Both the position numbers and the translations under genes were made by a program. A stretch of DNA of 64,000 nucleotides, taken from assembly GCA_965218695.1 (NCBI GenBank), contig OZ244651.1, forward strand, positions 1,600,001-1,664,000. Reading direction: 5' to 3'. Of this stretch, positions 1 through 64,000 are shown piece after piece (position 1 is the first letter of the stretch; the number at the start of each line of letters is the position of its first letter). A model generated the notes under the pieces. The model had not been told where the DNA came from. It was given only the letters and a program-made list of their open reading frames with translations, and did not search any database. Source of the stretch: Nitrosopumilus sp. Lineage in GTDB: Archaea > Thermoproteota > Nitrososphaeria > Nitrososphaerales > Nitrosopumilaceae.

Positions 1-320
1 TTGTGGGACAGGGACTTGGCAGGAAGGTCGCCATGGTGACTGACGGAAGGTTTTCAGGGGGCACGCGCGGGTTCATGGTGGGCCATGTGGCCCCCGAGGC
101 GTACGTGGGGGGAGCAATAGCACTTGTCAGGGATGATGACACGATTACAATCAACATCAGCACCAATACCATTGATCTCCACGTATCCCCCGACGAGATT
201 CGGAGGAGGAGACGCATGTGGAGCCCACCAAAACCCAACTACACGACAGGCGCGCTTGCAAAATACGCCACGCTGGTAGGCTCCGCAGCCCAGGGTGCCA
301 CAACTAGGCCGAACCTGTAA
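1..320 (+). CDS. ilvD: dihydroxy-acid dehydratase, C-terminal part (runs off window start)
   Basis: [23 protein letters not shown] and GALAKYA.LV.SA..GA motifs typical of the IlvD C-terminus. Confidence 0.95.
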
Positions 321-472
321 CTGTACGGACCGCCTGCAGCACAGAACACGGATTGGCGCAGACGCATGACCGTATTCGTTTGTAAGCATCAGGCACCTTC
401 ATGCATCAATACAGGTGCGGATCACCCCATGCATCCAAGAAGCCGTGCCACTCCGATGGACGGATGCAGGCA

Positions 473-2161
473 TTACATTCCCAAAACGTCGCGGTATGCA
501 GCAGGGATCATGTTATGCGCACGAAACAGGATGATGTTTACTGCCTTGTCGAGCACGTAGGTCTTTGCCCAGTCGTCCTCGCTCCGAATCGAGCGCCCAA
601 ATCCCTGCAACATCTTGATGAGTGTCTGGGACTGGTACCAGAGGGGGAATCTCTTCATCTTTGCCTGGACCCGTTTCTCGACGTAGCTTGGATAGGGAAT
701 CTTTGCAATGATTTGAAACCGGGACAGATCATCCTTCAGGTCCACGCCCTCCCACAGGGAAGACGAGAGCAGTACTCCGGTGGGATCTGCAGCATGCTCG
801 GAGAGTACCTCGTTTTGGGTCTTGCCGTTCCTGTTCTTGCTGTGACAGATTCGGACCCTCCGGGCATTCCTGGGAGAGAGGTTCATTAGAATCTTGTAGC
901 ACCTTGGAATCGATGAGGTCAGGATCAGCCCCCGCTGGTCTGAATGGTTCTCAAGAATCTCGTCGATGGTCCTGATGACTGCAAGCTCGTCGTCTTCAGT
1001 GGATCGGTAACTGAGCTGCCTGACATTGAGCATGTCTATGCTCCGGTGTTTCATTGGGAACGGGGATCTTGGGGTGTCGATAAACGCAACATCCTTCGGA
1101 TCCATCCCCATGTTCTCACAAAAGCTTGACTTGTCAACTGTGGCAGACATGAACAGCTGGTACTCGGTATCAAAGAACTCGTCTGTGAATTTTGAGATGT
1201 CGATGGGCTTTACGGACAGGGAGTCAAAGCTTCCGTCCTGATGGCGTGCGGGCCTGCCTGCCACAAAGTTGTCCTTGTCCCTCAGTATGTCGATCCTGGC
1301 CTGTGCTGCCCGGTCATACTGCCTTTCAAGCCTGGTCACCAGTTCATAGTCTGGGTTGTTCCGGAATGACGGGCTCTCCTTGACATCTCTGATCTTTTTA
1401 GAGTATGACTGGGCAATATCGTCAAGCATTCCTGTTACCGAGTCCAGATCATCCAAGGCATATCTGTCAGGATTGATCCTGCATTCCTCAGTCTGCCAGT
1501 GGGAGATCTCAACTCCCACAAATTGGATTATCTGATCCTCTATCCTGTGCGCCTCGTCAAAGACGGACACCTTTCGGTCCAGGTATGGCTCAAAGAGCTT
1601 CTTGTTGTACTTCATTATCTGAAAGAATGAATGGTAGTTCCACAGGGAGTGCGGGGATGCCAGCGCGTGATATTTTTGCAGGTAGTAGTGGCACGACCCC
1701 GAATCATGCCTTCCGTCCACGACATCGGCTATGGCCGGCTTGAACTTGCACACCTCGACGAACTCCTTGCCGTCCTTTACCCTGCGCTCGACGCACTGCC
1801 CCTTCTGGCACGTCAGTCCCGCCTGCATGGCCATCTTTGAATCCTCGACCTTCTTTACAGACATGAGTTTGAGGCACGGAAAGTTCTGCTTTCCCTTTAC
1901 GGGTCTTATGAACGGAAGATCCCGAGCATACTGATCCTGAAGACTCTTTGTAGCCGTTACAATAAACGACCTTCCAAAGTGTTCAGATACGGTAACCCCT
2001 ACAAGCGACTTGCCTATTCCGGTGGGCGCACACAGAAGAATCTTCTTGTATCCAGAATCAATGCTCTGGCCGATCCTGGAGAGGATCTCCTTTTGAATCT
2101 CCCTGGGCACAAATTGCCTTGGAAATTTTGTAATCAGTGACAGGATCTTCGATGTTTGCAT
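473..2161 (-). CDS. DinG/Rad3-like ATP-dependent helicase (helicase C2)
   Basis: Walker A APTGIGKS, DEAH, SAT, LWEGVD, QGFGRSIRSEDD; Cys cluster after KGKQNFPC. Confidence 0.9.
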   Translation of the reverse strand: MQTSKILSLITKFPRQFVPREIQKEILSRIGQSIDSGYKKILLCAPTGIGKSLVGVTVSEHFGRSFIVTATKSLQDQYARDLPFIRPVKGKQNFPCLKLMSVKKVEDSKMAMQAGLTCQKGQCVERRVKDGKEFVEVCKFKPAIADVVDGRHDSGSCHYYLQKYHALASPHSLWNYHSFFQIMKYNKKLFEPYLDRKVSVFDEAHRIEDQIIQFVGVEISHWQTEECRINPDRYALDDLDSVTGMLDDIAQSYSKKIRDVKESPSFRNNPDYELVTRLERQYDRAAQARIDILRDKDNFVAGRPARHQDGSFDSLSVKPIDISKFTDEFFDTEYQLFMSATVDKSSFCENMGMDPKDVAFIDTPRSPFPMKHRSIDMLNVRQLSYRSTEDDELAVIRTIDEILENHSDQRGLILTSSIPRCYKILMNLSPRNARRVRICHSKNRNGKTQNEVLSEHAADPTGVLLSSSLWEGVDLKDDLSRFQIIAKIPYPSYVEKRVQAKMKRFPLWYQSQTLIKMLQGFGRSIRSEDDWAKTYVLDKAVNIILFRAHNMIPAAYRDVLGM

Positions 2162-2331
2162 TCGATATTAAAAGTATGGAGATCTCCGCGGCGTCATGCC
2201 GGAGGGGAACACATCAGGGTATTCGAGGGGCGTGTGCCTGCATGTAACTGCAGGCACGATGTTTCCTATTCCACAGAGGTAAAACAGCCATAAAAGGAAA
2301 CGATTAATTCGGGAATACGTGTATGAGAGTC

Positions 2332-2478
2332 ATGCATCAATGCTATTACTGTGAACAGCTGTTTGAATCGAAGGAAAGGTTGTACGATCACCTAGAGGTA
2401 CACTCAGACACCGACAGAGGCAAGGGAGTGGAGGGCAAAAAGAAGAAGACCACCACGAAAGGAACCAAGACGAAGTGA
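2332..2478 (+). CDS. small C2H2 zinc-finger protein (below ORF-track cutoff)
   Basis: Translated by hand: MHQCYYCEQLFESKERLYDHLEVHSD...KTK*; CxxC-x12-HxxxH. Confidence 0.75.
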   Translation: MHQCYYCEQLFESKERLYDHLEVHSDTDRGKGVEGKKKKTTTKGTKTK

Positions 2479-2751
2479 TTTATTATTCAGAAGGCATGCG
2501 TGGCAAGGTTCCAGTAACATGGAATCCATATGCCTCCTAGACTACGGCTCACGGTCAATCCGTGTAGGAATGACACGGATGTGCTGCAAAGACAGGGCTT
2601 GGGATGCCGTCACGGTCCAGCATACGGTGCCTGGTGCAGAACGCCTCGAGGATCAGACAAAAGCGGCCCGTGCCACGAGTCAGGCGCAGCCGGCCACGAA
2701 TGCGGTTCTCTGCCATCTGTCCTAAACACACGGCAATCGCGGTGCCCACAG

Positions 2752-3291
2752 TCATGGAATTCTCAACCCCGCAAAGACTGCGTCGTACTCTGACTGCCTT
2801 TTGGAGTTGTGGCCAAAGTCCGTATCTGCATCATACTCTTGACGCCTCTGCTTGAGGGTGTCTTCCAGAGACTCGACATAGCCTGCCATCATCCGTCCCG
2901 AGTCAGACCTGGCAAACTGCTTTCTCTGCTCCTCGTTTTGTCCGCGTGTCGGAAACACCCTTCCGTCAAATCTGTGCCGTATCGTCCCAACATTCTCTCG
3001 GGCTACCAGTTCTGCCAGATCAAAGTGTCCCTGTTCATGCCGCAGCAGGCTGTCATCGGATTGGGATATTCTGACCCATGACAGCTGCCTGTGAAACTCT
3101 ACGGAGATCTGTATGTCCCGTACGATAAACACGACATCGCCTCCAACCTGCTCAGAGTCCACCACCCATGTAGGCCTATACCGGATCATGCCGTGCGAAT
3201 CCTCATAGGCTGCAGGGTTGGACTCTGCCTTAAAGTCAGACCACGAAAGAAACGAGTTCTTGGACCAGACAACTACGTCATTCTCACTCAT
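2752..3291 (-). CDS. DUF922-like putative Zn metalloprotease
   Basis: L.W.DF N-terminal motif, SWV, LLRHEQGHFD (HExxH), Q.EYD.DT.FG. Confidence 0.75.
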   Translation of the reverse strand: MSENDVVVWSKNSFLSWSDFKAESNPAAYEDSHGMIRYRPTWVVDSEQVGGDVVFIVRDIQISVEFHRQLSWVRISQSDDSLLRHEQGHFDLAELVARENVGTIRHRFDGRVFPTRGQNEEQRKQFARSDSGRMMAGYVESLEDTLKQRRQEYDADTDFGHNSKRQSEYDAVFAGLRIP

Positions 3292-3604
3292 GACCCAGAC
3301 TCATTTTGAACTTGAACTGCTTATATGGCTTTGCCGGCGACTCGGATACATGCTCAGATCCCAACCAAATCTAGGCGCGGATACTGGTATAGCCACGTAT
3401 GCTTGCGCCTAACCAAGTTTGGATGAGTATACACTGGCTCGAGTTCTGTCAGGATATGCAGCAGACTCGATAATCAATCAGGCAGCATCATCATCACGCC
3501 CTGATTGCAGCGGTGTCCAGTCACACTACAGTGAAACGCCGACCGGAGGCTGTCAACTGGTGTCAGAATCCAAACTATTAATCCCGGACATCCAGACACG
3601 CCTC

Positions 3605-3682
3605 ATGAACGGCAGGTTCTATTTCTGGATGGGGATCTCGATAGCTGCATTGGCTGCAGGATTCATCATACTGTTTTCATGA
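3605..3682 (+). CDS. possible small single-pass membrane peptide (MNGRFYFWMGISIAALAAGFIILFS)
   Basis: Hydrophobic 25-aa tail of ORF 3419-3682 beginning at an internal ATG. Confidence 0.35.
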   Translation: MNGRFYFWMGISIAALAAGFIILFS

Positions 3683-4097
3683 CACTGTTTCAGATGCCCT
3701 GCAGGCAGGCACGCAAGAGAGGACAGACGCGCCTCTGCATGCATGGATTGACTCCCGAATCATTTGGACACGTCCTGGTCTGAGTGCGGCGCAGCATGGG
3801 CATTCCCCGGACAGAATCATTGCCATAGTTTCGTCTGATTTCTTGTTCGCGAACCTGCTCCATATTCTGCTCTAATGCGCAGTCAGTACCACACATGCCA
3901 GGCCAGGAGGCGCACCGCCGCCTGCCATGACCAATACTGCTGCAAACATGTGTTCTGACTTTGGTACGGTTCACATTCATCCGGATGCAGTCATGATTTG
4001 GCATACGGCAGAATGGCCCTGAGAGGATTTCAAAGGATGCCGGTGCGGGACAAATCACAATAAATCAGCTAAAATACTAGAACGAATTGAAATATGC

Positions 4098-4448
4098 ATG
4101 GAAGGCAGGAGGCCGTTTAAAGGATACAAACGAAAAGAGTCTTTCCTTACCATCGAGCAGAAGGTCGAACAGTTTGTGCTGCGAAACTCCAGAAACGGCT
4201 TCTTTACCAGAATCTCAACGATCCAGAACAAGTTTGAAGTTTCAGAGGAAAGGACATGGGAGATCGTAGGCGAATTACTGACAAACGGCTTACTGGAGTC
4301 TACGCACGATCCCGGTACAGGAGAGATGAAGCTCTGTGAGATAGACAAGACGTATTCAATAATGAGCACAAAACGAAAGAAGCAGAGATATGACAAGAGG
4401 GGCTCAAAAAAGCCATCCCCAAAATCAGGCTCTGGCCCCCCGCGATAG
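4098..4448 (+). CDS. conserved hypothetical basic protein, winged-helix-like
   Basis: Clean 116-aa ORF with protein-like composition and Lys-rich tail. Confidence 0.7.
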   Translation: MEGRRPFKGYKRKESFLTIEQKVEQFVLRNSRNGFFTRISTIQNKFEVSEERTWEIVGELLTNGLLESTHDPGTGEMKLCEIDKTYSIMSTKRKKQRYDKRGSKKPSPKSGSGPPR

Positions 4449-4487
4449 CCGTCGATGGAGGCTGCTACCGTCAGGATGACTCGTGCG

Positions 4488-4670
4488 CATGCCTGGCAGG
4501 TTATGAAGCCGAACTTCAGTGTTTGCCGGCACGGATACATCAGCACATGCCTGGCAGGTTATGAAGCCGAACTTCAGTGTTTGCCGGCACGGATACATCA
4601 GCACATGCCTGGCAGGTTATGAAGCCGAACTTCAGTGTTTGCCGGCACGGATACATCAGCACATGCCTGG
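4488..4670. repeat. 58-bp perfect tandem repeat, 3 copies plus 9 bp
   Basis: Unit catgcctggcaggttatgaagccgaacttcagtgtttgccggcacggatacatcagca at 4488, 4546, 4604 and partial at 4662. Confidence 0.95.
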
Positions 4671-5065
4671 TAGGGTGCAGATCCTATCCGCTCGGGTTGT
4701 TTATGGCGTACATGGTAACTGTAACATGCAATATGTTTCTATTGAATATTTGATTGATTAATATGAATATTCTGTATAATCATTTAGGATTTTATCCAAA
4801 TAGTTTATCAACTGTCTCATGTAATGTATGTCATGAGAGGAATAAAGATTATCAGGAAGATACATGAAAAGTGCCAGTTATGCAGGCAGGCATCAGTGTA
4901 CTGCGACTGCATGTGTTCTTATTGTGGTAGTAAGGAATACTGCGAATGTGATGCACTTCCACGGCCGATCCTTCCATAATTTTTTTGCATGGCGGGCAAA
5001 ATTTGAGTCAGCGGCTAGAAAAAATTTACCCCTGCTGTGTAATATCAACTGGGTAAGCATACCTC

Positions 5066-5278
5066 ATGTCTGTAATGGAGGCGTACGATCTCAAGGCACG
5101 AAAAAAGGTGCCAATAAAAGACCCACAACCGTACCTCATGAACAACGGCATGTGGGCAATCAGGGGTACTAGCCCTGAGACTGGAACAAAGGTGTTTAGG
5201 ATTGTCGGTAGGACAAAACCATCACTGCAACAGTCAAGATTCGGTGCATTCAAGAGGATCTTTACGAGCCAAAGATAA
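5066..5278 (+). CDS. DUF5679-like small basic protein, cysteine-less variant
   Basis: MEAYxxKxRKK..IKDP....M.NG..AI.GT.P..GTKVFRI pattern. Confidence 0.7.
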   Translation: MSVMEAYDLKARKKVPIKDPQPYLMNNGMWAIRGTSPETGTKVFRIVGRTKPSLQQSRFGAFKRIFTSQR

Positions 5279-5464
5279 GAATGCAGAATCACGCTGATCC
5301 TTCTTTTTAACCATCAGTAAGTTACACGTACATGCCCGGCCGCCCCCAAAGACGGGCACGGCTATTTGCAGGATTCATGCCTGGCAGATATGACACATAC
5401 GACCACGCGTCGTGATCCGTCCTGAATTCGAAACTGTTAATTTGACTGCAACGTAACAGAGTGC

Positions 5465-5935
5465 ATGTCCTTTGAGATTGACTGGCGGAGTGATTTTTAC
5501 GGAATCTCATGGGCGTATGAGAAGAGCAGATTGGTGGTATCGACAATATTTGAGGACAAGAAGAATGCAGTGGAAGTCGCAATGGACATAGACGGCTGGA
5601 GTGACAAGTTCACGCGGATGACAATAATAGAGAGAAGCAACGGCGAATTTGCGATCTGCTGCTATCAGGACCCCCAAGTAGCAAAGGGCAAAAACTCCAT
5701 AGGGTTGTTCAGGACAGGGATGATACAGAGCGGCGGATACGAACATGCAAAGCCCATGATTGAGGAAAGGTCCCCCCTGCTACAGATTGCATATGCAGCA
5801 GATGTCAGGGATATGGGCACGTACGAGCAGATCTCCAGGCTGGTGCCCATAAGAAAATGCAGGATAATCTCTGAAAAGGATTTGAGGCGGCAGGAGTACT
5901 ACTACGAAAAGAACGCATGTGAAAAATCAGCATAG
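5465..5935 (+). CDS. hypothetical protein
   Basis: 156-aa ORF with typical coding composition; AT-rich promoter-like stretch upstream. Confidence 0.7.
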   Translation: MSFEIDWRSDFYGISWAYEKSRLVVSTIFEDKKNAVEVAMDIDGWSDKFTRMTIIERSNGEFAICCYQDPQVAKGKNSIGLFRTGMIQSGGYEHAKPMIEERSPLLQIAYAADVRDMGTYEQISRLVPIRKCRIISEKDLRRQEYYYEKNACEKSA

Positions 5936-6107
5936 GCTGCGTGAACACGACGACGCGGTTGCCTTTACAGGACGCTGTGGCGCCTCACCACACCTGCACT
6001 CTTCAACGGGAGCATGCCCGCCTGACTGCATTGGTATGTCGCGCCTGGGTTGTAAGGCCAGCTACCCAAACCCAATACTTTAATTGAACTTACGGGACAA
6101 GGCAATA

Positions 6108-6509
6108 ATGAATTATGACAACCTTTTAAAGAGAATCATGGCATCGGACGTAAATATACGACACAGCATCATCACAAACACCGAGGGAGCCATACAGGCC
6201 ACCGGACACCGGGCAGGGGTTCGAAACTATCTTTCCCAGGAGGAGACAGAGGCATCATTGAAGAGGGCCGCATATGCATGGAAACAGAGAAAGCAGCTGT
6301 ATCCAAAGATTGGGAAAGGGGTATACGCAGCGGCAGTCTTTGAGAGGATAACAAGGATTACATTTCCGGTGGACGAGGATCATCTGATATTTGTCAGCAT
6401 GGGTTCTGAGCAGACACGAACGAATCTAGATGCAGGTGGCCAAAGACACATCATTGACAACGTGCTGAACATATTGAGTCGTGATCCCACAAGGGCAGTA
6501 AGAGTCTAG
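6108..6509 (+). CDS. thaumarchaeal roadblock/profilin-like (DUF6659-type) protein
   Basis: D.NIR...G.R.GV..YLS.EET..SL..A...W..RK.L...IG.G.YA.A.FE.I.RITFP pattern. Confidence 0.7.
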   Translation: MNYDNLLKRIMASDVNIRHSIITNTEGAIQATGHRAGVRNYLSQEETEASLKRAAYAWKQRKQLYPKIGKGVYAAAVFERITRITFPVDEDHLIFVSMGSEQTRTNLDAGGQRHIIDNVLNILSRDPTRAVRV

Positions 6510-6680
6510 GGCTTTTGCGCCTGGAGATATCACAGTATTTTTAATTTTAAAGAGGGTGGGTGTTGCAGCATGTGGGTTAGTGGCACCTGTCCACAATTGG
6601 CACCAACGGTAGCCGGTTCAAAATATTCATTTAGATTTGGTTTTGATCGAGCCTTTTAAAGAAAGCACGTTCTCAAGGCC

Positions 6681-8045
6681 ATGAGGAGGAAGAAAAAGCA
6701 CAAGGTAACGGATCACATGCTTGAATTTGCCAGCGTTGTGGAATGGCTGGAGCAGCTGAGGCCGAGCGGAATCAGCCACGACATAAGGATCTGCACCAGC
6801 ACCAGGGTAGTGTACCTGTCCAACCTGACCGCGTTCAACGCGTGGCTGCCCGGCCGCGAGTTCCTCATCCGGGTGTCGGCCGCCAAGGACAACAAGATTG
6901 ACCACGAGAACGTCAAAAAGTCGTTTGCCGACGTGGAGACGTTACTCTATTTCGGGATGGACGAGAACGGGAACGCCAGGGAGGTAAGGAGAATCATAAA
7001 CAAGTACCTGGCAGACGCCATGCACGAGGGCAAGGCGCGCGCCACGAGGATGGGGATGTGCGCAGCGATAAAGTCGTACTTTGACACGCACGACGTGATG
7101 ACGTACGTCAGGTACGACGGGCGCGAAAGAAAGACGGAGGTGTCCGCCGACTCGCCCGAACTCACGCTGCCCGAATTCTACAAGATGATCACCGTCAGCA
7201 AGATAGACCACCTGACGCGTGCCGTGATGCTGGTAAAGTTGCAGGCGGGACTCGACAGGAGCACGCTTGCCGACAGGTTCAATTTTTACGCATACAAGCA
7301 GATAGCCAAGTTTTGCGGCACCATCAACCACAGGGAATGGTCATTGGACAAGTGCCCGATCCCCATCAAGCTGATGCGGGTAAAGACGGACCGCACGTTT
7401 ACCACCTTCATAGACCGCGACGCGTTGGAAGCCATCAAGAATTATTTAGCGTGGAGGGAGGAGACCCGCGGCCCCCACGATCCCGACGGGCCCATGTTTT
7501 TTACCAGCAGAAACGCGCCGGTGTCGATTGCCTGGACGTCAAACGCGTTTTCAAAACTGGCCAAATACGCCAGGACGCAGAAGCGCCTCGGGCTGCGCAC
7601 GTTCAAGATCACCTCTCACATGGTGCGCCACCTGCTGAAAACGACCATGCTGACGTGCGGGTGCGCGCCGTACGCAGCCGACCACTTTCTGGGCCACAAG
7701 CCCAAAGACCCCTATGAAAACCACGACCTGTACCCGGAAAACCTTAGAAAACAGTACGCCAAGGCGTCGCACAGGCTCAACGTGCTTTCCAAGGCCGTCT
7801 CGAACATAGAAGATCCCGAACCGGCAGACGCCGCAGAGAAGAGGCTCAAGGCCAAGGAAGCCGAAGTGAAACGACTGAAAAAAGAGAACAACGAACTGGC
7901 AGAGGCAAACGCCAAGAAAGACGCCGTGAGCGCCGGCGTGAAGGCCCAGCTCGAGGGAGTGGTAAAGGCGATCATCGACACGGCCGGAGAGCCGGACGGG
8001 GACTTTAAAAAGAACCTCAGGGACAGGCTCAGCGGGCTCGTTTAG
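6681..8045 (+). CDS. tyrosine recombinase/integrase with C-terminal coiled coil
   Basis: GLDRSTLA box I, RVKT, HMVRH (HxxR), LGH and DPY catalytic motifs. Confidence 0.85.
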   Translation: MRRKKKHKVTDHMLEFASVVEWLEQLRPSGISHDIRICTSTRVVYLSNLTAFNAWLPGREFLIRVSAAKDNKIDHENVKKSFADVETLLYFGMDENGNAREVRRIINKYLADAMHEGKARATRMGMCAAIKSYFDTHDVMTYVRYDGRERKTEVSADSPELTLPEFYKMITVSKIDHLTRAVMLVKLQAGLDRSTLADRFNFYAYKQIAKFCGTINHREWSLDKCPIPIKLMRVKTDRTFTTFIDRDALEAIKNYLAWREETRGPHDPDGPMFFTSRNAPVSIAWTSNAFSKLAKYARTQKRLGLRTFKITSHMVRHLLKTTMLTCGCAPYAADHFLGHKPKDPYENHDLYPENLRKQYAKASHRLNVLSKAVSNIEDPEPADAAEKRLKAKEAEVKRLKKENNELAEANAKKDAVSAGVKAQLEGVVKAIIDTAGEPDGDFKKNLRDRLSGLV

Positions 8046-8075
8046 GGCTTTTATTCTAATCGTTCCACGCTGCGC

Positions 8076-8354
8076 ATGCGGCAAAACATGGAATCGGTCA
8101 TGGAATGGCGACGCCTACTTGACGGCCTCAAGACGATAAGGATGTGCGAGCACGAGCAGGAAGTCGACGTCAAGTACGGCGACTGCGACGGCTTGAGGTT
8201 CCATATGTGCAGGGAGTGCTGGAACCGCGAGACGTTCCACAGGATAAGCAAGGATTCGGTGCAAGCAATCAGGCCGAACCAGTTGGACTCAGTGTCGGCA
8301 AAGTGCCTCAAGTGCGGTTCCGGCATGGATTCCTGCGGGTGCGGGACAGCATGA
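8076..8354 (+). CDS. small Cys-rich (zinc-ribbon-like) hypothetical protein
   Basis: CEH, CREC, CLKC, CGC motifs directly after the integrase. Confidence 0.4.
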   Translation: MRQNMESVMEWRRLLDGLKTIRMCEHEQEVDVKYGDCDGLRFHMCRECWNRETFHRISKDSVQAIRPNQLDSVSAKCLKCGSGMDSCGCGTA

Positions 8355-8560
8355 CGGGAATCTTGGCTGAGGCATGGAACGCGTCGATTAAACCCAGATT
8401 GGGTCATGGCGCAACCGGCTACATGCTTGGGGCGTGGGCACCCCTCACGCCATTTCGTACCATTCATGCCATAAATGATAAACTGGTAATATTTTGAAAT
8501 ACGCGGTACGGCTCATGCAAGGATCTTCCGAGGACTTGACTCGGGGAGGCCTGCAACGGA

Positions 8561-8740
8561 TCACGCTACGGGATCAAAAAGCCCGTTGGTAAAATCAGAC
8601 AACAAATAACTCCAGGCATGATCTAGCTGCCAGTATTCGCCTTCACAGTATATGGCCCTGTCCTCTGGTAGCAACCCCTCATCTATCATATGCTGGTTGC
8701 GTTCAGGATCCGCCCCGTATGAATAGCATGATACGTTGTA
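8561..8740 (-). pseudogene. C-terminal remnant of a DUF4344-like metallopeptidase, cut by IS630
   Basis: Hand translation YNVSCYSYGADPERNQHMIDEGLLPEDRAIYCEGEYWQLDHAWSYLL...* starts exactly at the IS630 TA. Confidence 0.65.
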
Positions 8741-9835
8741 TAGTGGCGATCAAAAGTTCCTGCAAAATAATTCGGCTTTTCTGTTAAGGAATTTGAACAA
8801 ATCCAGATTGAATCTTGCAGTTCGATAATACTGGGAGACGGCACTGTGCATGTCCAAGAAGGTTTTGTAGTATTCTGAGACAAGCAGGTTCCGTTTTCCT
8901 TGGTGCCAGCATTCTTCCACGGCGTTGAGATACGGCGAGCCTTTTGGCAGGTATATGATCTTGATGTTCTTGTTCTCGCGCAGCAGCGTCCGGACGGCTT
9001 TTGCGCGGTGCGGGGACGCCCTGTCCACCATGACGGCCACCTTCCCAAAATGCCTCTGCAGGGCCTTGAGGTACGCAACAAATGTGGGCGCGTTAAACCC
9101 GCTGGCAGTCCTGAAGAACTGCCTGCCATCGGTCGTGACTGAACCGTACACGGCGATTCTTTTGTGGCTTCCCGTATATGGCACGGTTATTGGCACCCCC
9201 ACAGGCGACCAATACTTGCGACCCGATTTTACGTCGTGTATGAAGAACGCCTCGTCTTCCACGACTGGGACAAAATCGTCCTTTTCTAGGCGTGAAATTC
9301 TCTTTTTGAGGCGATATTGCCAGCTTTTTACGGCCGTTTTGGTGGCCCTGTTGATGTGGATCCTTTGCGACCCCTTGGGAGACAGGCCGTATTTTTGCAT
9401 GATTTTCCTGATATTCGTTCTGTGCATCTTTGTTCCCGTTTCCCTGTGTATGACCTGCTGCAGTTCGGCAGGAGTGGTCTTGAACCGGTCCACTACCTTG
9501 TCCAGTATGCCGTCCATCGCTTCCGGCGAAATCTTGGGCGGCCTGCCGGATCTGGGAAGATCCCGGAGGCCTTCGAGGCCTCCTTCCTCGTATCTGCGCA
9601 TCCAGCGGTATACCCACCGGTCAGCCTGCAAGAGAATGTCTGCGGCATCGCTTATGCTCATCTTGCGCACGTGTACCATGTGCACTGCAAGCATTCTGAC
9701 ACGCACCCTGCCGTCTTTTTCCTTTTTGTACGCCTTTTCGAGTTCTTCCTGTTTTGTTTCGTCCATGCTGCGTTCAAGGACCACGGATCTACATAGTTTT
9801 CGGGCAGAATTTGTCAAAACTTTTGCGCGTCACTA
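8741..9835 (-). mobile_element. IS630-family element, intact single-ORF transposase (about 8750-9769)
   Basis: IRs TAGTG(G/A)CG..CAAAAGTT flanked by TA; HTH, EDEA, VDRA, LNAVEECW motifs. Confidence 0.93.
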
Positions 9836-10707
9836 TAGTCAAGGAGCTTCCATCAAACATATATCATGACGGAGGTGCCATGGTTACGGGTCTGGACAAC
9901 CAAGTGTATGCGGTGATTGGCGACACCGGAAAATACGGTCCCCTTCAAAACAAATCCCTTGAGAATCTTTATCCGCCCGGCACTACTGACTATCTGGATA
10001 CCAGCGTCATTCTGCGCGTGGATCCGGAGGGGCCGTACCAAGCCGTGGGGATCAGAAACAGCTTTGGACTGGCCATAGATCCGATAACCGGAAACCTGTG
10101 GGACACTGAAAACGGGGATGATGATTTTGATGAAATCAACCTGGTTCCGGATAGATTCAACAGCGGATGGAACAAGGTATCGGGACCTGCAACGCAGTCC
10201 GAACTTGACAGCCTTGTAGTTTATGAGGACTATGTCTACAAGGATCCCGAATTCAGCTGGAAGCAGGTTGTTGCGCCCACCGGTCTGAGTTTTGGAAAAT
10301 TCAAAGAGACCAACGCTCATGACGACTCGCTCTTTGTAGGGGACTGCAACTATGGAAATCTTTACAAGCTCACGCTAAACCAGAACCGGGATGGATTCGA
10401 GTTTGCCAATCCTGATCTGCAGGACAATCTGGTCGGCGACGGTGATTCCATGGATGAGATAATACTTGGCACAGGCTTTAAATGCATTACAGACATCGAA
10501 AGGGGACCTGACGGTTTTCTATACGTTGTATCCCACGGCGAAAAGGAAATTTATAGAATTGTTCCAGTAGAGGCCCTAGGAGAAGGGCCCGCACCTGATA
10601 GCCCACCACCAGAACAGGTGACGACCACTTCCATTGTGCTGGTGGCCCTGCTGGGCGTCTTTACAGCCGTTGCAGTATTCTTCGTAATGAAGACAAAAAA
10701 GAAATAA
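9836..10707 (+). pseudogene. PQQ-dependent glucose/sorbosone dehydrogenase, C-terminal half with membrane anchor
   Basis: HDGG, GIRNSFGLAIDP.TG.LWDTENG...DEIN, APTG, GPDG.LYV; N-terminus missing at the IS end. Confidence 0.85.
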
Positions 10708-10714
10708 TGCAATT

Positions 10715-11155
10715 ATGGAAAGGTTTTTGAGGAAACAAACACCAATACCGTCCATGACCGGTACGGGAAGAGCGCTCAAGGCAACATCAATCGATCATGT
10801 AAACATGCAGGTCAAGAATTTGGAACAGAGTGTGAGGTTTTACGCCGACCTCTTTGGTTTTGAAATAAAACAGGAATCCAACACAAACAAGGCAGATCTG
10901 CCGTCCAAGATCATTGGTAATGATGCAATCAAGCTTTGCATGTATGAGGTGCCTGACATGTCTCCGGAGGGAGGAATTGCCCATTTTGGATTTAACATTG
11001 CCAATTTTGATGAAATAATTGAAAAATGCAGGGAGTCCGGGGCTGAGATACTTTATGGCGGCATAGTGGACTGGGAGACATCAAGATCAGTGTACATCGT
11101 AGATCCGAGCGGCTATGAAGTGGAACTAGGCGAAGTTCCCGGCGGCGGAATATAG
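10715..11155 (+). CDS. VOC/glyoxalase-family protein
   Basis: IDHVNMQVKNLEQSVRFY, HFGF, YIVDPSGYEVEL. Confidence 0.9.
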   Translation: MERFLRKQTPIPSMTGTGRALKATSIDHVNMQVKNLEQSVRFYADLFGFEIKQESNTNKADLPSKIIGNDAIKLCMYEVPDMSPEGGIAHFGFNIANFDEIIEKCRESGAEILYGGIVDWETSRSVYIVDPSGYEVELGEVPGGGI

Positions 11156-11656
11156 GATTCGTCGTCTATCGGCCAGATCCTGCCTGTAGAATCTGTCCGG
11201 GTGCGGCATGATGCCGGACATGACGATGAATATTTGCAGAATCATTCATACCAATATCTGAACAAATCCTGCATACTGTTAGGGAAGTAGCACGTTTTGC
11301 TAGAAAATAATATTAAACTGATCGATTCATGCGCTCGCGTTTGATACATGAAATACGTTGCATCCAGAAGTTCTTAAACACGGATGGTCCGGTTGCGGCC
11401 ACGTGTTGGCCAACCGAGCTTGACAAAAGCGCATCGGGGCGGGCAGAGGTCACCGGAGTTTGGATGTATTATGCGGCGTGTAATTGACCTGATGCATGAT
11501 TTTTTGACATATGCTCAAAGACGACGAATTGGAAGGGTTTCTGCCGGCTTGTGCAGTCATGACATATTTACAGCACGTTTTTTATTCTTCCAGTTCCAAA
11601 CTATCAATACAATTACTGTGAGTGCTCCAAAGTAATTAAGAACGATTTTAATGTTG

Positions 11657-13182
11657 GTAAGTGTTCACGTGGTTTAACTCATTTTTAGGCGTATTTTGCA
11701 ATCTCCGCCAAGTAATCCAATTTCTTGTTTTTCCATGTCATTACGCATGAAAAGAAATTCGCCATCCACGTCATCGTCTCCTCTGCCCTTATGCTGCCCC
11801 GTATCTTTCTGTGCACGACTATCTCGCGCAACCCGCGTTCTGCAGCATTGTTTGTCGGCGGGATCTTTGGATTCAGCACGAACCGGAACAGGTCGCTGCC
11901 AGCATTGCTGATCTTGACCATGAATTTTTTCAAGATTGGATCATCGGCGTACCTTGCAACGATCTTGTCGATGCATGACGTCAGCATGGCAGATGCGTTG
12001 TCCCGGAAAGAGCGAGAGCGTTTCCTGCTTGCCCTTCTGGCATAGTCATAGATTATGCGCAGGTGCTTCAGGACGTTGCGCGCGCCTGGGCAGTCAGGAT
12101 TGCGGTTGCAGATGTCCCTGGCCTCGCGTATTATGTGCGACCAGCAACACGCTGGACGCGGTATTTTCCGTACGCCGTCCAGCCGTCGCACACTAATATG
12201 CCGTTCCAACCCCCAAGTGCTTCTTTCAGAACCTTTGCCCCCCGGCTGCCTCGTATCACGTACAGCGCGTGCCCGGTCAGCGGATCGTGCAGTATCCACA
12301 CCCAGACGTTGCGGCCGTTTAGGTGAATCGATGTCTCGTCGGCGTGCAGTATCCTAGCCTTGCGTATCATGGCGGCAATGGCTGCTGCCGGGGTACCCGG
12401 CGACGCTCCCAGCCTGCGCATTATGTTGTGCGTCGTGCCCGAGGAGAGTGTAATTCCGTACCGCGACATGCGGTCTGCGATCATCCTAAACTGCATGCGA
12501 CATGCATAGTCGTCTGCAACCTCAGTAGTTATGCTCGAATCGTAGCTGCCCTTGTCTGGAAGGCAGGTCTCGGGCTTGATGTCCCCCGGACTGCAGGAGC
12601 AGCGACACGTGTTTACGGTGTGGCGCGTGGTGATGACCTTTGTCGTGCGCTCCACCCGGGTGATGTCGCGTTTTTCTGACTGCACTATGGAAAGGTTTTC
12701 CGAGCCGCATTCCGGGCAGGCCTCCGGGGTGTGTTCCTCAAACTCTGTGGGTTTTGGCTTGCTGGTGCGGCCCTCGTGGCCTTTTTGTCCCCCGCGCGAC
12801 TTCCCGCTGCCGGCCGCATCCACGCGGTCCTTTTGGTTCCGGGGGGTTTTTGTGGATTTATTGTCGGCATTCTTTTTGCCATCTTTTCCCTTTGCGTCGG
12901 GCCATCCGGGCCCCCTTTTGTGATGACGGGGTGTTGTAATTGTCATGTCGCGCCAGCCTGCGCTTAAGATCAGCAACTGCCAGATTCAATTCCTCAATCA
13001 TCTGCCCTTGCATCTCAATCGTCTGTTTGAGCTTGATGTTCTCAGTCTTGAGATCCGCGTACATCCTTTTGAGTTCAGCCTGGCTTTTCACATCGGGTTT
13101 GGATTACCATCCTATTTGGATCTGTGGTTTGCACAAAATTTACTCATGAGTGAACTGAATTAGGCACGACGTGAACACATAC
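11657..13182 (-). mobile_element. IS66-family element; transposase has two frameshifts
   Basis: Ends GTAAGTGTTCACG / CGTGAACACATAC; GGQKGH, HADET, CDG, TNNAAER split over 3 frames relative to the copy at 34150. Confidence 0.92.
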
Positions 13183-13184
13183 CA

Positions 13185-13907
13185 ATGAACGATGCAGTCA
13201 TTGACGTAAAGAAATACATGAAACCCACGATGCGGTTATTCAAGCGCGTGTTAAAGAATGCCGGTTACGATGTTCCGTATGTAGCGCGCATTTGTGGTTT
13301 AGCCCTAAATGAAGCAGGACGTCATGATGAGACGATATCTGTACTTCAGGGTTTGGTCGAGCAGGTACCCTATGATGGCATTGTGCTCCAAACTCTTGGA
13401 GAATCATACTATGCGAAAGGAGACGCTATCTTTGGCAAAGCATGGCTCATAATCGCAATGAAGACAGCGCACAAGGTGTGTGAGATGTTTGGAACACAAA
13501 ACAGTCCCAGAGGCGCCGCGCATGCTTCAAAGACGAATTTGCCAAACGTTTGGATCAATAATGCATTACTCTACAGGGCGATCGGGGAGACGTTTCGGCT
13601 CAACGAGGAAATGGACTTGGCGGCGCGGTGCTTTGAGGCCGCCCTTACACAATATCCGAGCTATATCTTGTTGCAAATAGACATCGGAAGCACGTTTATC
13701 GGAATGAGAATGAATGAAAAAGCAATTGGTTGCTTCAAAAAGGTGGTTGCTGTAGAGCCCACAAACACGTTCGCATTAGGACAGCTTGGAATACTTTATG
13801 GAGTATCAGATACAAAGGAATCTGAGAAATATTATAAAATGGTGCTAAAACTGGAACCGGAAAACGAATCAGTCAAGCGCGACCTAGAATCTTTACACGA
13901 TATATGA
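13185..13907 (+). CDS. TPR-repeat protein, probably N-terminally truncated by IS66
   Basis: LGE.YY..G, A..CFE.AL, A.GCFKKVV..EP, YYK.VL.LEP repeats; starts 2 bp after the IS end. Confidence 0.8.
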   Translation: MNDAVIDVKKYMKPTMRLFKRVLKNAGYDVPYVARICGLALNEAGRHDETISVLQGLVEQVPYDGIVLQTLGESYYAKGDAIFGKAWLIIAMKTAHKVCEMFGTQNSPRGAAHASKTNLPNVWINNALLYRAIGETFRLNEEMDLAARCFEAALTQYPSYILLQIDIGSTFIGMRMNEKAIGCFKKVVAVEPTNTFALGQLGILYGVSDTKESEKYYKMVLKLEPENESVKRDLESLHDI

Positions 13908-13988
13908 CAAGGAATGTTCAAACCCTCTGCCTGAATGTGTTATGTTTGATCATAAGCCGTCACATAAAACACACATGATTCACGAAGG

Positions 13989-14546
13989 CTAGTAGATCAT
14001 CAGATCCTTCTCTTCCAAGAGCGCGTGGATGCCGTGTACAGAACGAAACACGTCCTCCTCGGTCTTGCCGCCCGTGCACACCAACTTGCCGGAGGCAAAC
14101 AACAGTATGACGGTCTTTGGATCCAATATCCTGTGTATGAGTCCCGGGAACTGCTCCGGCTCGTATATGCTGCGCGGCAGCGTGCGTGCTGCATCCTCGA
14201 TGCGGATTCTCCCGCCCAGGTTTATCGCGGCCACGATGTTCTGGACCGTGACTGTCGCGTCGTTTTTGATATGGATGCCGTTCTTCCTGAGTTTGTGCAC
14301 CACGGTGTTTACCGCCTTGGCTGCCAGCTCTCCTGACTTTGCACCCGTGCACACCATTTTGCCGGTCCGGAATATCAGCGTGGCAGTCTTTGGTACGGCA
14401 AGCCTGAAGACCAGGCCGGGGAACTGTTTCGGGTGGTACTCGGTTCCTGGAAACTTTTCCTGTATGTCATACAGGTCCATCTTCTGGCCGACTGACGCGG
14501 TAGCGACCACGTTCTCGACTGTGATCACGGGCTTGGTCTGCGGCAT
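13989..14546 (-). CDS. tbp: TATA-box binding protein (paralog in accessory region)
   Basis: Two TBP repeats: ENVVA..Y.P.QFPGL.FR...PK...LIF.TGK.VCTG and QNIVA..YEPEQFPGL..R..DPK...LLF.SGKLVCTG. Confidence 0.97.
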   Translation of the reverse strand: MPQTKPVITVENVVATASVGQKMDLYDIQEKFPGTEYHPKQFPGLVFRLAVPKTATLIFRTGKMVCTGAKSGELAAKAVNTVVHKLRKNGIHIKNDATVTVQNIVAAINLGGRIRIEDAARTLPRSIYEPEQFPGLIHRILDPKTVILLFASGKLVCTGGKTEEDVFRSVHGIHALLEEKDLMIY

Positions 14547-14700
14547 GGATCGGGCTTTGCTGCCTGCCATATATCAGTGATGGGGCCGCAAATCTAAATC
14601 CGTGATCATGGGTGCGTTGGTGTCGGCAACACACGTTGGCACGCTCTGACTGCACGTTGTCCGGTGCCTGGGCAAATACCATAAATGTGGGAGGGAGGTT

Positions 14701-15039
14701 ATGCCGTCTAGTATGGAGAAACTGGAAAAAATAGGAGATTTGGTTAGGCATTATGATGGGCCCGGCGTGTTTTTGTTTACGAAGCACCTGTCCGATGATA
14801 GTCGCATACATGCCACGTCGTGCCAATCCGTAAAATTCCGGTATGATGCGAACCTCGTTCGGAACACCCCGCTCAGTGCCGGCCACGGAAGGAACGAATA
14901 CTTTTGGTGTGAGACGCTGGAAGAGGCCAAAAAGGTATGGTTAAAGTGGCACACGAACCCAAAAGATCAAACGTGCAGGAAGTGTAAAATGCCCCCGCTC
15001 ACTGATGATGAGATACAGGCAGCAAGGCCATCAAACTGA
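14701..15039 (+). CDS. hypothetical protein with H..xC and CxxC motifs
   Basis: 112-aa ORF preceded by GGAGG. Confidence 0.6.
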   Translation: MPSSMEKLEKIGDLVRHYDGPGVFLFTKHLSDDSRIHATSCQSVKFRYDANLVRNTPLSAGHGRNEYFWCETLEEAKKVWLKWHTNPKDQTCRKCKMPPLTDDEIQAARPSN

Positions 15040-15049
15040 TTGAACGCAG

Positions 15050-15604
15050 TTGAACGGCAAAACAATCATAATTCTTGGCGTCATCTTGGCTGTCGCATTG
15101 GGCGTGGCCCTGGCAGCCGCGCTGTTTGCAGGTCTGCAGGACGACACGGCGCCGCATTTGGTGGAACCCCAACACGATCCTGTACCGGTAGAACCGCGTC
15201 CCGCAGGAGTGCACCCGGATGCAACACAAGGCAAAATAACCAAGATTATCGACGGCGACACGCTACATTTTGACGCCGTCAGGTACAGGCTCAGCCTGAT
15301 TGACACGCCGGAACGCGGGGAAGACGGATTCTGGGAGGCCACCAACGCCTTGAAGGAACTGTGCCCGAAGGGCAGCATCGCGTACATGGACGAGGACTCC
15401 ATTAGACAGTTCGACAAGTACGGTCGCCACTTGGGGACGGTGTGGTGCGAGGGCAATAACTATTCCACGACTGCAGGCGCGTGGCTGCACGCAAACGGCC
15501 TTCTGGAGAAGTTTTACGCCGAGTTTTGCAGTTCCACGGAGGCCGCTACATCGGAATGGGCCGAAGTCACCGGGACATGGACGTATTATGAGGCGTGCAA
15601 ATGA
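15050..15604 (+). CDS. membrane-anchored thermonuclease (SNase-like)
   Basis: N-terminal TM helix; IIDGDT, RL..IDTPE, DKYGR.L motifs. Confidence 0.88.
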   Translation: MNGKTIIILGVILAVALGVALAAALFAGLQDDTAPHLVEPQHDPVPVEPRPAGVHPDATQGKITKIIDGDTLHFDAVRYRLSLIDTPERGEDGFWEATNALKELCPKGSIAYMDEDSIRQFDKYGRHLGTVWCEGNNYSTTAGAWLHANGLLEKFYAEFCSSTEAATSEWAEVTGTWTYYEACK

Positions 15605-15663
15605 CATGACATGCGTCTGATTTCTAATTACGGATAGTCTACTGTATTGTTTCCCATACATAC

Positions 15664-18536
15664 TCATGAGCCGATTCGATATTTGTCCAATCCCTTCTTC
15701 CCAACATTGGTGTCAAACACGTCTCCCGTGACAAACATCGCCCCCACCAGTTGCAGTTTTACGTCGGCGGGTTCTTCCGGAACCTCTTCGCTCTCGCGTG
15801 GCTTGGCCGCTATTGCCAGGTGTTTGCCCAACGCGAGTATGCCCGAGACCAGAGCGCCGACGTCCTTGCCGCGCTGATACTCTGCAAGCATCCGGTCAAT
15901 GTCTGTGACCCACGGTCGGATGTAATCCGAGGTGGCCACGTGCAGCACTGCTTCGGCATCACTCTCGGTAATGTTCCCGCCGTCAACCTCCCTGCCGAGG
16001 GTTCTCTTTATCTCGGTGACATTCTTTTCGTGTTTCTGTTTCTTCTTGGTCTTGAGGTATACCAAAAGTGAAAAGTTGATGCGATTGTCACATATTTTAC
16101 CGCATCTAGAGTTATACCAATTTCACGTCCCACAGTCAATGAAGATCAAGACGATGTTGAAAAGATACACCGCTGAGACAGACTGCGATACCAAGGACCG
16201 CATGATGCTGATCATCAGAGTCAAACGTGATGGAATAACCATGAGGGATTCTGCAAAATCCCTGGGAAAGTCAGCCTCGTGGGGCTACAAGTGGCATGAG
16301 CGCTACCTGGAAGTCGGATTTGACAGGCTGGGAAACATGCCGCGCTCCGGCAGGCCGACCAAGGCGAGCAAGGCAGACATGAAGAAGATCAGAAAGGCCG
16401 CATGCAGTAAACCGGTCTGGACGGGCAGGGAGATGCAGCAATACATCCAACAGAAGACCGGAGTAAAGTACGAACTCGGATATGTGCGCCAGATACTGCG
16501 CGGGTGGGGCTATTCCCAAAAGGTTCCCGTAGGAAAACATGCAAGAAGGGCACCTGACGAGGAGATCAGGAAATTCCAAAAAGAGATGCCAGAGATTATA
16601 AAAAAAGAACAGTGAAGGAACAGTCGTAGCGATACAGGACGAGTCCATAGTAATCTCCGATGCGCGGCCGCGAAGACGCGGCTACACCAGGAAGGGAATA
16701 CGGGCGTTTTTCACGTACACCGGCTCACACTCCAAGACGATAATCCATGGACTAATCACCACGGACGGCAGGGGCATGTTCCGGCAGTACGATGCGTTTA
16801 CCAAGGACACCTTTGAGGACTTTCTAAGGCAGGCGATGTACAGGTTCAAGAAGATCTGCCTGATCATGGACAAGGCCTCCCAGCACAGGGCATCAAACAT
16901 ACGCAAACTGCTTGATGGCACAGACGGCCTGGAGATAATCTTCCTGCCAACTGCAACCCCGGACCTGAGCGCCATAGAGACGTACTGGAGGGATCTCAAA
17001 CGGGCAGTGCTTGACGTGCCGTACACCAGCCTGAGCATGCTCCGCGAGGCGATCACCCGGTACACGAGGTACAAAAAACCGAATCTGGTAGTCGAGAATT
17101 TTCTGTACAGGGCCATCTAGAACGACATCAAACCGCACCGGATCCACGCCGCCTAGCGTGTGCCATGCACGGCGCACCAGAGCATGCAATGTCTAATGTT
17201 TGGAGCGTCTTTTCTCGTCATTTGGGAATTCAACGCACCTCGTAATTTCCAGAGACGGCTGTTGCATCAAAAATTTATGAGCGATTTTGATATGAATTTT
17301 TCATTGCTGGTATACTTTACGTCGTTGAGTACCTGCCCCTTGTTTTTGATTATCGCCGCGCGCGCCTTGGCGTCTATCATCAGTAACTCCCTGAATGATT
17401 CGGCATTGTCTTGCCCGTCCATAGGAAGGTGTCTGGGGGTGTCTACGCCGCATGACGCCCTCAGTATCGCTTCCGTGTCGTCGTCGGGAACAGTCGCCGT
17501 GTCCTTTTTGTAGTCATACATCACGAAATACACGCGGCGTTCAGGCTTTTCTTGCAGGTAGGCAAGCACGGCGTGCTGTCCCTCGCCTCTCTTTCCGCTG
17601 CGCCGTCCCATGGAAATTTCCTTCATGCTGTCGATTCCGCGTTCCTTGATGCACTTGGAAAGCTCGTTTATGGGCGTGTTTGCCGGCATCAGGTCTGACT
17701 CGCGCTCCATCTGCTTTACTATCGTGTCGGATCCGTCCCCGCTCTCGCTCAGGACCCTTATCCTTTTCTCGATCGAGCCGTTGTACTGCTTGTATTCGGG
17801 AACAGTACCCAGCAGTTCGGCTGCAAGCCCCACGGTCTTGTTCACGACGTCTATCTTGTGCAAAAGCTTGCCCACCAACTTCAGGACCGCGTCCAGCTCC
17901 TTGTCCGGATAGCACGCCCTGGAATGCACCACGCCGTGCCTGCTCGTGAGTCTGTCTACCCTTCCGGTTCTCTGCACTATCCGCATCGGGTTCCATGGAA
18001 GGTCGTAGTTTATGATATAGTTGCAGTCCTGAAGGTTCTGTCCCTCGGAGAGGACTTCGGTGGACACCAGAATGTCTATCTCCTTGTCGTTGAGTTTCTC
18101 GTCCTCGGCCAGGTTTGATTTCGGGGCAAACCTCCGAATGTAGTTCATCCGGGTTTTTGGGTCAGAGCTTCCTGTTATGCACTCGACTGACTTGTCCTTG
18201 AATATGTTTTTCAGGTTTTTGGTGACGTATTTTGCAGTGGCGGTGTATTCGGTGAACACCAACACCTTCCCACCTTCGTTTTCCAAGATTCGATCCTTCA
18301 TTATCGTCTTCTCCACTTCCTGCAGTTTGGTGTCTATCGTTATCTTCTCCACCTCGGCAAGGAGGTATTCGAGCCGTCCCAGATCCGAATCGACATCGCG
18401 TTTGAGCCCTTCAAGGTCGTACTCTTTTCCGACGTCTTCCTGGGGGATCTTTTCAAGTTCCTTCATGAGGTATTCCTCTTGCTCCTCGTCCGTGTCCGAA
18501 TCGCTGCCGCGCACGGATGAGTGAAACTTTTGCATT
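15664..18536 (-). pseudogene. SNF2-type helicase, C-terminal half, split by IS630 and truncated by an IS5 end
   Basis: KVLVFTEY..TA, STEVLSEGQNLQD, NYDLPWNPMRIVQRTGRVDR; removing IS 16060-17312 and one TA joins ...NDVKY|LKTKKK in frame. Confidence 0.85.
16060..17312 (+). mobile_element. IS630-family element; transposase in two frames (16139-16615, then +1 frame to 17120)
   Basis: IRs TACCA....TGAAAA.TT with TA flanks; QDES, MDKA, LSAIETYW; frame change at an A7 run. Confidence 0.9.
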
Positions 18537-20102
18537 AGAAGATATGCGTAATCCATCCATTTTACCAACCCTGCCATAAAAAACCGGAAAAATACGGCCT
18601 AAAACTACTCGTGTCGGGCATCAGTCTTCCCAGAAGTAGCTCAGGGTAGCACCGGCGGCGGGGGCTCCGGCGGCTCTTTGTAGCCAAATACGATCAGCAA
18701 CAGCAGCATGTCCCTGAGATCCTGTTGGGTGATCGGGGGATCCGTGGGATAAATCCCGGTAACGTGCATCAGCGTTGCGTTTGCCATTACCCAAGCGTTA
18801 AAGACGGCTACAGAGTACACAAAGCACAAAAGTCGCGCCATCGGGTTCTTGCTGTGCGTCTTGGCCCTTGTGTTTTCTATCATCCGGTATCCAGTCTCTA
18901 TGCCCCACCTGTTCCCGTACGAGTCCGGATCCACGTCGGGGACGTTGGTGGCAAACCCGATGTATTTCTCGTGCGGCAGCAGCTCGTCGTCGTCCTTTCT
19001 TTTCTTCCTCTTCTTCCTTTCTGTGATGGTCATCGTATACGACACCTCCCTGCCATCTCCCCCGACGATGACGGATTTGGAGACGCGGCCGCGCCTGCCT
19101 GTAGCAAACTCTGCGATGGCATCCACCACAGTATCCGTATTCTTGCATGGTATCAGATATTTGATGCCCATGTCCCCAAGCGTCCCCATTACGTCTGCCG
19201 TAAAGAACTCCCTGTCCAGCATCGCCATTCCGATGCAGGCCCCCACGTCCCGTGCAGAGCCGATGATTTTACGCACGAAATCGGCAGTATCCTCAAGTGA
19301 CGGCATGTTCAGGACGCCTAACACGAGGCGAAGGTTCTGAACCGTGGACTGTATCGTGATGTACCTCTCAAAGACGTGTGTCCCGTCCTTGGCCTTTGAG
19401 CGCACCAGTTCTGCCCCGTAGCTCTTGTCGTATCTGGGTATCAGGTGCATGTCGATTGCCAAGTCAATCTCCTGGTCTTTCTTGAGCAGTCTCATCTTGC
19501 GCATCTGGTCAAGCTGCAGGACGACTGTCTTGGCAAAGCATTTGTAGACGTCGCTGCCACGCGTCCGGGATGCCGCATCGCGCATCCACTCATCACTTGG
19601 GCGTGAGTCCCCGTCTGCACCGCCGATTCTCTTGGAGGACCTGGTGCATCCGGCCACCTGCCTGCCGTGCGCACATGCGCCTGCCATGCTTCTGTGAAAA
19701 TCCTCGGTGCCGTAGATGGCATTGTGCCTGTGTGAGACCATGATGCACGGGGACATGCCTGCCCCTACCGTGTCCAGAACATCTTGATATATGCGTGGGT
19801 TGTTAAGCAAGTCGCGTCTCAGTTGGTTCATTGGTAGTTCGATGACCTTCTGAGATTGCCCTAATTGATCTGTTTTGATTTTGGGCTGTTTTCAGGTACT
19901 TCTGGGAAGACTGGGCATGTGACAAGTCCGTTCACCCCAAAATCCAAAACAACATGCGCAGCCTTACAGCACTTCATCGTGCCCTGAATTCTACTTGGCC
20001 GGAGCCTGGGAGCAGGCCCTGTCCCAGTCGACTGACGTCTTCCACTGCCCTGGCGGTGGCGGACCCTTTTCCATAAAGTCCCACAAAAGGTCCAGGTTTA
20101 CC
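18537..20102 (-). mobile_element. 3' remnant of an IS5-family element (same type as 37357-39315), interrupted by ISH3
   Basis: Homologous to 39050-39315, end AGAAGATATGCGTAAT; encodes VNLDLLWDFMEKGPPPPGQWK. Confidence 0.8.
18622..19913 (-). mobile_element. ISH3-family element, copy 1 (transposase 18641-19831)
   Basis: Perfect IR CAGTCTTCCCAGAAGTA, 5-bp TSD GGCAT; AIDMH, LDREF, RWGIETGY. Confidence 0.93.
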
Positions 20103-21277
20103 AGAGACATAATCCGTAATTGGGCATAACCACGCGATTGGACGCATTGCAGGACAAATCCGGTTGACTGCATGGAATTGCATGTCAATTCGAACTTACC
20201 CAATGATCAAAACTATACGTCAGTCGTGTTTTATTCTGATTGCCCATATCAAAGCATGTCATTATACGACAGATTGGCAAAAAAGCCCAAACTGTTCATC
20301 CGGTGCACTGGACTGACAGTCTCCGAATTTAATTTGGTGGCAGGACGGCTGGCAAAAAAATACCCCAAGGCAGAGCAAAAGCGACTCTCCAAAAGAAGCA
20401 GGGTGCGCGGCATTGGTGCCGGACGCAGGTGGAAACTGGATCTGAAAAACAGGTTTCTTCTGGTCCTGTTTTATTACAGGACATACGCCACGCAGGATCT
20501 TCTTGCCATGGTGTTTCAGGTGGGCCAGGCCAGCGTGTCCCGCAGCATGGGGGCACTGGAGCCGTCGATCCGGCAGTGCGTTCCGCTTCCGTCAAAGATA
20601 TACTCTGACATCAAGGCCACCAAGACGCTTGACGATCTTGAGGAGATCATTCCGGGCCTGACTGCCCTGATTGATGCCTCCGAGCAGCAGATACAACGTC
20701 CCGGGCGCAAGGACATGGAACGGTTCCACTACTCGGGAAAGGCACACAGGTACACGTCCAAGGTCCAGTACACATCGGCCACGGACGGCCTCATCCTTCA
20801 CAAGACCCGGCATTCCCCGGGCAGGATCCACGACTTTGCAGTATTCAAAAAGAAACACCCGGCATTCCCTGACAACCTTACACGCAAGGACGGGAGCAGG
20901 GACAAGAAAAGGACCAAAGTAAGGGAGCTTCTGGACAGCGGATACCAGGGGATCAACAAGGAGTTTCCTGACCGGGATGCCGTAGTGCCGTACAAGAAGC
21001 AAAAAGGCGTAGAATTGTCCCCCGAGCAGAAGGAATTCAACAAAAAACACTCAAAGGTACGGGTGTATGTGGAACACGCCATCCGCAGGGTCAAACGGTT
21101 TCGCATAATGGGCAGTGTCTGCCGAAACCGCCTGAAAAAATATGACACCGTCAATGACATCGTCTGTGGATTTGCCAACCTCAGAGTTCTCCTAGTCCGG
21201 GAAGCGGCCGGATAGGAGTCAAAAACCTACACAATATAGGAAAATATGCACAATTTCTAATTACGGATTATGTCTCT
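20103..21277 (+). mobile_element. IS5-family (DDE_Tnp_4-type) element, intact transposase 20256-21215
   Basis: 19-bp IR AGAGACATAATCCGTAATT; IDASE, YSGK, DSGYQG, RVYVEHAI. Confidence 0.9.
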
Positions 21278-21510
21278 GTAAGGGATACGGATCGTTGACT
21301 TGACTGCCGCCAGGGAGGCAAAGAACGAGTCTGCATACTGGAAAGGAGCCCCGACCTTGCGACGGTTGGCTTTTTTGACCTCGATGCACCTCTCCGGGTC
21401 ATCGCGAATAATTAATGCCTGACCGCGCCTGATGTATTTTTCGTTGTCCGTCTTCAATCCGACACTCTAGGATCCACTGATCTTTAGCTTTTTCGGTCTA
21501 GAACACAGCC
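21278..21510 (-). mobile_element. 5' remnant of another IS5-family element
   Basis: N..KVGAPFQYADS...L...K....IPYR N-terminal motif; end GGCTGTGTTC at 21510. Confidence 0.65.
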
Positions 21511-21822
21511 AACATCACTCACTGCAACTAGGCGTAATTATGCATCTATGTAACCCATCCCCGGACTTATCCAGGTTTTGCGTCCAGCTTGTCATTTTGG
21601 GTGTGTTTTTTGTCTTCTTAAGCGTTACCTGCATGCAGAATCCTGCCAGATCCGCAGAAAACGTGGCTTGTTGCCCCGCGGAGTGACATGCATAATCCCT
21701 TCCGGGGGGTCTGGGGGGCTGGCCCCCCAGCATTCATGTAGAAACATCCCACAATTCCCACAATTCGTACACAGCATCCGCTAGGGCCGGCACTGCATTT
21801 ACTGACACCACCGGTTCCGCGT

Positions 21823-22772
21823 CTACGCCTCCTTCATGACTTGTCTGATCTTGGCGCGGTACAGCTTTTCGTTTCTGTCCTCGTACAGGTTGTCTTCTGT
21901 CAACATGTGCCAGATGATCGTCAGCATCTTGTTTGCGACGTGCGTTATGGCGATGTTGTGCCTGTGCCTCTTCATGAGGCGCTCGTAGTATGCCTTCATC
22001 CTCGGGTCGTGCCTCACTGCCACCAGCGCGCACTGGACCATGACCCAGTTGACCCTGCCAGTAGTGCTGCAGAAAACGCGTCCATCCCGGTAATGCTCAT
22101 CAGTATCTTCGGGCTGTGGGCGTCGCGGACGTAGCGCCTGATCTCGTTTTCGGTCTTTTTTATCTCGTCGTTGTAGTGCCGTATCTTGGCTATGCAGCGG
22201 TCCAGGACGAACCTGTCATGGGGACTCTCCACGTCGGCTTCTTCAAGGTACGCCAGGACCCTTTTGGTCCAGACGTTTTTCCCGCCGTCCTTCGGGTTCA
22301 CGTCATACTTGTCAGTCAGCGTGTGCACGAAGTTTATCGCCCTGGTCCTGTCCTGCACCAGGCGGATCTGGTACCTGAGGATCTGTTTTATCCCCCTGGA
22401 TTCGGCCGAACCCAGGTGGCAGGCGGGAATCAGGTTGGATCTTAGCAGGTGGGCAAGCGTTCTTGCGTCGATGGTGTCGTTTTTTATGCTGGCAGACGCG
22501 ATTGCCTTGATCTTGAACGGGTTTGCAAGGGCGATGGGGATTCCCACGCGTTCAAAGGCATCGATGGTCTTTATCCAGTGGTTCCCGGTGGACTCGCAGA
22601 CTGCCCTGCATCCACCGTGTCTGGCCCTTGCGGACGTGGCAAACTCTAGCGCGTCCTTGGCCGTGTTGGCATACGATGACTCTTCGAGGATCTCCCCGTC
22701 GTGCGTCATTACGCATGTCACGCATTTTCTCTTTCCTATGTCGATTCCAATACTCTTTTCTATTTCTCTCAC
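21823..22772 (-). pseudogene. IS110 transposase with an internal deletion and frameshift
   Basis: GIDIG, CEST, KNDTIDA present; the GLxP..SG segment is absent; C-terminus (WVMVQCA...ANKML.IIW.ML) is in another frame. Confidence 0.88.
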
Positions 22773-22779
22773 CTCCTTT

Positions 22780-22935
22780 CCGTGTGTGACAGGCTGGAAG
22801 CTGCATGCATCTATCAGGACTCGAAGTCCAGTAACCCAGCAGCTCGGATAGCCCCATTCAACAGGAAGGCCTTGACGACCATGCATAATTAGGGGTCAGC
22901 CCGTCACACACGGTGAGTGGGTCGGGTTATCATGT
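22780..22935 (-). ncRNA. candidate IS110 bridge/seek RNA
   Basis: 17-bp closing stem (22780-22796 / 22897-22913) enclosing segments that match the element's donor and target junction arms. Confidence 0.75.
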
Positions 22936-23342
22936 ATTCAACAGGCTATACTCGCCCGCACGTGAAAAAGGAGGCATCCGCAAGCACGTCGGATCCGTTT
23001 TTCTGGCATGTCGCGTCGGCCACGCCCCGGCAGGCGTTTGACACGCTGTGAATTTTAATGGAATGCAAAAAACGAGTGCATGCCATGCCGGGGCCGCGCG
23101 TTCCGCGGGCCGGCATTCGCGCGTGCCTTGCATGCTGCCAAGGCAAACCAGTTTATAGTCAGAGCCGCCCAACCGAGACATCATGGCCGCCTGTAACCCC
23201 TTCCGATTCGATGCTTTCCGGGCCCTGGCCCGCTTTGAGGCAGCCTATGGGTAGCTTGCAGCGTCCTGACGGTTGCGGCCGCGGCGGCGTCCTGCGTGGG
23301 GATCCCGCCCCCTCCCCGCGGCGCGAAGGCGGGGGAAGCGTC

Positions 23343-24128
23343 TTGAGCAAAGCCGTGATCCGGCAGAGGACGGACAGCCACTTCTCAAGGATCGCCCCGA
23401 GGTACGGGGACCTGCGGACGACAGACTCTGATCACATCCTGCACATAAGGGACCGGCTGCCCAAAAAGTCCCGGATCGTGATGGCAGACGTAGGCTGCGG
23501 CGACGGGCGGTACTCGGCGGATCTTCTGAGGTGCCTGGGGGACGGCTGCTACCTTCACTGCATCGACTTCAACGAGAGCATGATCAGGCACCTGAGGGCC
23601 CGCCTGGCGGGCCACGGCATCCTTAACTTCTGCGCCGCGCCGGGGGATGCCGGCAAGCTGCCTCTGGAAAACGACACCATGGACTGCATCGTGACGTTCA
23701 ACGCCATCCACCACTTTGACGTCCAAAGGTTTTTGGCGGAGGTCTACGGGTGCCTCAAGGACGACGGCCGCGCGTTCATCTACACGCGGCTGCGGAGCCA
23801 GAACTCGAGGAACATCTGGGGACGGCACTTCCCGCTGTTTGCCGAGACCGAGGATCGTCTGTACGAGCTCGACGAGCTGCGGCACGCCGTCAGGAAGGCG
23901 GACATGAGGATCACCCGTGCCGACGTGTTTGGACACGACAGGGCGTCCAGCTTGGCGGACCTCGTAAGCAGGGCAGAAAGCAGCCACTATTCCACGTTCG
24001 ACCTGTACGGCAGATCCGAGTTCAGAGAGTCACTGGCCGCGTTCAGGCAGAACCTTGCCGACAACTTTGACGACCTGGACGACATCCGGTGGCGGGACGA
24101 GAACATCCTCATCGAGATCAGCAAGTAG
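23343..24128 (+). CDS. class I SAM-dependent methyltransferase
   Basis: DVGCGDG, ID...SM, GDAGKLP, NAIHHF, LKDDGR. Confidence 0.88.
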   Translation: MSKAVIRQRTDSHFSRIAPRYGDLRTTDSDHILHIRDRLPKKSRIVMADVGCGDGRYSADLLRCLGDGCYLHCIDFNESMIRHLRARLAGHGILNFCAAPGDAGKLPLENDTMDCIVTFNAIHHFDVQRFLAEVYGCLKDDGRAFIYTRLRSQNSRNIWGRHFPLFAETEDRLYELDELRHAVRKADMRITRADVFGHDRASSLADLVSRAESSHYSTFDLYGRSEFRESLAAFRQNLADNFDDLDDIRWRDENILIEISK

Positions 24129-24399
24129 CGCCGCGGCCGGCCGCTGCGTCGGGGGACGGGTCAGGCACGACCGCGTACCGCCTGCAGGCGGTGCCGCCCG
24201 GCTGCAGGACCTGCCACGTAAGGGGGGGAGACGCTCCTTGTTCCGTTCCCGGTACGCCTGACCCTGCGGAAGGGGGATTCCGTCCCGCGCGGGCGCTGAC
24301 GGAACCGCGACTCGGGCGGTGCCCGGATACCGAGATGGGGCCCGACGGACGGCCGCTTGGAGGGCTAGAAAGAAATACCCTCGGGCCGCATGCACGCCA

Positions 24400-24828
24400 T
24401 TGGCAGACATCTTCACCCCCGAGAAGAGGTCGTGGGTGATGTCCCGGATCAGGGGGACCAACACGGAGATAGACCTCCGGATGAGGCAGCTTCTCGCGGA
24501 GGAAAGGTACCGGTTCGAGATGTATCCCAAGATGTACGCAAACCCGGACTTTGTGCTGAGGCGGAGGAGGATAGCGATCTTCTGCGACGGCGACTTCTGG
24601 CACGGCTACAGGTACCGCGAGAAGAGGAGGCTCCGCAAGAAGTTCTGGAGGGACAAGATAGAGGCAAACATGAGGCGCGACCTGAGGTACTCGAGGGAGC
24701 TGCGGCGCAGGGGATGGTCGGCGCTCAGGTTCTGGGAGCACGACATCGATGGGGATCCTGACAAGTGCGCCAGAAGGATAAGGCGAAAGTTCAGGGAGAG
24801 GGGACGGCCTAGACCCGGTCCCGCCTGA
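24400..24828 (+). CDS. vsr: very short patch repair endonuclease
   Basis: D.FTPEKRS.VMSRIR..NT, PDFV, IFCDGDFWHG, FW.DKI..N.RRD, GW..LRFWEH. Confidence 0.93.
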   Translation: MADIFTPEKRSWVMSRIRGTNTEIDLRMRQLLAEERYRFEMYPKMYANPDFVLRRRRIAIFCDGDFWHGYRYREKRRLRKKFWRDKIEANMRRDLRYSRELRRRGWSALRFWEHDIDGDPDKCARRIRRKFRERGRPRPGPA

Positions 24829-24915
24829 AGCAGTGCAGCAGGTGGTCGTTTGCCATCCCCACCGTCTGCATGAACGCGTAGCATACGGTGGGACCTACGA
24901 ACGTGAACCCGCGCC
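24809..24915 (-). pseudogene. tag: C-terminal remnant of DNA-3-methyladenine glycosylase I
   Basis: RGFTFVGPTVCYAFMQTVGMANDHLLHCF signature. Confidence 0.8.
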
Positions 24916-25081
24916 CCCCGGTCGGCCTCCACCCGTAGGCTGGGTTCTGGGACCTTTGGACCGCGGCCTCGTCCTCGGCAAAGACGGTCATGCCGTCCGC
25001 GCGCCTCTGGGCCGCGCGCTCCCCGACCTCCCTTTTGAACTCCTCCTGCCTCTCTTTGGAGACTGACCTGTACGGGACGTA
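24916..25081 (-). mobile_element. internal IS630 transposase fragment fused to the tag remnant
   Basis: VPYRSVSKERQEEFK...VFAEDEA...YGWRP. Confidence 0.7.
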
Positions 25082-26363
25082 TACCAAGGAAAATAAGTCT
25101 GTGAACGAAAATCAAATTTATTGCAAAATTCCATTCAAATTGCGCTCATGATGGGGGCAGATATTTTGCACGTTCAGACGTGCAGAAGAATCAGACCATC
25201 TCGTCAGACGGATGTGCGCAGAATCCCCTGCGTGGAAAGCCGGCTCCCGGCTTATGCCTTCCTGTAAAGGTATTTTTCGATGTCCAGGTTCGGCACGGAT
25301 GACCTCAGCCAGTTGTCAACGTCGTGGCACATGTTGCCAAACGTGACGTATCTGGCATCCAGCACGGCATGCTTCATCTGCCGCCAGACCTCCTCGATTG
25401 CGCTCAGGTCCGGACAGCCGGGTGGCAGAAACGCCAGCTCCAGGCCGTCCAGGCTTGCGAGTTCCGCCTTGACGTCGTTTGCCCTGTGCTGCGGCGCCCC
25501 GTCAAGAATCATCAGGATCTTGCCGAATTTCTCATGCGTCCTCTTCAGAAAGTCCACAAACTCTTCCTTGCGGAACCTGTCATACCTCACAAAGAAGTAC
25601 TTCCCGTCAGAGGTGATCAGCCCGAACACGACGGTCCTGGAGTGCGTCCCGGTGTACGTGTAGGCTGCCCGTACGCCCCTTGGGGTGTAGACGCCCTTTC
25701 GAGGCCTGGCATCGGCAGTCACGATTGACTCGTCCTGAACGCATATCGTGTAGCCCTCGCGCCTCTTGGATCCTATCAGTCCCCTGAGCTTCTTTCTGAA
25801 CCAGGCGATCTTTTGGCGGCTTGCCCTCCTGACATGCCTTCCCACCGGGACCTTTCTGGTGAATCCCCACGACCGCAGTATCTTGCGGGCGTATTGCAGC
25901 GAATATTCTGTCAGGTACTCTATCCCGGACATGTTTCGTATGAGATCCAGCATGTCCGTGGCCACCACGTAGATTATCTTTTTGGTCTTTTTTTTACCTC
26001 TTTCAGGGTATCCTTCGATACCCGTGGCGGCCTTCCGGACCTGCTGCGCGTCTGCATCCCGTCCACGCCCTCCTTTACGTAACGCCGTCGCCACTTGACG
26101 CCCCATGACGGGACCATTCCCAGATGGCGTGAAGCCTCAGATATGGACATCTTGTCCCGAATGACGAGCACGTTCAGCATTATCCTGTCCCTGACGAAGG
26201 GATCCCTTTCCGTTTTGCGAATTGCAAGCAGCTTCTTTGGTTTCATGGGTGTTGTAGGATGGTCGGATCCAAATAGTTTTCCTGCGTCATGACAGGTTAG
26301 GCGCGTTCTGCAAAATTATTTGCAATTCCTGATGGAACGATCTCGGACTTTGTTTCCGTGGTA
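25082..26363 (-). mobile_element. IS630-family element; transposase 25252-26246 split by a -1 shift at an A8 run
   Basis: IRs TACCA(A/C)GGAAA..AAGTC with TA flanks; QDES, LDGA, LSAIEEVW. Confidence 0.9.
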
Positions 26364-26618
26364 TATGCCGAACGATTCAATCTCTCCGCCTCCAAAGATT
26401 GGAAGCGGGGAATCTTCCTACTCGTGACATCGTCCTTCAGGGTGTGGTTTCTTAGCAAAGGCAGGAAAAACGAACAGTTGTACATACTCAGATCCCGGTA
26501 TTGTCTAGGCGTAAACATGTACTGTTTTACGTATATTCACGCCTGAGTTTGAGGGGGACCTGAGTCCATACGAACAGTTCACTGTTAGACTAAAATATTG
26601 ATCCTGCGGTGCTACTTT

Positions 26619-26987
26619 GTGCTAATAATTGATTGTACGGACGTACTGTCCATTAGAAACGATCTGCTAGTATATGTCTCCGATCAGGTCGCTGCCATTC
26701 CAACCCTAAAGCACAACCAGTTCACGCTGTCTGCGTTTGACGATGAGAAGGATATAGATCTCAGCACCGTAGTTACGGCAATCAGGGAATTTCTGGATTC
26801 GATCGGTGAAGGCCGCAATTTTGCCGTAATTCCAGATGACGGAACGATACGCATCAAGTCCGTATATGGCAAGACCATCGAGCATGAGAATGCCCCCACC
26901 CAAGAGATGTTTTCGTGCACCCATTGCGGATTCATTACAAGGTACCAGATGGAGCTGAACATCCATATGAGAATCCACTATCTTTAG
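26619..26987 (+). CDS. conserved thaumarchaeal protein with C-terminal C2H2 zinc finger
   Basis: FSCTHCGF......LNIHMRIHY. Confidence 0.8.
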   Translation: MLIIDCTDVLSIRNDLLVYVSDQVAAIPTLKHNQFTLSAFDDEKDIDLSTVVTAIREFLDSIGEGRNFAVIPDDGTIRIKSVYGKTIEHENAPTQEMFSCTHCGFITRYQMELNIHMRIHYL

Positions 26988-27163
26988 GCCCATCTGTGTT
27001 CATGGCAGAATCATGCCGTATTCCTAGCGCATGCACCTGCTGTGTCCGGTATCCCGGCATGGCTGCGCATGACAGTGTCTGATCTTTCATGCATGTTTTG
27101 ATGTGTCCGGCGACCCCGTACCGCGTGCAAGATCTTTATAAACATTGGATATGAAAGGCAGTC

Positions 27164-27346
27164 ATGGAAGAGCCTGCCAAAAACAACCCCACAAAGGTTT
27201 ACTGTTCCAGATGCGACATGATTTTCGAGTCCAGAAAAAAATTCCAGAGTCATCTTGACAGGCATTTATCCGATCCCGGTTGCGAGCAGTGTCCCATTGA
27301 CACTGTCATTGCCAAGCTTGTAGGGCTCTTTAGATCAAGAGCATAA
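27164..27346 (+). CDS. small zinc-finger protein
   Basis: CSRC..F..R..F..H...H followed by CEQCP. Confidence 0.75.
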   Translation: MEEPAKNNPTKVYCSRCDMIFESRKKFQSHLDRHLSDPGCEQCPIDTVIAKLVGLFRSRA

Positions 27347-30058
27347 TCCTGGAAAAGCATCATTATTGTGGGAGGCATTTCAATTTTAAGTCCATTTAAA
27401 ATTTTTCTGGCCATTCTTACAATCCACATCATTTCGATTGCATCCCACGGCGCTTTTGCGTCAGGGGGCACTCCTCCCCCGGGACACGCATGGATGGAAA
27501 TATCCGAACCTCCGATGCTGGGCCAAGAGTTTGATCTTACCATTTTTCTCGCGCCCCGTAATTATGATGACAGCTGGGCAAATGCCTCTGATGAAAAGAA
27601 ATGGTCAACAGAATTTACAATCATCCTGCCAGAAAGCTTTGAAATCATCGATGATGGTTTTTCTGATGGTGGGCGTTACTATCAGAAGGTTCCCGATGGC
27701 TATCGTGTCTTGTCTGCAGTCAGAGATGTTGGATTTCCTCCCCAAACAACGGTAAAAATCAAACCGACAGAACCGGGCATTTGGCAAATTATTGCTACCG
27801 GCGGCGCATTCACACACGGAACAATATTTGTGACGCTGACTGAAAGCTATTCGTATGTCTCTGATAAATCAAACAATGTCGTGCAAAGAGACGCGTGCGG
27901 CAAAGATTGGGATGGCTGGTATGACCGCATAGCCATGTTTGATGTCGAATCAGACTCGATAATAAGAAATGTAAAAAACGATTTCATGATGGAGGAGTTT
28001 TCTAAAAACTGGAAAATAACCACAAATCCCGCCACCGGTCTTGTCTACGTCTACGAGTATTACACAACAACAATCCCAATCATACATGAAAATTCCGGTG
28101 AAACAAAAGACAATTTGGAACTAAATAGCCAAACATCTGATCATGCCAGAATATCTGACATCGCCATAAATTCTGAAACAAATCTGATCTATATGGCAAA
28201 CAACGGAAGGATAGATTGGAAGAATCATGACAGAATCATGGTGTTTGATGGAGAAACCCATTCGGTTATTTCAACAATAGAATACCATGACAGATCGGAG
28301 GGGAGCGAGTCCACCCAATCAATTGCCGTAAATCCCGAGACCAACACCTTGTATGTTGCGACAGGTAGGGATAATTTGTATATAATTGATCTTGATACGG
28401 AGCGGGTAATTACAAAACTTCATTTGGGAACCGACAGAGACTCTGGAAGTTATGACGTTGAAGTTAATTCGGCAACTAACAAAATCTACGTATTGAATAG
28501 TGCCGAAGGTGCGTTGTATGTAATAGACGGACACAAAAATTCCGTTGAAGAGATCATATCCGCTGATAGCTGGCCAAATAAAATCCTGGTCAACGAGCAA
28601 GACAATGAGATCTATCTCCTAAACTCCTCTACAGGGAAGTTGTTGGTGATTGATGGAATTGATCACAGAATCATCACAATAAACCTGCACCGGCCCGGGC
28701 ACGATATGGATTTTGATTACGTGCATGACAAATTGTACGTTACAAACAGGGATGGGCCATTAACCGTAATCGATACCAACACATTTGACTTTGATATACT
28801 GGACGACTGCGTCTTTGTCTCCAGCATCTCTATAAACCCCAAAACCGGAATTCTGTCTGCAATCGATAAAAAACAATACACTGTTGTAAACGTAGTAGAA
28901 TCTGTAAAACCCAACCAAAATGATCGGATGTGGATTGATAATTCAGAATATCCAAGAACAGAGTATCTGTCCGGCGAACCCATATCTTTCAAACTGTCCA
29001 ATATGGGTAATGCCGACATTGAAATCGACTCGGTAAAGATACAAAACACCAATACCGGCAATGTGTCCGTTACATTTACGGAATTACAGGCAATCGAGCA
29101 AAATGACTTCATTGAGATCATGTGGGACCAGACTGATTCCAGCGGAAAGCAGGTCCTGCCTGATCGTTATGCCGTGATCCTGAAAGGCCACGATGGGGAA
29201 AACGCCATTCATGAAGCACACAAGCTATTCTCAGTCATAGACGAGGACAGATTGAGCCATCTCAAATCGTTGCACAATGACATGTTTTCACATATAAAAT
29301 TAAATGACAGTAATTCTGAAAAGGCTGCCATGCCGCCTGCATCAGATGGCTCAGCGCCCGCAAACACTGCTGCTGATTCGACATCCCAGCAGTCGCACCC
29401 TGGTGTTTTTTCAGATGGCATTATGTGCAAGAACAATCCTGTGCTTGTAACCCTGAATCATGAAAGATTTGCATGTGTCAAATACACCACGTCTGAAAAA
29501 CTCGTCTTGCGCGGTTGGGAAGTGGTTTCCACAAAACCTGATGCGGATGATCCTGGCAATGCCTCGGCGGATATCCCGGCGCCACCGCGCGACATCATGC
29601 TGGATTTTCCTTTATCCAGCGAATTCATAGATAACGGCATTGCAAGATTCAATGTGGAATTCTCTCAAAAACCTGTTTTAAATGAGGAATTTGACATTAC
29701 CATAACGTTTGAACTTTTAGACGATGAGTTCTCTGCCAAAAAATCCGGCAAGACGATCCCGTTCACCCTCACATTAGGTGAGGGGATAAAATACGTGGGT
29801 GGAGACATGAAGGAAATCGAAAGAAAGTACAGTCTTGTTACTGAACAATACAACACAATGTACATGGCAGAAAACCCGGCCACAATTCCGAATACCCATG
29901 AATCCACATCCACCCTGAAATTCTTACAGTCCGGAGAACGCTATTTTGGAGTACATGTCTCGGGCCAGTTTGACGCATTTTGGTTTTTTGTAGGCGGTGA
30001 CGGAACGGTGCATATGAAAGAAGACGTCACTTATGATTACCGGGCGCTGAGCCACCTA

Positions 30059-31160
30059 TAGTGGCGATCAAAAGTTCTTGCAAAATAATTCGGCTTTTCT
30101 GTTAAAGAATTTGATCAAATCCAGATTGAATCTCGCAGTTCGATAGTACTGGGAGACGGCACTGTGCATGTCCAAGAAGGTTTTGTAGTATTCTGAAACA
30201 AGCAGGTTCCGTTTTCCCTGGTGCCAGCATTCTTCCACGGCGTTGAGATACGGTGAGCCTTTTGGCAGGTATATGATCCTGATGTTCTTGTTCTCGCGCA
30301 GCAGCGTCCGGACGGCTTTTGCGCGGTGCGGGGACGCCCTGTCCACCAGGACGGCAACCTTCCCAAAATGCCTCTGCATGGCCTTGAGATAAGCAACAAA
30401 AGTGGGCGCGTTAAACCCGCTGGCAGTCCTGAAGAACTGCCTGCCATCCATTGTAATTGAACCGTACGCGGTAATTCTTTTGTGGCTTCCAGTGTATGGC
30501 ACGGTTATTGGCACCCCCACGGGGGACCAATACTTGCGGCCAGATTTTACGTCGTGTATGAAGAACGCCTCGTCTTGCACGGCCAGGACAAAACCGTCTT
30601 TTTCTAGGCGTGAAATTCTCTTTTTGAGGCGATATTGCCAGCTTTTTACGGCTGCCTTGGTGGCCCTGTTGATGTGGATCCTTTGCGACCCCTTGGGGGA
30701 CAGACCGTATTTTTGCATGATTTTCCTGATGTTCGTCCTGTGCATCTTTGTTCCCGTCTCCCTGTGTATGACCTGTTGCAGTTCGGCAGGAGTGGTCTTG
30801 AACCGGTCTACCTTGTCCAGTATGCCGTCCATTGCTTCAGGTGAAATCTTGGGCGGCCTGCCGGATCTGGGAAGATCCCGGAGGCCTTGTAGACCTCCAT
30901 TCTCGAAGCGTTCCAGCCAGTTGCGTACCCACCTGGGACATCGCAGAAGATTGACGGCCGCATCATCTATGCTCATTTTACGAAAATGTACCATGTGTAC
31001 TGCAAGCATTCTGGCTCCCACCCTGAGGTCCTTTTCTTTTTTGTATGCTACTTCGAGTTCTTCCCGTGTTACTTTGATCATGCCGCGTTAGGCGACCGGC
31101 TGATCTACATAGTTTTCGGTCTGAGGTGCTGAACTTGGAACGAACTTTCACTTTTCACTA
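30059..31160 (-). mobile_element. IS630-family element (relative of 8741-9835), transposase 30068-31081
   Basis: TAGTG ends with TA duplication; DDE motifs; near-identical 3' portion to the first copy. Confidence 0.93.
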
Positions 31161-32419
31161 TAGTACAAATACTGGCTACTGGCAACCCTGAATCAATTGA
31201 CAGTGAATTAGAAAGCATCTTTGGCAGTGACGCAAGACGAGTTTTGGAGGAACATTATGAGTATTTTGAATACCAAAGACCGATTGCACCCGTGGACATA
31301 TCTGCAACTAAGATACAACTGCGGGACATAGTATGTCCAAACGACATATTTTACAAGTTTACTCAGAACGATTCTGTGCTGAGAGACGGCATACATTGCG
31401 GCTCAGAGTCCTCATTGGAGTATTATTCCGAAATACCGCTTGACGTCTATGATCGTAATGAGGCAATGAAGATACTTACAATCAACACGGATTCTGCCAC
31501 CATGTCTGAAAAAAACATACTTGTTGATACCCGAGACAATACGCCGGCACGTGATGAATGGGGTAGATCACGGCAGCCAAACAAAGCAGTATTGCCCCCT
31601 CCTTACTATTATCTCGGGGAACCGTGTTCCAACAATGCATTGTATGCCACCTTTGAAATTCCAGAACAAGTAAGGGTGGGAGATGCATTTGATGCGGTGC
31701 TTACGTATAACTGGAAGATACCAAACCCGAATTGGGGTGTGATGTCAGAGGATGATAGAAAAACCATGCAAAGTCTGCGAGATGAGTATATCCCACTGGC
31801 AGAAACAGAGGAAATGGCAGGCAACAACCATACAACTTTCACTGAGCAAGAATTAGACGATCTTGACGATCAGTTGGACGCAATGCTTGAACAGATGGAG
31901 GAAATTCTGGATAAATATGGGCTAGACGGCCATGATTTCAACATATATGGATACCAGATAGCAGAATATTATCCGGAATGCAAGGAGCCCACTCTGAGTA
32001 TTGCATTTTCCGAAGAATTGGAAATACTTTCAGCCGGATTTGAAATATCTGGCAGCCAGGACGTACGCAAGATTGTAAAATATCGGGGAGAAAAAACACT
32101 ATCCTTTAGTAATGATCAGCCCCAAACATCCATCGTTACGCTGATTGCAAACGAGCCCACATTCCATCTGGTCAGCTCATTAAACATTAACACCGCCGGC
32201 CATGAGGAAAATTTTATTTTTAGTGTTAATGATGACACGGTTACCTTCGCTCGCGGCTATCCTGATTATTTGGAGCGACTAAGTTTCACGCCTCAAATTG
32301 ATAAGTTTGGAAATAAAATACCAAGCCACGAACGGGGTGGTGGGGGATATTCCATAGACAGCGTATTGTTTGAGTATTCCAAACTGCATAATCTGGGTGC
32401 TAATGAGACAAGACAGATA

Positions 32420-33711
32420 CAGTCTTCCCAGAAGTAGCTCAGGGTAGCACCGGCGGCGGGGGCTCCGGCGGCTCTTTGTAGCCAAATACGATCAGCAACA
32501 GCAGCATGTCCCTGAGATCCTGTTGGGTGATCGGGGGATCCGTGGGATAAATCCCGGTAACGTGCATCAGCGTTGCGTTTGCCATTACCCAAGCGTTAAA
32601 GACGGCTACAGAGTACACAAAGCACAAAAGTCGCGCCATCGGGTTCTTGCTGTGCGTCTTGGCCCTTGTGTTTTCTATCATCCGGTATCCAGTCTCTATG
32701 CCCCACCTGTTCCCGTACGAGTCCGGATCCACGTCGGGGACGTTGGTGGCAAACCCGATGTATTTCTCGTGCGGCAGCAGCTCGTCGTCGTCCTTTCTTT
32801 TCTTCCTCTTCTTCCTTTCTGTGATGGTCATCGTATACGACACCTCCCTGCCATCTCCCCCGACGATGACGGATTTGGAGACGCGGCCGCGCCTGCCTGT
32901 AGCAAACTCTGCGATGGCATCCACCACAGTATCCGTATTCTTGCATGGTATCAGATATTTGATGCCCATGTCCCCAAGCGTCCCCATTACGTCTGCCGTA
33001 AAGAACTCCCTGTCCAGCATCGCCATTCCGATGCAGGCCCCCACGTCCCGTGCAGAGCCGATGATTTTACGCACGAAATCGGCAGTATCCTCAAGTGACG
33101 GCATGTTCAGGACGCCTAACACGAGGCGAAGGTTCTGAACCGTGGACTGTATCGTGATGTACCTCTCAAAGACGTGTGTCCCGTCCTTGGCCTTTGAGCG
33201 CACCAGTTCTGCCCCGTAGCTCTTGTCGTATCTGGGTATCAGGTGCATGTCGATTGCCAAGTCAATCTCCTGGTCTTTCTTGAGCAGTCTCATCTTGCGC
33301 ATCTGGTCAAGCTGCAGGACGACTGTCTTGGCAAAGCATTTGTAGACGTCGCTGCCACGCGTCCGGGATGCCGCATCGCGCATCCACTCATCACTTGGGC
33401 GTGAGTCCCCGTCTGCACCGCCGATTCTCTTGGAGGACCTGGTGCATCCGGCCACCTGCCTGCCGTGCGCACATGCGCCTGCCATGCTTCTGTGAAAATC
33501 CTCGGTGCCGTAGATGGCATTGTGCCTGTGTGAGACCATGATGCACGGGGACATGCCTGCCCCTACCGTGTCCAGAACATCTTGATATATGCGTGGGTTG
33601 TTAAGCAAGTCGCGTCTCAGTTGGTTCATTGGTAGTTCGATGACCTTCTGAGATTGCCCTAATTGATCTGTTTTGATTTTGGGCTGTTTTCAGGTACTTC
33701 TGGGAAGACTG
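32420..33711 (-). mobile_element. ISH3-family element, copy 2 (same protein as copy 1)
   Basis: Same IR and 1292-bp length; 5-bp TSD AGATA. Confidence 0.95.
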
Positions 33712-33819
33712 AGATACAACTTGAATTTATAAAACACCAAGTACTAAACCCTGATCATGATTTTACCACATTTTACAAAATTTTTTCTGACACGGACATT
33801 TCAGATGAGATAGACTATG

Positions 33820-34149
33820 GTAAGTGTTCACGTCGTGCCTAATTCAGTTCACTCTTGGGTAAATTTTGTGCAAACCACAGATCCAAATAGGATGGTAATC
33901 CAAACCCGATGTGAAAAGCCAGGCTGAACTCAAAAAGATGTACACGGATCTCAAGACTGAGAACATCAAGCTCAAGCAGACGATTGAGATGCAAGGGCAG
34001 ATAATTGAGGAATTGAATCTGGCAGTTGCTGATCTTAAGCGCAGGCTGGTGCGGCATGACAATTACAACACCCCGTCATCACAAAAAAGGGGGCCCGGAT
34101 GGCCTGACACAAAGGGAAAAGGCGACGAAAAGAATGCCTACAATAAATC
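33820..34149 (+). mobile_element. 330-bp tandem duplicate of the IS66 left end
   Basis: Same sequence as 34150-34479. Confidence 0.9.
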
Positions 34150-37100
34150 GTAAGTGTTCACGTCGTGCCTAATTCAGTTCACTCTTGGGTAAATTTTGTG
34201 CAAACCACAGATCCAAATAGGATGGTAATCCAAACCCGATGTGAAAAGCCAGGCTGAACTCAAAAAGATGTACACGGATCTCAAGACTGAGAACATCAAG
34301 CTCAAGCAGACGATTGAGATGCAAGGGCAGATAATTGAGGAATTGAATCTGGCAGTTGCTGATCTTAAGCGCAGGCTGGTGCGGCATGACAATTACAACA
34401 CCCCGTCATCACAAAAAAGGGGGCCCGGATGGCCTGACACAAAGGGAAAAGGCGACGAAAAGAATGCCTACAATAAATCCACAAAAGCCTCCCGGGATCA
34501 AAAGGACCGCGTGGATGCGGCCGGCAGCGGGAAGTCGCGCGGGGGGCAAAAAGGCCACATGGGCCGCACCCGCAAGCCAAAACCCACCGAGTTTGAGGAA
34601 CACACCCCGGAGGCCTGCCCCGAATGCGGCTCGGGTAGCCTTTCCATAGTGCAGTCAGAAAAACGCGACATTACCAAGGTGGAGCGCACGATAAAGGTCA
34701 TCACCACGCGCCACACCATAAACACGTGTCGCTGCTCCTGCGGTCTGGTGGACATCAAGCCCGAGACCGGCCTTCCAGACAAGGGCAGCTACGATCCGAG
34801 CATAACGACTGATGTTGCAGACGATTACGTGTGTCGCATGCCGTTTAGGATGATCGCAGACCGCATGTCGCGGTACGGAATTACACTCTCCTCGGGCACG
34901 GCGCACAACATAATGCGCAGGCTGGGAACGTCGCTGGGCGCCCCTGCGGCAGCCATTGCCGCCATGATACGCAAGGCCAAGATACTGCACGCCGACGAGA
35001 CATCGATTCACCTAAACGGCCGCAACGTCTGGGTGTGGATACTGCACGATCCGCTGACCGGGCACGCGCTGTACGTGATACGGGACAGCCGGGGGGCAAA
35101 GGTTCTGAAAGAAGCGCTTGGGGGTTGGGACGGCACGTTAGTGTGCGACGGCTGGACGGCGTACGGAAAATACCGCGTCCAGCGCTGCTGGTCGCACATA
35201 ATACGCGAGGCCAGGGACATCTGCAACCGCAATCCGGACTGCCCAGGCGCGCGCAACGTCCTGAAGCACCTGCGCATAATCTATGATTATGCCAGAAGGG
35301 CAAGCAGGAAACGCTCGCGCTCTCTCCGGGACAACGCGTCTGCCATGCTGACGTCATGCATCGAAAAGATCGTTGCAAGAGATCCTATGCAGAATGCGCC
35401 TGACGCGGCAAACCATAAAATCACGTCCGAACTGCGCTGGGCATGGCCGTATCTGAAAATCCCACCTGCCACATATTTTACAAATTCGTCTTGTTCGTCC
35501 ATGTGAAAAATCTAGTTTCCAAGAATGAAAAGCAAGACATGTCCGGCGGATGTGCGGCATCTGTCCACCAGAGCGGCAGATTGTTTCATGGTGAATTGGA
35601 GGGGGAGATTCATGCGAATCCGAATGCTATGCGCGGCATTTTTGCACTGCTGCATCTTTTACTCCGTCCAAGCGGCTCATGCCGCCCTGCCTCAGAGGCG
35701 CGCCCTTTCTTCTGCCAGCCTCTTGAGAAGGTCCGCGTCCCTGAGTTTTATTTCGTCCCACATCAGATCCTGGTTTACCATTCCTGCAATCGCGTTGAGC
35801 TCGTCGTTGTACTCCTCTTCGGTGCCGTCGTACGGGTCAGTCAGCCTCTTGTACTGCTTCAGGTTCTCCCTATGACGTGCTCTATGGCCACCCGGGAACT
35901 GTTTACCCTCTTGTTGTAGGCGCGCTGCTTCTTTGTCAGGCCACCTGTCTTCTTGTCGGCACCAGGCTTTTTCTTGTACGGGTGCCTGATGTGCCATCCG
36001 GGATATTCCTCCCTTGTCCCCTGGTAGCCCTTGTCGGTCAGGACATAGGGCTTTTCCTTTTCGGGCACGTCCTTCTGGCCCATCCTTGCAGTGATGATTC
36101 CAAGGTTTGGCGGATCCTCGTTGAGCAGGGTCTTGTCGTGGACGCTGCCCGGAACGGTCTTGCTTATCGCAACTATCACGCGGCGCTTGTTGATCACGAT
36201 GTTGGTGTTGTACGTGTGCGCCTTCTTCTTGCCAGAGTACGTCTTTTTGCGCCTCTCCTTGTCCGCGGATCTTCTGACCCGGTTGTGCGTGCCGTCCACC
36301 ATCAGTTCTCCTCCCCTCCTGCCGGGTATTATCTTCTTGCTCTCCTCAAACGTCCTGGCCTTTTGTGCAGCCTCGCTGATTTTGCGCGGCGCCGTGCCTG
36401 TCTCGCCTAGCAGCCGGGTCATCAGGGGAAGATACCTGGAGACGGTGGCCTGGTCAACGCCAAGCATCGTGGCCAGGGCTTCCTGCGGTATGCTCAGCCT
36501 TGACCGAAACAGCCACAGCAGGTACGCGTGCCTCAGGGGCAGGATGCGCCTGCTTCCGGAGTTTTTTGATCTGCTCCCAACTTCCCAAAAGAGCGCAGTC
36601 TCCCCGTTCCGCTCCAAAAGCTCCTTGAGGCGGTTCAGCGTGTGGTCAAACCTTTCCGGGGTGCGCAGCGTCATGGCGTGCAGGAATTCAGGATATTTTA
36701 TGATGTCGTCAAGAAACCTAGACGTGATGGTCCAGTGGTCAGTCAGGCGTTCCTTGAGGGCCTCGCCCTTCTGCCTGTCTGTCCTGCGTGCCTCCCTGAG
36801 GGCCCTGATCCTCTGCCTGTGGAGTTCTCCTGATTCCCTGAGCGACTCGTTTTCCTGCCGTATTCTCTGCACGATCGGTTCTGCCAGCATTGCCATCACG
36901 GTGTGGCGTAAAGACCACCGATCTTAATGTTTCGGTTGCCGTTCCTGGATTGGCATGTTTTACGGTTCTGTGAATATTCGACTGCATGTGGTGCTGCATG
37001 TAGGAATAACCCAGTTTAATTCAGTTTTTTAGGTCAGGCACATTCTGCATGAGATCTAAGGTACGCCGACGATCCAATATTGGAAAAATTCATGGTCAAG

Positions 37101-37356
37101 ATCAGCAATGCTGGCAGCGACCTGTTCCGGTTCGTGCTGAACCCAAAGATCCCGCCTACAAACAATGCTGCAGAACGCGGGTTGCGCGAGATAGTCGTGC
37201 ACAGAAAAATACGGGGCAGCATAAGGGCAGAGGAGACGATGACGTGGATGGCGAATTTCTTTTCATGTGTAATGACATGGAAAAACAAGAAATTGGATTA
37301 CTTGGCGGAGATTGCAAAATACGCCTAAAAATGAGTTAAACCACGTGAACACTTAC
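34150..37356 (+). mobile_element. IS66-family element interrupted by an IS5
   Basis: GTAAGTGTTCACG IRs; transposase 34241-35379 continues at 37061-37328. Confidence 0.92.
35380..37057 (-). mobile_element. IS5-family element; transposase 35692-36899 frameshifted near the C-terminus
   Basis: IR AGATC..ATGCAGAATG.GCCTGA, 3-bp TSD AAG; VDGT, YSGKKK, DKGYQG, IEHVIG. Confidence 0.92.
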
Positions 37357-39315
37357 AAATATTCTAAAGCAGAAAGACAAAAAGCTGGAACAGAAAGACA
37401 AAAAGCTGGAACAGAAAGACAAAAAGCTGGAACAGAAAGACAAAAAGCTGGAACAGAAAGACAAAAAGCTGGAACAGAAAGACAAAAAGCTGGAACAGAA
37501 AGACAAAAAGCTGGAACAGAAAGACAAAAAGCTGGAACAGAAAGACAAAAAGCTGGAACAGAAAGACAAAAAGCTGGAACAGAAAGACAAAAAGCTGGAA
37601 CAGAAAGACAAAAAGCTGGAACAGAAAGACAAAAAGCTGGAACAGAAAGACAAAAAGCTGGAACAGAAAGACAAAAAGCTGGAACAGAAAGACAAAAAGC
37701 TGGAACAGAAAGACAAAAAGCTGGAACAGAAAGACAAAAAGCTGGAACAGAAAGACAAAAAGCTGGAACAGAAAGACAAAAAGCTGGAACAGAAAGACAA
37801 AAAGCTGGAACAGAAAGACAAAAAGCTGGAACAGAAAGACAAAAAGCTGGAACAGAAAGACAAAAAGCTGGAACAGAAAGACAAAAAGCTGGAACAGAAA
37901 GACAAAAAGCTGGAACAGAAAGACAAAAAGCTGGAACAGAAAGACAAAAAGCTGGAACAGAAAGACAAAAAGCTGGAACAGAAAGACAAAACCCTAAAAA
38001 ATATTCTAAAGCAGAAAGACAAAAAGCTGGAACAGAAAGACAGGGAGTTGGGCCTTGAACGCGGCCTGTGGAAGAGCAGGAACGATGGCTGGAACCCCGG
38101 CAAGGGGCCCGCGTTGCACCTGCTAGAGGTGCTAGACGGCATAATACGCGACGGGGACAAGCTCCGCCATGTCACGCTGGCAGACGGGGAACAGTTCCGG
38201 TACATGCTGGAGCGGGCCAAGGTGTTTCTGACGCATTCGGGCCAGATGCCGCTGTTCCGCGATAACGCATCCCGGACATCCGATCCCGGAAACCGGTGCA
38301 AACTGTACCTGAGACACGCACTGCTCCTAGCACTTATCCGCAAAAAGGACAACCCCGCCCAAGGCGTGCTTGCCGCATTCTTCGGGATAGACCAGACCAC
38401 CGTGTCCCGGTACATTCCGGTGATGGACGCGATGCTGACAGGGATACTTCCGACGGCAGACAACATATCCGAGGAGGTAGCTGCTGCCCCGACCAGGGAG
38501 GATTTCAAGAAGATCGTGCCCGGGTCCGACGGGGGCGAGATATTCATAGACGGCACGCACTGCCCCGTGCAGCGCCCGTCTGTAAAGTCAGTCCGGCGCA
38601 TGGGATACTCCGGCAAGAAGAAAAAGTTCACCAACAATACCAACGTGTACACCAACCGGGACGGGGTGGTGATCGGCATATCAAAAAGCACCGTCGGGTC
38701 AGTCGGCGACATCACGCTGCTCAAGGAACGCCCCATGCCGTTTGGAAAGTGGGAGGAGGCGATGCACGATCCGGACCTGCCAGAATCAGACAGGTGCCAC
38801 CCCTTCGTCGACCGCGGCTACCAGGGAATCGCAGACCACCTGCCCGGCACCACGCCGGAGATCCCGCACAAGAAGACCAGGGACACGCCGCTGACGCCGG
38901 AGCAAAAAAAGCACAACCACAGGATCAACTCCACCAGGGTGTTGGTGGAGCACACGATAGGCAGGCTCAAGCGCTACGCGCGTCTTGCCGACCCGTACGA
39001 CGGCAACGCGGCCCAGTTCAACAGGGAGTTTAACGTGATCACCGGGCTGGTAAACCTGAACATTGTGGGACTGCATGGAAAAGGGTCCGCCACCGCCAGG
39101 GCAGTGGAAGACGTCAGTAGACTGGGACAGGGCCTGCTCCGAAGCTCCGGTCAAGTAGAATTCAGGGCACGATGAAGTGCTGCAAGGCTGCGCACGTCAT
39201 TTTGGATTTTGGGGTGAACGGACTTGCCACATACACGACACGAGCAGTTTTAGGCCGTATTTTTCCGGTTTTTTATGGCCGGGTTGGCAAAATGGGTGGA
39301 TTACGCATATCTTCT
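37357..39315 (+). mobile_element. IS5-family element lacking its left end; transposase with coiled-coil N-terminus and C-terminal frameshift
   Basis: IDGT, YSGKKK, DRGYQG, VEHTIGRLK; right end matches 18537 onward. Confidence 0.85.
37370..37990 (+). repeat. 21-bp perfect tandem repeat x29 encoding heptad QKDKKLE
   Basis: Unit cagaaagacaaaaagctggaa, in frame with the transposase ORF at 38048. Confidence 0.95.
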
Positions 39316-39373
39316 ATTCGGGCACTTCAAAAAACGAAACAATTACAATCACTTACTAAATTTCCCCGTTTCC

Positions 39374-42300
39374 ATGTCGACACCGATATTAATGGCTACG
39401 CACGGACACAGTGCAACAGCCTTGACAAGATTGTACGATAACAAGTCTACACTCGTGAATCGGCGCGCCCCAATACGCGAGACGGCTTCGGGCCGGGCGT
39501 TGCTGGCTCTGGAGGCCAAGAGACTCCGATACGCATTCGCGTATGATCCTGTGCTTGCCATGAGCGTCTCCAAGGTGGATCCGCTCCCACACCAGATCGA
39601 AGCCGTCTACGGGCATGTCCTCAGGAAGCCGCGCGTGAGGTTCATGCTGGCCCATGATCCGGGAGCTGGCAAGACCATAATGGCGGGGCTCATAATCAAG
39701 GAGATGAAGCTGCGCGGCACAGCCAAGCGCATCCTGATAGTGGTTCCAGGCCAGCTCAAAGAGCAGTGGCGCTGGGAGATGAAGGACAAGATCGACGAGG
39801 ATTTTGAGGTGGTTGATCGGAAGTACTTTAATCGCGTCGGAAGCGACGAATCCTGGAGCGCGGACCAGATTATAACATCCATTGATTTTGCAAAGCGGGA
39901 CGACGTGCTAAAGTCGCTGGACTCGGCCTCGTTTGACATGGTAATAGTCGACGAGGCGCACAAGATGAGTGCGTACTCTTACGGCAAGACGACTGCCAAA
40001 ACCAAGAGGTACAGGCTGGGCGAGGCACTCTCGGCGGCAGGCACGAATCTCCTGTTCCTGACTGCCACCCCACACAAGGGAGACAGGAACAACTTTAGGC
40101 TACTCATGGATCTGCTGGAGCCGGGCTTTTTTGCAGAGGACTCCATGATGGAAGAATCCATACGGGACATGGACAACCCGCTTTTTCTCAGGCGGGCCAA
40201 GGAGGGGATGACTGACTTTGACGGCGCACCGCTCTTCGTGCCGCGTACAGTCAGCACGCCAGACGTGAAGATGTCGCGTGCAGAGAAGTCCCTGTATGAT
40301 GCCATGTCCAAGTACGTCCGGGAGCAGTACGACTTGGCCTCTAGGTCATCAAAGGGGCACAACGTCACGTTTGCACTCATAATACTGCAGCGCAGGTTCG
40401 CATCCAGCCCGTACGCGCTGCTCCGATCCCTCAAGCGCAGAAAAGCCCGCCTGGAGGAACTGTACCGGACAGGAAAGCATCCAGGCAATGTGCGGCAGTC
40501 GGGCAAAGACCTAGAAAGCGTGGAGGAGATGACAGAGGCCGAGAGGTGGGCAGAAGAAGAGAAGTGGGAGGTGCTCAGTATGGCGCAAAACCTGGAGGAT
40601 CTTCAAGAGGAGATCGGTACAGTGGACAAGTTGATCTCCAAGACTGAGAAGGTGGAAGGCAGGAGGTCAGAGACGAAGCTTGCGTACCTAAAAGAGATGA
40701 TGCAGGAGATGGACAGGACGCAGCCAGACGAGAAGGTGCTGGTATTTACAGAATCCAGGGACACCATGGAGTATCTGGTCAGGAACATGGCAGGATGGGG
40801 CTACTCGGTCAACACCATACACGGTGCCATGCCGTCCAAGGAGAGGAAGGACGCAGAGGCGGTCTTCCGCGACAAGACCCGCGTGATGGTGGCCACGGAG
40901 GCTGCCGGGGAGGGAATAAACCTGCAGTTCTGCCACATCATGATAAACTACGATCTGCCTTGGAACCCCAACAGGCTGGAGCAGAGGATGGGGCGCATTC
41001 ACCGGTACGGCCAGAAGCATCCAGTCAGCGTCTTTAACATGGTGGCCTCAGACACCCGGGAAGGCCAGATAATGCAGAGGCTCTTTGAGAAACTCGACGA
41101 GATAAAGGAGGTCATGGGCAGTGACAAGATATTCGACGTGATAAGCGAGGTGGTCCCGGGCAAGAGCCTCTCCAACATGTTGCTTGAGGCCACGGTGCGC
41201 GCAAGGGAGCAGAAGGACATAATGAAGGATCTGGACGCGTACGTGACTGCCGAAAACGATCAAATACGCGACTACTTGGAGGACAGCCTGTCTGCCAAGT
41301 ACGTGGATCGCACCATGCTTGAGGACTTTAGGGGCGAGGCGCAGGAGAAGAGCCTGGTACCAGAATACTCCATGAACCTGTTTGCCGACGTGCTTGAGGC
41401 TGCGGGGGGGCGCGTAATCAACAAGAACGGCATGGTGGCCTCCATAATCCTGCCGCCGGAGATAGCGGCGCTGGCGCGTGAGCGGCACGGGATGCCAGAG
41501 GCATCCCAGCTCGACACGGTCACGTTTGACAAGAGGGTCAGGATGGCAAATCCTGGCACGGAGCTTGTCACGTTTGGCCACCCCGCCTTTGACGCGGCAC
41601 TTGACTGGGCAGAACGCGAATACCTCGACGATGTGATGGCCGGGGCCACGTTCACAGACCCTTCCGGCAGGATGGACGGCTACGTGGTGTACTGCCAGGG
41701 GGACGTGATAGACGGGCAGGGAACCGTCGCAGGCAGGCGCCTCTCGGCATGCCTTGTGGATTCAAAAGGGCACGCAAGGGACGTGTCCCCTGCGGTGCTA
41801 CTGGACTTGGAACCGTCCCTTGCCGAGCCGGAGTTAGACGTCCCAGAAGACGTCTTGGAGGCGGCAGTATCAGAGTCGGCCAATATGCTTGAGGAATACG
41901 TAGGTAGCATCTCAAAGGAACGCCTCAAGTATGCCGGAAGCATGCAAAAATACGGGGTAAGCTCGATTGACACGCTCTTGGATCGGGTCAGCGACGATAT
42001 AGCCAGGCTCCTTGACAAGAAAAGGATCGGGATGTCGATGGATCTTGCCATATACAACAAGAGGGAGGAGCGCAAAAGGCACAGGCTGGCAAGGCACAGG
42101 CTGAAGACGCGAACAGACGCAGACATGGAACTGTCCGCATGCGCACCGTCTGTGGCAGGCGTGGTAAGGGTGATTCCGGGTGATTCCGGACGGCGTGCGA
42201 CGTGGATGGCGCTAGAATCTGCCATGTCATTTGAGAAGGCCAGCGGCAGGAACCCGGAGGACGTGTCCGGGACGGGGCGCGGATTTGACATAAGGTCCAC

Positions 42301-42520
42301 GGACGGGGCCGGTGTGCGGTACGTGTTGGCAAAGCCTGCCAAACCCAGGATCAATCTTACCCAAAACGAGTGGCTCCGCTCTAAGACGCTGGGCAACGCC
42401 TCGTACCTGTACTTGGTAGATTCGGATGGGAAGATTTCCCGCACCGTGGTGAACCCGGCGGCGGTCCTGCTATGCGCCAAGACGGCCTCGGGGTACGTGG
42501 CAGATACGGGCATGGCGTGA
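39374..42520 (+). CDS. SNF2-family helicase with C-terminal DUF3883-like domain (start uncertain)
   Basis: PLPHQ, HDPGAGKT, DEAHK, LTATPH, EAAGEGINLQ, WNPNRLEQRMGRIHRYGQ, GFDIRS..LTQNEW. Confidence 0.9.
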   Translation: MSTPILMATHGHSATALTRLYDNKSTLVNRRAPIRETASGRALLALEAKRLRYAFAYDPVLAMSVSKVDPLPHQIEAVYGHVLRKPRVRFMLAHDPGAGKTIMAGLIIKEMKLRGTAKRILIVVPGQLKEQWRWEMKDKIDEDFEVVDRKYFNRVGSDESWSADQIITSIDFAKRDDVLKSLDSASFDMVIVDEAHKMSAYSYGKTTAKTKRYRLGEALSAAGTNLLFLTATPHKGDRNNFRLLMDLLEPGFFAEDSMMEESIRDMDNPLFLRRAKEGMTDFDGAPLFVPRTVSTPDVKMSRAEKSLYDAMSKYVREQYDLASRSSKGHNVTFALIILQRRFASSPYALLRSLKRRKARLEELYRTGKHPGNVRQSGKDLESVEEMTEAERWAEEEKWEVLSMAQNLEDLQEEIGTVDKLISKTEKVEGRRSETKLAYLKEMMQEMDRTQPDEKVLVFTESRDTMEYLVRNMAGWGYSVNTIHGAMPSKERKDAEAVFRDKTRVMVATEAAGEGINLQFCHIMINYDLPWNPNRLEQRMGRIHRYGQKHPVSVFNMVASDTREGQIMQRLFEKLDEIKEVMGSDKIFDVISEVVPGKSLSNMLLEATVRAREQKDIMKDLDAYVTAENDQIRDYLEDSLSAKYVDRTMLEDFRGEAQEKSLVPEYSMNLFADVLEAAGGRVINKNGMVASIILPPEIAALARERHGMPEASQLDTVTFDKRVRMANPGTELVTFGHPAFDAALDWAEREYLDDVMAGATFTDPSGRMDGYVVYCQGDVIDGQGTVAGRRLSACLVDSKGHARDVSPAVLLDLEPSLAEPELDVPEDVLEAAVSESANMLEEYVGSISKERLKYAGSMQKYGVSSIDTLLDRVSDDIARLLDKKRIGMSMDLAIYNKREERKRHRLARHRLKTRTDADMELSACAPSVAGVVRVIPGDSGRRATWMALESAMSFEKASGRNPEDVSGTGRGFDIRSTDGAGVRYVLAKPAKPRINLTQNEWLRSKTLGNASYLYLVDSDGKISRTVVNPAAVLLCAKTASGYVADTGMA

Positions 42521-42727
42521 TGCCAGGCGCGATGCCAGGCGCGATGGATGCGTGCGTACCCGAACGCGTCGGGACTGCCTTTGGCGTTACCCATCTCATT
42601 CCATCTCACCCCCTCCACCTCTGCGGAGGGTTGGGCACATTTTCTGGCAAGACGGACATGCTGGTAAAGGTGCCCCGCGTGTCTAGACGTGTACGGTCTG
42701 CTGCTGCTGCAGCAGCTGCTACAGGGC

Positions 42728-44449
42728 CTACGCGCTTCCCAGCAACACGCCCAAGTGCCGCTTGGCCGCGCCCTTGCGCGTGATGCGCTTGACTGTCTTG
42801 TTGTACTCGTCATCAGAACCGGGCGTCTCCCTTATCTTGATCAGGTGCCCGGCAACGCGTTGGTAGTGATCCTTTCCGGAATTGCCCTTGGCAAATTTCT
42901 CCACTGCCCTACAGTATGCGGCCACGTAGCGTTCGGGTTCTTTCTTGACAAGCTTTGCGTGGAACTTGTAGAATGTGGTTACCCCTCCGGCAGACTCCAG
43001 CATGTCCATTGCCTTGCCGCGCATCCCCTCATTTAGGCAGATCTCGACGGCCTTTTCCGGCGATGATCTTGCAATGGCAGCCAGCAGCTCGCCGATGTCT
43101 GCATCCCAGTCGGCCGAGTGCTGCTTGAGGCGGCGAATGTAATCCATGTCGCCGGTAAGCACGAACAGTTTCTTGAGGAATGCAGCATGCTCCTTGCTGC
43201 CCTTGGGGAGCAGGGCAAGCACCGCGTCCATCACGTGTGTGTCGTTTGGAAACTCGCCTGCCGCCTTTTGCGCCTCCCGGCTTGCCATTTCTGGATCCGC
43301 ATCCTTGAGAAGGTGCAGGTACCTGACGCACAGATCCTTGCTTGTGGAAGCGTGCCTTTCTAGCAGTAACCGCGCCTTGTCTGCCCTGCCCGTCTCTTCT
43401 AGCACGCGCGCCTGCATCCGCACGACCCCTGCCAGCCTTGCCCGGGCTGCCGAGAGATCCTGCACGTGCCTTGACGGCAGGCCCAGCATGTTCCTTCCGA
43501 TCCTGCGGCTGCCTGTCCAAATAGGATCGTTCAAGTGCGGTGCCAGCAGACCCTCCAGGAACACCAGATCCTCGCCGTCGGTGCACACGGTGTCCAAGGC
43601 GTTGAGGTAATGCTGCATGATCCGGTCATCCTCCAGCTTCAAAAACTCGTTGAACGTGTGCTCTATGTGGAATTGCTTGTCCCCGTGGGACGGATCCTCC
43701 CTTACTATGGAGTCGACCATGTTCTCAAGTGACTCTATGCAGCAATCTGCATAGTATCCGTCCTTGTCGTCAACGGATCCCATGTTTTCCCGCACAGTCT
43801 TGGACATCTCCCGGTACATCTTTGTAGCCTCCGGTATCTCCCCCCTTTCCTGCCTTCCCCGTGCCTCGGTAAAGATGGGGCCAAAGTCGAGGCGATCCGG
43901 GTTATGCTGTTTCCGGGCACGCGAGTACATCCTGCCCAACTGGGCGGCGTAGTCCCTTGGCGGATGCACGTTCTCCAAGTGAAACTTTTTGACAAAGGCG
44001 TCTTTCACGTGGGGGTTCATGGACATGTGGGTGGCTAAAAATTCCAGTGCCTCCTCGGATCGCACGCGGGCTATGATGTATTTGACGGCGTCAGGCCGGG
44101 AAGCCTCCTCTTCGAGCATCTCGGCAAAGTTGTCCTTGAGGTAAAGCAAAACGGCTACGATGTGCTCGCAGGTCCCGTATTCAAGGAACAAATCGTTGCA
44201 GCTGCAGCTGTACTCGTATCCGTTTTTCGTATATTCAAGTTCCACGTGGCGCGTCTGTTGTGACTGCACCGTGGCATTCAGCATGTTCTTGGTGATAGTC
44301 GCGCCAACCACATTCCCGTTGTTGTGGTGGTGCATGCCGGTCCGGTACGTATTCCCATGGCATGTCGCCTTTATCGCACCGACAGTGGGCCTGACAAACC
44401 ATCGGTTTTCGTACTCGGTCTTGGCTGACAACTGCATGGTGTCGCACAC
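42728..44449 (-). CDS. SWIM zinc-finger protein with helical-repeat C-terminus (start uncertain)
   Basis: CSC-x9-CEHIVAVL. Confidence 0.8.
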   Translation of the reverse strand: MCDTMQLSAKTEYENRWFVRPTVGAIKATCHGNTYRTGMHHHNNGNVVGATITKNMLNATVQSQQTRHVELEYTKNGYEYSCSCNDLFLEYGTCEHIVAVLLYLKDNFAEMLEEEASRPDAVKYIIARVRSEEALEFLATHMSMNPHVKDAFVKKFHLENVHPPRDYAAQLGRMYSRARKQHNPDRLDFGPIFTEARGRQERGEIPEATKMYREMSKTVRENMGSVDDKDGYYADCCIESLENMVDSIVREDPSHGDKQFHIEHTFNEFLKLEDDRIMQHYLNALDTVCTDGEDLVFLEGLLAPHLNDPIWTGSRRIGRNMLGLPSRHVQDLSAARARLAGVVRMQARVLEETGRADKARLLLERHASTSKDLCVRYLHLLKDADPEMASREAQKAAGEFPNDTHVMDAVLALLPKGSKEHAAFLKKLFVLTGDMDYIRRLKQHSADWDADIGELLAAIARSSPEKAVEICLNEGMRGKAMDMLESAGGVTTFYKFHAKLVKKEPERYVAAYCRAVEKFAKGNSGKDHYQRVAGHLIKIRETPGSDDEYNKTVKRITRKGAAKRHLGVLLGSA

Positions 44450-44574
44450 GGTTTAATTTAGTATTTTGGTTGTCCGGCTCTTTTGCAAACGCGGGTGGTG
44501 ATTAAGTGTTCCCACTTTTGTGCTGATGATCAATTAAACATGCCATTCTGCATGGAACCTGAATGTGAATCTTC

Positions 44575-44775
44575 GTAATTGTTTCGCTTTTTGAAGTGCC
44601 CGAATGGCCTAGCGGTCATCCATGGCGCTGGGAAGAAATCTAATAACTTCGTGCTCGGGACGACAAAGTTAGACTATCACGATCCAAGTATGAGCGGGTG
44701 CTAGTCCCTTCGATTACCACAATGAAGGAACCAACACACCAAGCATACTTGGAGGCGGAGGAATTTAAGGCAATA
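44575..44775 (+). mobile_element. left-end remnant of an IS66 related to 47518-49269
   Basis: GTAATTGTTTCGCTTTTTGAAGTGCCC end and MKE.T.Q..L..EEFKAI start; inverted 31-bp scrap of the same end at 39316-39346. Confidence 0.7.
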
Positions 44776-45060
44776 CACAAACCCAGTTAACGCAGAAGTA
44801 AGACTCGATTAAGGTACAATGAGCTGCGGATGCCTTGCAACATGTTAAGCAAATATGGAAATAAACTCCTCAGACAATGCCTAGGCAGTTGTCAACATCC
44901 CGAGAGTCTGCTGCTTAAAAGAATTGATGGTAAAAATCTGTCAATGCACCAACATAGACAGACTCACGCATCAACATACCTTTGCGGAATTGGAATTTAA
45001 GCATTTGAATGCGCATTGGCATTTCACGGTGCCTGCCGGGAGGCATCTGCGGTGACCGGC

Positions 45061-45535
45061 ATGGCAGGCCATCTGCAGCGCACCCTGCAAAACAACCCTC
45101 GGGTTCGCCAAGATACGATATCTGATGCGGCCCGCGTGTTTGATTCAAGCCTTCCAGTCTCCAAAAAGCCCAACGCGGCGTACGGGGTGGATGATTTTCA
45201 CAGGATCATGGTAATGGCAGCCGTGCTTGGGATATCAATCGGAGGATACGCTGCGGCCGTGCGCAGGATAGTGACTACAGTACAGGGACTTGACAGATTC
45301 CACCGATGTGCCCCGTGCAGCGAGTGGATGCGCAACATTTGCTCCCGGATTGATTCGAAAAGCCTGATGCAGTCATTTAATGAAATGATATCCACGCAGG
45401 TAAGCCAGCTTGAGGATCTGGGCATGCTTGGCAACAGGAGGATGAATGTTGCCATTGACATGCACCTGATACCGCGCTGGGACCGCAAACACGGCGCAGA
45501 GCTTGTAAGATCAAAGGCCAAAAGGGGAACGCATA
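45061..45535 (+). pseudogene. truncated ISH3-family transposase (diverged relative of the two intact copies)
   Basis: DFHR, EWMR, AIDMHLIPR.D...GAELVRSKAK.GTH shared with the intact copies. Confidence 0.85.
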
Positions 45536-45847
45536 GTAGTGGCCAAAGCAATCCGATCACCCTCTGCCAATAATTCCGAAAACTACCGAGCCTCATGAAA
45601 TAATTTGTCCATCCGTGCTGTGACTGGCAGGCCTGAATGTCTCCGGGCATACATTCAGATCACAGGCATGCTCATATCCGCTCATGATGACTGTTGTCAA
45701 GGAAAAGCAAGGCGCTGCCGACCCCGGCAGTCGCACAAGGACAGTTCCCGCAGCCGGACCGGCATCAGGGCAAAAGAGGCTCAAGACGGGATCCATGTTC
45801 ATGCCGAACGTGAGCGCAAAGAGGCTGGTGCGGATGTGTGCAAAAGA

Positions 45848-47500
45848 GTAACTGCATAGTTTTTTGATCAAATGTTGAACTCCATGCCTACGCGCGTCTA
45901 TGCAGTTTTTTGACGTGGAGCCAGGCCCTCGCGCAGGATCGTGCCAAGATCATCTCCCCTTGCCTTGCATGTCTGCTTGATGCTCATCAGCGTGGCAATG
46001 GCATCTGCGCCATCCTTGGATCTGCTCCCGTTGCTGTTCTTGCGCAGGATGACGCACGGCCTGATGGCCCGCTCTGCCCGGTTGTTGTGGTATTCGACGC
46101 CGTCTGTCTCCAGAAACGCAAACAGGTGATCCCTTTCCCGCACCAGCCTCTTGCGCATCCTGTTGCAGTGCTTGCAGTCGCGGTCCTTTTCGAGCCTGCC
46201 GATAAGTGACGCGATACGACGATCCAGCCTCTTCTTTGCGGCAAGCGCGTCTGCCCCTCCCGGAACGGCGCCGTCGATGTGCGAGTCCCACAGTATCGCG
46301 CGCAGCGTCCTTGCGTGACGCTTGTAGTCGTAGCCGGGATTCTTGTATTTCAGGGTGTCCTTGATGTCCCGGGCGTAATGAAGGTGGCACTTTTGGTGTT
46401 CGGATCCGATGACGTTCCACGCGGCCCACGAGTCAGACGTGACGCATCCCGGGTAGTCCTTGCCGAGCATCTTTTTTGGAACCTTCGAGTTCCTGTGGCG
46501 GTGCACCTCGTAGATTACGGCGTACCTGGCTACAGCCACCCACAGCCAGTAGTTCGTGCCGTCGACGCGCCAGATTGTCTCGTCCCCGTTTATCGCACGC
46601 GAGTTTCTTACCTCCTCCTTGATCTTCTCGTACAGCGGCCCGAGCTCCCGGGCCATCCTGCACACCATGCGGTTTATCGCAGATTCCGTGATTCTTGCCG
46701 AGTACATCATCATGACAATATTGCATATTCTGAGGTCTGACATGCCGTGCAGCCGGAGGATGACCATCATTATCATAAAGTTGATCCCGTACCTGGAGTT
46801 TGGCAGTGCCAGCGGAGTCCTGCCGGACACGGTCCTCTTGCAGTTCCTGCAACGCCTTCTCTTTACTGTCACCTTGATGTGCTTTAGTTCCGTCTTGGCA
46901 GCCTCCCTTACCACCTTTGTGTACGTGGACACGCATTCTGAGAGGTCGGAGCTGCCGCAGTTGTCGCACGTGTGGGGATCTGCCGTCTCCTCTGCGTCTA
47001 TTCTTTCAGGACGCGCAAGGCCCGTGCGTTTGTGGTCACTTGGCTTGCCCTTGCCCTTGCCCTTGCCCTTGCCCTTGCCCTTTGCGCGGCGCCGGGTACT
47101 GCCGGTCTTTTTGTCCGGTTTTGCGCCGATGCTCCTTGCAACGGCAGCCGATATGATGCCCTTTGCCTCCTGCAACTCTGCCGTGAGATCCTGGATCTGT
47201 TTGAGGGCGGCAGCGTAAAGATCAGCGAGTTTGGCCATCTGCCGGTCTTTTTCGGCCATCTGCCGGTCTTTTTCGGCCATCTGCTCTGCCATCACACCCA
47301 CTTTTTCCTCCAGTTCTGCAATCTTTGACTCGGAATTATCATCAGACATATGCAAACCGTGGGCAACAATGATCTAAAAATTAGGACGGAGAGAAAAACT
47401 CGATCAAGTGATCAAAAATAGTTTTAAAAAATTAGACAGACGCGGATTTTCTGATTGTAGATATGGAGTTCAACATTTGATCAAAAAACTACACAGATAC
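45848..47500 (-). mobile_element. IS66-family element, intact transposase 45898-47355
   Basis: 38-bp IR GTA.CTG..TAGTTTTTTGATCAAATGTTGAACTCCAT; GDET, TSD, HQKC.LH, NNRAER. Confidence 0.92.
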
Positions 47501-47517
47501 AAAAATACTAAAATATT

Positions 47518-49269
47518 GTAAGTGATTCGCTTTTTGAAGTGCCCTGACTCTTTTGCCGGTAGTCACCGTGTCGGGCTGAAATCCAAGGATTTTTCACGCC
47601 TTGTCAAAATTGGTTGGCTGTAGAGATCCAAATACTAGCGGGTGCCAGTCCCTTCTAGCACTACCATGAAAGAACTGACACGCCAAACATGCTTGAAAAC
47701 GGAGGAATTTAAGGCAATCCTTGGACGTTCCTCCGCGCCGGACTGCGGCGCCTGCATGAAATCCGAATGTGGATGCTGCCAGTACTGGTCAGGCGTGGTG
47801 CGTGATGCCGTGGATGCTGCCGTCAAGACCCTGAAAATGGCGCGCGAGGTTGCAGGTGCGTCAGACGGCAATGAGGCGGAGAGTCTTCAGGCCCAGGTAA
47901 AGTCCCTGAAAGAAGACAACAAGAAGCACGCCGAGGCAAACCGCGAGCTCAGCGCCCGGGCAAACAAGATAAGCGTGCCGTCCTCCAAGAAGAAGAAGAA
48001 TAAGGCCAGCCCCGGCAAGGCAGGAAGGCCCAAGGGGCAAAAGGCCACGATCAACAAGAGGCCCGACAAAGTAGACTGCACGGAGATCATAGACTTTGAT
48101 CGGTGCCCCTGGTGCGGAGGGGAGAACATATCGGAGAAGCCCACTGGCGAGTACGACCGGATAGTCAAGACGCTGACCCTGCTTGTAAAGACCATAAAGT
48201 ACGTGATAATCAGGCGCTGGTGCAGGGACTGCGAGAAGCAGGTCTCTTCCAAGCCGCCCAGAACGGCGCCGCACGCGCGCTACGGGGCCAACGTCGGCGC
48301 CGTGCTCAACTTTTTGAATATGTCGGGTCTGTCCCACGCAAGATCCGCCGAATTCGCAGGCGACGCGCTTGGCACGCCCGTGTCCTGCTCGTCTGCATAC
48401 AGGAACAAGATAAGCAGGGCCCTGCAGATGGCCCCGGAACGCGACGCCGTGAGGAAAAAGATCCTCAAAGAGCCGCACCTGGGGGCCGACGAGTTCCACT
48501 GGCCACTCAAGGGCAGGCGCGGCTACGGCGTGGTCGCACTCGGCAAGGAGTCGTGCCTGGTGGAAATAGTAGACTCCCGCAAGACAAAGACCATCAAGGG
48601 AGTACTGCCAGGCTACGAGGGGACCATCACGCAGGACTCGTACCCGGCGTGGCTCCACGTCGGGTCGGCCCGCCAGATGTGTGTGGTCCACCAGGAGCGC
48701 CTGGCGCAAAAAGATCTAAAGTTGAACCCCGGCGGGGACGTGGCCGAATTCCTGGCCGGGCTGTCTGCCGTGCACAAAAAGATCTACCGCGCCTGGCGCA
48801 TCAAGGATCCGCATTCAAGGGCAGTGTCTGCTGACTGCATCGACGCGGAGCTGGCAGGGCTGTTTGCAGCCCCGTACAAAGACGACAAGCACGGCACCAT
48901 CGCCAAATACCGCAAGCGGCGCTACCGCGAGGGGTACTACATGACGACCTGCCTGCGGATCCCTGGCATCAGTCCGGACAACAACGCGGTGGAGAGGGCC
49001 AACCGAAGGTTCGTCTCCGTGAGGAATGACGGAGGAGGCAACCGGTCCCAGAAGGGCATGGACGCAAATTCCGTACTGTTCACCATGGTGGCCACTGACC
49101 GCGTCCGGAAGAAAAGCTTCTTTGACCACCTGGTGCGTTCTGCGTCCGGCGACGGCTGACTGTCGAGCCCGTATCCACATTAATTCGACACGGTCCGAGC
49201 TTTTGGACGGGGAGGCTGCGCACGTACAGGCGCGGAAGCCTGTGGAACTTCAAAAAGCGAATCACTTAC
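47518..49269 (+). mobile_element. IS66-family element, transposase about 47666-49159
   Basis: IR GTAAGTGATTCGCTTTTTGAAGT; ADE, QDSY, QMC..H, DNNAVER. Confidence 0.92.
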
Positions 49270-49376
49270 GCAGAATTCAATTAATTGTCCGAATCATTAA
49301 TCAAAATACTATGCTTTCCTGCCTAAAATGATTGATCACCGTATTGATTTTTGTTGGCTTGTGTCGTGTTGAGGGC

Positions 49377-49660
49377 ATGGGCATACAGTGATCCCATTCT
49401 GGAATGACTGGCATGGATACTGGGCAGGGTTGTGAAACAAACTACCTCCCTGCGAATCTTGAAATGTATCTCGTCGCAGTGCCACTTGTAGCTTGTGCGC
49501 GGCCGCAGCTGCCTGGAATATTCATCCATCAATGCCGAATAGTACGCAGTCCACCTGTATATCGTGCTTGAATGTACGATTGTTCCGTCCTGTAGTTTGT
49601 TTCACAACCCTGCCCAGTATCCATGCCAGTCATTCCAGAATGGGATCACTGTATGCCCAT
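49377..49660. repeat. 69-bp perfect inverted repeat enclosing a 146-bp IS6-like fragment
   Basis: 49377-49445 is the reverse complement of 49592-49660; spacer encodes WHCDEIHFKIR on the minus strand. Confidence 0.9.
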
Positions 49661-49661
49661 A

Positions 49662-51129
49662 GTAATCGGATTAAAGATTCGGAAAACCCGTCCTTGGGAT
49701 TTGGTTCTATGGCCGTTCGCGGTACTCTGATGGGCATTACGGTATCAACACCACATCACATCTCAGGAGCAGTATGACCAATCATATTTCAGGAATCAGA
49801 TCCTGCGAAATCTTCTGCTTAAGGTGCCAAAGGCAGGACGTCAAGTGTTGCAGCAGACGTGGTGACAGTGGTTTGGGTGCAGGATGCCGGGGCACGGAAC
49901 TGTTCTTCACGCATCCCATGCCGTCAGGCAGTGCAGGAGGGCGGTTCCACCGGCATGCGTCGCGCCTTTGGCCATGGTCCCTTCTGGGGGCCGATGGCCT
50001 CGAAGACGTAATCGATCATTTTTACCATGGCAACCTCCCCGCTACGCAGCAGTCGTATGATTCTTTTTTGCAGTTTGTCGAATCCGCCAAAGAATGTTGC
50101 AGACAGCGCCCTCTTGAGATCCCTCCACTCCACCTCGATGGAATTGTGCTGTGGTGTGCGCGGGGGCAGAAACCGCCGAACCACGTCACCCTTCGTACTC
50201 TCAATGTATGTCTCCATGGCCCTGCTGGTGTGGGCTCCGGCATTGTCCATGATTGCGTAGACTTTGCCGTACCTCCGTCGAAGGTATTCTAAAAGCGCAA
50301 CCGCGCTCTCCGTGTTGGCACTCTCGTGGAACTGTACGTCCAGCGTGCCCTTGCCCAGGGCTCCTGCCACCTTGACAGTCTTCTTGGAGCAGTTGGTCCT
50401 GACTGTATCCCTGCCGCCCCTGCGCCGTATGCCGCGCCTGGATGCAGGCGAGTCGGCAAATCCGGCAAAATCAACAAACACTATCTTGTAGCCGTTCCCG
50501 TCACGCTCCTTGGCCTGCCGGATTGTATCCTGCACGTATTCGGCCAGCTCCCCGACTGTGGCCGAGTTGTACGGAACGGGCCTGACTCCCCTGACTGAAA
50601 AGTTCATCCTGCGCGTCAGCCTGAGTGCGCCGCTGTCGCCGTACCGGATCCCAAACATGTTCAGGATGTGGCGGGCAACGAGCCTGGCCGTCCACGTGCC
50701 GCGGGAAAAGCCGCTTTTCGTGGGATCTTGGTCTATATCCTTGTCAAGGGATTTCTTCTGTGCCTCGGACAGACGGCATGGCCTGCCGGGACTCTTGTAG
50801 TCGTGTCTGCGCTCCAAGCCGCCTTCCTCCAGCCGCGACAGCCAGTCGTGTATGGTGCTGGTCGCTATCCCGACGGCCTTTGATATGGTATCCAGGATAT
50901 CGCCTTTCTTTCGGCGTATGGCCACATGCAACATGGTTTTGGTCTTGCCGTGAGGCTCATTCCTGTGCGTCTGCTCAAGTTCAGACAGACTGACATCCGG
51001 GAGGAACTTGTCCCCGCGTTTTACATGCATGGTCAGGTTCATGAAGGTGTCAGGTTCTACTAAGATCTTAATGTATCGATTTAATCCATTGGGTGTACCT
51101 TCTTTTTTCCGGATCATTAATCCGATTAC
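49662..51129 (-). mobile_element. IS630-family element, transposase about 49924-51029
   Basis: IR GTAATCGGATTAA.GAT.CGGAAAA flanked by TA; PGRP, VDFA, MDNA, NSIEVEW. Confidence 0.9.
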
Positions 51130-51131
51130 TA

Positions 51132-51419
51132 GGCATGCCTCCACACAATAACGATGCAGAACGGGACATACGCGACGCCGTCGTGCTACAGAGGAACGTG
51201 CGTCACAAGCTGTCAGTGGCGGAGGGAATGAAGGTCTTTTCTGTACTTGTTTCAGTTGCGCGCACCTGCCACAAGCAGGGAATACTGCCACGCATCGCAG
51301 TGGAATCGCTCATCAGGGATCCTGGCTGGAAAATATTCAAGCCTCCTCCATGCGAAGTACCTGCAATGACAGTCGCAGTCTGAATTAACAAGGTGGATTG
51401 GGGGGACCTGAGTGTTTAC
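51132..51419 (+). mobile_element. IS66 3' remnant
   Basis: PPHNNDAERDIR...SV.RTC..QG; probable end ...CTGAGTGTTTAC. Confidence 0.75.
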
Positions 51420-51428
51420 GTCGCCGGA

Positions 51429-51680
51429 ATGTATAACCTTAAGTTAGTGCTACTAGTTTTGAATCGTCTGGGTTATCAGAAATGGGATGCGACAGAGAGT
51501 GTCGCACTGTTCAACCACCCAAATTTAGAATCGGAAGTGTTTATGGATCTGAACATTCCCACTTTAAGCAAAAGCTATGTGGAGAGAAAACTTGAAACCA
51601 TGGAGATCCGCAAGTCTTACTTTGATGCATTGTATGATGCAGAGCAGAAAGATGCAGTGGGTGCCTCACTGAGCAAATAA
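51429..51680 (+). CDS. small hypothetical protein, HicA-like pattern
   Basis: L.VL..LGY......S...F.HP.....V......L....V...L spacing. Confidence 0.4.
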   Translation: MYNLKLVLLVLNRLGYQKWDATESVALFNHPNLESEVFMDLNIPTLSKSYVERKLETMEIRKSYFDALYDAEQKDAVGASLSK

Positions 51681-51775
51681 CGCCCAGAGAGGGATTCGAA
51701 CCCACGCCATTTACAATGAACGCCTAATCTTGCGGAACCGCCTTGAAACGGTGTATCTTGCCGCTGGCGTCGCCC
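51681..51775 (-). pseudogene. tRNA-like 3' remnant (T-arm plus acceptor strand)
   Basis: Minus strand GTGGGTTCGAATCCCTCTCTGGGCG; no matching 5' acceptor strand found. Confidence 0.45.
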
Positions 51776-51837
51776 TGTAAGTAGATGTACCCGTCATGAT
51801 ATACTATTGGCATGTAGGATGTTACCCATACTCATGT

Positions 51838-52050
51838 TTAAGGATGAAACATGTTGCGTATCTTCGCTGGAATATCATTGAAATCTAAACCGTGTTCTGT
51901 CGCCCCACCAAGAACCCCAATGAACAGCCCGATATGCCCGCACTTCGTGCATATGCGACCTCCGATTGACGGGGTTGTGCCTAGGATAATGCGAACTATC
52001 TCGTGTTCCGCATTCCCGCAGTAATAGCATTCTTTCGTGAGATCAACCAT
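51838..52050 (-). CDS. small zinc-ribbon protein
   Basis: CYYCG...CTKCG. Confidence 0.6.
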   Translation of the reverse strand: MVDLTKECYYCGNAEHEIVRIILGTTPSIGGRICTKCGHIGLFIGVLGGATEHGLDFNDIPAKIRNMFHP

Positions 52051-52277
52051 TGAGATGCGGATCCTAAAGGGTGTATTTTAAGTGGATCATGTGGGGATTT
52101 TTAGCACGGAGTTGGAGAAGATCCATCTAGGTCACCAACTTTCCACCCTAGTTTAGGTCACTGTAACTTACCAGTCCCTAACGGGACTTTTTTGCGTTGC
52201 CGCTTGTTGGGTTGTAGTTGTAGCTGTTTGGATTCATTGCAGTGTCTCTGGTGGGTTGGGACTTTCCTTTCTTTGCC

Positions 52278-52517
52278 ATGTGGTGTAGAGGCGTGTCCTT
52301 ACGTATAAACCGGCAGATTACCTGTGGTGAGGGTAGGCCTGACCAATACGTCCGCCGCGGGCAGCATGGTCGCAGGCTAGGGAACGCGCGGTGCAGGCGG
52401 ACAGGGTATTTCTGCAATGAGGTAGTTCCGGTCACGTACGGGATCTGCGGGCCTCCAAATGCTTTTGGCTATACATGGTCGTACGTGGAAGATTCAGACT
52501 TCAACTGGAATCCGTAG
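52278..52517 (+). CDS. small Cys-rich hypothetical protein
   Basis: Short ORF starting MWC with several Cys; weak support. Confidence 0.3.
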   Translation: MWCRGVSLRINRQITCGEGRPDQYVRRGQHGRRLGNARCRRTGYFCNEVVPVTYGICGPPNAFGYTWSYVEDSDFNWNP

Positions 52518-52616
52518 GTGCCCAGCAGTACGCAGTCAGCACCAGACATACTTGGATTCAGATCCCGGGTCTGTGTGTTCCAGTCAGTATTGGCGTTTGC
52601 GCCCGGCGTGGGAGCG

Positions 52617-54161
52617 GTATGAATTCACCTGTCCTTCCTGTCACAAAAAAATGATCATACTGATCCATATGCTGGCAATACACATCACTTTACATGGTAA
52701 ATTCACGGCACATGAGCAGGGACCAGCTAAAAGAGGAACTCCTAGCACGGAACCGGGAGATTGCCACCCTCAAATCCGATCTTGAGAAGGCACTTGGCAG
52801 GATAGAACGTCTTGAAAGGGCCTTGGGGTACAGCGAACGCCTCATGACATACTATACAAACCCCAACACGCCGCCCTCATCTGAATCCCTGGAATGGAAG
52901 GCCCAGAAGAGGGAGCGGGCAAAAAAACAGGAAAAGGAGGGCAAATCCAAGCGCGGGGGAAGAAAGGGACACGCGGGGGCGTCGCGCCCCCACGACCCGG
53001 AAAGGACCGTATCCCACAGGTTCGGGCGCAGGAAGTCGGGCAGGAGGCGGGTGCCGGTGCTCCCGGAATGCGGGTGCGGCGGCGGCGGCGGCCGGATGGC
53101 GATTGGCAGTCCGCGCGTGCGGGACATCACGGACATCAGGGTGACTGCGTGCGAGACGCGGCACCGCGTGGAGACTGCAGTATGCGGCTCATGCGGCCGC
53201 AGGGAAGATGCTCCAAACGACCTGCCGCGGCGGGGCAACTTCGGCAAGGGCATGGTCGGACTCGTCTCAGAACTGCGCGCGGCACGGGTGCCGCTCAAGG
53301 GAATCTCGGTCGCGGTGCGCTCCATAACGGGCATTATGCTTGCAGGATCCACCGTCAACAACATCATGGCACGCGTCGGGGACGCCTCGGGCCACGAGGC
53401 AGGCAGGATCCTCGGGGAAGTGGAGGCTTCTGACTGTGCCGGGTTTGACGAAACCAGCTGGCGAAACGACGGCCAGAAGGTACACGCAAACGTGGCACAG
53501 TCGGGCAAAAACATCGCAATAAACATCAGCCAGAGCAGGGCCACGCTCATGCTCGATGCCATGGACAAATTTGACGGGGTGGCGATAACTGACGGGTACA
53601 ACGGATATGACAGGTTTGACAAGGACGGCATGCACCAGTCGTGCTGGGCGCACGACCTCCGGCAGACAAGGCACCTGGCAGAAAAATACTGCGCCGTGCC
53701 TCCCGAGACCAAACGTGTCCGGCGGCGGCAGCAGCAGCTCCACGAGGACCACAAGTGGGTGTTTGAGAGGGCAAAACTGCTGGCCGCGCAGGAGGCGCGC
53801 TCGCCACAGCTGCGGCATACGATGAACCGCACCATGCAGGACGTGCTTGACCGGTACCGCGATGCCGGTGGTGGTGGTGACGATGACGACATGCAAAAGG
53901 TGCTGGACAAGCTCGAGAGGCACCTGCACCGCATGTTTGCGTTCCTGGAGCATCCCGGCGTCGAGCCTACAAACAACGCCAGCGAGAGGGCGCTGCGCTA
54001 CCTGGTGGTGTTCCGCAAGATAAGCGGGCAGACCAAGGGCGGCTCCAAGGCCATGAAGCGCCTTGCAGATTTTGTCACGTGCGTCCTCACGTGGAGGGCA
54101 CATGGCAAGAGCGTGGCCGAAGAAGTTGGTCGACTGATATAAGGGGCAGGTGAATTCATAC
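52617..54161 (+). mobile_element. IS66-family element, intact (transposase about 52712-54142)
   Basis: IR GTATGAATTCACCTG, 8-bp TSD TGGGAGCG; FDET, TDGY, HQSCWAH, TNNASER. Confidence 0.95.
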
Positions 54162-54850
54162 TGGGAGCGTTCGTCAAGGCTTATCTCGAATGGGTTCCCC
54201 GCATGAGACCAGTTCGCCAGCATAAGCCGCCGCCGGAATGGCACGGGACGGTTTTGCAGGCACGGTGGAACCTAAAAATGCCTTGTTATTCCGATGGACC
54301 CCTTTAGACCCGCTTCCACTGTGGGTTCGGGTCCTTTTTGGCTCCCCGATGTAGGGATGCCGGAGGATCCGTCCACTCTTGTCAGTCCGCGTTTCTCTCC
54401 GGCACGACCTTGCCGCTTGGCAGGTTGCCCACGAACCGGCATTCCGATCCTGTCAGGGTCTCTGCGCGCGCGTCGTCTGCCACGACCTGGCTGCCTAACC
54501 TGTCTTGCCGGCGCTTTTAGCGCCTCTAGCACGCAGCCAAGCTGCTCCGGTGTTGTGTTCTCGATGATCTGCTGGCACCGGTTCCTGCAGGAGAGTATGA
54601 TTTTGGCCGTCAAGGAATGTTTTGGGCAGATATTGTCGTGACGGTCACGCCGCATCAAGCATCTTGCCACGATTCGGTTGCCCAACGTTCAAGATTCAAA
54701 GCCGTTGTGGCATGTAATGGTTGCAACCACGAGGGATCCGGCCGCCGGAACCGGAAAAGGTCACGGGGGGGGGAACAAAATGAATGACTGGCTACGTTGG
54801 AATTAGCCAGACATTCACACATGAAAAAAGAGGGAGAGGTATTGTAGGGG

Positions 54851-54985
54851 CCCCTCCCAGAGGCCTTTTGCCGTCGTTTTTCGTGAAATACGTAAGGAAT
54901 CTGCGTCCATGGGACTAGAATTCTTTTAGACTCGGCCTACGGTAACTTGGCAGCTTGGATAGCTCCATTCACCAGAGGCCTTTGC
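54851..54985 (-). ncRNA. stand-alone ncRNA, HgcC-like, homologous to the IS110 non-coding end
   Basis: GGCCTCTGGT...GCTGCCAAGTTACCGTAGGCCGAGTCT...AAAAGGCCTCTGGGAGGG recalled as HgcC-like (unverified); oligo-T tract downstream; 43/56 match to 22818-22873. Confidence 0.6.
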
Positions 54986-55204
54986 AGTCATTCGTAATCA
55001 GGTGTTAGTCTATCACATCACCTTGTTCCATGCTTATCCGTGTTTTTTGAGTATTTAGCAAACGCGTATACACTGCAAGACAGTGCACGCGTATCAATCC
55101 TGTACAATTCCATACTTTTCTGATCGTGATCTCAGACACAGCTACTTGCCTAGTGTGCAGCACACGCATTAGAATAATTAATATTCTACTCATCCACATC
55201 TACG

Positions 55205-55798
55205 ATGACGGATGATTTGATATCTTCAAAAAAACAGCCCCGCGTCTTGCGAAAAAATGCAACCCAGAGCATAACATATCGTCTTCCCCAAAAATTAGTG
55301 GAAGAGCTGGAAGCCGAAGCCACACAAAAGGGCATCTCCCAAAATGTTTTGGTGCGACAAATTCTTGCCAAGTATGTCCGTTGGGACAGGTTCGCAGGCA
55401 GGATGGATATGGTTCCGGTGCCCAAGGTAGTCATGGATTTGTTATGTGAGAAATTGGATAATCGCGATATCGATAAAATGGTCAGCGACGTATTTCCAGT
55501 GATCATGAGCTCTGTCATGTTTATTAAAGGCGGGTATGATCTCAAGAGATGCATCGAGACCCTTGAAGACTATATGAAATCGTCTGGGGTAAAATCTGAT
55601 CATCGGGTAGAGGGTAATGTTCATTCGTTTATCATCCAGCACGAGTTGGGAATACACTGGTCTGTATTTACAGAACGGGTTTTGACCCAAATGTTTCGCA
55701 GTTTTCTACCCGAGAAAGACCTCAAATTCCAGACCACCGAATCGACTCTAATCCTATCCGTATCATTGGGCGCGGATTTTGACGAGCATGAGTATTAA
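55205..55798 (+). CDS. conserved thaumarchaeal protein with ribbon-helix-helix-like N-terminus
   Basis: SITYRLP..LVEELE.EA..KGISQN.LV.QIL.KY..WDRF. Confidence 0.8.
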   Translation: MTDDLISSKKQPRVLRKNATQSITYRLPQKLVEELEAEATQKGISQNVLVRQILAKYVRWDRFAGRMDMVPVPKVVMDLLCEKLDNRDIDKMVSDVFPVIMSSVMFIKGGYDLKRCIETLEDYMKSSGVKSDHRVEGNVHSFIIQHELGIHWSVFTERVLTQMFRSFLPEKDLKFQTTESTLILSVSLGADFDEHEY

Positions 55799-56154
55799 AT
55801 CCAAGATTCAGGCAGTCATTTGAAATACGTTTTCTCATTGTTCTCTGTGGCACTTGCCGTGACTGCCAATCTTGCGCTAGGCCACGACGCAGGGACGGGT
55901 GTTTCTTTTGCAGATCGCCGGGGGATTGTCCGACCCGTAGCGTGCGCCTGACTGCGCCCAAGCGGCATGGTTCTTGAACAAGATAATCCTCAGCACGGAG
56001 GGAGATAGGTTCAGTGCAGAGCGGCCTTACGCGTTCTCAAGCACGTACTCCAGCGCCGCCTTGAATTCCCCTATGGTGATCTCCCCCTAGGGGTATCGCT
56101 GTCTTGCAGTCATCATGGCAACACACCTGCCGCGTTGGCTTTAGATGGCGGTAA

Positions 56155-59100
56155 TCAGTCAGTCACGTTGATTGTCACGTTCTGCGTGGTGGTAACGCTG
56201 TTTCCATATATGTCGCTTACAGTCCAGGTTAGCACCGTGGTGCCCTCATGGAATCCGGTCAGGACGTCACCGGTGCTTAAACGGTTAGAATCTACTCTTT
56301 CAGGAATGCGTACCGGAACTCCGTCCAGGGTGCCGGTGTACGTGAATGTGAGCGACTTGCCGTCGGCTACAGAGAAGTCAAAGGCAGTGGGTGCTCCAAA
56401 GTCGCCGATATAGTACAGTCCGTCGGCGATGCGTGGCAGCGTTATGTTAAATGCAGGAGCTGGTGCGGTGATTACGGGCGGTGCGCGGTCAAAGACCAGG
56501 ATGAGTCTAGTGAGAGTGTCGGTGTTGCCCTCATCGTCGGTACAGGAGTATGATACCTGTGTCAGTCCCGCCTTGCTCGTGTCCAGCTGGCTAGTATCAA
56601 CAGTGACGCTTGAAGTTATGTCGATCTCTACGGGGAATTGACTGCCAACAGGCACCTTTCGGTCATGGCACGTTGCGCCCTTGTCCACGTAGACGCCTCC
56701 AAGCTCAACGTACGGATCCCCTTTTGAGGGGTCCGGCTGGTCGGGGGTATCATTGAAGTTGTGAGATCCTATCATTCGGACTATCGGGGAATAGTCCTGT
56801 GGTTTGAACTCTTGATCCGAAGTCGGGCTTACTGTATAAACGGAGTCGGTTTCAGGAACATTGTCAGTAAGCAGGTTGTTGGCCTTGTCCCGGATATCAT
56901 GTCCTGATGACTTTAAGTCAAGATCAAAGGTGCCGCCGGTGCCTGCATCGACGGTGACATCATACATGGCACCAGAGCCGAATGCGGGAGTAACGCTTGA
57001 GACAGAGCCCGTCCCCGTGCCTGACAGCTCAAAGTCACTACTGTCTACGCCGGTCACATCCTCGCTGAAGGTGACGCGGAACACTATGGAATCTGCGATG
57101 AAACTCTCGCCTAGGAAGGTCTGTCCTGCGATCGAGGTCAGGGCAGGCGGGATGGAATCGTCGTCGATGAATATCGTGACGGTGTCCTGGTCCCTTCCGC
57201 CGTCATTGTCAGTAACCGTAAGGGTGAACACGACTTCCTGGTCTGACGTGACCTGCGGGGAGGTAAACGTCGGAGACGACGTGTCATTAGCGTTGAGCGT
57301 CACGGACGGGCCGCTGGTGTGTTCCCACAGGTATGCCAGGATGGTACCGTCATTATCAAAGGAGCCGGTGCCGTCTAGAATGACAGGGACAAGCTCGCTT
57401 ACCGTCTGGTCCTGGCCTGCATCGGCAGTAGGCGGTTGGTTGGGGTCGGTGACCGATATGGAAAGGTCTGCGGCAGTCTCGACGGGGTTGTCGGCAGTAT
57501 CAAAGACTGCGCCCGCCTCGATGTCAAGCTGCTGGATGTCCAGTATGTTGACTGCGATCCTCTGGGCGTCTACAAGTTTTACCGTAAGGGTGCTGCCGGA
57601 GACTGACTGGGAGGAGGCACCGCTCAGGGTGACGCCGTCTGAGGACTGACCCTGTTCCCGGATGTGCAGCTTTTCAAGATCAACAGCATCCGAGATCGGC
57701 TCGCTGAAGGCCACGTTGAGGATGCCGGTGATGGTGTGGTACGCGGCGTGATCAAAGACTGGCAGAATCGTGTCGTTGACGGTGATTGACTGGTCTTCGG
57801 CAGCCGCAATCGGGTTGCCGGCAGCGTCAAAGACTGCGCCCGCCTCGATGTCAAGCTGCGGTGTTGCAATGTCGTTGACTGCGATCCTCTGGGCGTCTAC
57901 AAGGATTACCGTAAGGGTGCTGCCGGAGACTGACTGGGAGGATGAGGCGTCGCTCAGGGTGACGCCGTCCGAGGACTGGCCCTGTTCCCGGACGTGCAGC
58001 TTTGAGAGATCAACAGTATCCGAGACCGGCTCGCTGAAGGCCACGTTGAGGATGCCTTCCCCGGTGCTGTATGCAGCAGAGCTAAAGACCAGCGCTGTCC
58101 CGTCGGTAACCGATATGAGCCTGTCTGTGGTGGCTGCAATCGGGTTGCCGGAGGTGTCGGAGATGGCACCAGTATCAACGTCAAGCTGGGGGGTGCCCAT
58201 GACGTTGACGGTGTCCCTTTGTGCGGTGGAAAGCGTCACGGCAAGGGTGTTGCCGGAGGCCGACTGCAGGAAGGCGCCAGTCATGTTGACACCGCCCGAG
58301 GACTGGCCCGGTTCCCGAACGTGCAGCTTTGAGAGGTCGGCATCGTCTGTGACCGGCTCGCTGAGGGTCATGTTGAGGATGCCGGTAAGGGTATGATATG
58401 TGACAGAACCGAGGACTGGCGGAATCGTGTCGTTGACGGTGATCGGCAGGTCTTCAGCAGCCGCAATCAGGTTGCCGGAGGTGTCAGAGACGGCGCCTGC
58501 ACCAACGTCAATCTGGGGGGCCGTCATTGCGTTGACGGCGTTCTTTTGTACTGTAGGAAGAGTTACGGTAAGGGTGCTGCCTGTGATGGACAGTGATGTA
58601 ACGCCTGCCAGGGTGGTGCCGCCTGAGGACTGACCCTGTTCCCGGACGTGCAGCTTTGAGAGGTCGACGGTAGTGGAGATCGGCTCGCTGAAGGTCACGC
58701 GGAGGACGCCAGATATGGTGCTGTATGCCGAAGAGCTTAGGGTGGGTGCTGTCCCGTCGGTAACTGATATGGGCAGGTCTTCGGCGGCCACAATGGGATT
58801 GTCGGAGGTGTCGGATACGGCACCCGCGTCAACGTCAATCTGGGGCGTGCCCATGGCGTTGACGGTGTTCTTCTGGGACGTGGAAAGCTCGACTGCGAGG
58901 GTGCTGTCAGAGACTGACTGGGAGGATGCGCCGGTCATGTTGACACCGCCTGTGGACTGGCCCTGTTCTCGAATGTGAATCTTTGAGGGGTCGACGGTGG
59001 TGGAGATCGGCTCGCTGAAGGTCACGTTGAGACTGCCGGTAAGGGTGTGGTATGCGGCATAATCAAAGACAGGAGGAATCGTGTAGTAGACGGTAATGGG

Positions 59101-62100
59101 ACGGTCTGCAGCAGCAGTAATCCTGCTGCTATAAATGTCAGAGATGGCGCCCGCGTCGATGTCAAGCTGCGGGGTCGTCATGGCGTTGACTGCGTCCTTT
59201 TGTGAGGTGGAAAGCGTTACGGTGAGGGTGCTGCCGGAGACTGACAGGAAGGTAACTCCGGTCATGGTGACTCCGCCCGAGAACCGGCCTTGGTCTCGGA
59301 CGTGCAGCTTTGAGAGGTCGGCGGTAGCGGAGATTGGTTCGTTGAAGGTCACGTTGAGGATGCCTGTTCCGGTGCTGTATGTCGCAGAGACGAGGTTGGG
59401 CGCTGCCCCGTCGGTGACTATTATGGGCAGGTCTGCTGTGGCGGCGATTCCGTTGCCGGCAACGTCAGAGACTGCGCCGGTCTCAACGTCAAGCTGCGGG
59501 GTGTCCAGGGCATTGGCCGTGTTCTTCTGGGGTGTGGAAAGTTCGACTGTGAGGGTGCTGTTAGAGACTGACTGGGACGAGGCGCCGGTCAGGTTAATAC
59601 CGCCTGAGAACTGCCACGACTCGCGGACGTGAATCTTTGAGGGGTCAACGGTAGTAGAGATCGGCTCGTTGAAGGTCACGTTGAGAATCCCGGTTATGAT
59701 GTTGTATGTCGCAGAGTCAAAGTCTGGCGCGATTCCGTCAATGATGTCTACGGGGTAATCTATGGTGGCTGCATTCTGGTTGCCAGATTGGCCCGTGAAA
59801 GCACCCTTATCAATGTCAATCTGCGGGGTGCTCATGCCGTCGATTGCGTTCTTTTGGTCGGTGGTAAGTCTTAGTATGTGGTTGCCCTGTCCGTCTCCGC
59901 CCCAAAGAGCGCCTTGCAGGGTAACGCCGACTGTGGGCTGGCCGGCTTCATGGACGCGTATTTTTTCCTGATAAATCTGGGGGCGGAGATGCTCACTGAA
60001 TGTAAAGATGAGCCTGCTGGTTCCTGTATTATATGCAGCAGAGGTGAGGGTTGGCCGGATTGCGTCGTCGGTAACGTCTATGTGCTGATCCATGACGAGC
60101 GCAATCATGTTGTCGGCAGTGTCAGAGACTGCGCCGGCCTCAATGTCAAGCTGCGGGGTGTCCAAGGCGTTGACCGTGTTCTTTTGGGACGTGGAAAGTT
60201 CGACTGTGAGGGTGCTGCCCGATACTGACTGGTCGGTGGCGCCGGTCAGGGTGGCGCCGGTCAGGGTGGCGCCGCCCGAGGTCTGGCCGGAGTCGCGGAC
60301 GTGCAGCTTTGAGAGGTCGGCGGTATCGGAGATCGGCTCGCTGAAGGTCACGTTGAGGATGCCTGTTCCGGTGCTGTATGCTGCGGAGCTGAATGTGGGT
60401 GCTGCCCCGTCAGTGATTAATATGGACTGGTCTGCGGCGGCGGCGATTCCGTTGGTGGCAGTGTCGGTGACGGCGCCGGCCTCAATGTCAAGCTGCGGTG
60501 TGCCCAGGGCGTTGACCGTGTTCTGTTGGGACGTGGAAAGTTCGACTGTGAGTGTGCTGCCTGAGACTGACTGAGACGAGGCGCCGGTCAGGGTGGCGCC
60601 GCCTGATGACAGGCCGGAGTCGCGGATGTGCAGCTTTGAGAGGTCGGCGGTAGCGGAGATTGGTTCGTTGAAGGTCACGTTGAGGATGCCTGTTCCGGTA
60701 TTGTATGTTGCAGAATAAAGGACTGGCAGAGTATCGTCGACTAGGGTGATGGACAGGTCTGCCATAGCTGCAATCGGATTGTTGGAGGTGTCGGAGACCG
60801 CACCTGCATCGATGTCAATCTGGTGGGTGTCCAAGGCGTTGATTGCGTCCCTATGGACAGCATCAAGGCTTATCCTAAGAAGATTGCCAAGGACGTCATG
60901 GTGGGTGGCACTGGACATGTTAACGCCACCTGAGGACTTGCCTGATTCGCGGACATGCAGCTTTGAGAGGTCCGCGGGGGTGGAGATCGACTCGCTGAAG
61001 GTCACGGCGAGGTTGCCTGTTCCGATGTTGTATGCGGCAGAAGCAAATGTTGGCAAAACCGTGTCAGTGACGACGGTTGTTTCACCGACAAGTGATATTG
61101 TTTGGTCTGCGACAGCGTCGATTTCGTTGGTGGCAGTGTCGGAGACTGCGCCGGCCTCAATGTCAAGCTGCGGTGTGCCCAGGGCGTTGACCGTGTTCTG
61201 TTGGGACGTGGAAAGTTCAACTGTGAGGGTGCTGCCTGATACTGACTGGTCGGTGGCGCCGGTCAGGGTGGCGCCGCCCGAGGTCTGGCCGGAGTCGCGG
61301 ACATGCAGCTTTGAGAGGTCCGCGGGGGTGGAGATCGACTCGCTGAAGGTCACGGCGAGGTTGCCTGTTCCGATGTTGTATGCGGCAGAAGCAAATGTTG
61401 GCAAAACCGTGTCAGTGACGACGGTTGTTTCACCGACAAGTGATATTGTTTGGTCTGCGACAGCGTCGATTTCGTTGGTGGCAGTGTCGGAGACTGCGCC
61501 GGCCTCAATGTCAAGCTGCGGTGTGCCCAGGGCGTTGACCGTGTTCTGTTGGGACGTGGAAAGTTCAACTGTGAGGGTGCTGCCTGATACTGACTGGTCG
61601 GTGGCGCCGGTCAGGGTGGCGCCGCCCGAGGTCTGGCCGGAGTCGCGGACATGCAGCTTTGAGAGGTCCGCGGGGGTGGAGATCGACTCGCTGAAGGTCA
61701 CGGCGAGGTTGCCTGTTCCGATGTTGTATGCGGCAGAAGCAAATGTTGGCAAAACCGTGTCAGTGACGACGGTTGTTTCACCGACAAGTGATATTGTTTG
61801 GTCTGCGACAGCGTCGATTTCGTTGGTGGCAGTGTCGGAGACTGCGCCGGCCTCAATGTCAAGCTGCGGTGTGCCCAGGGCGTTGACCGTGTTCTGTTGG
61901 GACGTGGAAAGTTCAACTGTGAGGGTGCTGCCTGATACTGACTGGTCGGTGGCGCCGGTCAGGGTGGCGCCGCCCGAGGTCTGGCCGGAGTCGCGGACAT
62001 GCAGCTTTGAGAGGTCCGCGGGGGTGGAGATCGACTCGCTGAAGGTCACGGCGAGGTTGCCTGTTCCGATGTTGTATGCGGCAGAAGCAAATGTTGGCAA

Positions 62101-63174
62101 AACCGTGTCAGTGACGACGGTTGTTTCACCGACAAGTGATATTGTTTGGTCTGCGACAGCGTCGATTTCGTTGGTGGCAGTGTCGGAGACTGCGCCGGCC
62201 TCAATGTCAAGCTGGGTAGTCGTCATGGAGTTGACTGTATTCTGCTGGGCAGCAGAAAGTCTCACCGTAAGGGTGCCGACTGAGACCGGCTGGGGGATGG
62301 CGTTGGTCAGGGTGACGCCGCCTGATGACAGGCCGGACTCGCGGATGTGCAGCTTTGAGAGTTTGGTGTCAGCACCGTAGATTGGCTCGCCGAATGTAAT
62401 TCTGAGTATCCCGGTTTCGGTGTCGTATGTTGCAGAATCAAAGGTCGGCAGGGTTGTGTCATTAATAGTGATAGGCCGGTCTGCGATACCCACGATTCTG
62501 TTGTTACCGGCGTCCAAGACGGCGCCTGCTCTGATGTCAAGCTGTGGGGTCGTCATGGCGTTGACATCATTCTTTTTGGAGTCTGGAAGGAGCAGTTTGA
62601 TGGTGCTGCCGTAGACGGATTGGCTGGAATCTGTCAGGTCAACGCCGCCTGTGGACTGGCCGGACTCGCGGATGTGCAGCTTTGAGAGATCGGTTGTACT
62701 GGAGAGAGGCTCGTTGAGTGTCAGGCTGAGGGTTCCATCAGAGGTAACGTATGCGGCAGAATCAAAGGTTGGCTTGATTGTGTCATTAATAGTGATAGGC
62801 CGGTCTGTGACAGCCACGATTTTGTTGTTACCGGCGTCCGAGACGGCGTCTGCGTCGATGTCAATCTGCGGGGTGATCATGAAGTCAACGTCACTCTGTT
62901 GGGAGACAGAAAGGTTGACTGTGAGGGTGCTGCCGTCGACGGATGTGGAGGTGGCACCCGTCAGGGTGACGCCGCCTGATGACAGGCCGGACTCGCGGAC
63001 GTGCAGCTTTGAGAGGTTAACCGTAGTATCGGAGATTGGCTCGCTGAACGTCATGTCGAGAGCCCCGGTTTCGGGGGTGTATGTGGCAGAGTCGAAGGTG
63101 GGTGGCGTTCCCGAGGACTGTTTAACCAGGATGCTAGGAGAGATGGAGGGCGTCACTTTGGAAAAGAGGCCCAT
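56155..63174 (-). CDS. giant repeat surface protein (about 17 copies of a ~110-aa domain, plus PKD-like and HYR/DUF5011-like domains); N-terminus probably lost
   Basis: Repeats PTF.SA.Y...TG.L..TFSE......LSKLH.R..G...GG..L; NQPP.ADAG.DQ; no signal peptide and frame stays open up to the IS66 remnant. Confidence 0.88.
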   Translation of the reverse strand: MGLFSKVTPSISPSILVKQSSGTPPTFDSATYTPETGALDMTFSEPISDTTVNLSKLHVRESGLSSGGVTLTGATSTSVDGSTLTVNLSVSQQSDVDFMITPQIDIDADAVSDAGNNKIVAVTDRPITINDTIKPTFDSAAYVTSDGTLSLTLNEPLSSTTDLSKLHIRESGQSTGGVDLTDSSQSVYGSTIKLLLPDSKKNDVNAMTTPQLDIRAGAVLDAGNNRIVGIADRPITINDTTLPTFDSATYDTETGILRITFGEPIYGADTKLSKLHIRESGLSSGGVTLTNAIPQPVSVGTLTVRLSAAQQNTVNSMTTTQLDIEAGAVSDTATNEIDAVADQTISLVGETTVVTDTVLPTFASAAYNIGTGNLAVTFSESISTPADLSKLHVRDSGQTSGGATLTGATDQSVSGSTLTVELSTSQQNTVNALGTPQLDIEAGAVSDTATNEIDAVADQTISLVGETTVVTDTVLPTFASAAYNIGTGNLAVTFSESISTPADLSKLHVRDSGQTSGGATLTGATDQSVSGSTLTVELSTSQQNTVNALGTPQLDIEAGAVSDTATNEIDAVADQTISLVGETTVVTDTVLPTFASAAYNIGTGNLAVTFSESISTPADLSKLHVRDSGQTSGGATLTGATDQSVSGSTLTVELSTSQQNTVNALGTPQLDIEAGAVSDTATNEIDAVADQTISLVGETTVVTDTVLPTFASAAYNIGTGNLAVTFSESISTPADLSKLHVRESGKSSGGVNMSSATHHDVLGNLLRISLDAVHRDAINALDTHQIDIDAGAVSDTSNNPIAAMADLSITLVDDTLPVLYSATYNTGTGILNVTFNEPISATADLSKLHIRDSGLSSGGATLTGASSQSVSGSTLTVELSTSQQNTVNALGTPQLDIEAGAVTDTATNGIAAAADQSILITDGAAPTFSSAAYSTGTGILNVTFSEPISDTADLSKLHVRDSGQTSGGATLTGATLTGATDQSVSGSTLTVELSTSQKNTVNALDTPQLDIEAGAVSDTADNMIALVMDQHIDVTDDAIRPTLTSAAYNTGTSRLIFTFSEHLRPQIYQEKIRVHEAGQPTVGVTLQGALWGGDGQGNHILRLTTDQKNAIDGMSTPQIDIDKGAFTGQSGNQNAATIDYPVDIIDGIAPDFDSATYNIITGILNVTFNEPISTTVDPSKIHVRESWQFSGGINLTGASSQSVSNSTLTVELSTPQKNTANALDTPQLDVETGAVSDVAGNGIAATADLPIIVTDGAAPNLVSATYSTGTGILNVTFNEPISATADLSKLHVRDQGRFSGGVTMTGVTFLSVSGSTLTVTLSTSQKDAVNAMTTPQLDIDAGAISDIYSSRITAAADRPITVYYTIPPVFDYAAYHTLTGSLNVTFSEPISTTVDPSKIHIREQGQSTGGVNMTGASSQSVSDSTLAVELSTSQKNTVNAMGTPQIDVDAGAVSDTSDNPIVAAEDLPISVTDGTAPTLSSSAYSTISGVLRVTFSEPISTTVDLSKLHVREQGQSSGGTTLAGVTSLSITGSTLTVTLPTVQKNAVNAMTAPQIDVGAGAVSDTSGNLIAAAEDLPITVNDTIPPVLGSVTYHTLTGILNMTLSEPVTDDADLSKLHVREPGQSSGGVNMTGAFLQSASGNTLAVTLSTAQRDTVNVMGTPQLDVDTGAISDTSGNPIAATTDRLISVTDGTALVFSSAAYSTGEGILNVAFSEPVSDTVDLSKLHVREQGQSSDGVTLSDASSSQSVSGSTLTVILVDAQRIAVNDIATPQLDIEAGAVFDAAGNPIAAAEDQSITVNDTILPVFDHAAYHTITGILNVAFSEPISDAVDLEKLHIREQGQSSDGVTLSGASSQSVSGSTLTVKLVDAQRIAVNILDIQQLDIEAGAVFDTADNPVETAADLSISVTDPNQPPTADAGQDQTVSELVPVILDGTGSFDNDGTILAYLWEHTSGPSVTLNANDTSSPTFTSPQVTSDQEVVFTLTVTDNDGGRDQDTVTIFIDDDSIPPALTSIAGQTFLGESFIADSIVFRVTFSEDVTGVDSSDFELSGTGTGSVSSVTPAFGSGAMYDVTVDAGTGGTFDLDLKSSGHDIRDKANNLLTDNVPETDSVYTVSPTSDQEFKPQDYSPIVRMIGSHNFNDTPDQPDPSKGDPYVELGGVYVDKGATCHDRKVPVGSQFPVEIDITSSVTVDTSQLDTSKAGLTQVSYSCTDDEGNTDTLTRLILVFDRAPPVITAPAPAFNITLPRIADGLYYIGDFGAPTAFDFSVADGKSLTFTYTGTLDGVPVRIPERVDSNRLSTGDVLTGFHEGTTVLTWTVSDIYGNSVTTTQNVTINVTD
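60947..62214. repeat. 348-bp apparently identical intragenic tandem repeat, about 3.6 copies
   Basis: Identical off-frame ORFs at 61002, 61350 and 61698; 116-aa unit. Confidence 0.93.
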
Positions 63175-63279
63175 CTCCGTGGTGTTGGCAACTATTGTTA
63201 TGTCATAGCTGGATTTGGCGGAATAGGTAAGAGGTCGCCTTTGCGAAGCGATTTCGTGCCTGATCTGCCCCGATTAATT

Positions 63280-64000
63280 ACCAACTGAGCTACGTTTTCG
63301 GCCATAAATGCCCATTTAATTGGCATTATTCAGGGTTTTTTCCGGGCGGGGATGAGGCTCGGCTGAGCTGTATTTTGGCCGATCCGGTGATCGGGCTTGC
63401 GAAGTGGCCTTTTTTGGCGCTGTCCGGGGCGGTGCGTTGTGCCCGAATCGGGTGGCGGGCCGGCACGGCGGCCTGACATGTGTCAGGCAACCGGTGCTGT
63501 GGGGGTCGCGCAGGACATGCAGGGCAGCCATGGATGGATTTTGCAGGATTTATACCGTTGCTGCTGCTGCTGCCGGTATTTTTTCGACCATGCCTCGCAT
63601 GTAGTCGACCAAAAAGTCGTGCGGGTTGACGCCGCGCATCCTGCACGTCTCGCGGATGCTGGCCAGGACGGCGTGGTTGTATGCGCCGGCAAGGCTCTTG
63701 CTGCCGCCTGAGACCTTCCGGGATGCGACGCTGGGCCGCAGGGGGCGCTCGGCATCGTTGTTATGGCACTTTGTGTTGAGGCGGATGAATGGGAACAGGT
63801 GGGTGATCTCGCGCCGCAGCCGCTTGACAAACCGCTTGCAGTGGGGTTCGGTGTAGCTGCCAGACATCAGGCGCCTCACCCGGGCCAGGAGGTTGCGCAC
63901 CTTGAGGTTTCGCGCGGCCGCATCATCGTTCGGGTTGAGTCCCTTCTCTGCGTGCCAGGAATCGATGATTATCCCCTTTAGGGCCTTGGCAAACTTTTTG
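63280..64000 (-). mobile_element. IS66 3' part (runs off window end); boundary approximate
   Basis: KRFVKRL.RE..HLF.F...HNNDAERPLR...RKVSGG..S...SI.ETC. Confidence 0.85.

Follow-up and report, generated by a model that had tools for sequence, protein, structure and literature searches.

The question raised by this locus is whether an archaeal insertion sequence (IS) of the IS110 family carries, in its own 5′ non-coding end, a guide that reads both the insertion site and the ends of the element. Bridge or seek RNAs are, to our knowledge, the only guides that program a recombinase for both recombination partners, and the systems characterised so far are bacterial. The element lies on the minus strand of a 64-kb window (the window being the whole stretch of DNA that was analysed). 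The original prediction of a bridge- or seek-type guide in its 5′ non-coding end was supported, since segments of this end match both the flanks and the ends of the element itself, and covary with the flanks among copies and homologues. We consider it highly probable that the feature in the window is a non-autonomous copy of an archaeal IS110-family element, which lacks 130 bp of the recombinase gene, has kept intact ends and an intact 5′ bridge RNA gene, and was inserted by guidance at a TG dinucleotide.

Ends, core and target of the element

The insertion point lies 10 bp into the 17-bp terminal inverted repeat of an IS5-like IS, the transposase of which contains PF01609 and PF13737, and the window subfamily is aimed at this terminal repeat (Table 1). 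Filled sites (n = 4) read TAGCC(T/C)GT-TG-[IS]-TG-CATAATT, and the empty repeats (exact ones, n = 6) read TAGCGTGTTGCATAATT. Because the empty sites correspond to TAGCGTGT-TG-CATAATT, the core is the dinucleotide TG. Copies B and C are preceded by the same 10 bp as the window copy, and copy A by a variant that differs in one base (TAGCCCGTTG). The empty sites of two other subfamilies also support the TG core: the exact empty site of subfamily E/I is GAGGTTGG-TG-CGTAATTCTTCTGACC, empty sites are present for subfamily D/F too, and the TG overlap holds for both. Sister subfamilies are directed at the repeat of a different IS and, in the case of D/F, at a stretch conserved in DDE_Tnp_4 transposase genes (the one that codes for GYSGKKKKF). 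In all three subfamilies, the comparison of filled with empty sites showed that insertion is site-specific and leaves no duplication beyond the short TG core.

Further support for the TG core came from an insertion-free allele in related strains. One contig from each of two related organisms joins window position 21544 to 22935 without the IS. This allele is not a clean empty site, as an extra 18-nt repeat unit is present. Between the two sides stand 12 letters (minus sense, TAGCCTGTTGAATA+ATTACGCCCAGT+TGCATAATTA), and this 12-mer is absent from this genome. Tandem duplication in the related strains, loss of a unit here and recombination between two half-sites are candidate origins of the 18-nt unit. 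The idea that insertion had introduced the C found at repeat position 5 in all filled sites was rejected, because the insertion-free allele of the related strains also has TAGCCTGTTG.

Table 1 Features of the IS110-family element and its target in the window
Feature	Position	Strand	Description
IS110-family element body	21545..22938	-	1394 bp; left end AATACATGATAACCC, right end GGGTTACATAGA
Left target arm (LT) TAGCCTGT	22941..22948	-	Outer 8 bp of the IS5-like 17-bp terminal repeat, left of the insertion
Left TG core copy	22939..22940	-	Sole overlap of filled-left junction, filled-right junction and empty site
Left subterminal inverted repeat ATGATAACCC	22924..22933	-	Reverse complement of GGGTTA-CAT near the right end
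Bridge RNA gene (predicted)	22778..22915	-	P1/P2/P3 three-way junction, two internal loops; 143.6 bits with model R1
Target loop 5′ side UAAUUAUGCAU	22881..22891	-	Complementary to top strand of A+TG+CATAATTA (last right-end base, core, right target)
Target-loop inner hairpin GGUC-GUCAA-GGCC	22868..22880	-	Helix 3; both-side changes in 5/5 pairs
Target loop 3′ side CCUGU+UG+AAU	22856..22865	-	Same sense as left target + core + left-end nt 1-3; bottom-strand pairing
Donor loop 5′ side UGGGUUAC	22831..22838	-	Family consensus UGUGUU complementary to left-end bases 1-6 (AAYACA)
Donor-loop inner hairpin GGACU-UCG-AGUCC	22817..22829	-	Helix 5; both-side changes in 4/5 pairs; contains CGAGT
Donor loop 3′ side AUAGA+UG+CAU	22805..22814	-	Same sense as last 5 nt of right end + core + first 3 nt of right target
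Recombinase N-terminal part (DEDD/RuvC-like domain)	22055..22772	-	PF01548, 5.3e-24; start codon uncertain
Recombinase C-terminal remnant, out of frame	21823..22054	-	Compared with copy A
Right end: subterminal repeat GGGTTACAT overlapping donor arm ATAGA	21545..21556	-	
Right TG core copy	21543..21544	-	Filled versus empty sites; insertion-free allele
Right target arm (RT) CATAATTA	21535..21542	-	Inner part of the IS5-like terminal repeat; empty-site comparison
Truncated IS5-like target remnant (final 268 bp)	21277..21544	-	

These junctions replace those first drawn, which had placed the element at 22954..21535 (instead of 22938..21545) with a 4-nt ATAG core. The left ATAG consists of one flank base and the TAG that opens the IS5-like terminal repeat, and copies A and C have cTAG and gTAG there. 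On that earlier reading, the target would be CGAGT-ATAG-ATGCATAATTA, the donor TGGGTTAC-ATAG-CCTGTTGAAT, the donor guides would be nested between target guides, and the circle junction would be ...TTACATAG-CCTGTTGAAT.... All five strings on which it was built do occur on the minus strand where they had been located; ATGCATAATTA, CCTGTTGAAT and ATAGATGCAT have exactly two occurrences apiece in the window (shuffles predict 0.02, 0.12 and 0.15), ATAG is found at both junctions of this single copy, and in the window subfamily TGGGTTAC equals the right-end subterminal sequence. However, the near-identical copies A, B and C have the same RNA and unrelated left flanks: CGAGT, the supposed left target, flanks only the window copy, and these three have ccaacc, ggtaa and ccaag. 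In addition, A and C are without the A of ATAG, the insertion-free allele breaks at 21544/21545 and not at 21546-21549, CGAGT lies inside a covarying hairpin, and the donor-left reading has no family signal (see below). An ATAG core cannot produce the TAGCGTGTTGCATAATT of the empty sites, which refute this reading and leave it next to no credibility. A correct bridge RNA call can stand on wrongly drawn junctions, and the core was fixed by the empty sites only.

Intact copies of the element measure 1524 bp, compared with 1394 bp for the window copy. A 130-bp deletion between positions 22055 and 22054, with loose contig ends at 22054/22055, has removed the segment with the G..P....SG motif (catalytic Ser-Gly). 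The intact recombinase of copy A (359 aa) contains PF01548 (4.1e-22) and PF02371 (5.8e-25), of which the window copy retains PF01548 only, and reaches 231.5 bits with NF033542 ‘IS110 family RNA-guided transposase’ (cut-off 140). The best bacterial recombinase matches showed 34% identity and the IS5075 recombinase 19.9% (71 bits), and a PDB search gave remote matches only (IS621 at E 2.4e-12; IS621 and ISCro4 at about 1e-12). Homologues carry 8-bp subterminal repeats (ATGTAAAC / GTTTACAT) equivalent to those of the window copy.

Structure and base pairing of the predicted RNA

The 17-bp stem of the original prediction is real. It pairs 22913-22897 with 22796-22780 (one G-U), encloses both loops, and was reproduced by the minimum-energy fold of the sense strand (-65.4 kcal/mol, z -5.82). 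The antisense fold was weaker (-52.3 kcal/mol, z -3.26), and an antisense RNA was rejected on account of this worse fold and of the G-U pairs, which become C-A; G-U pairs at two positions (10 and 19 sequences) are compatible with the sense strand only. Among 31 sequences, paired cells amounted to 77.7%, compared with 67.0% after shuffling (0 of 500 shuffles as high), both sides had changed in 29 of 38 pairs, and the covariation score was 0.350, against 0.151 for shuffled and 0.067-0.110 for slid partners. The loop segments vary, while the stems keep pairing through compensatory changes. The RNA precedes the recombinase gene in homologues too, namely in the 24 loci (of 26) with an alignable upstream region. 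A search of Rfam release 15 over 21300-23200 (E up to 10) returned three chance-level matches only, and no curated family for the RNA. A depth peak at 22718-22783 was rejected as a signal of expression: contigs there carry other letters at 22737 and 22743, and the peak reflects a coding motif conserved in other IS copies, so that it is not readable as expression.

The 5′ side of the target loop (loop 1) covaries with the right flank in 23 loci, and its 3′ side with the left flank in 28 loci. The former segment had been assigned to the right target; CCTGTTGAAT, taken for a donor-right segment, is actually the left-target guide followed by the core and 3 nt of the left end. In this genome, all four sites able to pair fully with the left-target guide are filled, and the six repeats in which one C-C mismatch falls four bases to the left of the core are all empty. 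Filled and empty sites may serve as a natural readout of specificity. The left-target guide of copies E and I has one mismatch beside the core, the right target of D, L046 and L049 fits only after a 1-nt register shift, and arms are weak in L037, L040, L041, L056, L058, L059 and L060.

In the donor loop (loop 2), UGKGUU pairs with left-end nt 1-6, the window subfamily having one G-A mismatch between the 5′ side of the loop and this end. The assignment of TGGGTTAC to a donor-left guide was not upheld, as its identity with the right end is confined to the window subfamily and the family segment is complementary to left-end nt 1-6; over 24 loci, that assignment matched at 74/191 positions versus 75.9 shuffled, and 14599 of 20000 shuffles were as high. 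The segment 22805-22814, proposed as core plus target-right, does contain the first 3 nt of the right target, but its ATAG is not a core, ATAGA being the last 5 nt of the right end. CGAGT, supposed to be a guide, is part of the structural hairpin (GGGCUUCGAGCCC and others), and its match to the flank is a chance one. A right-end 7-mer predicted from loop 2 was found downstream of the recombinase gene once in 19 of the 26 loci, twice in one and not in six, with about 0.05 expected by chance per locus (66-760 nt scanned downstream), and it adjoins the subterminal repeat.

Watson-Crick pairs numbered 125/196 for the left-target guide (62.2 shuffled), 106/184 for the right-target guide (52.8) and 129/174 for the left-end guide (91.2), and in none of the three tests did any of 20000 shuffles of flanks among loci reach the observed value, although these tests overstate independence, the loci being related and several having common targets. 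Before counting, L044, L061 and L062 (cut by contig ends or mis-extracted) and copies A and B (near-identical to W) were dropped; L045 and L048 were left out for their non-aligning upstream regions, and the own-genome copies C, F and I stand outside the table of loci. Matches beyond the arms (60/90 versus 53.9 in the target loop, 36 of 20000 shuffles as high; 29/72 versus 21.9 in the donor loop, 308 of 20000) weakly suggest handshake-like extensions of both loops.

Alternatively, these segments might be protein-binding subterminal repeats or a structured regulatory 5′ leader, with the target picked by the protein. The subterminal inverted repeats of 8-10 bp fit the former, and the outer stem stops 4 nt before a GGAGG motif and could therefore affect translation. 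However, the covarying partners of loop 1 are DNA outside the element that differs between subfamilies, and the change of loop segments between stems held paired by compensation also speaks against this alternative. The family model NF033542 is named for an RNA-guided transposase, and an RNA was shown to be necessary in homologous systems, according to the texts of Durrant 2024 (PMC11208160) and Siddiquee 2024 (PMC11187229). We regard this alternative as very improbable and retain the guide function.

Family spread and proposed mechanism

This genome constitutes a natural data set, with 19 RNA copies matched by model R1 (14 above 90 bits), at least five retargeted subfamilies, and filled and empty sites for three of them. 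The RNA architecture is very regular and readable by eye. Model R1 also matched a locus of a Nitrosopumilus MAG (119 bits) and gave no match in the Rhizobium element, a bacterial relative whose motifs were read by eye. A class-wide genome search, used instead of a single-protein search of genome contigs for related loci that gave 2 loci only, found recombinase homologues in 35 genomes out of 301, this genome counted.

In the mechanism we propose, the RNA would be transcribed in the sense of the recombinase gene, fold into a three-way junction with an internal loop in each of two arms, and be bound by the recombinase. [quoted passage not shown] The DEDD recombinase from intact copies would exchange strands at TG, and the circle would be inserted without duplication beyond the core.

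Comparison with known bridge RNA systems

As described in the texts of PMC11208160 and PMC11208158, IS621 shares with this element a recombinase with DEDD and Tnp domains, an RNA upstream of the gene, a 2-nt core, and 3′ sides that extend, here apparently, into the partner DNA like handshake guides. It also has a target loop followed by a donor loop; this order, within one outer stem here, takes the place of the nesting of donor guides, unlike IS621, that had been predicted. In each loop of both systems, one side pairs with the left arm and core on one strand and the other side with the right arm on the opposite strand. In contrast, the guide polarity here is mirrored when viewed from the recombinase gene, the core is TG and not CT, the 5′ side of the donor loop stops short of the core, subterminal repeats of 8-10 bp and an outer stem around both loops are present, and the protein match is remote (E 2.4e-12).

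With the IS1111 group (ISEc11, ISKpn4 and ISPa11), as presented in the text of PMC11187229, the element shares subterminal inverted repeats, those here falling within the range of 7-17 bp, a recombinase of similar size (359 aa versus the reported 330-350), and a guide order in which the top-strand match comes first (5′) in the RNA and the bottom-strand match second. Insertion after TG is also listed for ISEc11 in the table of a review (PMC13604230). The RNA of that group is situated downstream of the recombinase gene (PMC11187229), whereas here it is upstream, and the downstream non-coding region here is unconserved and varies in length between roughly 60 and 300 nt. Many IS1111 RNAs have their donor-binding bases in a multiloop, as stated by Durrant (PMC11208160), and not in a simple internal loop as here. 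The IS110-type ISEc21, in the account of PMC11187229, likewise has an upstream non-coding region and targets a conserved stretch within transposase genes of another IS family, as subfamily D/F does, but there the bottom-strand match precedes (5′) the top-strand match, and long subterminal repeats are absent.

The present family is an archaeal example of ISs that parasitise other ISs. IS4321 and IS5075, of the IS1111 group, similarly have a fixed insertion position, within the terminal inverted repeats of a different transposon, these being repeats of the Tn21 family according to the title of Partridge and Hall 2003. By eye, their right end CATAGA-T and left end AAT... resemble the ends here, although they are bacterial, show 19.9% protein identity and have the non-coding RNA region downstream. 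Two further observations were made by eye only: IS5075 ends in CATAGA-TT with GATAGATTC in its downstream non-coding region, and the nearest bacterial homologues (34% identity) carry the longer of their non-coding regions, and the matching motifs, downstream of the gene.

Compared with the IS110 group, the RNA is upstream as expected, whereas the guide order is opposite (strand convention from the texts of PMC11208160 and PMC11187229) and the subterminal repeats, absent or 2-3 bp long in that group, are ATGATAACCC / GGGTTA-CAT. Compared with the IS1111 group, both the 7-17 bp repeats and the top-strand-first guide order were found, and the downstream RNA or long non-coding region was not. This mix of IS110-type and IS1111-type features bears on the move of the RNA gene between element ends. 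Conceivably, though we incline to doubt it, the family represents a third, so far undescribed layout of the same mechanism, spread through ammonia-oxidising archaea: an element of IS1111 lineage with the recombination site upstream and not downstream of the RNA gene. The RNA and the recombinase might then be expressed only once the circle has formed, from a TATA-like box (TTTACATA) that the right end carries. Across the family, the more 5′ of the two segments pairs with the top strand and the other with the bottom strand, an order given by Siddiquee 2024 (PMC11187229) for IS1111 elements and reversed in ISEc21, the text of Durrant 2024 (PMC11208160) giving the reverse, bottom first, for IS621. 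The 8-10 bp subterminal repeats and the two by-eye observations above also fit such a layout. On the other hand, the placement was judged from pairwise matches, with only 19.9% identity to IS5075 and an E of 2.4e-12 for IS621, and the strand conventions were those of the papers' text. IS1111-type members with upstream non-coding regions were already noted in the text of Siddiquee (PMC11187229), archaeal members and the strand conventions may already appear in Supplementary Table 5 of Durrant and in the figures of both 2024 papers, and the family may already be covered by a 2026 preprint in which, as its text indicates, bridge RNAs adjacent to IS110 recombinases were mined on a large scale.

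At the level of IS110 sensu lato, the family combines PF01548 and PF02371, insertion at a short core, a predicted RNA with two loops, and loop complementarity that covaries with the DNA. The element is thus an archaeal member of the known bridge RNA kind of IS110 elements in this broad sense.

Ends, core and target of the element

The genome (G000; the window is C1:1600001-1664000), whose SSU rRNA scored best as archaeal in Rfam clan competition, carries many copies of the IS110-family element. Three of them (A, B and C) share 95-99% identity with the copy in the window, W, and their RNA regions match that of W completely or almost completely. On the left they are flanked by ccaacc (A), ggtaa (B) and ccaag (C), and W by cgagta. 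Therefore, only W has CGAGT and the A of the left ATAG. The sequences that flank all four copies, TAGCC(T/C)GTTG to the left and TGCATAATT to the right, make up the 17-bp terminal inverted repeat TAGCGTGTTGCATAATT of an IS5-like element of 1.1 kb, which makes an 8-bp target duplication and encodes a transposase with the PF01609 and PF13737 domains. Six exact empty repeats read TAGCGTGT-TG-CATAATT, and four filled ones read TAGCC(T/C)GT-TG-[AATACATG...CATAGA]-TG-CATAATT. Both junctions and the empty site have only TG in common. Therefore, TG is the core, which also defines the extent of the element, and the original reading of ATAG as a 4-nt core and of CGAGT as the left target arm is abandoned.

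The TG rule was confirmed by two sister subfamilies of the same genome. For subfamily E/I, the repeat of another IS contains an exact empty site, GAGGTTGG-TG-CGTAATTCTTCTGACC, and the empty sites of subfamily D/F lie within the GYSGKKKKF-coding stretch of DDE_Tnp_4 transposase genes. Contigs from the runs of two related organisms (X5 and X7) join 21544 directly to 22935 without the element, placing the right boundary exactly at 21545|21544. This insertion-free allele has 12 extra, unaligned letters and reads TAGCCTGTTGAATA+ATTACGCCCAGT+TGCATAATTA, that is, the terminal repeat with an additional 18-nt unit. With the extra unit, a perfect left half-site and a perfect right one would be available at a distance of 18 bp.

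Coordinates of the features in the window and of one composite elsewhere in the genome
Feature	Position	Strand	Remarks
Window copy W	22938..21545	-	extent set by TG core
Putative bridge RNA	22778..22915	-	
Long stem of the RNA	22913-22897 with 22796-22780	-	
Deletion in W	between 22055 and 22054	-	130 bp missing
IS5-like remnant	21277-21544		268 bp, truncated
DDE_Tnp_4 IS gene	20172-21215	+	PF13359, PF13613; adjoins the remnant
DDE_Tnp_4 gene	38048-39175	+	GYSGKKKKFTNNTNVYT-coding stretch is an empty D/F site
Empty D/F site	near 38641		GGTATTGT-TG-GTGAAC
Open frame, 466 aa	37336-38736	-	mostly long tandem SFLSFCS repeat; antisense to DDE_Tnp_4 gene region
Second RNA model match	54874-55024	-	29.2 bits, weak
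IS5-like composite	G000:C1:239025-243197		inverted IS110 copies B and C in both terminal repeats of one IS5-like copy

Structure of the putative upstream RNA and sequences matched by its loops

All strings quoted in the original prediction are present on the minus strand at their positions, and the long stem was confirmed. Each of ATGCATAATTA, CCTGTTGAAT and ATAGATGCAT occurs exactly twice in the window against 0.02-0.15 occurrences expected, which together with the stem is far beyond chance. The assignment of these strings to donor and target arms was contradicted by comparison with the other copies. CGAGT, proposed as a guide, is the 3′ half of a covarying hairpin in loop 2, and TGGGTTAC, proposed as a copy of the right end, gave no signal (74/191 vs 75.9 in shuffles). 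In the W subfamily, the 8-mer identity arises from one U-to-G change in UGUGUUAC, at the cost of one pair with the left end.

Upstream regions of eight copies from the genome itself and of 24 of 26 homologous loci of the same class (recombinases 33-79% identical) were alignable over their full length. A proposed structure was scored on a 31-sequence alignment. It consists of five helices: the outer stem P1, P2 closing loop 1 with its inner hairpin, and P3 closing loop 2 with its inner hairpin. Paired cells amounted to 77.7% (67.0% in shuffles), 29 of the 38 pairs had changes on both sides, and the covariation score was 0.350, against 0.151 in shuffles (0/500 as high) and 0.067-0.110 with slid partners. 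Among distant members, the alignment of the outer half of P1 was poor. The sense strand alone is compatible with the G-U pairs present at two positions, and its fold gives the proposed shape (-65.4 kcal/mol, z -5.82; antisense strand: -52.3 kcal/mol, z -3.26). In the genome, a covariance model built from the alignment detected 19 copies (14 scoring above 90 bits), and it also matched a locus in a Nitrosopumilus MAG (119 bits). The second match in the window comes from the degenerate 5′ part of a related element, in which the loop-1 and P3 motifs can still be recognised but no recombinase gene follows. For W and its family, the transcript and its ends, a circular form and any promoter are predicted. 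A TATA-like TTTACATA lies within the right end of many members; speculatively, in the circle it would direct initiation just a few bases ahead of P1.

Read in the direction of the recombinase gene, the 5′ side of loop 1 (target loop) is the reverse complement of the last right-end base, TG and 8 nt of the right flank, and its 3′ side matches, in the same sense, some 5 nt of the left flank, TG and left-end nucleotides 1-3. In loop 2 (donor loop), the 5′ side, with the consensus UGUGUU, is the reverse complement of bases 1-6 of the left end, and the 3′ side matches, in the same sense, the final 5 nt of the right end followed by TG and by 3 nt with a tendency to match the right flank. Watson-Crick pairs with own flanks were counted against flanks shuffled among loci (20000 shuffles), and no shuffle scored as high for the left-target guide (125/196 own; shuffled mean 62.2), the right-target guide (106/184; 52.8) or the guide for the left end (129/174; 91.2). 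Support was weaker for the 3-nt extensions of the target loop against left-end bases 1-3 (60/90 vs 53.9; 36/20000 shuffles as high) and of the donor loop against right-target bases 1-3 (29/72 vs 21.9; 308/20000). The 3′ side of loop 2 predicts a 7-mer that differs among clades (ATAGATG, ATAGGTG, ATGGATG, ATGAGTG and ATGGGAG). Downstream of the gene it occurs exactly once, beside the subterminal repeat, in 19 of 26 loci and twice in one; it is absent there from six, one cut by a contig end and two without alignable RNA. Seven loci (L037, L040, L041, L056, L058, L059 and L060) gave a poor fit on one arm or on both, and D, L046 and L049 required a 1-nt shift on the right arm. At L035 (G227:C1), the left-target guide UUGUUGUUG matches the (GCT)n(GTT)n microsatellite hosting the insertion.

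The window copy, site choice and nested insertion sequences

The deletion in W removes the segment with the G..P....SG motif and shifts the frame. The intact copy A has an RNA region and ends identical to those of W, so W could move only in trans. In its subfamily the recombinase start codon is uncertain, the sole GTG overlapping a GGAGG motif. The left-target guide can pair fully with all four filled sites (at the copy A site via one U-G pair). Repeat position 5 is C in all four filled IS5-like repeats and G in all six exact empty ones, which would each form a C-C mismatch with the guide four positions left of the core. This pattern fits guide-based discrimination, but in a small sample of non-independent sites.

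W, the DDE_Tnp_4 IS and the truncated IS5-like target remnant form a nest of three different ISs. In the IS5-like composite, CTTGGTAA is the IS5-like copy's own 8-bp duplication and lies outside the whole composite. The 466-aa open frame probably reflects a tandem repeat in the DNA and not a gene.

Relation to known IS110-family systems

Archaeal IS110 recombinases are already on record (662 in bioRxiv 10.1101/2024.06.21.599552), and bridge RNAs beside IS110 recombinases of bacteria and archaea have been mined on a large scale (bioRxiv 10.64898/2026.10.21.760802). The text of the literature searched contained no account of this archaeal RNA family, nor of an upstream RNA combined with IS1111 polarity. 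This combination could be a new layout.

The recombinase is remote from both IS621 and IS5075. Because of this distance, the element was placed in the IS110 family at large, in neither the IS110 nor the IS1111 group. Its subterminal repeats are 8-10 bp long, and it has the right end CATAGA-T in common with IS5075 (by eye). The upstream position of the RNA is typical of the IS110 group. In the nearest bacterial homologues (Rhizobium and Ensifer; 34% identity), the longer non-coding region and matching motifs lie downstream of the gene (by eye). Seen from the recombinase gene, the polarity is that of IS1111 elements, in which the top-strand match comes first, as described by Siddiquee 2024 (PMC11187229), who also mention a few IS1111-type members with upstream non-coding regions but did not analyse the RNAs of these. 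All segments of the RNA, extensions included, fit the IS621 bridge-RNA scheme (Durrant 2024, PMC11208160; Hiraizumi 2024, PMC11208158) when the DNA is read on the other strand. Therefore, the RNA appears to be, mechanistically, a canonical two-loop bridge RNA.

Follow-up and report, generated by a model that had tools for sequence, protein, structure and literature searches.

The covariation logic of IS110 bridge RNAs (IS621 type) is known from Durrant et al. 2024 (PMC11208160, as far as the available part of that article goes). A second point of reference is ISPpu9, an IS110-family element of Pseudomonas putida; the available part of the report describes orphan ssr9 modules that are moved separately by an IS110-family enzyme (PMC12288879). 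The HgcC tetraloop has been tied to the right ends of IS1341/TnpB elements (PMC4615843, in the part available), an association that points away from IS110. Finally, a preprint derives Nop5 from IS110-like recombinases (10.1101/2024.06.21.599552), so that the IS110-Nop5 relation invoked in an initial annotation of the DNA studied here is on record as a proposal; the portion of that preprint at hand makes no mention of "orphan", "standalone" or "HgcC". In the parts of the IS110, HgcC and Nop5 literature that were accessible, no description of an archaeal orphan bridge RNA was found, and supplements may list orphan bridge RNAs.

In this study, we compared with these systems a locus of Nitrosopumilus sp., the region 54851-54985 of a 64-kb window of contig OZ244651.1. 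All coordinates refer to this window unless preceded by C1, the contig of the 2.63-Mb window genome (G000), and the RNA sense of the locus is the minus strand. A sister genome, G002, and two further genomes of the family comparison, G018 and G400, recur below. The initial annotation had read the locus as a possible domesticated, HgcC-like bridge RNA. We consider it probable that it is instead what is left of an IS110 left end, decaying and transposase-less, which became joined to a host promoter, underwent one duplication in G000 and occupies a non-syntenic position in G002.

The window carries an IS110-family element of its own at 21536-22949 (minus strand; genome BLAST; Pfam DEDD_Tnp_IS110, E = 8e-24). 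This copy is broken: relative to the full copies used for comparison (C1:776513-778055, 239024-240693, and 241655-243197), 130 bp are missing from inside its transposase gene, at the junction of 22054 and 22055, and tblastn splits the transposase match into residues 1-281 and 300-400. Intact IS110 recombinase genes are present in G000, for example one of 400 aa at C1:776803-778002. A DDE_Tnp_4 transposase gene lies at 20172-21215 in the same window. The bridge-RNA region of the window copy extends from the left-end tip to the transposase start (22776-22949, minus strand). Left ends were gathered from G000 and 12 other genomes of the genus, and 25 of the 34 distinct ones were aligned, the nine excluded (L100, L101, L107, L110, L111, L115, L116, L025, and L030) being truncated, disrupted or near-duplicate. 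The RNAalifold consensus of the 25 comprises 27 pairs; compensatory changes occur at 15 of these. Its outer stem, P1, has 10 bp and strong covariation; P2 pairs CCCC with GGGG, with two compensatory cases; P4 pairs GCUGC with GCAGC; and P3 and P5 are two small hairpins. In these local RNAs a single closing stem encloses the two loop regions. Across the family, the left-end tip and the 5' arm of the inner loop covary, with two readable examples. In four IS110 copies a 5' outer segment is reverse-complementary to what comes right after the right end, and this segment may act as the target guide. As a by-product, this yields a clean archaeal set of IS110 left ends with loop arm-tip covariation, in which the bridge-RNA logic holds for this genus.

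The resemblance of the locus to these left ends proved real but weak. When 54929-54982 was realigned globally to 22818-22873, with both in minus-strand orientation, the 43 identical columns out of 56 reported in the initial annotation were recovered. Against the IS110 left end the local score was 46, whereas 2000 dinucleotide shuffles averaged 15.1 (sd 2.1, max 26) and none reached it (z = 14.8). Whole-genome BLAST stretched the match to 55017-54929 versus 22908-22818, with 71% identity over 91 columns (E = 2.5e-5); the similarity is therefore real and somewhat longer than first stated. Identity to two other IS110 copies is 76%. A covariance model built from IS110 ends had been proposed as a check, and our model R1, trained on the 25 left ends, recovers the locus at 55057 to 54873 with 31.2 bits; the two copies of the locus in G000 score 31.2 and 31.4 bits (rough E of about 1e-5 over 71 kb and 4.6e-4 genome-wide). 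For comparison, the bridge-RNA region of the window element, itself a member of the training set, scores 175 bits. Genome-wide, R1 gives 25 matches in G000 at E <= 1: the 14 best left ends lie at 108-182 bits, other transposase-less fragments follow at 80.7, 56, 39.6, 35.1, and 32 bits, then come the two copies of the locus and four weaker matches. No IS110 gene is adjacent, as had been noted. When the 400-aa transposase was compared by tblastn (E <= 100) with 54000-55300, no transposase remnant was found, only chance matches and the translated RNA region itself, and the two ORFs downstream of the locus had no Pfam match.

The locus is a transposase-free homologue of the IS110 guide RNA, the aligned piece being the loop whose arms match the element ends. 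Its core (54929-55017, minus strand), delimited by BLAST, alignment and shuffles, retains loop arms like the left-end tip and the right end. The 5' arm is one base off the left-end tips of the IS110 copies at C1:192786 and 213710, and resembles the arm of an element in G002. Several differences had been placed within the donor-matching segments, correctly so; the loop's 5' segment and the left-end tip covary family-wide. Downstream of the core, covariance-model and IS110-end alignments place a degenerate 3' part (54873-54928, minus strand), which holds remnants, namely the GCAGC strand of P4 and the 3' strand of P1, with about 11 nt inserted. The locus has no element ends of its own, and the region of the target arms is degenerate. 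Set beside the IS621-type bridge RNA, the locus shows homology to the RNA-coding left ends of the resident IS110 elements and keeps the donor-binding loop logic, but lacks the recombinase gene, the left-end tip and the right end, drifts neutrally (see below) and, if transcribed, would depend on a host promoter.

Other details of the initial annotation stood only in part. The data allow for the UGGR/UCCR hairpin, but it changes on only one side at a time; in the 25-sequence consensus fold its GGGG pairs with the upstream CCCC as P2. The oligo-T tract near the end exists as T5 at 54868-54872, but on the plus strand; in the RNA sense, the nearest run, T6 at 54831 to 54826, falls outside the region annotated. 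As read from the sequence, this U6 run (54826-54831, minus strand) follows a G+C-rich inverted repeat and is a possible transcript end; G002 also has a T-run at this position, within a poorly aligned stretch (54820-54872, 28/53 identical). The neighbouring gene had been called core-type. This applies to the right side alone, where a host gene with a ribbon-helix-helix (RHH) domain lies at 55205-55798 (plus strand; Pfam RHH_1, 21.7 bits against a cut-off of 20.5); the left neighbor, on the other hand, is an IS66-family insertion sequence (52617-54161, plus strand; Pfam DDE_Tnp_IS66, E = 4.8e-29), of which G000 contains 22 other full-length copies at 93-100% identity.

By every measure applied, the locus groups with transposon debris. 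Of 63 conserved columns the window copy keeps 42 and the G002 copy 31, whereas the 25 training members keep 55-63 and three held-out full ends 58-62. Consensus pairs follow the same trend: 17 of 27 form in the G000 copy and 15 in the G002 copy, against all 27 in the three training ends checked and 25-26 in the three held-out ends. Four other transposase-less relics span 31-52 columns and 10-18 pairs. Hairpin P5 is not aligned at the locus, R1 placing a local end there, and the near-invariant CUGAUAG motif is altered in both the G000 and the G002 copies. The minimum free energy (MFE) of the G000 locus gives a z-score of -2.3, with 3 of 300 shuffles as low, so that it folds somewhat better than shuffles; two genuine IS110 RNAs reach -3.9 (22776-22949) and -3.6. 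The MFE fold of the locus does not reproduce the IS110 architecture. In G002, R1 drops to 2.3 bits, the 3' strand of the outer stem P1 is gone, and folding is no better than in shuffles (z = 0.0). Solo or truncated IS remnants are among the closest counterparts: scores and pairing of the locus are like those of the other transposase-less IS110 left-end fragments of the genome and the genus, where 6 of 30 loci with a left-end match have no transposase. It differs from them in having lost the tip, in its fusion to a host promoter, in its duplication together with flanking sequence, and in being common to two species. In G018, two truncated, transposase-less IS110 left ends flank the RHH gene (L143 1206-1333 and 2590-2746; 18.5 and 24.5 bits); they keep the left-end tip, are unrelated to the locus in position and orientation, and neither is orthologous to it.

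The 5' part of the locus has a different origin. A palindromic motif, CAYTGTCTTGCAGTG, lies at 55071-55085 within what we read as a host promoter/operator core (55043-55135, minus strand), on the basis of identity with G002 and of the occurrence of the motif at RHH loci of the genus. RHH homologues are found in 43 of 61 genomes of the genus, and at 14 of the 31 loci compared CAYTGTCTTGCAGTG occurs no more than 450 nt upstream of the homologue. In 11 of these, a TATA-like box and the ATG of a small HTH gene come next at fixed spacing, the HTH gene lying ahead of the RHH gene. This operator recurs in G000, where a TATA-like box (55051-55059) stands at the distance seen in those loci and an ATG occupies the expected HTH start (55031 to 55029), with IS110-like sequence beginning about four codons on. 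This ATG would be the start-codon remnant of a lost HTH gene; in 53900-55250 no remnant of that gene was found, only distant paralogues being present elsewhere in G000. The operator is inverted relative to the RHH gene in G000, G018, and G400. In G018, which also matches by BLAST, the HTH gene is reduced to a 15-codon ORF beside the operator, while in G400 the match consists of the palindrome and the TATA-like box before a gene, with an RHH homologue nearby. The native upstream region of the RHH gene is the source of the promoter/operator core. Judged from these motifs, the 5' part of the locus is a predicted promoter with operator of the HTH-RHH operon, and the operator and TATA-like spacing ahead of the IS110-like sequence make the locus a chimera of a host promoter and an IS110 piece. 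The stretch 55018-55057 (minus strand), which R1 weakly aligned to the left-end tip, is on the model alignment and the spacing comparison probably host sequence, and that alignment seems better explained as promoter sequence. A 64-aa ORF (55005-55199, minus strand) crosses the promoter core; it was considered and set aside, as G002 has a 2-nt deletion inside it and its start lies outside the shared unit.

The two parts of this chimera have evolved at different rates. Our comparison concerns one species pair, G000 and G002, the sole carriers found, with four-fold degenerate sites of glmM, L7Ae, ndk and the RHH gene as reference (331/405 identical, 82%). The IS110-like core 54929-55017 is identical at 70 of 89 positions (79%), and the 3' part 54873-54928 at 20 of 42 (48%), with 14 further gap columns that include the 3' strand of P1. 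Thus, within this one species pair, the IS110-like part changes at the neutral rate or faster, and such drift argues against a maintained RNA. The promoter core, in contrast, is identical at 91 of 91 positions, with one 2-nt indel, where neutral identity would give 0.817^91, or about 1e-8; it is bordered by 55018-55042 with 16/25 identical positions and by an opposite flank with 22/27. This identity persists although the G002 copy no longer adjoins the RHH gene. Some feature of the promoter core is, by this comparison, apparently constrained, and the relic is what the promoter would transcribe. Regulator binding would be the simplest reason, even though the G002 copy lies away from the RHH gene. 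A second by-product that may be useful is a conserved HTH-RHH operator/promoter with perfect identity between two species.

A constrained promoter in front of a guide-like sequence raises another explanation, that of an expressed chimeric noncoding RNA in which the host promoter drives a pseudo-bridge RNA that binds the resident IS110 recombinase, either as a decoy or sponge or by supplying, in trans, an alternative donor-binding loop for the subfamily with the TGGTGAAT left-end tip. The contrast between 91/91 and about 82% at neutral sites speaks for such a reading, G000 does contain intact recombinase genes, the guide-like arms are still readable and near the tips of two resident copies, the G000 fold retains its z of -2.3, and in the alignments, judged by eye, both sides of one P4 pair differ between G000 and G002 (C-G to U-A), a change that may be compensatory. 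The RNA part itself, however, diverges as neutral sites do; neither the 3' strand of P1 nor any excess fold stability survives in the G002 copy; 21 of the 63 conserved positions, P5 and the CUGAUAG motif are lost in G000; the unit occurs in two species only in the family search; and regulator binding alone can account for the conserved promoter. We therefore regard an expressed RNA of this kind as unlikely. Its regulated form, where an operator-controlled promoter captured the bridge-RNA fragment, which then dampens or redirects the recombinase of the TGGTGAAT-tip subfamily, appears more doubtful still, a long shot in our estimation; if true, it would be a first case in which a host uses a stolen guide to tame an RNA-guided transposon, and a new kind of host control over RNA-guided transposition.

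The distribution of the locus was examined by a family-wide DNA search of 401 genomes, the best two candidates per genome being scored. Three of them gave matches, G000, G002, and G400, and the IS110-like part is confined to G000 and G002. The G002 match covers 55162 to 54925 at 82% identity, while that of G400 amounts to 44 nt of the 5' part only. Synteny within Nitrosopumilaceae, which the initial annotation had named as a check, did not materialize, as the unit of G002 sits elsewhere, in the spacer between glmM and L7Ae, and the RHH locus of G002 is rearranged and without the unit. Two scans of metagenome contigs for the promoter-relic unit gave no match. A scan of genome contigs returned a single record, the 2.2-Mb chromosome of a Nitrosopumilus sp. 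MAG, which may be the same genome as G002. Contigs from four DNA runs, which represent close strains with partial cover, contained no new divergent variants, the differences seen being those of copy 2.

Within G000, the relic is part of a two-copy segmental repeat (54247-55182; BLAST, 95.6% over 936 columns), adjoined on the left by the IS66-family element. The second copy of this 0.93-kb repeat is located at C1:604811-605742, among IS genes. Two copies in G000 and a non-syntenic one in G002 would also be expected of a non-autonomous mobile module, that is, a transposase-less IS110 derivative moved in trans in the manner of ssr9, for which ISPpu9 offers a precedent in the available part of its description (PMC12288879). 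As far as that part goes, ssr9 and the locus are alike in being IS110-related small-RNA sequences unlinked to a transposase gene; yet ssr9 is not a bridge RNA, keeps the A'/B' boxes recognized by the transposase and moves as a module, whereas the locus has no element ends. The absence of both an IS110 left-end tip and a right end, and a 5' part made of host promoter DNA, do not fit such a module. Nor do the boundaries, which are not common to all three copies: those of G000 share 0.57 kb of extra flank absent from the G002 copy. A short multi-copy repeat marks the left boundary in G000, as fits an IS-mediated segmental duplication, and no duplicated core or target motif was seen. On account of the differing copy boundaries a MITE or mobile-module reading was rejected, and we hold it to be very improbable.

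The position of the unit upstream of L7Ae in G002 bears on the reading put forward in the initial annotation, where the locus was taken as a host-domesticated HgcC-like RNA acting with a domesticated protein of the IS110/Nop5 type. That position, and the derivation of Nop5 from IS110-like recombinases in the preprint (10.1101/2024.06.21.599552, in the part at hand), could be cited in its support. However, the position reflects an insertion specific to G002: the glmM-L7Ae spacer measures 62-69 bp at 27 of the 30 loci of the genus and 432 bp in G002; G018 has 649 bp there, unrelated in sequence. In G000 itself the spacer is about 2.1 kb (C1:1709714-1711812) and contains a 1.76-kb IS with four other copies, and no unit. 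The glmM-L7Ae spacer looks like a local insertion hot spot, widened independently in G000, G002, and G018. The likeness to HgcC was not borne out either: no Rfam family matched at gathering score in the whole window, and at E <= 10 no HgcC match was obtained in 54500-55300 or 22700-23100, where only chance-level lncRNA and miRNA matches appeared. The locus has nothing measurable in common with HgcC (RF00062), and HgcC is tied, in the available part of the source, to IS1341/TnpB ends (PMC4615843). Conservation is limited to two species, and the drift between their copies is neutral. Domestication finds no more support, since conservation and pairing are at the level of relics, the rate against the sole orthologue is neutral, part of the fold is lost in G002, and matches occur in 3 of 401 genomes. 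With no HgcC match and no conservation in relatives to speak of, what is found is essentially the decayed IS scar that the initial annotation had itself named as the alternative. An HgcC-like domesticated RNA is largely refuted, and we give it next to no credence.

Returning to the relic, which is our preferred reading, we infer the following order of events. The ancestor shared by G000 and G002 would have had its HTH gene interrupted by an IS110 of the subfamily with the TGGTGAAT left-end tip, and later deletions would have taken the rest of the element. A bridge-RNA segment is left, approximately element positions 41-170; left-end tip, right end and transposase gene are gone. The promoter-relic unit would then have been copied within G000, inside the 0.93-kb segment bounded by IS debris. 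Given the lost motifs and hairpin and the neutral drift, the relic is most likely dead as a bridge RNA; it is possibly still transcribed from the intact promoter, as a by-product. As it stands, the locus matters little, being one more IS fragment in an IS-crowded genome, and to count it among orphan or domesticated bridge RNAs, or as a link between HgcC and IS110, would be a mistake.

Some further observations concern the surroundings of the locus. The left boundary of the two-copy segment coincides with a short repeat (54243-54289), which has several matches of 85-96% in G002 and G018 and occurs on very high-depth contigs of the DNA runs; it probably represents one end of another IS or of a MITE. 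Inside the segment, an ORF of 137 aa (54272-54685, minus strand) has no Pfam match. Copy 2 departs from this frame about 65 residues in, so that the ORF there has 101 aa, and 92 nt of the ORF match at 80% close to the RHH gene of G002. Further to the right, an ORF of 2339 aa (56155-63174, minus strand) is made up of many units of about 110 residues in tandem, which are 66-85% identical to one another at the DNA level, and looks like a surface protein.
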